Of a DNA stretch of 64,000 nt, positions 1 to 64,000 are shown one piece after another. The notes below the pieces were generated by a model. That model made no database searches and was not told the origin of the DNA. It saw only the letters and a list, made by a program, of their open reading frames with translations. A program made the position numbers and the translations under genes. The stretch lies in NCBI GenBank assembly GCA_012295275.1, contig CM022670.1:24118001-24182000 (forward strand), given 5' to 3'. The stretch comes from Chrysomallon squamiferum (taxonomy: Eukaryota > Animalia > Mollusca). Position 1 is the first letter of the stretch; each line of letters starts with the position of its first letter.

Positions 1-2124
1 TTTAATGTATATACAGATTGATGGTTTCATCATTTTCATTAGTGTTTAGATTTTTTTTTTTTTTTATCAATATAGTAATTTTAATCTGTCAGTTTTACCC
101 ATTTGTCTCTTTGTTGCTTTTTCAGATGATGATAATTCCTGTAGGAATATTAGGTCCATGTATTTGCAGGGGTAATTAGAAAACCAATTGTGAATAAATA
201 TTATTTTTGTATATATTGTTTTTTTTTTATTCTTATTGTTTTTAACCAAGACCATTTAGATCATCAGAAGATAATACTTTTTTGCATTTTTATTTGAACA
301 AAAACATTGAATGTCTGATATATCCTTTATTTTGTTAATTTGTTTCTTGTTTTATCCTGACAGTAATGTTGATCTGTTTTTATAGAATTCTGGCTAACAT
401 TAACCATATTGTTGTTGTTGGTCTTGTCATGATTATAATATTATGATGATTTTTATTATATCATCATCAATTTATTGTTATTATCATCATTTTTTTTTTT
501 TTAAATACACAACATGTTAGACAGGGTTGTATTCTGAAATTGTCTAGAATTATGTTTTCCTTAATAAAATATGGTGAATAAGAGTTAGGGGAAATTTTCA
601 GAGAGTTTAAATAATGGGCTGTCTGCTGGAGAAGAAATTCAATTCATTTCAGGAACTGTTAATATCTGCATCTGATGGAAATAGTCTCTGCTTTTTTTTC
701 CAATGAGTTACAGTGTTTTATAACGAAAGATCTGTGTGTTGTTTACCATTTATTATATTTCAAAAAGTTTTAAAACTTTACCCAACTGAAATACATAAAC
801 TTGATTTACTGTACATACAAGTTGTATTTCATAAAGCTTTATAATTATCAAACAATAACAACAATGTAGCTAATGATTCCATGTTTGTTGACTCAGTGGG
901 TATTATGGGCCTGCGGAGAAAAACGTGGATCAGAACAAATTAAGTGGTCGTCCTTTTGCCACTGGATGCATGCTGCTGTGCTTTCGGTGATCAGTTAGTT
1001 CACTTAAGATGTGATTACGCAGTCAGTTGTTTCCTTTGTGGCTACAAGTTGCTGAAGTCTCGGAGCCTCGGGCTAAAGAAATCACACAGTGAACATTGAC
1101 TGCTGGTGACAAGCAAATTGAACTAATTTGCACCTGTTGTTTTTGCCACAAGTCAGTTTGTCTCCTGGCCACTGCCGCTAAAGTTTACACCCAATTTAAC
1201 TTATTTGTCATTTGTCCGTGATGGTGTTAATCATCAGGCCTTCTTCTTTGCTTCACGTCAGTGCTAATGATTTTCATAAAAGTAATTTTTTTTTTAATGT
1301 TAAAAAAATATATAAAATTTTTGTTTGTTGTGTGTCTGTGGAAAAATATGCAAGCATACACTAAAGAAAAAGAACTGTTAAAAAAATGTCATTATTGTAT
1401 ATAACATAAAAAAGATAAAATTTATTTTACAGATACATACTTTAAAAAAAAAAAGTTAATGCAAACCTTGTAGTCTGAAATTAATACCTTTACAAATGGT
1501 TTCTTTTGTGATTACTTATTTATTATTATTATTTTATTATTAATTAATTATTATTATTATTATTATATTTATTATTATTTTTATATTATTATTATTATTA
1601 TTATGATTATTATTATTATTTTAAAACACTGTCATATTACACCACAAATATCAGCAGCTAAACTATTTAATTTAAAGGGAATTCCATGTCAGCTATATGA
1701 CAGGCCAGGGTACCATAGTTATCTCAGTCTGATGCAAATATTTCACTATTTTACATCACTGTCACCAGACGCAAATGTTTTAAATCATGGATACAAGAAT
1801 CTCTATCCAATCTGTACAACCAGAACAACAGGTGAACCCAGGGCAGGCATGCTTCAGTTCTTCTGTCATGTAATCACACTGTTCTTACACATGTTAAAGT
1901 GAAACTAAATTTGGTAATTTCAAGTTGTATTTTTCTGTTTTTAATTTCCTTCTTCTTCTTTTTTTTTTCTTTTTTTTTTTTTTTCCTACTCTATTCATCT
2001 GTCTTTTACATTTTCTTTGAGAGCTGATTTTTCTAAATCCCATATTATCTGATTATAAAGAAGATGACACACACAATATGACATTAATTAAGGAGAAATC
2101 TGAAAATAATTTTGGTACAAGGAA

Positions 2125-2164
<40 letters not shown>

Positions 2165-2929
2165 AACAAATGACAACAAGCAACTTTCACTGTGACTGCT
2201 TTCTAAAAAAGCACTGTTTCAGTATTTTTTTTTTTGTCCCTAGCGATGCCTTGTCAGGAAATGAAGATCCTAACTGGGCAGTGATTAATTGAGAAAATGT
2301 GTTCTGTTGTCAGGATGGCTGGGCCTAAAACTGACTCGTTGTCACTGCTGGAAAATCAGTATTGGAAATAAATTGGCATCTTTTGTCTGCATGGCCAGAA
2401 AACGTGTGACATATTATGATATGATCGATAAGGAAAATAGCACATTCATCAACTGCAGGCATGCTTCGACCATGGTGAATCCGCCCAAATTGCATTACAT
2501 TTTTGTTATTAGGCGTCGGTGAAACAAGTGGTAAAGTCATTCGAGTAACAGGCCCGTTGCACAGATCAGCAGATTTAAATCTTCTGTCCTAGCGGTCTGC
2601 TGTTCATACAGCTGGTAGAAGGCCTTGTGTCATAAATCAGAGAAGAAAATCTAACCATTAAAGATTTTTTTTTTTTTTTTTTTTTTTTTTCACCTGATTT
2701 ATAAAGATTCCAATTTAAGTTCATGAGAAGAAAAAAAAAAATTGAAAATAGAATGTAACAATTAAAGATTTCATTCCCTGGGTTTAGTCGTATCAGGAAT
2801 AGTTCAAGATTCAAATTTAAGTTCATAAGGAGAAAGTAACCCCCAAAAAACATTTTTGTTAAATGGAAAGAATTTGTGCTGTTTTCTCTTATAATGTTTA
2901 TAATAATTAGTTAGTACCCAGTCCTGTGT

Positions 2930-2930
<1 letters not shown>

Positions 2931-2979
<49 letters not shown>

Positions 2980-3006
2980 CATCATCATCATAATCATAAT
3001 CATAAT

Positions 3007-3060
<54 letters not shown>
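2931..3060. repeat. (AAT)n microsatellite with CAT interruptions
   Basis: Directly visible. Confidence 0.95.
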
Positions 3061-3062
<2 letters not shown>

Positions 3063-4815
3063 ATTAATTTGATCTTAGAACATTATAAAAACAAAAATAT
3101 CACTGAATATTTAAGCAACAACAAAAAATCAAAAAAAAATCATTACATTAAATTATTCACATAAAAATTATAAACAACTTGCAGTTCACTCAAATAAATA
3201 ATTATAAAAAATGAAAGACTTTGTTCGTCCTCCTACATAAGATCGTTTATGGTCTGTCTCTCTTTTGAAGTGAACAACCTGTACATTGACAGCATTCTTT
3301 AGTTCTTCTGTTTACTTTGCGATGACCCAGATTACTTAACGTAGGTTTTCTTCAGTGTCCGAGGAATGTGCTTCATGGAAGATGAAAAGCAAGTGGAACA
3401 ATCAGTACTGAAATGTCTTCATGCATTACAATCTGAGATAACACCTGTGATCTGTCATTTAACTGTACATGTTTTTCTGTTACATGGGTGAAGGTTTCGG
3501 ATACAATATGGCATTCTTTATATTATTAATACTCTTTGTCTAAAAAAAAAAAAAAATATATATATATATATGTATTAGTACATTAATAAAATATCTATAG
3601 TTAATACATGCAGAAGTAATGTATCAAATAAAGCACAGTTTCAAAATAACCAGGTTTTGTGTTAAATAAGGACACAATTACCTATCTTTGTCACACCTAA
3701 CACATATGTATTCTTTTATTTTATTGTTCATGCACTTTTACATCATATTCAATTCTTTATTCAACCTTACACTATTTTACATTTCCAAGTATTAAAACTT
3801 AACAACTAATAAATAGTTTTATAATCATGGCAGCCAGTACCTTTGATAATCATTGCAGTTGCCATAAAATGTCAACAAGCATTCCAATAAGAACTTCCTT
3901 CTTCTTCGTATGCTAATAAAAGATTAGAAATATTTTTATTTTTCTTGCAGAACTTAAGATTAGTCATATGTCTGATTGGAGGCAGAGAATTAGATAAAGT
4001 TGTTAAGAGCAACCAGTCTTCCATATACTTTCATTTATCCATTTAACTCAGTGTGAACAAGTGGACATTTTTAACAGATGGATGCTCCTAGAAAAGAAGG
4101 TGGAAAAAAACCCCCACCAAAACCAGTAAAAAGAAAATTAAAATTAAACAAGTAAAATTAAAAGGAAATAAACAAAAAGAAGTATGAAAAGGAATAAAAT
4201 CAATAAATAGAAAGAAATAATAAAACAGTAAATAAATAAATATTGAAATAAATAAATTAATAAATAAATAAAAATAAAATATAAATAAAATAAAATAAAA
4301 GAAATAACACATAATTAAAACAAAGAAACAGAAAACAAACAAATAAATAAATAAATAAATAAACATAAAAATGAAGGTAAATTTCTCACAGTGTCACATA
4401 TAACAAATATTTAACACACTGTGCACACAAATTTACAAATACTTTTATTATGATTTCAGTTTTCAGAAACAGAATACCACAGACCCTTCCAGCAGTAGTG
4501 TCACCAGTATAAATGATTAGAAGGTCAGAAAAAGACAAACTGTAGTGTCAATTGTTATTAGCTGTTAGAAATGCCAGGAAGCAAATCAGTTAAACCAGTT
4601 TCAGATTTCTTCTCACTTTTTTTATACAGGCTGCAGCATGTGGAAGTGAAACATGAAACTACCCCCCTCTGTTTGCTTTACTTATTACAATAGGTTAATC
4701 TGCATTTCATATATCAGAATGAATGAAACCATTTATGGGTATGTCTGGATTTTTATACCAGTATATATAATGTTCTCAAGTTACTTGTTTTGATTTGGTG
4801 GGAATTGAAAAACAA

Positions 4816-4846
<31 letters not shown>

Positions 4847-5744
4847 AATTAACAATCTGTTAGCAAAAAGGTTTTTAAAACTGATTTAAAATGGTGAGTG
4901 TTGATTTTCCCATTTCCCAGAGGCAAACAGGAAACATAATTAACATTTTACATTGCTTTTATTATTTAGTCATTTACTCTTTGTATTTAAAATTTGAGGT
5001 TTTATAATTTTTACCTCTACTGTAATTCAAGACCAGAAGGATTCCATGATGATGTTTAAGCTTGAAATACTGTAATAAATTGTATAGTATAGAACAGAAC
5101 TCACTTAAGAAATATAGATGTGTTGAGTATATTTAATTTGGTTTATGAGGACTCACAAAATATCTGATATATCTGTTATTATGGTGTGTAAATGTTGACT
5201 TAGCATGTTTATTTTACCAATACATTTAGTGTACTTGGTAACACAGTTATATACCTGTATCTCTGTGATACCCAGTACAAGTGTCCTGTCTTTTGCAACC
5301 GTTCAGTGAAATTTCTTGTGTTTAACCAGCAGTCAACTTTGCAGAAGAACCCAACACAAACACTGCTAATGGAATGATGCACTGTTTCTATTTCCGAGTG
5401 CATTAACCTTGCAGATGTATTTGTTTTTTTACCTGACATTTATGTAGAGTCGGTAGACTTGACACAGTAAGCTGATCTGGAATGTCAGTCTACAAGCCAG
5501 GTCAGGTTTTAGTACTGAAAAAAGGGCAACACAACCTGGTCATAGTTACACCAAACTCTCTAGATTCATTTGTTTAAAATAGGAATAAAAAAGGAAAACA
5601 AAACAAAAGGAATTATACCAGTAGCAAAAGAAACCAAACAGATCCTTTAAATAAAGATAAAACAGACGGGTTTTAATACAAATTTCATAAACTGAAATGA
5701 ATGAAAAATATTTTTATCACTACTTGATCTTTGTTTTGTCTTCA

Positions 5745-5781
<37 letters not shown>

Positions 5782-7894
5782 TTTTTTTTTTTTTTTTATT
5801 ATTATTTTTTTTTAAATTTAATTTTATGTAACAGTGTTATAAAATACTATTATTATTGGTATATTATTTTTCTGTTGTCTCATTCATTTTAATCACTCTG
5901 GTATTTTTTACAGCCATCTCAGATGTGATGTAATCATTATTTATATATTATTGTATGTGTTTATATATACATGTGTGTAATCAAATAGTTTTCAGTGTTT
6001 ATTTGTAAAATCTCAGCAGCTCTGTTTATTGCTGTAATATTGATGATGATGATGATGACTGTGATGCTTGTACCAGTAGCGATAATAATAATCATAGGAC
6101 TGCTTGATACATTTAACCTTATTTTTTATTCTGGCCACTCCCAATACCTACTTTTTCAAAAGTCATGATATATCTTTCTTTTTTTGTCTGTTAGACAGAG
6201 CATGTGAAACAAGCCTGCTGTTAACAAAATGGCATTCTTCCTTTCATCACCATCTCACTAAAACTATCTGACAAGCTGTTTACGTTAAGGTGTGTGAAGC
6301 TATCATTCTGTTGTTTGTTTTTTTATGCATGGTTGTACACTGAGTTAAGTTCATAGCTAATTATCTCTGTCAGCAGACCAGTAGTGGTTGTTAAAAACAA
6401 GGCTTCGTTAATGATTTAACAGCCTGGCATCAGAAGCCCTGGATTTACACCTTTCACTACGAATGTCTTTTGTTTTGACTAATGTACCACTGATTTAATT
6501 TCATCCTCAACATGTATTCATTGTAATCCCCACTGCAGCTGACTGTGCATTCTTAAACCATTCTATTTCAGCGGAATGGGTTTTGTGATCTGTCCCGATA
6601 CAGGCTGTTATCTAGAACTAACTGGAAGAAGTGTAAGTCTGGGATCACATTCACAGATAACCCATAAAGTTTGGATCATTATTCATGTCTCAAATTTATC
6701 TTCAGAACGTGCTAACACCAAGACTGCTGATAACCAAAGTTAACTAAATGTGACACAAATACCACAAATTACTTTCTGTTTGCAACAGACATTTTGTTTT
6801 GAATCAAATACCTTTGTGACATAATATACAAAATGAACTGTCACGTCTGTTATTATTATTTATCACAGAGAGAGAGATATTTATTTGTATTTTGCAGAAG
6901 AGGATGGATTATGCAGAAAGTGCATCATTCTATCCATTAAACAAAATTCAACTGCATTTAATAAATAAATTAATAAATAAATAAATAAATAAAAAAAAAA
7001 AAAATTTTGTCATTTTTAAATTTTTTTTTTAAACATTCCTTTACACAGCAAATGTTTCCAAAAGCATTTTAAAAAATATCTTACAGCAATTATCAGAGAA
7101 CTTCAGTTTTAAAATTTTATATAAAGATCCATAAACTTTATGTCAACATAAAACAAAAAGTGAAATAAAAGTATCCTGTTTTATGTGTCTCTGGTGACTG
7201 AGGCTGTCACGGTGCTGTGACAGTGTGATTTGTAGGACTTCAGATATAACAGGCAGTTTTTCACTTGTGAAAGTTTACAAAGCTTAGATGACCACCAGAG
7301 GTTTTATATTTGGAGACAAATTAATATTACAGAAGAGATTTTATAAAGTGAAAAATGGAAGCTTAAGGGGATGAAATGAACACACTGTTACCAGTATTGT
7401 TGTTAGTGAAAATAGACATTTATCTCCTAAGATGATGGATAATTTGTAATTTTTTAATGGCATTTTCTTTTCCTTTTTCTTTTTATAAAATTGTGTATTT
7501 CTGATTAACATTATGAAATAAAAAGTTTTCTCAACCATATTTGTTTGATAATCTTTTTTTCTTTTCTTTTTTGTTTGTTTTGGTTTTGTGGAAGAAATTA
7601 TTTTTTTTTGATTTTTTTTTGTTAATATAGATGCAAAATAATATAGTGATTACAAATGAAGTTTTCTTACCTTTTGGTGCACTGTACAATTAATAAATAA
7701 TAACATAAGATTTTTGTTAAGTAAAACAAACTTGATTTGGAAAATAATAGCCAGTCATAGCCAGTAATAGCAGCAGTAGTAGTAATAGTAATAGTAATAA
7801 TAAATAACCTTACTATTTTAATTTTTATCCTAAGGTAATAATAATTTCAAGAAAAAAGTGTAGTAGCTGTTGATGCTTAGTATTATGGTCTGTT

Positions 7895-8094
7895 AGAGTG
7901 TGCCACTGAAGCCAATACTTCTGACTTCAGTAGTGGAGGTTTCTGTTAGGGTTACATATCTGTCTAGTCTCTACCCATTGACCAGTCAAGTACTGGTGTC
8001 CCTAACAGAAGCCAAAGCTCCTGGCTCATCTCTTTGGGTCACTGAGTCACACAAGCCCCACTCACCACATCAAGGAATGGACTCTGAAGGGGAG
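7895..8094 (-). mobile_element. RTE-clade LINE (or derived SINE) 5' region fragment
   Basis: GC-richer block reading TCTACCCATTGACC..CCCTAACAGAAGCC..AGCTCCTG..GGGTCACTGAGTCACACAAGCCCC..CACCACATCAAGG on the + strand, resembling the antisense of RTE 5' UTRs as I recall them. Not verified by search. Confidence 0.5.
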
Positions 8095-9554
8095 AATAAA
8101 CTAATAAATGCTAAGAGCATGTTTTAAATTTACAAATGTAAATGAATTTATTTTGGTGTGTTTGATTTGTTAGTAAAGACAGCTTCCTGAGCAGGTACCA
8201 GTCAGTGTTAGTTTTCTCTCAGATTATCTCTTCCACAGTGAAATTTTAATTGCCTCTTCACATGCTGTTCTGAGTCAGATTTTGTTTAATTCTAAACATA
8301 CACTGAATATGTACTCAGTCTCTGTGTACCAAAAAAATCTGTGGTCTCAAAATTCTGAACATTCACAGAACTAAGTGTGTATATATATATATATACAGTT
8401 CATGTATAAATCAGTCTGTGCCTTCAGAGGTACCTGAGTGTGAATGTACACTTGAAGGGGTGCTGCAGCATGTGTCTATTTGCTAACCTGGAATGTATCC
8501 ACAAGTGTCTCTTTACTAACAAGGTAAATAAATCAGGCAGATAAAAGATTTTTCCAGAGCTGGCAGCATCCAGCTTAGGAATAAGTGAACAGCAAATCAA
8601 TCAGACAAACTGTTTAGTCTCCTGAGACCATCACCATCGGAATCATTTGGCCATTGCAGAGTATCCACAATGTAAATAATTTATATTAGTGGTGAACTTT
8701 TAACACTGCCACTATATTCCATTACAGCATTGTATTTTCAGCTGATGACATCTCCACCTTTCAAGATGTAATTTGGTACCTAAACTGTTACATTTTTTCC
8801 AGTGCCATTTAGCCTGACCACAGGGACCCAGGGGCTAATGGCACTTCTCTGTTCACCCCTGTCCTGAGTGCAAACCAGCATCAGCAGAGCACTACTTATT
8901 TTATTTGTTCCCTTTATCTGAAAGCCATTCACAATTATAATGGGAGTAACAATTTCATCTTTAGTCTAGACAGACAATATAACTGAATGCTGTGTGCTGT
9001 AAAACAGATTAGTCCTGAACTGTTCCTGTGCAATATCTGTCCTTACTTTTTACAACATTCCTACACTAGGACAGTCATGTATTCACAGATTTCTAGACAC
9101 ACACACAGACATACAGACAAACAAAACATACACACTCTCATACAAATATATATATATAAACTTAAAACATCTTCCTATATACATACATCCAAATAAAAAT
9201 ATAAACACACACATACACACATTCACAGACTTTAATTTTAGTTTCTGTCTATCAATCTGAACACCATTAATTCTGCCAGCTCATCTTTACAAAGGGTCGT
9301 TTCGTGAGTGGCACTGATTAATCTGTTTAAGTCAGCTGGATTATTGATATATGTCGCAGTCTACATTCAGTCCTTGACTGTTGAAGATCTTTCCACAGAA
9401 GAAAGATTTAGAACAAGGATTATTTATTCTTATGTACCTGTAGCTGTTTATCTTTCAGGTCATATGCAATGTGTCTGTGTGTATGTATGTGTTTGTGCAG
9501 ATGTGTGTGTCTGTGATTTTTTTATGTGATAGATAATAGGATTTCTTTAAAGTC

Positions 9555-9566
9555 CATGTGTGTGTC

Positions 9567-9597
<31 letters not shown>

Positions 9598-9715
9598 TTA
9601 TTTATGTATGTATGTATGTATGTATGTATGTATGTACATATGTTTACGTACGTATATATGTCTGTGTATGTATGTATTTATGTATGTGTATGTATGGTGT
9701 ATGTATGTGTGTAAT
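9555..9715. repeat. Compound (GT)n/(TATG)n microsatellite
   Basis: Directly visible. Confidence 0.9.
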
Positions 9716-11362
9716 TATGTGAGTGTGAGGGTGTTTTTTTTATGTGATAGATAATGATCTTATTAAAGTTCACATTAGGCTGTTTCCAATTCCTGTCAGT
9801 GTCTGTAACTAGCTTATCAAAATCTATGATATGAGCTATCCTATTACTGGAAAAGATGCCTTGATGCTTATTTGTATCATCATTATTACTACACTGTTTG
9901 TCTGACACATAATGAGTGTAGATACAAAAATGTCAACATGTAATAATAAACAGTAATTTGTTGTATTTCAGTTTGTTTGTGTTTTAAATATGTTTATATA
10001 TGCATTTTTTAATGACATTTTCTTTTCCTTTTTCTTTTTATAAAACTGTGTATTTCTTATTAATACTATGAAATAAATAAAAAAATTCTCAACCATTATT
10101 TTAAAATTTTTGCTTGATTCTTCATTTCTGATATCCATTTCATGGGAACTGGCCTGAGTGCCTGCTACTCTTGAATAGATAAAATTGTGTCAAACATGTT
10201 TTTTTTTCACTGACATTTAAACTTTTCTTCATCACTGCACAATGACTGTAACAGTTCCCACTTTGCTGTTGACAGTGCTCATATGGCTTCAGGATGTCTC
10301 ACTTGACCAAGAGAATTTGTGTTCATCTCCCATTTGTGTCTCTGTCTTTCCTGTGTCTGGAAATCCTAGCTGGTGCTTCCTCTTAATGAATGTTTACCAT
10401 CATCATTGAACATTTCACTGAGGTTGGACTCTGACTTGCTGAAGATATGAAGAGTTGAGGTTCATGTTTTGAGTGTTGCAGTGAAAGATAATAAAGGCAC
10501 ATTTAAGTTAGTTGTGAGTTCTTCAGATGTTGAATGTGTATTATACACTTGCAAATGCAAGGAAACATCAAAACTCATTTTATTGAATATAAATTTAAGT
10601 ACTTGAGAAAGCACAAGGATGAGAATACAATTCAGATAGTTTAAGAAACTTAGCATTTAAAATGCAGTAACAATATAGTTAAGGCTTCTTGATGACATTT
10701 TTTGCAATGAATAAAATATGGATTTTATTGGATAAGACTATAGATGCATTTGATTCTTTATGCCTGAAAATATATAAAACCAACCTTTAATTTATGGTTC
10801 TATATTATCTAGTATCCTAATACATTTCTCAGATTTGGTGGCAGCCATGGATACACACATGTTTAGAGTAATTGAAACAGCAATAAATACAATACATTTC
10901 AACAAATTATTATTTCTTATTTACATATTATTTATTAGCCTGTACCTATCATGATAACATATATATATATATATATATAGTATAATAAAAGGCAAACAGG
11001 AGTTTAATTTGACTTAAAACAGCCATATCATCATCCTTTTCTGGTTGCCATGTTGATTTCTGTGTGGGTTATTGGGAAAATATAGCTGGATTAGATTCTT
11101 TATGCCTGGAAACACATGAAACAAACTTTCATTCAGGTTTCTGTCTAATATAGTTACGAAGGTGTGATGAAAATGGATTCAGAAGTGGTCATCTTGGATT
11201 TAGCCTCCTAGCTGAAACTGCTTATGGGTGAGATGTTACCTGGCAGTTTCAGAATATATATATATATATGCCCTAAATATCAATTATCGACACTAAAAAA
11301 CCCTTTAGATGCCAAAATGAGGTTAGGCATAAGTACAGCATTTGTCCTCCAGACTGTTTACA

Positions 11363-11926
11363 CACTGTTGTATACAATCAGTACAGTGAGACAGGATTGG
11401 TCAAACAGTAATAACTTGACTGATCTCAGTTTGTTAGTAAGACTGCTGTATACAATCAGTACAGTGAGACAGGATTGGTCAGTCAAACAGTAATAACTTG
11501 ACTGATCTCAGTTTGTTAGTAAGACTGCTGTATACAATCAGTACAGTGAGACAGGATTGGTCAAACAGTAATAACTTGACTAATACTCAGTTTGTTAGTA
11601 AGACTGCTGTATACAATCAGTACAGTGAGACAGGATTGGTCAAACAGTAATAACTTGACTAATACTCAATTTGTTAGTAAGACTGCTGTATACAATCAGT
11701 ACAGTGAGACAGGATTGGTCAAACAGTAATAACTTGACTAATACTCAATTTGTTAGTAAGACTGCTGTATACAATCAGTACAGTGAGACAGGATTGGTCA
11801 AACAATAATAACTTGACTAATACTCAATTTGTTAGTAAGACTGCTGTATACAATCAGTACAGTGAGACAGGATTGGTCAAACAATAATAACTTGACTGAT
11901 CTCAGTTTGTTAGTAAGACTGCTGTA
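11363..11926. repeat. 78-82 bp tandem repeat, 7 near-identical units
   Basis: TATACAATCAGTACAGTGAGACAGGATTGGTC starts at 11371, 11449, 11531, 11610, 11689, 11768 and 11847. No unique spacers. Confidence 0.97.
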
Positions 11927-12491
11927 CCACCTGCTGTTATGAAATCTCTTGCATCTCTTTCTCTGACATTGTTTCTTTCCTTTGCTGCATCCCACGCCCA
12001 CCACAACTGACTGAAAAATGTCAACAAGATCAGCTTGAGTTAACTTTGCTGAAACAATTTTTACCTGAAACAGTTCTTCTTCTGTTGACACACAAAGCAT
12101 TAAGACAACAGTTCAACACCATTCACATTGGATGAAAGATGATTCTTTTACCTTCAGAACTAGGAATGAAAAGTTTTGTTAACTATATGATACAATATTT
12201 TGGATTGTTTAACAAATCTGCCAGTGCTAGCAAGATTACAGTGAATACATTGCAAACTTGAATTTGCAAAACAAGTTTTGGTTAAGATTGACAAATGTAA
12301 CTGCAATTGTAAAACAGTTACATCAAGTATACAATTAGCAAGTTAAAATGGTTTATCAAAAGAATCAGACTGTTATTTCAGTTTTCCTAAAATGTTTCCA
12401 GTAAAGTATTTATATAACACTGAATTTTTCAGTAATCACATGAAGTTCCTAGGGAATTTATTACTGTAAAAGACACACACCCAGACATTTA

Positions 12492-12493
<2 letters not shown>

Positions 12494-12547
<54 letters not shown>
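12494..12547. repeat. (TC)n microsatellite
   Basis: Directly visible. Confidence 0.97.
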
Positions 12548-12553
<6 letters not shown>

Positions 12554-12959
12554 CTGACTTACCTTAACACTGCACAATTCTCTGAGTCTGTAATGTACTA
12601 TTACTGTCACATATATATTTTTTTTTTTGATATGGGCAAATTGCTGCACTGCTATTCAGTAGAAATCAATTTCTATTAAACCATTTTAATTATTAAAAGT
12701 TGATTCATTTTTAAGCTTTCAAAGCAATAAAAATTTGCCTTCTTCAGCTTAGTGATCCTAATGGAAGTTGTTTCTGTTAGGTTTTGTTTAAATTAAAAAT
12801 GGCAACATTACTGTCAGCTAATGTTTTTCTTTAATACAGTTTTGGACTTCAGACAGAATAGATTTTGAAACCAAGGAACGAATGATCAGTCTTTTTTGGT
12901 TGACTCACTTTATAATGAAGCTATTTTCCTTCAGCAGATATACCAAATGCCTGAATGTT

Positions 12960-13014
<55 letters not shown>

Positions 13015-13049
13015 GCAATAATAATAATAGTAATAATAGTAATAATAGC

Positions 13050-13080
<31 letters not shown>

Positions 13081-13129
13081 GTAGTAATAGTAATAATAGC
13101 AATAATAATAATAATAATAGTAATAGTAA

Positions 13130-13176
<47 letters not shown>

Positions 13177-13196
13177 ATAAAAAAAAAAAAAAAAAA
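12960..13196. repeat. Compound (AAT)n-(AGT)n microsatellite ending in an A-run
   Basis: Directly visible; explains the poly-N/poly-I/poly-S ORFs. Confidence 0.97.
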
Positions 13197-15132
13197 TCTG
13201 TTCTGAGACTGAGTTTGTATATTAAATAATACTTACTTTACTATAGAACTCCAGAAACATATTGCATGCATTACAGATATATCACAATTAATTATGAACT
13301 ACAATTTATCACTGTCACAATTAAATTAACAAAGCCTATATATTTCAGTTAATGATAGGCTTCAGTTCATCTGTACTGTGCTAAAAATCATTCATACTGA
13401 TAGCTGTCTCAAATATAAATTAGACTACCATGACTCTTTACAACATTATATTCCAATCAGCTTCTGGGTCCAGTAATACAATAAACAGTAATGTGAGTGA
13501 TTTCTCTGTAGCTATATTGATGTGTAAATTAATAACAGAACTGATAAAAGACAAAAATGTCGTTTTGTCATGAAATGTGTCATTTATTTTGGTCAACACC
13601 GAGGCAGAAATTAATCCAGTCTGTCTGGAAAGCATAAGATCAAGAAATTATTGTTGGAGAATATTACTTATTTGCAAACGTCCATCTCTTACTTTCTTTG
13701 TTTTTCTCCCTCTTCCTTTCTCTCTCAGTTTTCCTTTGTTTTCACTCAACCTCTCCCCCATTCAACCATTCATCCATATGGACATATGTTTCTTTCTCTG
13801 GATCTTTCTGTCCATATTTTTATTATGTATTCAAGCCTTTTTCTGACCATTCATCATCCTATATCAAATTTTTTCAATCAGATGTTTTCTTTCTTGCTTA
13901 CTCATTCTTATTCATTCAGTTTCACTCTGCAGACTCCTGTTTCCCCACTCAGTTACTGGTCTTTCACTGGTTTCCAGGACCAGCTTGTTGACTTCTATTC
14001 TGATATGTATTTTTAACCTGTTAATGATACTCCAGTTTATTCACTGATCCATTTCTGGTCATTTGTCTATCCAGCATTTTAAATCATACAAATATACTTT
14101 CATGTGCTTGATTTTCTTCATTACATTTCTTTATCTGTCAATATATCTCTATGTGCTTATTCAACTATCCATTGCATTCATCTACCCATATAGTCATCCA
14201 TCCATCCATCCATTCATCCATCCATCAGTCCATCCATACCTACATATATACATTTCTATATCACTGTTACTGGTATCCCTTGATTAATGTGATTAATTAA
14301 TCCATTTACATTCCTGCATGTACTGAAATCTCATCAATCCAAATATATTAATTAATGTCAAAAATTATCCTCAGTGGAAAGTTGACTCAAAACAAGTTTT
14401 CTAAAATGTACTTCATATACATATCTTTTAAGGAAAATAAAGAAAAAGGAAAATACTTCCATTATATTAAATTTATTTATTGTGTAGTAGTTTCAACAAT
14501 GTTTACGCACTTTTAAATAAAAATTCATGAAGAGTAATTTGAATAATTTAAAATTTGTTCTGCCTTCCTAGTGAGGTGAACTGGTAAATTCAAAAACATT
14601 TTAATAAACAAATTTGACCGTGCACATCAAGGGATGGTTGCAATTAATTTTATCACATTAATCAAGTATTGAGCACATTGAAACCATCTTAAAAAAGTAT
14701 ACCTCTGTCAGCTTGTTAAACTTGAGGAAGATGTGTACAAGATTTCTTTCTGCTGTTCATTAAGATCAGCTTCTGTTGTGCAGTGCTTAAATTGCTGGCC
14801 TTCAGATTGGTAGTTGTAAGAATCCTCTCCCTGCACTGGCTTTTAACCAAGGTGTGAGATTTTCTCTCTAACCTGCTAACATTAATTTTGTCATACATGT
14901 TTAATGGCTTATTTTAAGTCTTGTTTATTGACAGTATCAACATGATTTAACTAATTTACAGTTATCTGCCTGCAGCTTGATGTAGCAAATATTGGTTTCA
15001 CAAAAACATTATCATCTTTCAATCCTGTTAAATTGATTTTTTTTTTAATGTGTTTATATTCTTCTTTTTTTTTTTTTTTTTTTTAAAATGTCTTTTTTAT
15101 TAACTATAATGTCCTTTACATCACGTGTGCAT

Positions 15133-15133
<1 letters not shown>

Positions 15134-15177
<44 letters not shown>
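15134..15177. repeat. (CA)n microsatellite
   Basis: Directly visible. Confidence 0.97.
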
Positions 15178-15183
<6 letters not shown>

Positions 15184-18100
15184 ATATAGGTTGATGAAAA
15201 TTAGCCAGGTTATAATAACGTCGTTGTAGATTATTACTATAATGGTTCATTTTTCTCATTGTTGAATGTGTCCAGTTTCTGTTTTCTTCCACATAAATCA
15301 CCAGTTTCTCATCCACAGCAGAGATTCTCATGGGAAATTCAGTTAATGAGCTGTGAAAAGGTCCATGAAAAAAACCCAGAGAAAATTTTGTATTTCAGTA
15401 CAAGTTTTCTTTAAAAAGCATTTATATCTTCTATCTTGCCAACAGGGAAATATATCAGAATTTTGATTGTGTAGAACAGAATATTATCTGTAGTAATGGA
15501 TCAGATTCAAAATTAAATAAAACTAAATTAAATTTTGAAATATTTTGTTACATATTAAAACTGTTTTTCTGATACTGAATCACTTGATGCACAAGTAATG
15601 GCAAGAATCATATCAGAATATTGATTAAACCAGATAATATCTTTTTTTTTTTTTCTTTTTTCACTTCACTGGATTAGTAGTAGTAATGGATTTTTTTCTT
15701 AAATCTTCTTTTTGCTTCTTTTTAAAATGTTATGTATCAGATATTTGATTAGATGAGTATAATTTTCAGATATAGTCAAGTAAACACACTGAAATCAGCT
15801 TAAATAAGTTTACAGTTTCAAACTGTAAGCTGTCTTTCATGTTTTTACCACGTTCAGATTGCGATACGGGTTTTCACTTCATAAATAGATGTATGGATAT
15901 TTCCATATTATTGAAATCTTTGCACATCTATCTACAAGCCTCATGATTAAAAAAGTTCACTCAGTTTGAAGCATTCAGTGAAAATCACAATTAATGATAA
16001 AAAAAGATACTAAAGAAAACTTGTCAATATGTAGCAAGGATGAAAGAAATGGTTGTGCTGTTAGAAAATTAAATACAGATTTCACTTCGTTACTGTTTTT
16101 GTTGGGTTGTTTTTTTTTTCAAATAAACCTTGAAGTTATTTGTTTCTTTCTCTGAGTCTTTTACAGCCCCACAGAGCAAAATTATCATCAAACACTCAGA
16201 ATCAATTAATTTGGCGACCATCTTGGAAACCGTTTGGTTAAGCTGTAGAATTATTTCCTTATTAATCAATCTTTGAATGAGAAAATTGAAATTCTGCATC
16301 CACTGGAAAATAACTATTAAGTGCTGAAGAATTATTCGTAGTTCAAGTTTTCTTAAGCACTATGATTACTGTCTTTTATACAAAATTCAGCTTTTGTGGA
16401 AATGTTGTCTGATGAAATTAACCTGTGCTTCATTTACTCTCCTGTAGTTAGTAGTGTTTGTTCTATCACAACCCTTCATTTTCAGTTAATAATATGGACT
16501 GATACTTAATGAACAATAGCAACTAATTTTTATAATTTATTGGTTGTCAAATAATAAGTGGCATTTTAACTCACTTCATTAACATAATCTGAGGTTATTA
16601 GAATTTGTCAAAAGCAAATTTAATCATTTTGCTTTCTTTTTGTTTGTTTGGATCAATTAAATGATGAATTAAAAAAACTGTTTCATAGTTTGAAAATAAT
16701 TGCTAATAGCTTTAAAGGGAAAGAAATTACTAAGTTCTTTGTCTGTAGTTAATAGTCAGAATTAAAATCTCATCATGATGCCTACATGAGAAAAGACTTA
16801 AAACCAGAATGAGAATTAATACAGTATTTAAAATAGGTTTGAAAATTACATTTGAAAATGATATGCCAAAAATAATAATAATAAAAAAAATATAATAAAA
16901 ACAAAATAAATAAATAAAAAAATAAAATAAATAAATAAATAAATTAAATTAAATTAAACAAAATTAAATTAAACAAAAAGTAAATGAATAAAATAAATGA
17001 TAGTGAAAAAAAGAAGATGCTTACAGTGGTTTATGCTGTGTAATAACTGAAGGAAGCAACAAAACCAAATTTAATTTTCATTCACCATTTACAGTTTCCA
17101 TTAATTTCTCATAACTGTCAAGTGAATAGTTTGTTTTTTGCATTACTCTTTCTGTTTTCTCAGATTCCTGATGTCAGGAACCGTTTTTTTCATTCCTGGA
17201 AATTGTCAACGAAATCCCTTTCAGTGATTCAGTCAAAGATAAAACTGATTTGGTCTGTGTTATTGTTAACCTCATCTTCATGTTACGCATTCATCACTGA
17301 GGAATCAAAGAAATCAATTTTCTCAACTGTCATTTCATAGTTCAGACCGTATTTGAAGTCTAAAATTACATTTAGAAGTTTGGAAATCCTAAAATATGTG
17401 AACTTGATGTTTTTTTCTGATTTATATATATATACACATACACACATATACATATATACATATACATACATATATATATTTACATGTATTTGCATATCTA
17501 TGTCAAATTCACTTGTGCTGTGTCCATATTGTTTTTGTTATTTCCTTGGTTATCAAAATAATTAAGCATCTATGTTTCTTACAATTTGATGTATAGTCAT
17601 CCATCAGAATTACTGTAAAAGTTTGAATTTCTAAAATTTGAACTCACTGAAACTTGACTATTTGGCTAACCCCTTGATGTTTGACTGTACATTTACTTGG
17701 TTCAGTGACATCATTGAAAGAGAGAAAAAACTGACACTGATTTCAAGATGGACAGTTAATTAAGAAGTGTCCACTCTGAGAAAGATGTGCAAATGTTCTT
17801 ATCTGCTAATGGCTGTATCAGATGAAGTCATTGCTTAAGGTAATGCAGCTGGCATTTCATGTTACCATTGTCTGTTGATCTAGCTGCTTAAACCAACTTG
17901 TAGACTTTTTATAAGAAGATTAGTGGGAACAGTGTCCATTACAGTGATGTTTGCGCAGAACTGATTTTTCATTCTTCATTCTTCTTATTATTACTGCTGC
18001 TTATTACTGTTTTAAGCTGTGTTTCAATGAAATTTAAATTAAACAATGTTTACTGAAAATGTATTGATCTCCTGTAAATTTATCAGATTTCAAATTTTAT

Positions 18101-21100
18101 TTGTGTTGTAATGGAATAGGTGTTCTTCAACTTCGATATGATCAGTTCTGACACCATGAAGTGCTCATAAAAAAACTAAAAAAAGCTTGATACAAATTTT
18201 TTACTACTTTGTATTATTTAAATACATTTTCATTTCAAGATCTGCATCTGAACTGTAATAATCCAATGTTAACATTTTGTTTCTCTAAGATAATTCTTAA
18301 ACAAAAATCTTTTAACTTTACTCTTCCACATTCAGTAATGATTTCCTTGGAAGTACAGATAATGCCAATAGCAAAATCACAAATTATTACTGTGGCCGAA
18401 AAAAAAGCCTACTAAACAATCCCAGCTGTGTTAATTCACGAAGTAAACACTCGGAGAATGTCAAAAGATGTCCTGCAGGGACTGGCCATTATGCAGCCTT
18501 GTCAAGCTTCACTAATTGGACGATCACACCAGAGATTTAGATAAACTCTACAGAGGTAGTAAGAAATACCAATATGCTCTGTCTGCTTTGTTTCAGTAAT
18601 TGCATTTGGGAATTGCTGGCATTTTGGGAATTTTTGAAATTAAAGCCATTGTAATTTATATTATTAATGAATATTGTGCAGAGAAATCTTTTTTTTTTTT
18701 TTCTCTATCATGCATATTTTTGTGTGTGTACATGTATGTGCATTTTTGCGCTTATGTACATGATTGAAATAATTAAATAATTGTTTTTACAAAAAGGATT
18801 TATTAAGTGTTTTTACAAAATGTCTGTTAACTGAAATAAAGTTAATGTCAAGTTAATGATATCAGGTACTTTTTTTTAACTGGCAGACCTTAAAAAAAAA
18901 AGACATTAAAAAAATCTTTCCTAAGATTCTATTTAGTGTAGCATCACGATCCTATCAGGATTTTAATTTGTTGTCCTCGAGTCAGTTTAATAATTCTGAA
19001 ATCAATAAAAGCATGTCCTCTAAAAAATAGCTGACACTTACTTTAATTCTATGAGTTTTCTGTAGTTAGCACTTGTCATTCTGATTTACAGTGTAATGAT
19101 CATTCAACAGTTTATTAGCATCAGATTACGTTTTTGTGGGCCACGCATGAGTTATGACAGCATATACCAGAAAAGGTAATAGATCAAAAGAGCACTGGTT
19201 GTAACTGATCAGTTTCTGATTTCTGATGATTATATGGTTATGTTATATGTTATAATATTACATTAATATTTCTGAGGGAATGACTGAAACGTGACAGTTT
19301 GACAAATATATCAATAGTCTTCCAGTTCCATCATCAAAAGTGATATGGATTTCCTATATTAATCGAGTTTGACAAGATTGTTTTTCCATTTTATTTTATT
19401 AATTACATGGAGCACCCATCATCCACAGTGGGAAGATGGAATTAATGGACTTGCAGGCTTTGACTGAAGCAAATGCCTGTCAATATTATTCTGTTCTGGG
19501 CAAACTCTACAAGATGTTCAACATGCAGGAATTCTACAGGAATGTAGGACATAAGGCCCCCCCCCCCCACACACCAACTAGTTTGTGATGGTTAAGATGC
19601 ACATTCCATCAGACTCTAAATGGTCTACTAGTTTCACAGTGTCCCTGTCTGAATTAACCTGATGATCGTTTATATGCATGGATAATTATTACTCATGAAA
19701 CAAGATGCTTGTGGGGAGAAAGTCTGGCAAGTGATTTTTTTTTTTTTAAGACAAGAAGTTTATTTCTCTGAACACTGCACCATGTGCTGTATTGAGAACA
19801 CACACACAAACAAAATATAATTTAAACAGTATTTTCTGTAGTCTTACAAAACATAGTAATGATTATTTAACATGGAAGATTGACTCTCTCAGTGACAATT
19901 TGTAAAAATTGGGAAAGTCTATAAAAAAGTGAATTTTGTTTTGTTGCAGAAAATAAATGTTGAAATGTTTTTGCATTTGGTCTAAGTATATAATAATATG
20001 TTTTGTTTTTTATCAGAATTATCAGAATTACATAAATGACATATTCTGTCTTCTTTTTCAATATTGATGTCATCAACAAATGGATTGCCAATCAAAGCTT
20101 TTGTCCTCACAGGAATAGATGTGCCCAGGCTGCATTTTAATAAGTTTCTTTAAATTGTGTTCATGCAGTTTGTTTACAAGATCAAGATCTTTGTTACCAG
20201 TATTCTTCTTTAACAAGTCATAAACATTGTACTTGTTAAACTTCAGAGATAACCTATTTGAATTTTATTTGTGGTGTATGTGTACATGTGCATCTGTTTC
20301 TGTGAATATTTAAAAAAAAAATGTAATGGCTTTTTGTCTGTCACGAATGAGGATAATATTTTACGTATTAGCTTTCTGAAACTAAAATGAAAAATTATTT
20401 AAAAAAAAAAAAAAAAACAAAAATATAGAATTAAACCAAAAAATAAAAAGAATTAAAAAGAGAAAATAATTATAGAGTGAAGAAGTGCTACCATAGACTA
20501 GCCATATTGTATTATGTTTTTGTTACAATAGGGATTATAGCAACAAATATTTGTTTAAACTTTTTTTTAAGCCACTATGTTATAACAAGGAATTTTATAT
20601 AAATAATTTATTAAATGTTATTTTAAATGTAATGTAAGATCTCTTAAAAATTTTTAAAGGGCTTAAAAAGAAAATAAATATATTAAAGGAATACTGTCTT
20701 GTGTATTTTCAAAGCAGATGTTGAAAAGGTTAAATAAAATAAATATAATACAAAATAAAAATAAATAACATTTTTAAACATTTAAAAAGCAATGTAAATA
20801 ATGGTAAAGAATGTTAGTGAAATAAAGGTAATATCAAGTATTAGCTGACCCTTAGACAAATAATTAATTTTAAAGAACATTAAAAACGCTTAATGAAATA
20901 TTAAATACATTAATCTAATCTACAGTTATGTTGAACAACAAACAAACAACATATAAATGGTAAGATTATTTAACAGATATTTTATTCTTATGTTTCTCTA
21001 TCACTGCTTGCTGCCAGCGGCCTCCATGATAGGTTTGTAAACTGTAATCTTTACTGCACCTGTAATTTTGTTCAGTCATTTATCATGTCTGTCTCAGTTA

Positions 21101-22481
21101 ATTTGTTTATAGGTTTAGATCAACTGTGTTTATAGTTTGCCTCTAATCACAGCAATAAAACAATGAATTTTTACAGCTGTCATACTGTTTATCACAAGAT
21201 TTCCTTCCATGTGACAGCTAATGATAGGCAGCCATTTTTGTAGCAGACTTTCACACACACAAAGTTTATATCATTTATTGAATTACATAAGAAGGAGATT
21301 TGTTTTTTTGTCATTAAATTTTTTTTAGTGAGGCTCCAAAAAACCCCAAAAATGCATATTAATGATCTTTACACCAGTTTCTTTGTGGTTGAAAGTGATG
21401 TAACTGGAAAAGTTGGCAGCATTATTTTTAACGCTACTTGTATTATGATTTATTTGTTGAATCTTTTGTAAAACTATACAGAGCAGATGTAGAATTAAAG
21501 TAAAATTATTTAGTTTTTTTAAAAAAATCCAAAAAAAAGACACATCCCCAAAAAAAAAAAAAAGAAAAAAAGAAAAAAACCCAACCCCAAATAAATAAAA
21601 AACAAACAAGAAAAAGAACATTAAAACCTCACTATAGGTTAAAAGAGCAGTTATTTCACCCATCACACCCCCTTGTGTGATCCCTCCCTATATAAATAAA
21701 TAAATTTACAAATTTCAAACATAAATATATAAAGCACATCATACAAATACTACGCCATGCATATACAATAAATAACACAAATCTGCATACACATACTCAT
21801 CATGCACAAACATGGACGACACACAGTAAAGGCTACATTCATGCAGTGTAATGGATGTTTTTATCATATACCTGTTTGTTAATTTTACATGTAGTACCTC
21901 AGTAAGTGTTATTAACTGGCTGAAACAAACAATCTAAATTACAAACACACAGTGTCAGAAAACAAGCTCTTTTCAAACTGTCTGAATGTGAAGCCTGTTA
22001 TCTGATGTGAAAATAAAGTATGCTTGTACAAGCACATAACTGCTACACACGGTGTTTTGTCTGTGTTGTGGTTGTGTATACCTGTTGGATGATTCCACGG
22101 TGCTGGAATGTCTGTCACTTAATCTGTTGATGGGTGGTGGATATGAGGAGATCAATACATGTCTTTCTGATGATCGCTGTTATCTGTGATCACTCCTCTG
22201 ACATGATCAATACAATCACATCGGTTCAGGACACAGTCCTGCAGTGAAACATTTTGGGACATTGATCTGAGAGTCTGTTTATTGTTGTTTCTGGCGTCTG
22301 CCATCTAATCATTACAGTACAAGCTGTTACTGCAAAACTGTCTTGTCATCTTAATGCACATCTTAAATTTTTTTTTTTTTTATTATTATTTTTTTTATTG
22401 TCTTCTTTCTTTTTCTTTAATGTTTTTTATATTTTTTTTTTTTTTTATTCTCAATTTCCTGTCTTCTTTGTGTTTTTTTAG

Positions 22482-22518
<37 letters not shown>

Positions 22519-25129
22519 AATATTGGACATTTTGGTTTAAACTTGGTAAAAATAGTTAAAGTTTAAATATTTTGTGGACATCCTAAATTTCTATTCTGGT
22601 ATCACTGAAATTTCCAGCTTTACTCCATTTTGTTTACCCCTTTTAGCCTAAACTTTATCTATACTTTTTTGTTTTTTCCTTTTGCCTTTCTATTATATTT
22701 TTATTTTATCCTGCTCTACATCAGATCTTTATTTTATTTTTACTGTAAATTGAATTTTAACTTACGTTTTTTTCATTTTATTATTTTTCCTGTTCAAGTA
22801 ACATTATTTTACATTGTGAAAAATTTTAAATTAAAATTTTTCTATTTTTTTCTTACAACAAAAGAGAAACATGAGCTCCTGCATAATTAAATGAAGCTAT
22901 TTGTGAAATAATGGGATCAAGGTGGATGGTTTATAGATAGCCCACGTTTAAATATTGACTGTTTCAAATTATAATTACACGTGAAACACTGAACAGCAGA
23001 AGTGCTCACAGCAGCTGACTTTACAACAGTGCCGTGACATTCTTTTATTCTGGAACTCCTATTTGTTAAACTTTGGAGAATACATCTTTTAATTTTATTT
23101 GTGCTGTAAGTGTACATCTGTATGATTCAGTATGTGCTTATGTTTATACGTGTGTCTGTTTCTGTGAATATATATTTTTAAATGTAATGTGATTTTGAAA
23201 ATCAAATTTTGATTTTGGTCTTGAAAATATTTAGAAAGCTTCAAAACATGGGTTTTGAGATATGAGGTATTAAAGTTCATTTGATTATTTTTGTCCCAAC
23301 TGATATATATCTAGATAAGAAATGGCATAATAGAAGATAACCCGTCTTCTGAAAAATAAAATAATTTTATTATTTACTATTTTAATTAAAATCATGATCA
23401 TTGCCACCATTATTTTTGCAATCAGAACAGTAATGATCTGCACAGTATTACCATCTTACAACCCTTTCCTCTATTATTACCATGATGGCCTTTATAACCA
23501 AACAAAAAATATGCTGATAGATTTTTCATTTTAAGAAAAAGAACATTATGATCTTTGATATTTATGTCAGCATGGAGAAACTTTATTTATTTAATTATAA
23601 ATCTGTGATTATTATGGAAAGGAACCAAAAATAACTTTTGTCCACTGGGAGGTTTATTTTAATACAAATCAGCAAATGTGGATGGTTTAAGGCTGTGAAG
23701 GTTGAGTCAGGCAGAAATAAAAATAAAAATTTAGTACCATAAATCACCAAAACCAGATTTATCATTTTAAATAAAGCTGGATTTAAATAATGTTGGTTTC
23801 CCAACCTCTGACAAAAAAATATTTATTTTTTGGATTGTTGTTTTTTCATTTATTCCACGCCTGTTTATTTACTGTTAATATAATTTCATCAAAGAAAACT
23901 GTCCAAGAGCTATTAGCTATTTCTGATTAATGTTTTTTTAAAGATATGTTTTAAACAGTTTTATCCATGCATTTGATTATTATTCTACACTTTAAGCCAT
24001 AGGTTATAATGTTATAACGTTCCACCATTTATCAGTTCTTGACAACAAAAAAACCCTAATATCTTAAATAATAAATTTAATACTATTATTGATTCATGTT
24101 AATGATATAAAGGTTCTCACAACATGACATTTGTTTCAATTCATAATACCATTTACAGAATACCATTTACATATACCTTCTACCAGAGCTGTAAAGAAAA
24201 GGGGCCATTGTTTAATGAAACACTTCTAAGAAAAAGTATTATATATCAAAGACAATATGTATAATGACAATATGAGGAAATATATGTCACTGTGTGAGCT
24301 ACACACATTTATTAGCAAGAGGTTATATTTTATATGAACCTTGTCATAGATCAAAATTAATAAATTACAACTTCAATTAATCAGACTACTGATATAAATA
24401 GAAATATATTTGATCAGGCTTCTTTCTTTAAAGCTTGTTCTGAAATGTTACTTTGCCAAGATTTGATTACTTTCCTAACAAAACTGCAATACCCTTCAGT
24501 TTGTTAGTAGATCTAAAGACATTTAAATTAATTAAGATGAAAAAGCTTTTATCTTGTTTTTTTGTTTTTTTAAATGAAAAAACCTGGTGGACAGTGTCTA
24601 ACAGAAGCCAGTTCCCTAAATTTGACACAAAATGAATTTTCTTTAAATATGCTTTGCTATACTGTATGATTCTGTATTGTTGTTTTCTCTCACTTTTTTT
24701 TCTTTCCCCTATTTTTTTATTTTTAAAAAGGCCTTTGACTAGCTATGCAATTTTATTTCTTACTAGACAGATTTGACAGGTGATCCACAGATGTGCTTCT
24801 GGAGGTTTTGATGTATATTAAAATAAACTAAAATTTGTTTTCATTAACTTTTTATAATGATTGTCTACCTTTATTATGATTACATTATTAATATTTTAAT
24901 ATAAATGAGGAAAATAATTTTCAAACAACATATATTGCTATTTTTTTTTCATCAGAATTCATGTTTATCTTCAGCTATTATATTATGTTATAGTAATAGT
25001 AGTAGTTAGTGGAAGTAACAGTAGCAGTAGTAGTGGTAGTAGTAGAAATAGTAGTAAACTTATTAACAGACCTTTCATAAACATATATTTATTTATACAT
25101 ACACATACATCTTCTTTCATTTGATAATT

Positions 25130-25760
25130 TACACCAGTAATTCAGTCTCTGGAATAAAATAAACTCTTTTCCAGTTCACCTATGACTTTCTATAGTTTGT
25201 TATGTAGGAGAGTCTTGATTGGCCACTTAGTATTTCTTAAATTTTGATGCATTGTGCACCTCTATAAAATAAGCTGTTTGGTCTTCCTAACTATAGCTAT
25301 AAGCTGATGATGCTGCTTGTCTGAATGTTTTGAGCATGTGAACATTCAGACTGTTGTGCCTTGGCTGTTACTTGTTACAAATGGTGATACTCATCTCATA
25401 TCATCCAGGTCCTGTTGACTGCCTTGATCAAAGTTTTCTTCTCTGTTGTTGTTACTGGGCTGTACTTCTTCAGCTCCTAGCTGGGCAAACCTCTCAGCTT
25501 CCTCATTTTCTGGAATCTGACACTGCAATAGAGCTGCTTGACTTTCCTTTGCTACTTCTAAGAAGTCTTTCATCAGACGAGCTTGCAGGACTGAGCAGAC
25601 ATCAGAGCAGAAGATGACTTGCAGACAACCTTCTTTTGCACTCTCTATCAAGGTGGGGACCTGTATTAAGGCATGGGTCTCTACACTGTAATTGGAATGG
25701 TGCATTATGTCTGACATAGTTAGGTAGATGGCAAAGAGCTTGTCCCTGACTCATCCTGGT
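25130..25760 (-). mobile_element. Decayed 3' end of an RNase H-bearing non-LTR retrotransposon ORF2 (I/Ingi-type architecture: RNase H then CCHC knuckle)
   Basis: Minus-strand translation across frames gives SNYSVETHALIQ..VIFCSDVCSVLQA..LLQ..IPENEEAERFAQLGA (RNase H motifs NY.AE..AL, D..SVLQA, GNE.AD.LA..GA), then HNSLNVHM..EDQTA..RCTMHQNLRNTKWPIKTLLHNKL*..ELEK (eroded zinc-knuckle tail), with stops and frameshifts. Boundaries approximate. Confidence 0.8.
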
Positions 25761-28700
25761 GGGTGTGTTCAGTAGGTGAGCATCATTTCTATTACTTCTG
25801 CCTATTGGCGTATTGATTTTGTGATTTTTACTGAGGTTTTTTTTTTTAAAAATGTATAGTACCAATGGCCCAATACCTCTGTCTTCAGCTTTCTAGGTTT
25901 TTTAACTGGGCTAACTCAACCAATATCCAAATAAAAAGTAATTGGGTTTAAAAATAAGATAGTTCAAAGATTTAAAAAAAAAAATGTAATAAATACTCTC
26001 ATTAAATTGTAACCAAAACAAAAATAAACCTATTTAAATAGAGTCAGTAAGTTATCAATACAGAATTGGTTTTAAAAAGTCTTTTACACAATCTAAAAAA
26101 AATTAAAAATAAATAAAAATTAAAACACATACAAACTAAATAAAATTATTGTTTAATTTTGGAACAGATGTGTTGGAAATGTTTTAATTTTGGTAACTTT
26201 TTCTTTTCTTTTCTTTTCATTTTTTTTCAAAATTAAATATATTTAAGGTCAAATATTGTCATTCAAATTATAAAAAAAAACATTTATTCTGTGTCTTGAT
26301 TAAAAACAAGAAGGAAATAATGCAAATAAAAAATCAACAGGAAGGAAAAGCAAATGATTATTTTGACAAATAATACATTAACAGTAATATCAAATTTCTT
26401 CACAAGTTTCCTCTGCCACAGAAAACCAGTGTTGTATGACTAATGGCAGGTTTCAGTTACAAATTGTCAGTATCCTGTATCCAGGTGATATCCCTTTCAG
26501 CTTTGTATTGTAAGGGAGACAACTCGCACGTCCATTCTCTCAGTCTGATGGTTAACGACAATGGTCTATTGTGATAAAACTGTGAAAGAATTCTGTTGAG
26601 TTTATTTCTAGTATTTTAGTGTGACTAATTTACTACTGTTATTAACACAAGTAATGACTTGATTGTGGACAATTGTTTATTTCTGGAGCATTAATTGAAT
26701 GAGCTGTACATAGCAAACTGAATTGTAATAACTAAGCAAACAAACAAATGAATGAATAAATAAATAAATAAATAAAGAAATAATACTTAAAAAAGAAAAA
26801 ACCATGCCTAATTATAACATCTGTTATATCTGAGTTGGATTAAATTGTTACACTGAAATATTAGTATTCAAAATATATTAAAAAAAAAAAATTTGTATTA
26901 GAACTAAATTCAGTTTTAAATATCATTTTCACAATTATAATATATACTCAGAAGACATGCAGAAAAAAAAACACCCAACTAATAAATAAAATAATAATAT
27001 TAAAATAAATAAATAAATAAATAAATAAAAGACAATAACAAAAGAACTGAAAAGTGTTATTTTTATTATATCTCCTAAGATCTTCAGGTAATGTTTCAAA
27101 TTTTAAATAAACATTTTACATGTAAGTTATTTTTAAGTATGCTAGAAATAAAAATATTATGAACCAAAATAAATTTTTATCACCATGCATCAAAAAGTCA
27201 AAACAACACAGTAAAGTAAAATGAACCTGATTAAAATCTTTAGAAGCATTTAATAAATAATGAACAAGAAATCATGCAAGAAACTGACATTTTGTTATCA
27301 GATAGGTACAACAAACTAAAAAGAAAAACCGACACAGGAAATCGTTGCATGTTTGGGCCTGTTTTAGTTGGCGTATTTTATCAGTGTATTTTGTCAACGA
27401 ACTACTGACTTTCTGAATGCTGCTATTCAAACCTCGTAATGATATATTTATTTATTTTATTCTCATTTTGGTTGGCAGCCAGGGGAGGTAATTCTAGCAG
27501 GTTTATCAATCAGATTTACTGGTGCATGGAACACTTCTGTAATAGCCATTTACAAGAAAGAAATCAGACATGGGTCTAGAACAAAACAAAAAAAGGAACA
27601 ACAGCAACAATAATAATAACGAACCTCAAAAATAAAAAATAAACAAATAAATAAGCAGATACCACAAAAATGTAAAAATTAAACAAATAGTTAAGTAAAA
27701 TAACATCCTATGTTTCTTAAACCACTTACAAATTTACTATCATAAGAAAGTTTCTTTTTATTTTCACCAAAATTATAACTTCATTTAGTAAAGAGACACA
27801 CACATATTGAAGAAATAAATAAATAATAATAAATGAAAATCTATTAAAAAAAAAAATAATAAAATAAAAAAAAAAATAATAAAATTAATGCATTTTTTTT
27901 TTTTATATATATCTTGAATGTTTTCACAGGACTCAAAAATGAAAAAACACCACACACAAACACACTCACACATACATACATACACACACACCTGTATGTA
28001 TGTATGTGTGTGCATGTGTGGTGTTTTTTTCACATGTCTGTCTGTCTGTGTGTGTGTTTATATGTATAAAATCATAGAATGATAAAATACAATACACTTA
28101 GATCTTCAGCAGATTATAGTCACAACAACAAAAACAAAAATAATAATTTACTTTAAAAAAAATTAACTGCTTATAACAACTTTTAAGAAGTATAAGGGAG
28201 ATAATCACTTGGATAAACTATAATAGGTTGGACAGCAAAGAGTATTTATTCTATCAAGGCTTTTTTATTTTTATTTAAATGCTGTTGTTGTTGGCTGTAA
28301 TGGTATTATTGGTAATTATAGTGTTGTTGTTGTTGTTGTTGTTGTTGTTTTTTGATAGTGACAGTGTTGTGGTTGTTGAAAATACCAAAGTGCCTGTAAT
28401 CTCATGATCAGCAAAGATCTTGTTTAACTGCAAACCAGCGCTCAGGGACATATCACTGGCCAGCTTTTAATCTGTTTAAATCCTAACAAGTAAATCCTGA
28501 TTATATCTTGGGCAGACAGATAACAACAGCAGTCTTATTCTTACTTGGATATTCAGTAGCCAATTTTGTCCAATTAGTTGCGACATCATGGTTAATGTGT
28601 TTGTTTGCCAGCGTCGACCGAAATTATAATTAATTTACCTACGAATTGACACAAAGATTAAATTATTGTTTCATGTATGAAATTTTCAAAATAGAACTAA

Positions 28701-28941
28701 TGGTGGGTTTATCTTATTACTTGTAATACTAACCTTTTCATTTCTTAATTCTCATTTTGGTCTCCCATTATAGATCTAGGCTAAGAGTTATTATCATTAA
28801 TGTACATCAAAGTCAGTGGTTAAAACTCTTGCTTAGCTGGCCTCATTTGGAACCTTTCTTAAAATAATTTCATAAAGAAAGAGCTAGAAAGAAAGACATG
28901 AAGAGACAAAAAGAGAATGAGAAGCAGATTGAGAAAGAAAT

Positions 28942-29044
<103 letters not shown>

Positions 29045-30040
29045 TGATAGAGAAAGAGATTGGTGAAACTATGATAATATTTAAATTGGAGAAAATCCTT
29101 ATTTACAAGAATTAATAACTGTTTTATAAAAAGTGTACATGAAGCAATGTCAATATAATTAATTAACTGCAAGAGAAAATATGATACAGAAACGTGAATC
29201 CTTTAACACTGATATTCTTGACAATGACAAATACATAGCAGGCCTTACAGACAATTTATCATTATGATTTTCCTTCCCAAAATATCAGAAAATGAATTTA
29301 TAACATTGCAAGGATAGTGATGGGAAGCCCAAAAAAATATTAGAAAAAAACCTAATAAAAACAAAGAAAAGAAAACTCAAGGGTAATCAGAAGTAGAATA
29401 TCATTCATTGTCCACTTTTTGACTGAATTATCATTTATCAGTTTGCACCTATGTTTACAACTGAAATAGCTAATATTATTTTTCAAAAGAAATTGTGTAC
29501 TTAAGCTCATCAAACACATAGACAGTCCCTTAGTGCTGACTGTGATGTTTATCTACTGAGCTGTTTAATACATCTGTCCAGTGTTATCTGTACTAATCAT
29601 CTTAGTCTGGTGTCCTAGGGTATCTCTGTACTTACTGATGTTATCATAGATGGTATTAGTCAAAGGATTAAATAAAACTAAAAAAAACAGATCCTCATAT
29701 ACACAAGGACATTGCTTCAAACTGACCATTTGTGTCAGATTGCTTAGAAACAAATGCTGCTACTATTTTTTTCTCCAAGATGCCATCAAAATAATCATTT
29801 GTATTTTGCCCCTCCATATAACTTCATTAAGTTGTTGTTATTTTTTTGTTTTCCTTATTAACCTTTGTTGATCTGTATAACATTAACATACAATTTTGTG
29901 TTTTGCTGTTATCAGATACAAAAAATAAAATAAAATAATTTATATTTATATGTTTTTTTCCACTCTTAATTGCAACTTAATCAATTTCTGCTTGCTATTT
30001 CTTCGGGCTTTTTTTTTTTTATTAATCTTTTAATCAGTGC

Positions 30041-30088
<48 letters not shown>

Positions 30089-30628
30089 AATAAGAATGAA
30101 AAAGAAGAGATAACAAAGTTCATAAGAAGCACAAGTTGATTAGGCTACATGTCTAAGACAAGGATTAACAGAATATTATATGCTCTCATAATCCCATACA
30201 AAACAATATTGATATATGCTATATCAGAATGACAGTACAGTGTAGTGTTAGATTGTTGAAGAAAGGAGAAGCAGTTAGCTTTGGATTTGAACTGCTACCA
30301 TATATTTTAACTTTCAAGTGAGTTATTCAAAAGAGAATCCCCAGATACTAATTATCCTTTCTTACTACCAGGAAGCAACTAATAATAAAAATGTGTGGTG
30401 CAAGTCGTTGTATAGTAGTTAGCTGTTGTATAATACAAAGACATATCAATACAATTATTAATAGAATCTTGTCTTCTTTCTTTCTTCCTTGTTTTTTAGA
30501 AGGAAACATAAAATGGGCATTTGTTGAAGAAACCCTTTGCATAATTATCTGTAATACAATCATATTTAAACATGTAGCAATATTAATGTTTGTTAGAGAT
30601 TTTTATTCAAATTTCTTGCTTTTTTTGC

Positions 30629-30709
30629 TGTTGTGTACTTGTAGCAGCTAGCATACATTTGTTTTGTGTTGTGTACTTGTAGCAGCTAGCATACATTTGT
30701 TTTGTGTTG
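30629..30709. repeat. Perfect 38-bp tandem duplication
   Basis: TTGTGTACTTGTAGCAGCTAGCATACATTTGTTTTGTG starts at 30631 and 30669. Confidence 0.95.
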
Positions 30710-31892
30710 CCTACTAATGTCAAATGGCACAAATTCTAAAATTCTAAAATGAAACCCCAAATTGCTATTGACCAGAAATATAAGATTCAGTGCTTTTTGT
30801 TCCTTCAGCTGGTGTGGGCATCTCAACTAGAGGCAAGTTTTAGTCGAGATGTAATCTTTTCTTTCAATCTCAGACGTCTGGTGTAAATAACGTTGTAGTT
30901 GTCTTTCTTTATATTTTAGTTCTAATTTTAGCAATGTGTCTACTGTTCATGACAATGAAATGAAAAATGAATGAAACATTGGCAGTGATGAGAGGTTTTA
31001 TTTCTGTTTACCAATTTCTGTGTGTCATTTATCATAAAAAAAATTAAATAAAATAAAGTAAAATAAAAATTTAAAAATTCTCCATTAAGAATACCACCAC
31101 CTTTCACTGAAAAAAAAAAAAAAAAATAAATAAATAAACTTTCAAATGAAAATTGACCTAATTTACATTTATATCAAAATAAATTTCAGTGTGCTATCAG
31201 AAACAAGACAAAACATAAGCATCAAGTAAATTCATGAATTGACCCAGAACCTCAAAATAAATGTGTGTATGTATACAAATATATATATATATGTCAATCT
31301 ATATATATATACAGACACACAGACACATTGCAATATTATTGATTACATTTTCATTCAAACCAAATAACATTTTGTTTACATTTTCAGTCGAATAAGTTGA
31401 TTTAACTGTATTTAGAATAGACAGTCATGTGAATAATTAAATGCATTCCCCGTATAAACTGCCCAAAACAAGCCAGTCAAAGAAAGAATCGGTGATGTTG
31501 ATGAATTTCCTGATAAGTGCAGTTTTGATCTTTGGTATTTGCCAGTTTAGAGAATGCCATTGCTGCATGTTTCTCATCCACAGTTTTGTACAGTAATCAA
31601 TATTACTCTGCATGGTATGGCACTCGAACAGACAAATTTAGGAATCATTTGTCTTATGATTGGCAATATTTTGGTGAGGAAGTGCAGACAAAGTGTAGTG
31701 GAACTAATTTTTCTTTTTCATTATTGTTTTTTTTTTTTATTTTTATCCTCTCCCCCTGCTGTAAGATATCTGAGATAGAGATTATTAAAATCCCGAGCTT
31801 ATTTTGTTGAAATTGGCTCAATAGCTCTCGTATTAAGTCAATATTTTATTTTAGTGGACTTCATTTAATTCTGTGTTACTCCTGAGTGATAT

Positions 31893-31923
<31 letters not shown>

Positions 31924-33105
31924 TTAACCTAAAAAATCCCTCACAACAAGAACATTAGTTTAGCTTCCATGTCCTCTCGGAATGAATTGAAATTTTCTTT
32001 ATTCAAATGTGGCTTCAATTTGCTTCAAACAGTTATGACCATGCACCATGCTGCTGCTGAAGAGTTTTTCCTTGGAGACGGCCACCAAATCTTATAGTCG
32101 CTCTCATCACACTGGCATTGTTCGCCATCAGAACACACTGGGCTCTGTCTTGAGACAGTTCCCAATCTACATAGTCGTGTAAAGCACAACATTTGTCAGA
32201 ATCTCACTGGCCATAATTTGATTGTGTAGGATGGAGTGGTCTAATGCAAATTAACATGTTTTCTGCTTACTGTGTTATTGCTATGCCTGTCACTTGGACC
32301 AAGTTGATTCTAATATATCAGATTTGTGCCAAAGATGTTTGCAGATGAGTTTTTTTGTTTTTTTTTTTTTTTTTTGCCAGGCTTTATGGGAAGCACATGC
32401 AGGATAAGAAATGTATTTACATAATGTTCATCAAGTTTTCTTTGTTCGCTTCTATATGGATATATTGTTCGGTAACCAAAATGTTTTTAAACATGATCTT
32501 GACTGTTATAAAATAATTTTTTCATTGGTAAATGAGGATATGTCTTTGCAGAGTTAAACAAAATGTATTTGTTTAAGGATAATATTATTATATTAAGAAA
32601 AAGTATTTTACTTCAAAATTCTTTTCTTTAATTGTTTTTTTTTTAACTTTATTTCTCGCTAACGGATAGATATACTTTATAAAGAAAGGTTTATTTCTTG
32701 TCAATAAACTGGTAAGTTAATTATATTAAATTTAAATTTACTGGGTTTTTATATATAAAATAAACAACATTTATAAAAAAAAAGAATTATATTGAAATTA
32801 AACATTTTAAAGTAAGAAAACAGAAAAAATTAATTCAAATTGCGAATTCATCACTGGTTTGCATTCTAGCTACCTTAGAATTTTTCTTGGCGTTTTTTTT
32901 TTTTTACACCTTCTTCTTCCACTGAATGGTAGATAACTTGAATTTGGAAACATTTGATTCCTGTGAATGTTTTGCTACTTCTTTCCTGGCAATATGATGA
33001 CATTAACGGTGGTGTACAAACAGGATCAGACATCACCACTTGGAAACATTCTGTCGCTGCTGTTGTTGTTTCTTTGTAACGATGTGGATTACGTGCTGTC
33101 TGTAA

Positions 33106-33215
33106 ATGGGTAACCGGCACTCTAAGAGTAACTGTGGTGTCAAGTGGTGTGCATGTTTTCGGTGTCACCCTCGACAACATCGTGCACACCCAGAGGAGCT
33201 TGTCAATGTCCACAG
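33106..33215 (+). CDS. Candidate alternative first coding exon of the FRMPD4-like gene: MGNRHSKSNCGVKWCACFRCHPRQHRAHPEELVNVH(S)
   Basis: ATG at 33106 directly preceded by in-frame TAA. 36 open codons + AG, then CAG|GTATTT donor, phase 2, matching the exon at 39396. Locally GC/CpG-richer sequence that drops to T-rich intron right after the donor. Confidence 0.7.
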
Positions 33216-33854
33216 GTATTTTTTTATTTTTTATTTTAAAAAAACCAAATGTTTTTCATTTTGATTCCACTTACGTTAACAGTTTAAACATTTTTTTCAT
33301 TCTCTAAATAAAATTATTATTTTGAAAAAAAGTTCCTTGAAAATTAGATTGTATTCATATATAATCTCACAACATTCAGTTTTAAGCTGGAATTTACTTT
33401 AAAAAATTGAATGTCTCATATAACAGCTATTACCTCTTAACAAATTTTGAGTACAAAAATGTTATTAATCTCTTTTAAAAAAAAAGAAAAAAAAGACATT
33501 ATCACTGCTTTTATTTTTTTTCATATGTGACTATTCAGATATTTTAATTGTTTGTTATTGTGAAATTAAAATTTTACATATAAATGGATAAATAAATAAA
33601 GGACAAAACAAAGCAAAATAAATAAGTAAATAAAAATTAAAAGATCTTTAAAATGTTAAAGATGCTTTGGTAATAATTATTAAATAAATGAAATAACTGC
33701 ACATGAAGAAAAGTTGTTTCTTTATCTTTTAAATGAATACAAACTTTTGTTGATACTGTTTATTTATAAATATTTTTTTGAAATATAATAATTAATACAT
33801 TACACTTTCAAAGTAAAAAATATATGCATACAAATAGGTCAATTACCAACACAA

Positions 33855-34560
33855 GTACTACTATTAAACCACCACTATTACTATTTTTACTACTATTACT
33901 ATTGCTTCTATTTCTATTACCACCACTATTTCACTATTTTTATTACTATTACTATTGCTTCTATTGCTATTACCACCATTATTTTACTATTTTTATTACT
34001 ATTACTATTGCTTCTATTTCTATTACCACCACTATTTCACTATTTTTATTACTATTACTATTGCTTCTATTGCTATTACCACTACTGTTACCTTTACTAT
34101 TGTTATTACTATTACTATATTGCTTTTATTACTATTACCACCACTATTACTATTTTACTATTACTATTACCACCACTATTACTATTTTTACTATTACTAT
34201 TACCATCACTATTACTATTTTACTATTACTATTTTTTCTATTACCACCACCGTTACTATTTTTACTACTATTACTACAGCTTCTGTTGCTATTACCAGCA
34301 CTATTACTTTTACTTCTATTGCTATTGCCACTACTATTACTATTACCACACTATTACTATTTTTACTATTACTATTACCACCACTATTACTTTTACTGTT
34401 TTAGTACTATTAATTTTACTTCTATTGCTATTGCCACCACTATTACTATTACCACAACTATTACTATTTTTACTATTACGACCACTATTATTATTTTTAC
34501 TACTATTACTATTACCTGCACTATTATTTTTTACCACTTCTATTCCTAATACTACCACTA
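33855..34560. repeat. Complex trinucleotide-derived low-complexity tract (ACT/ATT/ACC) with higher-order blocks
   Basis: Recurrent CCACCACTATT..ACTATTTTTATTACTATTACTATTGCTTCTATT blocks. Produces the T/I/L/Y homopolymer pseudo-ORFs. Confidence 0.92.
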
Positions 34561-36241
34561 AAAATAAACATGATACTTGCAGTAAAGATGATAACACACA
34601 GGTGGTGGTACGACAAATGCTGATGTAGTAGTCTAATTCTGTCAGTATTTAAAGTTAAGTACCTATTCAGAGTTAGCAACCTGTACTCTGTTTAATACTA
34701 CAGATTGATAGCTCCGGGCTGCTTGTCCATTTTGATTGAATTACCAGTCTGTAATGTCTAATGTTATGTGACAGCTATGAAATCTTTCCTTCACCATGCA
34801 TCTAGCTTGTCCTCACTGTTTTTCATCCCCGAACACATCTTGATGGTAATTAATGTTGCCATGACTATCAGTTTTGTTCAGTAATTTGTGAAATTTTTGT
34901 AGATTTCTTATCCACCCGTAGCATGTTTTTATGGTGATCTTTCTTGAAACATATTAAATGAGACACTGGTAGTACAAATTAAATTTGTATTTTGTGTTTG
35001 TTTTTGTATATATGCATACCTATAGTGTGTTATTTATTTTGAAACAAGATCTATAACAATAGCTCAAATAAATATTTCCTGAAATATATTTTCAGTAGGC
35101 TTATTACATATATCATAATCTTCATTTGATTTAATTAATGTTAAATGAACCCGCTACGTCAGAGGGATAATTAACTTAATTTTGATAATCAAACATTTTA
35201 TTTAGTTACTGTGTGTTTGTTCCAGGTCTGTGAGATAATTTTGCTTTCTTTGCTGCGAGTAAGAATGCTGACTTAAATTGAGTCTGAATTTCAAAGGCAA
35301 TTACTCTGAAGTAGATTGTGTAAAAACTTCACCTCTCTCACAAACCTTTCATTGACCAGTATTACCTAACTTATTTACTACACAGCAAAACCAGTGGTGC
35401 TTTAGTGTTTATCAGGAATGCATGTAATATGTGTAATTACGTTACTCTGATATATTGCAATATGTTTACTGCTGAATGTTTGCTTTGTGTTTAAATCATG
35501 TGATTTTTTTTTGTGTGTGTCTGTGTGCATGAAAGGAAGATGAATACCTTTAGAATTTTGGTGTGTTAGTGAATTACTTTAAAAAATCAAAATGTTAGTG
35601 AGAAAATGAAATGTTTTTTGCTGATGTCTGATGAAAGAAAGAAAAGAAAATATCCAAAGAAAAGAGATAAATGAATAAAAACTTAAAACCTTCAATCTCA
35701 TTTAAAGTAAATCTTTATGTACTTGTTATAATATTTTATGAAGAATTGGCAAAAGCAAATATATATGATCATTTATCATTTTCGTCACAAGTTAGTCTAC
35801 TTTAAACAAAAATTGCTATGTTTTTAGTTGTTGTCAAAATCTTTTCCAACTCTCCACATGTACAAAGAAAATTTTTAATTTATTAATAATAAATAATGGT
35901 TTTAACGAGTGTAATAAAAAGTGAAATACTGGTCATTCATAAAAGAACAGAATTAGTCACAGACACACATTAGTTTTGCATGCCATTTAACAGAATAATG
36001 ATCTATGTAACATTAAGTCTCGAGTTTCATGAAGTCTTCCAGACAAATTTTTTTTGACGTATATCTTCTGATGGAATCTTTTTCCAAGTCCCACTGATGT
36101 CAAGCTAAGAGTGCTACATTTACTCATTTGTATGTAATATACTTGTAAGAAAACATTACTTTTCCATTTAATTTATTGTTTGTCATCCACTGCGATTTTG
36201 GCTCGACATTTTTTTGGCTCCGATGGTGTAAGTATTGATTC

Positions 36242-36294
36242 ATGCCTTTCATGTTGCACATGGTCTCGCTGTTGGGATGGTTTTACTCTGAAGA
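36242..36294 (+). CDS. Weak candidate alternative first coding exon MPFMLHMVSLLGWFYSE(D)
   Basis: In-frame TGA 6 nt upstream, three in-frame ATGs, GA|GTAAGT donor at 36295 in phase 2, compatible with exon 39396. No homology support. Confidence 0.35.
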
Positions 36295-37494
36295 GTAAGT
36301 TTACCATAGGAAATCTCAGATTAGACACAAAATCAGTCACTCAATCTTCATTGAATTGTCTTTGGCCGCCCCAGTAGACCATTCTAATCCATGTAGTATT
36401 TGATCAGACATGACAAAAATTGCCATGTCGCTGTATCATGTTGATGATTCTGAGTGCTGATGAAATAGAAATACATTGTGTATGGTTCAGTGTTGGTTGC
36501 AAATCAATGTCCCATTACTGAAGTATGTCTGAGTTATAAATTTTAATAAGACGGTGTCTGTGAATTTCACTCTTGTGTAAACTAACTACACACTAGACCT
36601 TTTTTGTTTTTTCTCACCTAAATATGCAGTACCTCTTGACATATTTAAACTCACCCATTCACTTACCCACCCACCCACCCACGTTCTCATTTTATTCTCA
36701 TTTTGCTGTTTAGTTAAGAACTCATTATTCACTTAATGGTCATCTTTTTGTATGTTATATAATTCATAGTATTTAAAACAAGCTTTATAACGTTTAGCGA
36801 ACAACTTTATACTCTTTAGTTTAAAGTCTGCAAAATCATCGAGACAAGTTATAAAAAAGTATTTCAAATAACAAATCCTCATAGCTGGATGGCAAATTTA
36901 TCTGTAGGACATAATGTGTTATGTATAAATTCATATTTGTATTAAGATACAATTCTATTAGAAATGCATCACCCAGAATATTGTTCATTGTTAAAACCTT
37001 GAGTAAGATACAAGTTAATTTCATTAATCAAAGAATTTAATTATTTTATTTTATTTTTTTTTTTTTTTTGCTGCTGGTCTGTAAAATATATATGCATTCT
37101 TTGCAATAATTAAATTTTTGTTCACTATATAAATATTCTCATTCCTCAAATTATTCTGTGGTTCAGAGGCTGTAAAATATAAGATAAATTTCTCAAAACC
37201 AGTTGGTTCTTACACACTGATATATGTTAGGACTCAGATTAATATATACAGCAAATTTTCAAAATATTGGTCTGCGAAAAGAAGAAAGGTTTATAAATAC
37301 AGTTAATAAAATACATCTGCAACATCTTTATATTAATAAATGTCTGCCATCATATTCTGTTTGATGGTCCAGTGCAACTGGTTACTCCTAGCAGCAAGAT
37401 ATCTTTCATATTCACTTTCCAGTAACACAAAACACACATCATAGATTTTGACATGCAGCTGAAAAATACAGGCATTCTCTTATAGCACAGCTGT

Positions 37495-37724
37495 ATGAAA
37501 ACCACAGCTATATTAACAAAATTGCTAAACTAAATGTCTACATAATATTATGCTCTGTACTAAAATCAAATTTCCTTATAATAAAATTACTGTATCAACA
37601 ATGTCTTATATAAAAACCACAGCTATGTTAACAAAATTGATAAACTAAGACGTAGTTTTACATACTATAAATATTATGCACTGTATAGAAATCAAATTTC
37701 ATTGTAATAAAGTTACTATATCAA
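37495..37724. repeat. Diverged two-copy tandem duplication (~115-bp unit)
   Basis: AAAACCACAGCTAT.TTAACAAAATTG.TAAACTAA...ATATTATGC.CTGTA..AAATCAAATTTC.TT.TAATAAA.TTACT.TATCAA occurs twice in succession. Confidence 0.88.
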
Positions 37725-38667
37725 AGTTGAAGACTCACAGATTTATCATGTTGAAGATAATAATGAATTATTACTAGGGAAAGGATGACATTAAAACAAA
37801 TGCAATGGATAACATGACTTTCATTCGGGATATCTATTGTTTTAAATTAATTTCTTTTAACAATATGGCTTATTTATAATATGTTACTTATGTGTCTGTA
37901 TTCTCTTTCCTGATACAGTATTACCAATATTTGTAAATATTGTTAATAGTGTATATATATCATGCAGTGATTAGGATTTAAAATGTGGTTCTGATATCAC
38001 TTTCAAGATCAAATGAGTTTCCTTGATATGAGAAAATACTTATCAGCAGAAAATAATGGATATGAGTATTGGATACACCTCTACCAGATATATTTATGAC
38101 TCACAGCTTTGATGTGCTCTGGAATAATCACAAGTGATTATTATTATTAATAACAGATGAAAAATAAAGATATATTTAGAGTATATTTTTCATCAGTTAT
38201 CAATAATTATATGAATAACCTGATAGTTGATGACACAAATGTGAAAGCAGTTGCTGATTGTGCTTTAATTCATCCTGGTTTCATGTTTTCAATGGATTAA
38301 AAAAAAATAATAAAAAAAAAAAAGAATGACAAAAAAATGAGAAGTAAATTTTTTTCATTTTTTTTTTTCAATCCTTTTTGAACCAGTTCAATAAAATAAG
38401 ATTAATGTTCATATTATTTTGTCAAAAAATCATTATGATTATCTGAAAAATGTGTTTTACAGAATTCATCCACATATATCCGATTTCCAATATTATTTTC
38501 TGTAGCATTATTTGTTGAAATTTCTATTAAATACTATTTATGTTTTTTGATTATTTTTGAGTTACAAGTTAAAAAAAGAGAGAAAAACCTCTTATATCTG
38601 AGGAAACATAAAAGGAAGGGATTAAATAAAACTATGTTACAGATCTGTTGTTAGTATAAAAAGGTTG

Positions 38668-39399
38668 GACTACTTTTTATATTTGTGTTTATCAGCTGCC
38701 ATTTTTGTATTTGTATATTTCAGCCACTGTTTTTATATTTGTGTATTTCAGCCACTGTTTTTATATTTGTATATTTCAGCTGCCATTCTTATATTTGTAT
38801 ATTTCAGCCACTGTTTTTATATTTGTATATTTCAGCCACTGTTTTTATATTTGTGTATTTCAGCTGCCATTCTTATATTTGTGTATTTCAGCTGCCATTT
38901 TTATATTTGTATATTTCAGCCACTGTTTTTATATTTGTATATTTCAGCCACTGTTTTTATATTTGTGTATTTCAGCTGCCATTTTTATATTTGTGTATTT
39001 CAGATACCATTTTTATAATTGTGTTTATCAGCCACTGTTGTTATATTTGTGTATTTCAGCCACTGTTTTTATATTTGTGTATTTAGCCACCATTTTTTAT
39101 ATTTGTGTATTTCAGCCATTGTTTTTATATTTGTGTATTTCAGCCACTGTTTTTATATTTGTGTATTTCAGATACCATTTTTATAATTGTGTTTATCAGC
39201 CATTGTTTTTATATTTGTGTATTTCAGCCATTGTTTTTATATTTGTGTATTTCAGCCACTGTCTTTATATTTGTGTATTTCAGCTGCCATTCTTATATTT
39301 GTATTTATCGGCCACTGTTTTTATATTTGTGTATTTCAGCCACCGTTTTTATATTTGTGTATTTCAGCCACTGTTTTTATATTTGTGTATTTCAGCCAC
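38668..39399 (+). repeat. 28-bp minisatellite (~26 units, consensus CCACTGTTTTTATATTTGTGTATTTCAG) whose last unit is the functional 3' splice site
   Basis: AG ends recur at 38695, 38723, 38751 ... 39339, 39367, 39395 (28-nt period, one 27/29 pair). Variant heads CCACTG, CTGCCA, ATACCA, CCATTG. Confidence 0.97.
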
Positions 39400-39512
39400 A
39401 AGAATCAGATAACGTCATGGCTTCCTCCTCGAGACAGCTGGGACTCAGACATAGGACTTCCGTACGGGTGGGAGACAGGCATCGACAAGAACGGAAAACC
39501 ATACTACATCAA
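39396..39512 (+). CDS. FRMPD4: FRMPD4/Preso-like gene, 117-nt coding exon: C-terminal part of a first WW module plus N-terminal part of the next WW domain (HKNQITSWLPPRDSWDSDIGLPYGWETGIDKNGKPYYIN)
   Basis: Acceptor TTTCAG ends 39395, donor AA|GTAAGT at 39513, phase 2-2. WW signature LPYGWE...GKPYYIN. Resembles human FRMPD4 [39 protein letters not shown] (recalled from memory, not searched). Confidence 0.93.
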
Positions 39513-42500
39513 GTAAGTCAAAGTGGAAAACACTATTTTTTAGTTTTTTTTTTTTTTTTTTTTCTTTAACCAAACTTCATGATACTAAAATACAGAATTA
39601 TTTTTAAAATAAAAAATTGAAGTCATATGTATATTTATTAATAAATGATTTCACATACATGCATGGATATATATGCCCAAAATACATTCAGTGATATTTT
39701 TGTTTTAAAGTTATTAATTTATATTCCAATTTATTGGTTATTTATTTGACAGTTTCCTTTCTCTCTCAGTGTGTTTGTCTGTGTGTGTGTGTGTGTGTGT
39801 TTGTGTGTTCCACACAATTTGCCAATCTACACTGTCTTATGATTGTGCTGTGCATTCTGGCAAATCAGTTACCACTTACTATTGACCTATTCTGAAAATG
39901 TTCTTGTTTAATAAATATTTTAGAAATTTTCTGGCCAATATGATCAAATCTTTTGATTTGTATTACTAATATTAATACTAACAGTAATAACAACTCATTA
40001 AAAAGACAGAGTGGATCAAATTTGCACAGTGATAAAATATTTTAAAAATATTAATAAATCGGATGATGTTTGCACATCAGTAGACTAAATCATCAGGTTA
40101 CAGATTGAAAATATATTCTTACCTAAGGGCAACACTTTTTTATTGGTTGGAACTCACCCTCCTCACCCTTTTTAGAAGAAAAAGCCAGAAGGAAATAAAA
40201 TTTACTTCTTCTCGTCAAACAAGTGTAAAATGAAGATTACTTTTTGATGACCTGAACTTACTGTAAACATTGAAAACATCAAATTAGTGCATTTGGGTGA
40301 GGAACGATTTGCAGTTTTATCTTTAACCTTCTACACATTTTCTGTTGCATGTTACACCATTGGCAGCACATAATTTTGAAGTAAAATATATAGGAAATAC
40401 CTGAATTTTCAAACTCCTTCAATTTGTAATCAAATATAAAAAAGTATGGCCTAAAGTACATTGGCCTATATATAAATTGAATACAAACACATTAAATGTT
40501 TAAAATAAAGGGGATTCAGTGATAATATTGTAGGATATAACTAAATAAACAAAGTGAATTTAAAAATAAAAATAATAATAATATTAATAATAATAATTTT
40601 TAAAACATTAAATTTAATTAAGCTTGGCATTCCATTTGACACTATTGTAGATACTTTCAAAACTGGAGAATGAAATGTTACCTGCAGTTGTTCCAGTAGT
40701 TAGGTCTAGGATGTTAATGGTACATGCCAAGTCCACATTGCAAGTGTCTTATATGATTTCAGTATTGTTGTGCTATCATTATATGTATTCATACATATAC
40801 ATATATACATGAACATGTTGTGTTTGAAATAGTAATTCAAATATTTCTTATAATCTCAAAAGAAAATAATAAATTATTTATATAAATGAAAGAATGAGAA
40901 TAAATATGACTGACATTTCATTACAGATGAAATATTATTTAAAAAATTAATCTATTTTTTTAAACAAATCAAACAAAAATAAAAGCAAATTGTAATAATT
41001 GAATAATTATTAACCTAGCTGTGAAAAATAATGCAGTCTTTTTTCAGTTAGGTCAGAATTTGCCTGCCACTGTACATTAATAAAAAATAGTTTCAGAATT
41101 GACACTTTCTGTAATGAAATGATTGGAGGCTAAATATCCAGAACCTTTGGTACATTGCAGTTGTAATCATTTTCATTTTAAGCTATTTAAGAGTTATTTT
41201 TTAATGTTTCTAAACAACAGTGGTCACTGACAGGGAGATGTGTATACATCATTAATGGGTTTTTTTCAGGAATGTAAAATGGTGAAAAGGAAATTATTTA
41301 ATTTGTAAATAAAAAAGAACACAAATAATTAATGGTTTTTTATGAATGTGGCACAAATCACAACAACAATATCTGTCTGTCTCTTGTTATCTATTTACAT
41401 ATCTGTCTGTCTTTCTATCAATCTGTCTATCTACAAACAAATGAACACACAAAAACACACACACAAACAAATAAAATAATCACACTGCACACATCACATA
41501 CATACATATCATATGTATATATATATATATTTTTTTTTTTCTAGTATTTTTTAATAGAAAAAGACTATAAAACAAAAACTATCTATAACACAACAGAAGA
41601 CTTTGATGAGTGGCTTCACTGGAAAAAGACATTTATCAAGAAATATGTTTTGTTATTCTCTACACTAAAAATAAAAGCACCGACACAAAAAGGATGCTAA
41701 TGTTACGAGACACAAAAATGATCAAAGAGAGACAGAACGACATATCTGTGATAATTTTATCATTATATTTATTGATTGTGATGGGAAGTGATGTGGACAG
41801 AAAAATAATCACAATAACCTAATGATCTGTTAATAAGAATTCAAATGGATCTGTCTTGGGTTTCCGTTTTCAAAGCACAGTTCTGTATTTGCCTTGAAGC
41901 GCATACCACATCAACTTGCATAGATATTAACTGATGACAAATTAAATGCATGGATGCTTATGTAAGTGATATGTAAAACTAATGACCAGATAGATGAATG
42001 TGTGGTTGGAGCAATATCAGACAAGTAGATGGTTTCAAAAAGTACCAAAATATGTTAGTTTTCAGTGGAAAGAATTAAAGTTAAAGACATTAATTACAGA
42101 TTCCGAATTAACAAACATTTTCACAGTTATTTTAAATAAGAGGTGTTCTCTCCTGAATGTGATTCATTATTATGCTTCTTGCTTATTTTTGTTTCTTAGT
42201 TTCGGCTGAAATTCAATTTATAATATTTGTGTGTGTATGTTTATTTATTTTAATTTTTTTTTTTAATAACAGCTGTTCAATATTCAGCTTAATAGACTCA
42301 GGTTTAAGTTACAACAGCGTTTAAAAAAATATCAAAGAAGTTCTGAAAGGTCGCTTTGAAATGAAATCTGCATTTTTCCAGCAATAATCATGACTGTGGT
42401 AATCTCAGGAGACGATGTCTGCAGCAGAGAAGTATTGATTTGTGACAGCTTTTCAATTTAACAATTGTCACATTTGTAGTTTCCTCCATTTTAATTGTTT

Positions 42501-45243
42501 TTATTAGCCAAAAGTGGCACTTGGCCTTTTTATTTCAATATTTTCAGAAAAGGAAACAAAATGAGAATGTATTAATAATGAGCACTGATAACTTGGGTAC
42601 AAATAATTTCACTTTTTAAAAAACATTTAAATTTAAAAAAAAAAAAAACAACAGTTGATGAGAAGAAAAAGAGAATTTTAAACTGCCCCTATCCATAAAT
42701 ACAGAATTATTTTCTAATTTATATATATATATATTTTTGTATTATTTTCTTCTTTTTTTAATTTCTTTTTCGACCAATTTCTGTGTTCAGATCTTTTAAT
42801 TTATAAAAAATCCTTTGGAACTAAATGTTTTGAAGATTTCATCTTCTTGATGTTTCCATGCCAATTCTTTAACAAGTCTGCAATATATTGAGAATGATCA
42901 ACTCATAATGGATGTTTAAACTGACATGAAATTTACATTGTTATATTTTAGTTTAAATATATATATATAAAATACAAAAAAAAAAAAGAAAAAAAAAAGA
43001 CACTGGTTACAGTCTAGCTCCTAAAATAAATTAAATCCTGAAATAGCATTTTCCTTAAATTGCAAATCCAGAAAAAGAAATTCATTTAGTGATAAACAGA
43101 CTTCATTTGTTGTTTGCTATAATATCAGTTCATATAAATATTAAAATCTTGATGCAAAATATATATTATTTAACATTTGTTAAAAAAAAAAAAAAAAAAA
43201 ATAAATTAAATGAGGCATAAATTATTTATTTAATAATCTTAAACATTATTAAGTTAGAAGCATCTCAAAATGTCTTTATTCTTTCTGGTAAACAGCAAAA
43301 ATATTTATTGATATTTCTTTAACAAAGTTTAAACAGTTTGAACATTGGATAGAAGTAAAATATACATCAATCAGAAATTAATATATCGGGCAAAGATTAT
43401 TTATTTTAATAATCAAATTAGCTGCATGTTAAGTAAAAATTTTATAAAAAAAAGATACATTCTTCAGTGTTAAAAAAAATGTATATATCACAAATTTTTT
43501 AAAACATTTTTAATCCAGCTTCTTGCTAGGTAAGGAGCATGGACATATTTATCTTGAATGTGTTCAAAATGTGACTTAGAGGACACTTAGTTTATTAAGA
43601 TAAATGTCACTTTGCTCTCAGTGCTTTGACTTTTATGAAAACTAAATGTCACAATGTCACAGTGTCACAGTATTTCTGACATTTCTGAACACACGTCTGA
43701 AAAAATTTTCTTTTATTAGATTAATTAGAAGACTTCAGAAACAAAAAGTCACAGAAAGTTCTTTCCAGCAGCACATCTTAATGAGTCGCGGCTTTTTTTT
43801 TCACTTTATTTGTCAGGATTTAAACAGTGATTTATTTCCTAGTGTGCATTTCCATTTTTTTTTTTTTTTTTTTTATAAAGAGACTTTTTGTTTTAAACTT
43901 TTAATAAGTTTGTAAACTTAAAATGTCTTTTTAAAAATTCAGTAGACGTACATCATGTTTATTCAGTTACTTTGACTGACATTTGAATTAAGTCTTTATT
44001 TTTAAAAATTTTTAAATTTAATAAAAGAAAATATTATTAATCTTGAAATTTTTTTTTTGATGATTCTTCTATCAAGTTTCAAATTAAAACTTAATATTTT
44101 TTTTTGTACTTTATAAATAAAAAACAGCTAAAAACCAAGCCAGTAATTTATTATAGTGTTCTTTACATGAATGTTCATTATAATATATATTTTTTTAAAA
44201 GCACTTCATTTAAAGTCTGTATCAAATGCAAACTATTTTGTTATATTTATGAGGCTGTTTAAAAGATAGGACGCAAAAATAATAAGTTACAAACGACAGT
44301 GACTGATAACCTGTATCACAGTAATGAATTAAAAATGGCTGATGTGAAAAGCATTTTCCATTATGAACATTATGTATCATCTGTGGATGAGGTTTCTTGT
44401 CATCTCACTGGTTTCGGGATTCTGTTGCACAAATTGTTATTACAGTTTCAATCAAAACAATCACATTAACACTTCTGCTCGACAGATTTGTCACAGCTGG
44501 TTGGCAAGAATAAATGAACAGCTGAATGGACAGATGAAATGAATATATCATTCAGAAATGAAAAGAGTTAAAAAAAAAAAAAAAAAAAATCTTGAATCAA
44601 ATAATATTTAACTAACACCTTGTGAAATCTTTGATCTCAAAATTGTATTTTATTTTAATCCAGAATGTTAGAATTAGTTGACATTAATGTGCTGGTCTTT
44701 TAAAAAATAACCAAAAATAGAATAAAAAAAATATAGAAGGTACTCATAGTATTTGAGATAGTTTATCAGATTATCATCCATTTTAATCACCACTGTGTAA
44801 CTGACAGTGTTTTGCTATTATTAGAAAAAAATGCCATTTTAAACTTTCAAGCTCCCCAAGTCTATTCATCAAGGACATGACAGGTTGACTCTACCCTGGA
44901 CTGAAAAGAAGAAGAAACAAACCTAGTAGACAAGAACAATAAAACTACAATGTTAATATGTATAATCTAGAGTACCTTTCTGACTCTGGGAAGGAACATT
45001 TGGATGTGGGTGATTCCTAACCACTAATCTGAAAGTGTTGCAGTGAAGTGTTGGCAAAAGGTTTCCTTTAGCATATCATCTTTAATTAATACATTTTGAC
45101 AACTGTATCCCATTCATTTTAAAATGTGTTATAATATAATAAACCAAATAATCATTTTTAAAAAAAAAAAATTATCACCTCCATCACATAGTTGTCACTG
45201 AATACTGAAAATTCTTGTTTTTAAACATTTCGTTTTCTTGCAG

Positions 45244-45404
45244 CCATGTTGACAAGTACACGACCCGAGAGGACCCACGCCATGATCCAGATTATGTGGA
45301 GCCCCCAAAACCCAGGGATGTGGAGCTGATCCGCGATCCTGACAAAGGTTTTGGATTTGTTGCTGGCAGTGAGAAACCTGTTGTTGTCCGTTTTGTTACT
45401 GATG
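45244..45404 (+). CDS. FRMPD4: FRMPD4/Preso-like gene, 161-nt exon: end of WW domain and first half of PDZ domain (HVDKYTTREDPRHDPDYVEPPKPRDVELIRDPDKGFGFVAGSEKPVVVRFVTD)
   Basis: Pyrimidine tract + TTGCAG acceptor ending 45243, donor G|GTGAGT at 45405, phase 2-1. Joins the previous exon in frame (AA+C = Asn). GFGFVAGSEKPVVVR is the FRMPD-family PDZ carboxylate-binding loop and following strands. Confidence 0.95.
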
Positions 45405-45627
45405 GTGAGTTTTTGCTTTGAGTACTTTGTCTTCAAGAACTGTTGTGTTATGTCTTTCAGGAACGACAAACAATATGCTAAAATGAACTACAATAAAATT
45501 TTATTTTACTCCTGTAAGGATAATGTTGCTATGGGCATGCTATATAGTTTATATTTGTTTTGTTAGATAGATTTTTTGTAATTCTATAAATTTTGTGTGA
45601 CATTGGATTTATTATTGTGAAGTCTTC

Positions 45628-45925
45628 CAGGGTTTGCTGATAACTGTATGCCAGGACTCAGTATTAGAGATGGCCCAGAGCTACCAATTGTTTTTTTTAT
45701 CTATGTCCAGTATCTACTTTTTTTAACATGCTTTGTTATCTGTTTCTGAAATTATTATCTTTCATTTTGTTTGTAGTTTTCCAAATGTCCTGATACAAAT
45801 AGAAATTGTTTTAACATGAGATAAAATGAACAGGGAACTGTTTAATATATTACAGGGATACCAGTTTTTAGTGAGGGCTACCAGGTTTTAGAGAACTGGT
45901 GAAAAATAGTTAAGATCAAAGCCTG
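45628..45925. mobile_element. Old hAT-like MITE (~298 bp)
   Basis: Left end CAGGGTTTGCTGATAACT vs reverse complement of right end CAGGCTTTGATCTTAACT (14/18 match). Internal repeated GCTACCA/GATACCA motifs. 8-bp TSD not preserved. Confidence 0.45.
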
Positions 45926-48900
45926 TATTCTCTAGCACTGTTAGTATCAGTATATAATTGATATATTTTGCAGTAAATTCTTCTGAAATGGCTGAAATGT
46001 AACAGTATTATAACTGAAAAATAAAAATTGAAAACTTTAGTCTTAATTTGTTCAGAAACATTTAGCATTTTATCATCTGGAAGAATCTGCAAAATTGTCC
46101 AAAAAAAAAAAAATTAGAAATAAAGAAAAATTAAAAATTCAAAGCAGTAGAAGAAGAAATTATGCTTCATGAAAGCTTTTGAAACTGAATAAAAAAATTA
46201 ATTATGTTAGAGCCAGAAAATTGGTCGTTTTCGTCTTAACACATTATGTCTTTTAGAAATTAATTTCTAAAATGACTGAAATAAAGATTCATGATTATAT
46301 GATGGGTTTTTTCTTCCACTTAACTTCAGAATTAGACAAATCTATGTCTTAATATCACTTGATGAATGAAAATGTCAACAGTGTTACAGTGGTATTCATC
46401 ATAGACAGAAATTAAAGACCAAATTATCTCCATTGTACATTCACAAAATTATTAAATAGACATATTAGAGATTGGGTGAGTCCAATGCATTGATTCATCT
46501 TGTTTTTATTAGAAATGTTTTTTCCATTTTTTTTTTGTCTTTTCTATATATTGAAATTTATTTTACCTTGACCACAATAATGGTGTTCTGCCCATTTTTC
46601 ATTATTCCTGGATTTGTCACTGATGAACATATTTCTTTGCTGTCTCTTCTTAATCATCATAATTTTAAAAAATTCAATATATATATCAGGCTAACAGAAA
46701 ATGTGAAATGTAAATATATCTTTACAATTTCCCTTCTTTAATAAAAAAAAGAAACAGAGCAGAAAAATTAAAAGAAATAAAAGAATGATGAACAGGAATG
46801 GAAATTGCAGTGAACTGGATAATAAAAAGAATTAACAAATAAACATTTTTATGATTTTATAAGTTTCAGGTATCTTCCTTATAAAGCAAATTTTACATAT
46901 AAGATTTTCTCAAAAGAGTATTCAATTTTGTTGTGCAGACTAACATTAATATAAAATATTGCCATTAATTTGTTATGATTAACCATTCTTAAATTCACCA
47001 CACAGTTAATGGATTGTTAGATTATTTGACTGTTGAAAGTCACAAGAGTTAAATAAAATATATATTTTTTATTTACGAGCCTGATAAATACTTGCAGTAT
47101 CACTAAATATTAAACATCACGTGCACATTATTACCCTTTAAAACTGACAACCAAAAAAAAAACCCAGAATCTATGAGTATGCTACAGCTGAAAGAACTAA
47201 TAAAATATTAAAAACTAAATAAGTCATTAAAATTTGTTGATGACGTTTGATGTACGAGTCTCGCAGTGTAATTTTGATTCATTGCCTGAATGGTGAGCGT
47301 GTTTGCTCATCTCAGAAATTAGCCAGTTGACTTAAGGCCATTTATTGATTGGATGTGAACATATCTTGACACTTTTACCAGTCATTAACCATCTTTATTG
47401 GCCATGGGAGAGAGTCTGCAGTCTCTGCACCAGGCAGAGAGGAAATTGGACACTGCTTGAACAGCAGAATGTCGAGCATATCCACAGTTTGAACAACATT
47501 TCAGTATCGGTTTGTTTGACATTCAACTGCTTCACAATTGCCGTCCAGACAAATAATTTCTTAATTACATAACGTTTTTTTTTTTTTCAAAATTGAATTT
47601 TCTTTTTCTGACTAATTTCACATTTGGGAGGCTGTTGCAGTTGTTACCATAATGTCAGATATGTTACTGTCAACTGAATAGATTTCATTTCGCTGTTTCT
47701 TATTATATTGGGTTTTTATGTCTTCCTGTCTTTCTGAAGTTTGATGGTTTATAAAGAAGTGATATTGTAAAGTGCAGCTGTTGTTTTTGTGGGGTTTTTT
47801 TTTATTTTTGTTAAAATGTCTGAACAAACTAGAGAAGAAATATTTAATGATTAAACCAAGTTATCATTTTTTTAAAAATAAATGAAGGCTGAAAACAACA
47901 ACAACAAAAGTATTATAATAATAATAAAATCAGTAAATAAAAATAAGACAGCCCCCATCTCTCAACTGCACCAAAAACACCATAAAAACCAAACAAACTT
48001 AAATTCAACCCATTAACTTTTGGTTCAGCACTAAATGAATAATATGTTGGTTAATATTTATTCTTAAATGCAGTCATAAAATATTTACATATCTCTTTTC
48101 TTTTTTTTTTCTTCTTTTTTTTGAGAAAAGCCCATTAACTCTGTACATTTTAAAAGTTTCTTTCACATGAATAGAATGCTGTTCAAGTACACATAACATG
48201 ATATTTTGGATTATTTTAATTTTTATTATTCTTATATAATTGTTTGAGCATCTTGCATTTCTAAGAAATTTCTAAATCAAATAAAGTCTATTTCCTAACC
48301 AAAGGAATGAATTTAAACACATTTGTCTCAAAATACACTGAATTCTATAAAAAAAATATGTTTTTGAAAACCTCTTGAAGACAGGTAAATAGCTTGAAGT
48401 TTGGAATGAAATTCATTTGAATTATTTTTGGAACAAAATCCTTATATTTTATTTAATCTGTTAGGAACATGTATTTATCAGGCTTTATGTGCATCTTAAA
48501 TTGATTTTATCCGTTTGTAGCATGTGTGATTTGCAAAAATTTAATTGTCTGGGTGGTTGTGCATTTAATCATTGATAACATATATACGTGTTTGAGAAGT
48601 AAAGTGTGAATGTATATATTCAAAATTAATTTTATCCAGTAATTACATATATGTTCCCGAATTTAAGAATAGATTTTAAATGAATAACAATAATTTCTTG
48701 GACACATCAGATCTTGTTGATTGAGCTGTTCAGTTCTGGACTATATCAAAAATAACTCAGTATTTCATTCATTAGTGTGACAGCTGCACCACACAACAGA
48801 CTGCAAGTCGAATACTCTAAGTACATTGTCCAGTCTCGCGGGAATGTCCTGTTCAGTGCTGTAAGAAAAATAAGTCAAATCTACTGAACATTTTACATTT

Positions 48901-50693
48901 AGAAAGTAAGTAAGCTAAATGATTCTTAGCCAGGGACAAGGAAGAAATGAGAGAGATTTGAGTTTATTAATAGTTTCTTGGTAGTCGCATATTAAATATT
49001 GTAAAACAGTTTATCATTATTATCATTGCCAATCAACAGTAACTGAATAAAGTGTAAACTTTTTGTTTTTGTTATTATAAATTGATCTGAAATAGTCAAT
49101 GACTGTTTTAGTTATTAAATATTTTCTAATTATTATTAAAAAAAATTTTTAATGCTGTGGTTTGTTTATTTTTTAGTTTTCAATTATTTTTTTAAAATTA
49201 ATATCTATAACACATCATAATACTGACTGTGATAGAAGGTATTTTTTAGTAAAATTTTAATTAATAATATTTTTTGTTGGATTTTTTCAATATTGGCAGC
49301 TCTCAGTACAGGTATCTTACACCTTCTCCTTTGATAGTACAGCAGTGTTAAATAATATATATAAGAGTGGTTTTTTTATAATTCATATTCATGTTGGAAA
49401 CAAGAGGGTATCTAGTGTAAAGTATAGGATAGTTCTTTGATGATCATTTTAAAAATAACACAAAATAACAACATCACCATGTTCTAAATATATTTTATAA
49501 TATGTGACCATACACAGCTTTAACAAGAAATCAAAATAATATTATTTCAACATGGTCAAATGAGGTTATTTGTGATGCATTATCTTTGTTTAAAAAGAAA
49601 TAAAATAAATAAAATAGTATTTTTTAAAACTAGACTTTCTCAGTAAGTAGAAATGCAGAATGGGCAATTTCCACTAATTCAGTCACTAAACTGATAAATA
49701 TTTTATCTAGCATTTACCCTTTTAGTGATCTATAAAATTTGTCAGTTTGTATGAAAACACATTTTTTTAACTGATTAAATATATTGAGAAAATTTCTACT
49801 TCTTCATTTTTTTTTATTTAATAAACATTTTTCAGTTTGTGATATTAAATTATTACATAATACCAAAAAACAAAACTGTATGAAAACTTTTTATTTCAAA
49901 TCAGTTTGTTTCCTTTTTTTTTCTTTTTATCTTTACAATTTTAATTGACTAAAAGCATTCAAATTGGATAAACTCAGTTTAATGTAATATTAATAGTTCT
50001 GCATTTGTTGCTTCAATACCATAAATTGTGGGTTATTATCTTACATACTTTTTCTGTTTTTATTACATCTGTTTATTTCATCCATCTGAAAATCTCAATG
50101 TTGACTTTTCTGCTGAAAGTGTCAAATATGATTTAGTTTATACTGATTTTATGTTTTGGTTATGAAACAAACATCATAATTCTGATTTAGTGCAATTGAT
50201 CCTGCAGAAAACAGTATATATCACAACCATTTAAAAGATCTATGTTTTAAAGAGATAATATTGAAATATCTACACCTGACAATATCTTTATATTTATTGT
50301 TGTTTTATTTTTTTATGGGTTGAGAATGATTACATGAAAAATATCAGTGGTTTCCCATAAAGAAAAAGCCTGTACTAATTTAATTATCAGTTCAGTATTT
50401 TGATGTCAGATTTTTCAAGATATTTACAGTGTATTTCTTATGAGTTACTTAATTTGCATACATACATAAATTTACCTTTCAGTCAGTGCTGTAAATCTTT
50501 CAGATGTATTTAATTGCTGGGTTTCTTTTCACAAATTGACTTTACATATTATAGAATGTAAATAAAACATTGTGTGATGATAATGACCTTCGAGTCAATG
50601 AAGCATTGCAAATAGAATCACCAATTTTTCCTGGTGTATCGGGTATCTGCTTGTTATTTAAAACTTGTCAAATGTCTGACTGTGCATATATAT

Positions 50694-50695
<2 letters not shown>

Positions 50696-50747
<52 letters not shown>
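50696..50747. repeat. (AC)n microsatellite
   Basis: Directly visible. Confidence 0.97.
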
Positions 50748-50749
<2 letters not shown>

Positions 50750-52138
50750 GGTGATCAGTATTGTATATATTAGATTAAAAACAATCAGTGAAACCTGACA
50801 ACTTTTTAAATTTAGTGCTTACTTTGATGGTGCCAAAAGAAGAAAACTAAATTGTCAGTTAATCACTAGTTACAGTGCAAGCCATGTTTCTTAGACATCT
50901 TACTACTGAATAACTAACTCATGGCTTGACATACTCCTGTAAATTGAAATGACAGTAATTTACACTCATTATTTTCAAATTGCTGTCACACTGGTGGGTC
51001 TAGAGAGACACTTTATTACATCTGTAATTGGGGACACTGAAATACTTGTTTGAAGTTTAGAGAAATACAGAAATAAAGTTAACTGTTATAACAAAATTCC
51101 TTGAACAACTTTTCTCTGCTACTATGTGTGTGTTAAATCCAGCACGTAATCCTTGGTAATGTTTGTCAGGATGGTTTCTGAAGCAAAAATATACATCTTC
51201 TGCAGCAGTTCTGTCAAAAAATAATAAAAACAATATAATTTCTGATTGAAGAAGTGTATCTTGATCAAAGTGAGACAGTGAGAAAAAGGTTTTTTGTTTT
51301 AGAATAAACTTTAATATCCATTCTTCTTGTTGAACTATAATTTATAAAAACAAATTAAAATCAAATCATGAAAACAAAAGAAGAAAAAGGAAAAAAAGAA
51401 AACAAACCAAACCATATCAAAAGAAACTGAAACAATCAAGAAGACATTTTTCTTATTAACAAGTTATACTAAAAAAGAAAAAACATTCCTATACCTTATG
51501 AGTTATTTCCTTGTAATATGGAATATGGAATCCCATTAAATTTTAAAAAGAATTATATTTTCTACCTGTGTAAATCACATATATAACTTAGTGCATGTAT
51601 AAACATTATACTGCACACAACAGTTATAAATTTAAGTTTAAATAGGTTGGTGTTACAAAGATCTGCATTAATTCATGAGATAGCTGAAGACTTGCAAATA
51701 AATGGGATACACTCCTACCATGGTTTGTTCTAAAAAGAAACTAAAATATTTATTAATTCCATTTGGCTAATACCTAATTGTGCTGTGAATTGTACCCAGT
51801 AACGTGATAAGTCTTTCTGGATCTGTCAAGTGAAGCAGAAAGTTTTGTTCACCTGCTCATTCCTGTTTTGTTATTGTCAAATGAAGGGCACGTCATTCCT
51901 CTTTATAGCCCTTTGATAAACACCCTATTTCCTTGTTGCACCAAGTTTTGGAATGCCAAAAACAACTACAGTTAAAGAATCCATGATACATAGCCTCTGA
52001 ATGTATCTTTGTAGGGGTGAGGAATATAAATAATAAGCCACTGTGATAGAAAAGATATGAAATTGTTATATCTCACTAAGAATAATAACATTTCAGTATC
52101 TTTTCTTCGCTCAACCTTGTCTTTTTGGTAAACTATAT

Positions 52139-52217
52139 ATGGCACTGAAAAGATGGACATTTACAAATTCACATGATGCCAGAAGGAAAGCAATATACAC
52201 AGTTTTTGAAGATCAAG
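52139..52217 (+). CDS. Weak candidate internal first exon MALKRWTFTNSHDARRKAIYTVFEDQ(G/D)
   Basis: ATG at 52139, 26 open codons + G, AAG|GTAAAA donor in phase 1, compatible with the microexon at 53680 or exon 60165. No homology support. Confidence 0.28.
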
Positions 52218-53679
52218 GTAAAATTATTATGACTTTATAAAACAAATGATTTGAATGACTTTAAAATAAATGTTAAAATGTATATTGTTAAATATGGTTT
52301 TACAAGAAACTTGCCTGTGCACCTTTTCAAAAATAAATATTTATATATATTACTAGTTTTTCTTGCCTGAGAATTAAAACAGGAAAGAAAACAATTTTTT
52401 TTTTTTTTTTTTTAATAATTAAATATTAAATATTTGCTTTCATTAAATATTTTGTTAATTGGAAAATATTTCTGTAGTTAAAAAGAGTCTGTGCCATTCT
52501 ATAAGATGCACCTTAATATATTTTTTAAAAACAGAAACTGTAAAAGTACAAAATCTCAGCTCTTTCTCCTCTGTATTCCTAGACACAAATACAATTAGGA
52601 AGTAATAAAAAGCCATACATTTTGCCTCAGTTGACAATATGGTGTATTAACATCAGTATGAATTCGACTTGTATCAAATATGCACTGTGTCAGTGTCTAG
52701 TAATCTACTCTGCTGACTTTTAAAGACTTCATTTGTTGTGTGTTTGCAGAGTGCCAGTAATGGATTGGAGAGCACACTTTAATTATTTTTTTGTGTCTTC
52801 ATTTAACTGATAAAAAAAAGAAGGTTTTAGATCCGGAAAGAGAGCATCAATAAGTCAAGAGGACGGACGTAATTGTTTCTGTTTTATACATCCAGTTCCA
52901 GTCTGGGATTGTTTTCTTTTCTTACTTTTTTTGGTTTTTCAATTTGAGAAGTCCATTTTTAAACAAACTGTTCAAAGAATTTAAGGAAAGAAAGGTTTCC
53001 ATGTCAGGCTTTGAAAGAAAAATTAAAATTAAATTTGGTTTGTAAATCTTTTTTTCATCTGCTTTTTAAATTTTTTTTTTAAAAGAATTAATTTAATTAT
53101 GCCAAAAACATGTTACAGAGTCAGTGAGGTTTGATAACCTTTTCATGGAGTAGAATTTAGAAGTTCTGTCATTGCCGAACTTAATCATTTTTATAAAAAG
53201 CAAAATTGTATTTAAATGTTTTGATTGTATTTTTTTTTGCCAACAAGTCTTCCTCTGCAGATGCTTCTAGTTCCTTTATACCAAATTGCAGTTTGCTAAT
53301 TTACTACATATTTGGATAACACAGCTTTTAAAAATATATAATTCAGGTTTAAAGTGATATTACTGAAGTCTGATATATAAAATATCAGATTTATTCTGTG
53401 TCAGTCAAAAAAACAATGATAAAAACCTCCACCCAATAACACAACAGAAACAACAACAAAATTAAAATACATTTTTTTTCTAATTTATTAGATTAGCTTG
53501 TGGTCTTTCAGGCATTTAGACTGAAATCTAAATATTTCTGAAACACACACTGCTAATAATAAAATATACATATTTTGCTTTCATTCTTTCTGTTTTAGTA
53601 AGTTTATGAATCCAGATGTATGTTTAATATCTGACTTATTCTGTTTTTTAAATATATTTTCTTTTTATTTTGTCCACAG

Positions 53680-53691
53680 ATTGTTCTAAAG
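53680..53691 (+). CDS. Candidate 12-nt microexon (ATTGTTCTAAAG) adding D-C-S-K inside the PDZ domain
   Basis: CTGAC branch-like motif at 53631-53635, AG-free T-rich tract, CCACAG acceptor ending 53679, AAG|GTATGT donor at 53692. Length divisible by 3 and stop-free in the phase-1 frame. Confidence 0.55.
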
Positions 53692-54656
53692 GTATGTACA
53701 TACTTTAAAAATTGGATATAAACAAGAAAACAATTACATATTAATTCCTTTCCTTTTAAAAATATTAATCCACAATCTTCTAATTCTAACCATAGCTAAC
53801 AGTAAAAACCTATCATTGATTACCACCTAGTCTTACATGAAGCATAACAAAAGAGTGAAGTTTGGGCACCACAATAATTGTGATATAACTTGATCTATAG
53901 GGCAGATCAATGTTTTCAGAAGAAACAAAGCTTTCAGTCCTTGAAGTCATGACTCTGTTTGTGAAAGGGTAAAACAATACCAATCATATTTGGTAAAAGT
54001 ATCGTTTTTTTATTGGTAATAATTTATTATTAATGACCTAAAATAATGAAATAATAACTTGGAGGTATAAAGAATTGTATTAGACAATTAAATTTTATAT
54101 TTTTTAGTAAAAGATTAACATACCCTCACTATTTACTAAATCTAACAGTTTCAACATATCAAATTTTCTGAGTCTAACCAAGTTTCTAAATAAACGTACG
54201 TAACACAAACTCCTTGTGAGACCAACCCATTTTCTAGCCTGTAATTATCTTTTTAAACTTTGCATTGTCTTCATTTTTGTAATGCAGATATTTTATTGAA
54301 AAATCAATTTCTAAGATCTTCTTGAAGCTAGATATAACTATTGATTAGTTTAGCAGAAAAGAATTTTAAGAACTGCTTGTCCATCTTAGGTTACGTTGTC
54401 CAGAGCTACATGACTTCATGTCATAGTTCATCCCCTGTAACTGTGATAAGTAAATGTAATTAGAATTCTTCATACAAAACTTACTGTGACATTTTATCCA
54501 GTACTAGATATTTGGGTTACATTGGTTCTTTGTTTGTATTAGAGACTGTTAAACATCATGATTGGGTCAGTTTTGATAAAGCTTTTCTGATTAATTATTA
54601 AATAATTACCAAAGCTGCTAGTAAGATAAAATATTTATTTCAGAAGCAATATTTTC

Positions 54657-54707
<51 letters not shown>

Positions 54708-56699
54708 TCATGATAATTATAATGACGATGATAATTTTTATAAATAAAAAAATAAACAAACAAATAAAATAAAATAAATAAATAAATAAATCTTTCAAAA
54801 GAAGAGACGTTTTGTTCCCAGCCATTACCTTGCTATTTTTAAAGGAAGCTGACAGTATATCTTTGTCACATCTTGATCACATGTTGTATGTGTATTGATC
54901 CACACTGTGTTAGACTCTTGTTGGCTGAACAACCTTCTTACGAACACAGAATGTTACCATTTCGCAGACACAGTGTTTGAATAAACCAACATCACTTTTC
55001 AGCCATCACTTGACATGCAGCTGTGTGTTGACTGACACTTACTTCAAGTGTCACTCGACAAGCATTACCCAGTGCCCATGTTCTAAGTCACCTTCGTTTC
55101 ATCATCATATGACAATAACCTGGTTTGCATTTAGACCTCTTTTCCAAAATAATTTTATCGCAGATGTAACAAGTTATTATTCCTGGAGTTTTTTAAGTTA
55201 GCAAAATGATAGTAAAATGTCAAAAATAATTTGGTCACAATCTCTTAGGCTGTATGATCAGTTTTCTTCTCATCATATATTTGACTCATTCCCATTTTAA
55301 GCCCCTGTTTAACTTCCCTTAATGATGATTTGATCTATTTCTTTGTGTTATTAATACAAAATGTCTCAACTGACACCTGTTTTTATTAAAATATATTGAT
55401 GTATCGATCGTTAAGCTATTCTAATTATTCTTATTCTTTGAACGATAAACAAAACATTTAATTCCTAAAATAAATATTATATTTAAATACAAGTATATGT
55501 ATTTGTTGAAATAAAAAGAACAAACAAAGAAAAAAAAAAAATAATTTAATGAACAGAACGTTACTATTAGAAAGCATTTTACTGACATAATTAATACACA
55601 GTTCTGTACATGCTGTACTAAAAGTCCATTAACTTGGCTGTTTAACTGGCCTGCAACATGGTGATCTTGTTGTATCATGGGATGTGATATGTTACACGTT
55701 TGATCTGTCAGATTGTTTTACCAATCTCTTTGTCACATAAACTAACTGGCAGACACACAGATCAGGTCATGAAACTGGCTACAGGCCAGAAACAACAAAG
55801 AATATTCTAAACCAGCTTTGTTCCTTTCATTAATATTTATTAATATTCTAACTTATGATTTCGAGCAAACAGACCCATATTCACAATATCATGTTCACTG
55901 CTAATCTGTCCTAACATACTGACAAACTGACACTAAGAAAATAACACTTAGAAATGCATGATAACTGAAAATGTTTAAAGACAGTTTTGATTCTGTTACT
56001 AATATTTACTATTATTCTAATCAACAAGTATGGTTTTAAACCAATATTTTTTATTTTTAGAACAATAAGTCGAATGCTGTTCAAAAATGTTCAGAGCCAG
56101 CATTTATTCTGTTACTGATATACTAACAAAATAACCAATGTAACTTTGAGCAGATACTTACCTCTTGTGAACATTTTCATTAACAGCTGATGTGGCTAGT
56201 GCCAGCTTTGTCTGTTACTGATTATCTAACAAGCTAAATCTCATTTAGAGCAAACATTTCCATCTTCATGGCAACTTCAGTATAGTTAATTTTTCTTGCA
56301 ACAAGCTATCATTACAGGTTTTTTCAAAAATATAAACATAGTAAAAGTTTGTACAAGAATGGATGAATAATGAAATATATGTCAAAAACAAATATTAACA
56401 TTAAAGCTATTTTTATTTAGAAGGTATTTATTGAAAAATTAGCATTAATTCTTTTACTAAAATATTAAATCTTGTAAAAATTGCTGTATGATAATAATTA
56501 TTGTTTTCTGAAATAAACATAATGTACAGTTCTGTAATGATACATATATACTTAACTTAGTTTTCTTTTGTTTTTATAAAAAAAAACTTTTTATATGAAC
56601 CTAGAATGTTCAGTAATATTTTCAGATCTATTTTAAAATGCTTTAATAGTGAAATAATAAAAACTTGAAACTTTAACTGTAATTTTACTTTAATATTAG

Positions 56700-56700
<1 letters not shown>

Positions 56701-56760
<60 letters not shown>
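56701..56760. repeat. (TG)30 microsatellite
   Basis: Directly visible. Confidence 0.97.
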
Positions 56761-56763
<3 letters not shown>

Positions 56764-59700
56764 AAAATAAACCAGAATAAAAGTACTTCATAATCAGTGA
56801 TCCACTTTTTCAAATACTTCCAAAACATACATGCAATTAGCCCAAAATAAAATACTCTAAGACTGGAGATCAGCTTTTTCAGATAGTTCTGAAACAGGTA
56901 TAATTAGGTTTTCAGTCTCTTTTCATATCCCTTTTTCAATTCCATTTGAGCTAAATTTTGAATTACTCAACAATAGACACTGATTAGTTATTGCTTCTTA
57001 ATATTTAGTCTTGAAGACTCTTTCACCAATATCAGAATTACTGGTTCTGCCTGCTTCTTCTAGTCTAAAGTTCAATATTTTGAACACAGTGGTATGTACC
57101 AGTCTTGTAGGATCATCTGTGGGCACAAGCAAAAGTGTCTCTACATTGCAAGTGTATCTTCTTCAAAGGGACAAAAGTTACAGACACTATTTTTTAAACA
57201 TATTTACAGTCTTTATTTACATGCCCCACACCAGTACCCATAACAAACATAAATCATTGAAGCCTGTCATTGCCATAGCAAGCATCATGGATTTCTCCTA
57301 AAACACAGTTGCTAACGTATCAAGTTCATTGATGGATGTAAATAAAACATATTTTGCATGTCATAAAACTCATAATAAGTATAAGGAATATTTATTTTTT
57401 TACAAAATATTGCATTTGGAACCCAAATAGAGTTCAGAGCCTGACCCACCATCTTTTCAACCTCAGGAATCCACTAAGATGCAGTTTTTATAAAACATAA
57501 TTATGCTTAGGATATTGTCAAATGTTTGAATTATCCAAAATTATGTAGCAGATGAGTTGATCATGGTTTGGTGGGCAAGCATTTGGCAATTGCAGACCTT
57601 TGCTCTTGTGATTTGACAAAAAAACCCACACTTCCTGCATGTAGCTTGCAGTGCAGGAAGCAGGTGGCACATTCTGTGTCATATAAAGCTGGCATACAAT
57701 AAAAAAATTATTTTAAGAAATTTGGTATGACAGTCCCCTTTAGCAGTGGAATAATAATTTTAAAAAATGGCTGTCTATGTCTGAGTTCAGTAGGTGTCCA
57801 GTGATCTAAGGGACATACACTTAGCAATCTGGGCTCACTGTATCTTCCAATTTAGAGATATCACTGCAGTGTAAACAAGCAGAATGGAGTCTGATTAGAT
57901 GTTCCTGTTGTTAAATGTCAAGTGATGATTCATGTTGGGTTACATGTCAGGTGGAAAATGTAGCTAGCTGCCTCTTCAGCTTAATTGAAAATTTCAATGC
58001 TCTCTCATTTATTTTTTTAAAAGTTGTATAATTTATAAAATCAATATGCTTTCAATAAAAACATCTTTGATTTTTACTTGTCTCTTAGTATTTATTCTCT
58101 TTTAGAAATAGTTTATACTAATAGTATTTGAATTAAAGAATTTAGGACTGTATAAAAGAAAATAAACAGTGGTTCTTGAAATGAATACTTCAGTTGTGAC
58201 AAGTAATATTTGCCAAATTAAAGTTAAAATATTCTAAATTTACTAAATGAAAATTGTATTTATATTTTTGGATATCACTAATAGCAGAGAGCAGATGTTA
58301 TATATTATTACTTATGTTATATGTTATTTATATGCTAATTATTTCAACCAACATTCCACAAAAAAATAAAATAATAAAATTGTAAGACTGCTTGATAAAA
58401 AATTATATGTTCCATCTTCCACATTCAATGCTTCAGTAATTATTAAAGAACAAAATAATAAAGTTTTAAAATTCCTTGAAGAATTTTGTTCTTTTTTGTT
58501 GTTTTTTTCTTCACAGTTTTACAATTTTATTATTGTTATTATTATTATTCATTTAATGGAATGTTGATTATAATAATTAGTTATTTCAGTTGGGTATAAA
58601 ACCAACATAAAATTGTAATCCAATTAATTATTTATGATTAGATCAGATCTAGAGCCAAAACCTTAATCTGCAGTACATGCTTACTAATAGCCAGCAGACA
58701 TGCTATTTACTTACTTACAAATATCATGCTTCTCTGTTATGTGTGTGTATGTAGAGTTTAACATGTATGTTACTTCTGGCTTTGCTGATGACAGAATTAA
58801 AATGTAGTGAATTACTAATGGGTAAATTACTAATTTGTAGAAAGATAGAGGTATGTGTATACAGGCAAATATACATATTTATTTGAAGATTTGTATATAA
58901 ACACAGAAACATTCTGATTTACATGCATATACACATATATACACCTTAATATATATACATAAACAGCCACATGTGCACACACACACACACACACACAACA
59001 CACACACACACATTTACATAAATGGATATCAAATACACACATACACATCCATACCTGTTCAGCCATCCAAAGATACATATATACCCTATTGTGCTATGAC
59101 TGGTTTGTCAAAGTGCATACACTATTAAATGATGACAGTCTGAAGCATACAAAATGTCAGTCTAAGTACTGGAATACAGGAGTTTGATTTTTCCTTCTCT
59201 TACAGTCTTAATTCAAAAACCCTTGGTTTGCTGTCCATTGACCATAAATAATGTAATGTTTTTAAGTGTCATTCATTCACACATGTATACAAACACAGTT
59301 TTAATCTGAATGGTGAACTCAGCACAAATCATGTTTTCAAATGCTGGTGATCTTTGATGTTGTATTTACATCCTGCATACTATTTAACTGATCCACAAAC
59401 AGAAACCTGCTGTTTGCTGCTGTTGTTGTCATCTGTTAAAGTGACTTCATAATTAACTTTCTCCTCAATAAACATTATGTAATGTTTGTTTGTTTGTTTC
59501 ATACAATATTATCATTTAATAGTGATGGTTATCACAAGCAAAGATTGCAGAGCGATCAAATTTATTATTTAAAAAACAAAAATAACAATTTATATATAAG
59601 GTATCATTAAATTATTTGCCTTAATAAATTTCCTCTTTTTTTTTACATTATTTCCAAACAAGATACTGGTATTGATACTGATATTGAAGCCTTTTGGGAT

Positions 59701-60127
59701 AATGATTTTATAGAAAGATGCAAACATTTATGAGTGTGTAAAATATTTTACAATAATTATCAATCTAAAAACAGAAAGGGTCTATCAATTTTGGTATTGA
59801 ACAACAGTTCATATGAGTTTACTGTTGATGGCTGTGATGATGAAGGAAGAATGCTAAAAATTAAAAATAAATGAAAATGTTTATTTTTTCACAAATATAC
59901 ATGCACCAAACATTTTGAAAGAAGGAATTTTTTTCTTTCAGAAAATGCTACAATTTGTAATATTGGATCCTTATTTAGACTTAGAAACTAACAATAGAAA
60001 CTTTAATATATATTAAAAAGAAGAACTGATTTAGCAGAGACAAATAAAAAGAAAATATTATTGTCTTTCTTCAGTACTGTTACTGTGTTCATTTTAACAT
60101 TATTTCAGACTGTTAATATATGTGTAG

Positions 60128-60268
<141 letters not shown>

Positions 60269-60684
60269 TAAATAGACATTTTAATTTCTTTTGTCTCTCT
60301 CTTGTAGTATGTAAAGATTAGACTGATGCTGTTTAGGACATCAAAGAATTACTTCCATATTTTAACAGAAAAAAAAAAATGACCAGACTTATCAGACTCA
60401 AAAAAAAAAATACTGATATGTATGTAATTACATAGGGATGATTCTTAAATTTGTGCTAATATTATTGTATTACAATGGGTTGGAATAAAAGTTTGAAGCA
60501 TTTAGAGAAGCCCATCTCAGGAAGATACCACTTCTGGGAGGATAAAATCATGAAGCTGCTTCAAAGATAGTGAAAGGTAGTGGAACATGTTGGCATACAG
60601 ATGATTGAATAAATATGTATAAATTTCTGAATTTTGTCTTCAAATTCCACTTTAAAAATCCAATTGTTTCCAACTGAATACTTT

Positions 60685-60687
<3 letters not shown>

Positions 60688-60738
<51 letters not shown>
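60688..60738. repeat. (AC)n microsatellite
   Basis: Directly visible. Confidence 0.97.
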
Positions 60739-60739
<1 letters not shown>

Positions 60740-62349
60740 TTGATATTAATTATCCAGAACAAAATTTTGGTATCAGATTTGTTTCTGGTCGTGTCTACAT
60801 AATAACATTCAGAGCAGATTATAAATTCTGATACTGGTTTTTTTAACTTAATGTTCCATGATGTATGGAATTTCTTCTTTCATGCTTGCTGTGTTGTAGA
60901 ATAAAATTAAATCCTTCATTGCAAAGACAATAGATTTACAGATATCCCTTGTTTAATGTGGTTTGACTTTAGTTGCAGTGATATTAACTGCAACCATCGC
61001 TTGACATGCACAATAACAATTTTGTTTAATGCAGTTTTGAATTTACGGCATGAAGCAAGGAAGGGAACATACATTTTAGCTGCTAATGAGATTGTGTCAC
61101 ATGCCTGGCAGGAGGTTTGCCAATTAGTGACTTTGTAACAGTTAAAAAGCCTGAAGAAATATTTCATAAATTTTTCATAATGAATAATGGCCCAGATCAG
61201 AATTGTAGCAGTTTAGAAAAAAAACATACTGAATGCTGCTACAGAATTTATGGAGAGAAAAAGGCTAAAACTTTCAAGCTACTCTGGATAGATTTTTATT
61301 TGAAAGTAAATCAACTTTGCTGAAACTACTACTATGTTTTTAATAAAAATGTAATTGTTTTCCTTACAAGATCAGTATTTTAAAAATATTTTAGGTAGTT
61401 GAATTCAATGTTTTATTTTTTTCAAAAGAAATAGCAATAATAACAGCAATAATGTTTTGATTATGGCCTTGCAAGTAATATTTTTCTGACTAATGTTATA
61501 ATATCAGTATCTAAAAGTTATCATTGCCTGAAAGCACCATTTCAAACATGTATACATAACAGAATATTAACTAAATGTATCAACAAAAAAAAAGAAAAAA
61601 AAAGCCCTGGTTCAAATAGTGGTGTTCAGTTTGTCATCGACCATTTATTTTGAGATTGGTGACTGCCAGTGGGTGATTTGAAAATTACCATCATTATTCT
61701 TGGACCAATAAAGCTACTTCTGCCCTCTAATCTTATTGATTATTTCTAGACATGTTCCATAGTCTTACAAAAACTGGAGAAGTAAACAGTTTCTGTGCCG
61801 ATTGCAAAATATTTCCTTATAAATATGTCCGTACCATTCAGTTCATTCATTTTTTAGTTGATCTTAATACAATGGGACTAGATTTCTGTTTACACAAAAA
61901 TAATGCTTGTAGCTGCATAGAGAGTAAACATCTCTCTGGGGCCATGAATTGCCTGTTTGAAAGAATTGTTCATTAGTTTTCACTTAATGATAAATCAGCC
62001 TGTCTGTCTGACTTGGTGTGTATTCAGTTCATTCAGGACGGTCCCATTCTGTTTTCTATGGTTTAATCTTATATATTATTTCAGCTTATTCAACAGATGA
62101 GTCACAGGGTTTGATAGGACTATAACACAGGCAGTAACGTATGTCCAGTTAATGTCAGTTGTTATTTATGCAGATTCTATATGAACATAATAATCTATGA
62201 GACTGATGAAATCATGTTTGGAATCCTTTACAATTAAACTGTCACAAGATAATGAAGTTAACAGATAAACGTGAAAAGAAGTCATTGTACATCAAAATAT
62301 TGCTTTGTATATAAAGACCTGTTGCTTGCATGTCACCCTTATATCACAC

Positions 62350-63165
62350 TTATACACTCTCATTACATTATTGAATTTTTTGTACAGTCATTACATCAAT
62401 ACTTTACTTGTACACTGACACTTCATCAATACTTTGTCTACTGACATTACATTATTGAATTTTTTGTACAGTCATTACATCAATACTTTACTTGTACACT
62501 GACACTTCATCAGTACTTTGTCTACTGACATTACATCATTGCTTTAACTGTACACAGACATTACATCAATACTTTACTTATATCCTGATATTACATCATT
62601 ACCTTTCCTGTATCCTGACACTACATCATTACTTTACTTGTCTACTGTCATTACATTATTTATTTACTTGTATACAGACATCACATCAGTATTTTACCTG
62701 TATCCTGTCACTATATCATTACTTTACTTGCATCCTGTCACTATATCATTACTTTAGCTGTATCCTGTCACTATATCATTTCTTTACTTGTATCCTGTCA
62801 CTACATCATTTCTTTACTTGTATCCTGCCACTATATCATTACTTTGCTTGTATCCTGCCACTTTACTTTGTATCCTGTCCATATCATTTCTATATCCTGT
62901 CATTACTTTGCTTGTATCCTGCCACTACATCATTACTTTATGTGTCCACTCTCATTACATCATTTCTTAACTTACATCATTGTCCAATTTGTACATTTGC
63001 ATCATGTTATTACTTTACTTGTGCACTGACATTACATCATTGTTTTATTTGCACATTTTCATTGTTATTACTTTACTGGTACACTGACATTACATCATTG
63101 TTTTATTTTTACACTTTCATTGTTACTACTTTACTGGTACACTGACATTACATTTTTGTTAGTAC
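62350..63165. repeat. Diverged ~30-bp minisatellite (TATCCTGTCACTATATCATTACTTTACTTG / TACACTGACATTACATCATTG.. variants)
   Basis: 30-nt periodicity clearest at 62700-62860, with more diverged flanking units. Source of the H/Y/C/L-rich pseudo-ORFs. Boundaries approximate. Confidence 0.9.
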
Positions 63166-63221
63166 ACTAGCATTATATCAATATTTTGTTTTTGTAGTGT
63201 AATAATCTGCATTCCCTCTGG

Positions 63222-63822
63222 ACACCATTGTTTGATTTGTACACTGTTATTACATCATCGTTTGATTTGCACACTAGCATTACACCATTGTTTGATATAT
63301 ACACTATCATTACACCATTGTTTGATATATACACTATCATTACACCATTGTCTGATTTGTACACTATCATTACACCATTGTTTGATTTGAACACTATCAT
63401 TACACCATTGTTGATTTGTACACTATCATTACACCATTGTTTGATATGTACACTATCATTACACCATTGTTTGATTTGAACACTATCATTACACCATTGT
63501 TGATTTGTACACTTTCATTACACCATTGTCTGATTTTACACTATCATTACACCATTGTTTGATTTGAACACTATCATTACACCATTGTTGATATGTACAC
63601 TATCATTACACCATTGTCTGATTTTACACTATCATTACACCATTGTTTGATTTGAACACTATCATTACACCATTGTTAATTTGAACACTATCATTACACC
63701 ATTGTTTAATTTGTACACTATCATTACACCATTGTTGATTTGTACACTTTCATTACACCATTGTTTGATTTGAACTCTATGATCACACCAATGTTTGATT
63801 TGTACACTACGATTAAACCATT
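63222..63822. repeat. 29-30 bp minisatellite (ACACTATCATTACACCATTGTTTGATTTGT), ~20 units
   Basis: Directly visible homogeneous tandem units with 1-nt length variants. Confidence 0.96.
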
Positions 63823-64000
63823 TCTTCATAGGTTCCCTGTCATTATAGTTCACTGATACCCTGTCACTGCACTATTGCTTTACTCTTACTGGTTCATAGC
63901 TCCTTCATTTCGTCATTAAACCAGAGTTTAATTTTATTAGATGCCTTGTGGCCATTCCTTTACCAGAAGGCTGTTGTTACTGCTTCACTGGTACATTCAT

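What the first reader, a model, noticed from the sequence alone, without database searches (positions are those of the whole stretch)
38668..39399. A minisatellite made of the gene's own 3' splice site: 24 tandem decoy acceptors in front of the WW exon
Seen: the 28-bp unit is the T-rich tract + TTTCAG acceptor + the first exon bases (CCAC). There are 26 unit ends from 38695 to 39395, 25 carry AG, and only the last leads directly into HKNQITSW. Established: 3' splice-site choice usually favours the first AG after the branch point, and real acceptors normally have an upstream AG-exclusion zone; here the nearest near-identical AG is only 28 nt upstream. Inference: either strong exon definition from the GTAAGT donor picks the last copy, or the array yields a ladder of 28n-nt extended exons, most of them frameshifted and likely NMD targets. 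Repeat copy number could then act as a heritable dial on FRMPD4 output.
Basis: partly seen in the sequence, partly recalled or inferred. Interest (0 to 1): 0.85.

Follow-up and report, generated by a model that had tools for sequence, protein, structure and literature searches.

The report
Silent repeated splice acceptor ("mirage")
A 28-base piece spanning the end of an intron and the first bases of the next exon is repeated 26 times in a scaffold-protein gene of what is likely a snail, but the assembled transcripts join only to the last, true copy, so it is likely a harmless repeat of a kind already described in lancelets.

Summary
The array is real: 28 bp x 25.9 at 38674-39399, 26 unit ends, 25 with AG, the last being the acceptor of a 117-nt WW exon of a mollusc FRMPD (WW-PDZ-FERM) gene; closest named hit Gigantopelta aegis. 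Contigs of 3 of 3 RNA runs (one study) join the upstream exon in frame to the last AG only; no extended or skipped form appears, though contigs hide rare or NMD-degraded forms. Contigs from other runs show both array ends, so it is no assembly artefact. The premise of a violated AG-exclusion zone fails: 26 nt is ordinary (29 and 50 nt at the gene's other acceptors; about 21% of human introns have an AG at -12 to -25). Such boundary-spanning minisatellites are in print as amphioxus 'mirages', which leave splicing intact, with donor-side human cases (F7, CBS, ABCA7). This scan noted the same kind before on other DNA. The copy-number dial is untested and unlikely. New member of a known kind; low interest.

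The parts
38674..39399 (+). 28-bp minisatellite, 25.9 copies; unit = last 24 intron bases (T-rich tract, TTTCAG) + first 4 exon bases; 26 unit ends, 25 with AG
   Evidence: both ends seen in contigs of other runs
39376..39395 (+). authentic 3' splice site (last unit); the only acceptor used in RNA contigs
   Evidence: contigs of X1, X3, X4 run unbroken from the upstream exon into 39396
39396..39512 (+). FRMPD exon, 117 nt, phase 2-2; end of WW1 and start of WW2
   Evidence: joint 39512-45244 (GT..AG) in 3 of 3 RNA runs
39513..39518 (+). GTAAGT donor of the WW exon
39284..39311 (+). the one unit without AG (ends GG); it is the nearest in-frame, stop-free position (+84 nt)
39200..39227 (+). the only upstream AG that would give an in-frame, stop-free extension (+168 nt, 56 hydrophobic residues)
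33106..33215 (+). predicted alternative first coding exon (MGN...), phase-2 donor at 33216, in frame with 39396; would share the same acceptor
   Evidence: tblastn with N-termini of Littorina, Babylonia and Argonauta hits; covered by X2, not by RNA contigs
45244..45404 (+). next exon (end of WW2, start of PDZ); ordinary acceptor, 50-nt AG-free zone
60165..60267 (+). PDZ exon; ordinary acceptor, 29-nt AG-free zone
   Evidence: loose ends at 45407 in X1, X3, X4 read into it

Best explanation
This is a minisatellite whose 28-base unit spans the intron-exon border of a FRMPD WW exon; assembled transcripts use only the last copy, and the 24 upstream AG copies are likely silent pseudo-sites that arose as a by-product of repeat instability and are removed with the intron. 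Shown: the anatomy, the junction at 39395/39396, the normal AG-free zone. Inferred: a slippage or unequal-crossover duplication of -24..+4 seeded the array; every copy offers the same core signal (candidate branch A near -17, T-rich tract, CAG), so core sequence cannot choose; the last copy wins because it alone is followed by real exon sequence (52% GC, 20% T over 50 nt, against 24-34% GC and 36-54% T after the four upstream copies measured) and lies closest to the strong donor (exon definition, exonic enhancers). A leak of a few percent to the nearest one or two copies, cleared by NMD, is likely and is part of this reading.
For:: in X1, X3 and X4 one contig each (461, 963, 979 nt; depth 29.8, 5.9, 7.4) has a loose end reading AKLSPEGRIY and then exactly 8 letters (Y, V/I, two bases of N by homology with P0002) before 39396. 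All RNA records in the bin 39312-39521 are accounted for by hand arithmetic (20.1 of 20.2, 5.31 of 5.31, 4.40 of 4.4); none joins the upstream exon to an inner unit. X1 kept a two-allele bubble at depth 9 and 14.9, so alternatives of that size survive assembly. The His at the exon start is invariant in 5 of 5 aligned sequences, so CCAC is old exon sequence copied into the repeat. The window has 5 long minisatellites (3393 of 64000 bp); crude chance that one end falls within 10 nt of one of 7 splice sites is 0.023 per window. Amphioxus mirages of the same design do not disturb splicing (PMC3087553, PMC3902484, passages). With duplicated beta-globin 3' sites carrying 14-205 nt of exon, splicing went only to the distal site, though very inefficiently (PMC5389562, passages).
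Against: The RNA evidence is contigs, from one study, at low depth, with NMD intact; rare or degraded forms cannot show. Only the last three units were laid, so short contigs fitting distant units may have been missed. X3 holds two low-depth contigs inside the array (depth 2 and 2.6); one includes intron flank (unspliced RNA or DNA), the other (39316-39399) could come from an extended exon. The mechanism of choice (exon definition/enhancers) was not tested. The second donor (33216) could not be tested because that exon has no RNA cover. The one AG-less unit sits at the nearest in-frame position, which may hint at selection (2 of 25 by chance, post hoc).
Confidence: 0.8

Rival explanations
1. 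One reading: upstream AGs take a substantial share of splicing, give 28n-nt extended exons that NMD destroys, and more copies mean less FRMPD protein.
For: 23 of 24 upstream AGs would give premature stops, so steady-state RNA would hide them; 8 of 26 sites are identical over -20..+3; in human 6-16 and CBS the two nearest donor pseudo-sites are used (PMC1557585 introduction).
Against: No extended form in 3 of 3 RNA runs. In known cases only the nearest one or two pseudo-sites are used, so added distant copies should not matter. In ABCA7 the frameshifting forms were given as 14% and 2%, one-unit retention was NMD-sensitive and was not affected by VNTR length (PMC5954066 section 21).
Confidence: 0.07
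2. Array length tunes skipping of the 117-nt exon, not extension. The exon is phase 2-2, so skipping would be in frame and would fuse the first half of WW1 to the second half of WW2, giving a one-WW protein.
For: Phases; ABCA7 precedent, where VNTR length raised in-frame skipping of the next exon 3- to 4-fold.
Against: No contig joins the upstream exon to 45244 in X1, X3 or X4; no data on length polymorphism.
Confidence: 0.06
3. The upstream AGs are silent mainly because local RNA pairing hides them, not because of exon definition.
For: Predicted probability that the 5 nt ending at the AG are unpaired is 0.58 at the real site and lower at 24 of 25 upstream ends (0.33 and 0.05 at the two nearest).
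Against: One upstream end (39086) scores 0.61; the 20-nt measure does not separate the sites (0.001 at the real one); prediction only, and the stems involved are tiny.
Confidence: 0.05
4. The array is an assembly artefact.
For: Copy number was not confirmed by long reads.
Against: 15 unit types among 25 units; both ends appear in contigs of other runs.
Confidence: 0.02

Closest known systems
Amphioxus 'mirage' minisatellites (Adh3, globins BflGb6/BflGb9, troponin C, PGBD5); PMC3087553 and PMC3902484, passages seen; the original Adh3 paper was not seen
   Same: Tandem copies of the 3' end of an intron plus the 5' start of the next exon (BflGb6); unit within the reported 10-160 bp; most but not all copies keep the splice signal; normal mRNA.
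   Different: Gastropod host; only 4 exon bases per unit; 26 copies against 3-6 in BflGb6; length instability not shown here.
Human donor-spanning minisatellites: F7 IVS7 (37 bp x 5-9), 6-16 intron 2 (25 pseudo-sites), CBS intron 13, LMNB2, PDGF; PMC1557585, abstract, introduction and passages seen
   Same: One border copied many times, 4 exon bases in the F7 unit as here, only the exon-adjacent site (or the next one or two) used.
   Different: 5' splice sites, mirror image; polymorphism and mechanism were tested there, not here.
ABCA7 intron 18 VNTR (25 bp, contains the donor); PMC5954066, passages and section 21 seen
   Different: Donor side; unit retention did not follow length, while skipping of the next exon did; no such data here.
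Experimental duplicated 3' splice sites in beta-globin; PMC5389562, passages seen
   Same: With identical acceptors, the one next to the complete exon was used.
   Different: Two artificial copies in vitro, inefficient splicing; here 25 natural copies.

Membership tests
Mirage (boundary-spanning minisatellite) | Head-to-tail minisatellite-like array | tested here: met
   28 bp x 25.9, score 1002
Mirage (boundary-spanning minisatellite) | Unit spans a real intron-exon border | tested here: met
   24 intron + 4 exon bases; junction shown by RNA contigs; exon-start His invariant in 5 of 5
Mirage (boundary-spanning minisatellite) | Most but not all copies keep the splice signal | tested here: met
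   25 of 26 keep AG
Mirage (boundary-spanning minisatellite) | Regular splicing is not disturbed | tested here: met
   3 of 3 RNA runs, one study, contig resolution only
Mirage (boundary-spanning minisatellite) | Length instability between alleles | tested here: inconclusive
Functional splice-site VNTR (ABCA7, CBS, 6-16 type) | Pseudo-sites are measurably used | tested here: inconclusive
   None seen in contigs, which drop rare forms
Functional splice-site VNTR (ABCA7, CBS, 6-16 type) | Allele length correlates with splicing or expression | not testable with these tools
   No raw reads or genotyped individuals were offered
Recursive splice site (ratchet point; definition recalled) | AG directly followed by GT | tested here: not met
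   0 of 26 unit ends are followed by GT
Acceptor with violated AG-exclusion zone / close tandem acceptors (NAGNAG type) | Competing AG between branch point and acceptor, or under about 12 nt away | tested here: not met
   26 nt between the AGs; 29 and 50 nt at the gene's other acceptors; PMC1431707 passages

The most novel reading that the evidence does not exclude
The array is a length-polymorphic tuner of FRMPD splicing in a mollusc: more acceptor copies draw splicing factors off the real site and raise either NMD-bound extensions or, more interestingly, in-frame skipping that turns a two-WW scaffold into a chimeric one-WW form; the loss of AG at the nearest in-frame copy (+84 nt) would be the mark of selection on this system.
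Probability: 0.08. Interest if true: 0.55.

Novelty: new member of a known kind. Interest (0 to 1): 0.12.

Why it matters
As it stands it adds one gastropod example to a described class and is a tidy natural substrate (25 near-identical acceptors, 28 nt apart) for asking how exon-side signals pick a 3' splice site. My searches found no mollusc mirage in print (open-access library only), but this scan has noted the same kind in other animals, so it appears to be a common by-product in repeat-rich genomes. It would matter more only if allele length were shown to change exon inclusion, and even that has a human precedent (ABCA7).

Tried and rejected
No whole genome is held, so the genome-wide frequency of such arrays could not be counted. 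A protein search with three translated units plus the exon (36-118 aa candidates) found nothing, so orthologous introns could not be read; this is no evidence of absence. The upstream WW1 exon is not in the window (tblastn); it is known only from loose ends. Laying the four runs on 31950-33850 gave no RNA cover of the alternative first exon, so the second donor was not tested; lack of cover is no proof of silence. Relation of the unit to the four other long minisatellites: 7 of 8 strand-wise tests were within the shuffled range; one (63222-63822, minus strand) reached 1 of 300, at a score that the plus strand gives by chance; not taken as kinship. RNA accessibility gave only a weak hint. Recursive splicing rejected (no AG-GT). 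Mukamel et al. 2023 (recalled as describing splice-linked VNTRs) is not held; I saw only one review's passage on CUL4A (PMC12776774). PMC10078293 (spl-TR catalogue) was seen as a search listing only. No supplementary files were read; the BflGb6 mirage alignment in the supplement of PMC3087553 may bear on how close the match is. No earlier scan notes exist for this genome or this sequence. No splice-site strength model was available.

Full report
Observation. The window holds a 28-bp tandem array at 38674-39399 (25.9 copies, 85% matches). It has 26 unit ends from 38695 to 39395; 25 end in AG and one (39311) in GG. The last end is followed by a 117-nt exon (39396-39512) that reads HKNQITSW...YYI and ends at a GTAAGT donor. 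The commonest unit (6 of 25 full units, 15 types in all) is the window's 39368-39395; 8 of 26 ends are identical over -20..+3. CCAC follows 14 of the 25 upstream ends.

The gene. The next exons lie at 45244-45404 and 60165-60267. Pfam gives a partial WW match for the first exon (below the curated cut-off) and PDZ for the third. A search with the middle exon returned 69 proteins, mostly mollusc WW-PDZ-FERM proteins named FRMPD4, FRMPD3 or uncharacterised; the best named hit is Gigantopelta aegis at 98%, with small differences in two exons. The host is thus likely a gastropod close to, but not the same as, that record. In homologues the exon completes one WW domain and starts a second. The exon with the first half of WW1 lies outside the window. 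A predicted alternative first exon (MGN..., 33106-33215, phase 2) lies 6.2 kb upstream and is in frame with 39396.

Is the array real? Four runs were offered, all as contigs: three RNA runs of one study and one run of unrecorded kind from another. Laid on 39312-45600, X2 has a contig over 39351-39525, i.e. the last 1.6 units running into the exon, and X3 has a contig made of 25 nt of the array's 5' flank plus three units, whose 7 differences from the last units are the number that the window's first units give. With 15 unit types, this rules against an assembly artefact. Copy number was not confirmed independently.

Which AG is used? In X1, X3 and X4 one contig each enters the stretch at 39388 with a loose end that translates as AKLSPEGRIY. 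In P0002 the matching residues are followed by Y, V and the first two bases of N before HK: eight bases, which is the distance 39388-39395 that the aligner absorbed by likeness to the intron end. So the junction is 39395/39396, in frame; use of the next AG would have carried the alignment 28 nt further. The same runs show the joint 39512-45244 (GT..AG) and loose ends reading into the 60165 exon. By hand arithmetic the listed records account for all RNA depth in the first bin (X1 20.1 of 20.2; X3 5.31 of 5.31; X4 4.40 of 4.4); all 4 X3 and both X4 records are listed, 7 of 10 for X1. No record joins the upstream exon to an inner unit or to 45244. Limits: one study, contig depth 30, 6 and 7, rare variants dropped, NMD active, only three units laid. 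X1 kept an allele bubble at depth 9 against 14.9, so a major alternative would probably have survived; a leak of a few percent would not. The two low-depth X3 contigs inside the array are not joined to any exon. The alternative first exon has DNA-like cover in X2 but no RNA cover, so its donor was not tested.

The premise. Scanning selects the first AG after the branch point in use (established knowledge; PMC1431707 passages), and each unit carries its own candidate branch A (near -17; inferred from the sequence, weak) and T-rich tract. The AG-free stretch before the real site is 26 nt; at the gene's other two acceptors it is 50 and 29 nt, against a median gap of 12 nt in the window's introns. 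In the human set of PMC1431707, 10,330 of 49,876 introns have an AG even closer, at -12 to -25. What needs explaining is the choice among equal modules, not a broken exclusion zone.

Mechanism. Core signals cannot choose, being the same. What differs is downstream: the 50 nt after the real AG are 52% GC and 20% T, those after four sampled upstream AGs 24-34% GC and 36-54% T, and the real AG is nearest to the donor. I infer that exon definition and exonic enhancers pick the last copy. In support, duplicated beta-globin acceptors with 14-205 nt of exon spliced only to the distal site in vitro, if weakly (PMC5389562 passages), and in donor-side minisatellites only the exon-adjacent site or the next one or two are used (PMC1557585). 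Predicted pairing may help: the 5 nt ending at the AG are unpaired with probability 0.58 at the real site and less at 24 of 25 others, but one scores 0.61 and the 20-nt measure shows nothing. If upstream AGs are used, 23 of 24 give premature stops and 1 (39227) stays open, so a small leak would cost little. The origin is most simply a slippage or unequal-crossover duplication of -24..+4; the His codon at the exon start is invariant in 5 of 5 aligned sequences, so the repeat copied the border, not the reverse. The window is rich in minisatellites (5 long arrays, 3393 bp), and the crude chance that one ends within 10 nt of a splice site is 0.023 per window, which over many windows makes such cases expected.

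One oddity. The only unit without AG is the nearest one that would give an in-frame, stop-free and so NMD-proof insertion (+84 nt, into WW1). Two of 25 upstream units have that property, so the coincidence has a chance of about 8% and was noticed after the fact. It is a hint to test, no more.

Comparison. Notes of this scan (50 findings with these words in at least 8 genomes, 8 shown) pointed to the term 'mirage'; I checked it in print. [quoted passage not shown] PMC3902484 (passage) adds troponin C and PGBD5. The array here meets four of five defining features; length instability is untested. The dial idea has a human precedent in ABCA7, where one-unit retention is NMD-sensitive but does not follow VNTR length, while skipping of the next exon does (PMC5954066 section 21). 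By analogy the more plausible dial here would be in-frame skipping of the phase 2-2 exon, giving a chimeric single WW domain; no contig shows it. Searches for a mollusc mirage found none in the open-access library.

Verdict. Real, correctly described, and a new gastropod member of a known kind; the transcripts use the authentic acceptor. Interest 0.12. The most novel reading not excluded (length-dependent skipping or leak) has a probability of about 0.08.

Noticed in passing
window 33106-33215 (+): Predicted alternative first coding exon of FRMPD, starting MGN with several Cys (possible lipid-anchored isoform, inferred); similar N-termini occur in Littorina, Babylonia, Argonauta and a spider hit. 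It would replace the first half of WW1. No RNA cover in the three runs.
   Followed up: partly
window 39396-39512: The exon is phase 2-2 and straddles two WW domains, so skipping would give an in-frame chimeric single WW domain; no such contig.
   Followed up: partly
window 39284-39311: The only AG-less unit is the nearest in-frame, stop-free position; about 8% by chance, post hoc.
   Followed up: partly
window 11364-11926, 33859-34560, 62360-63160, 63222-63822: Four more long intronic minisatellites (79 bp x 7; degenerate ACTATT-based; two families of about 30 bp); none lies at an exon border that I found. The 63222 array gave one marginal minus-strand likeness to the 28-bp unit (1 of 300 shuffles, 8 tests).
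   Followed up: partly
window 39829-45577: Run X2 differs from the window by about 3-4% in introns (21 letters in 721, 50 in 1143), which suggests high allelic or population diversity, or a close sister taxon.
   Followed up: no
window 45329 and 39447-39512: Exonic differences in RNA run X1 (a two-allele bubble with 0 and 3 differences; A to C at 45329), likely alleles.
   Followed up: no
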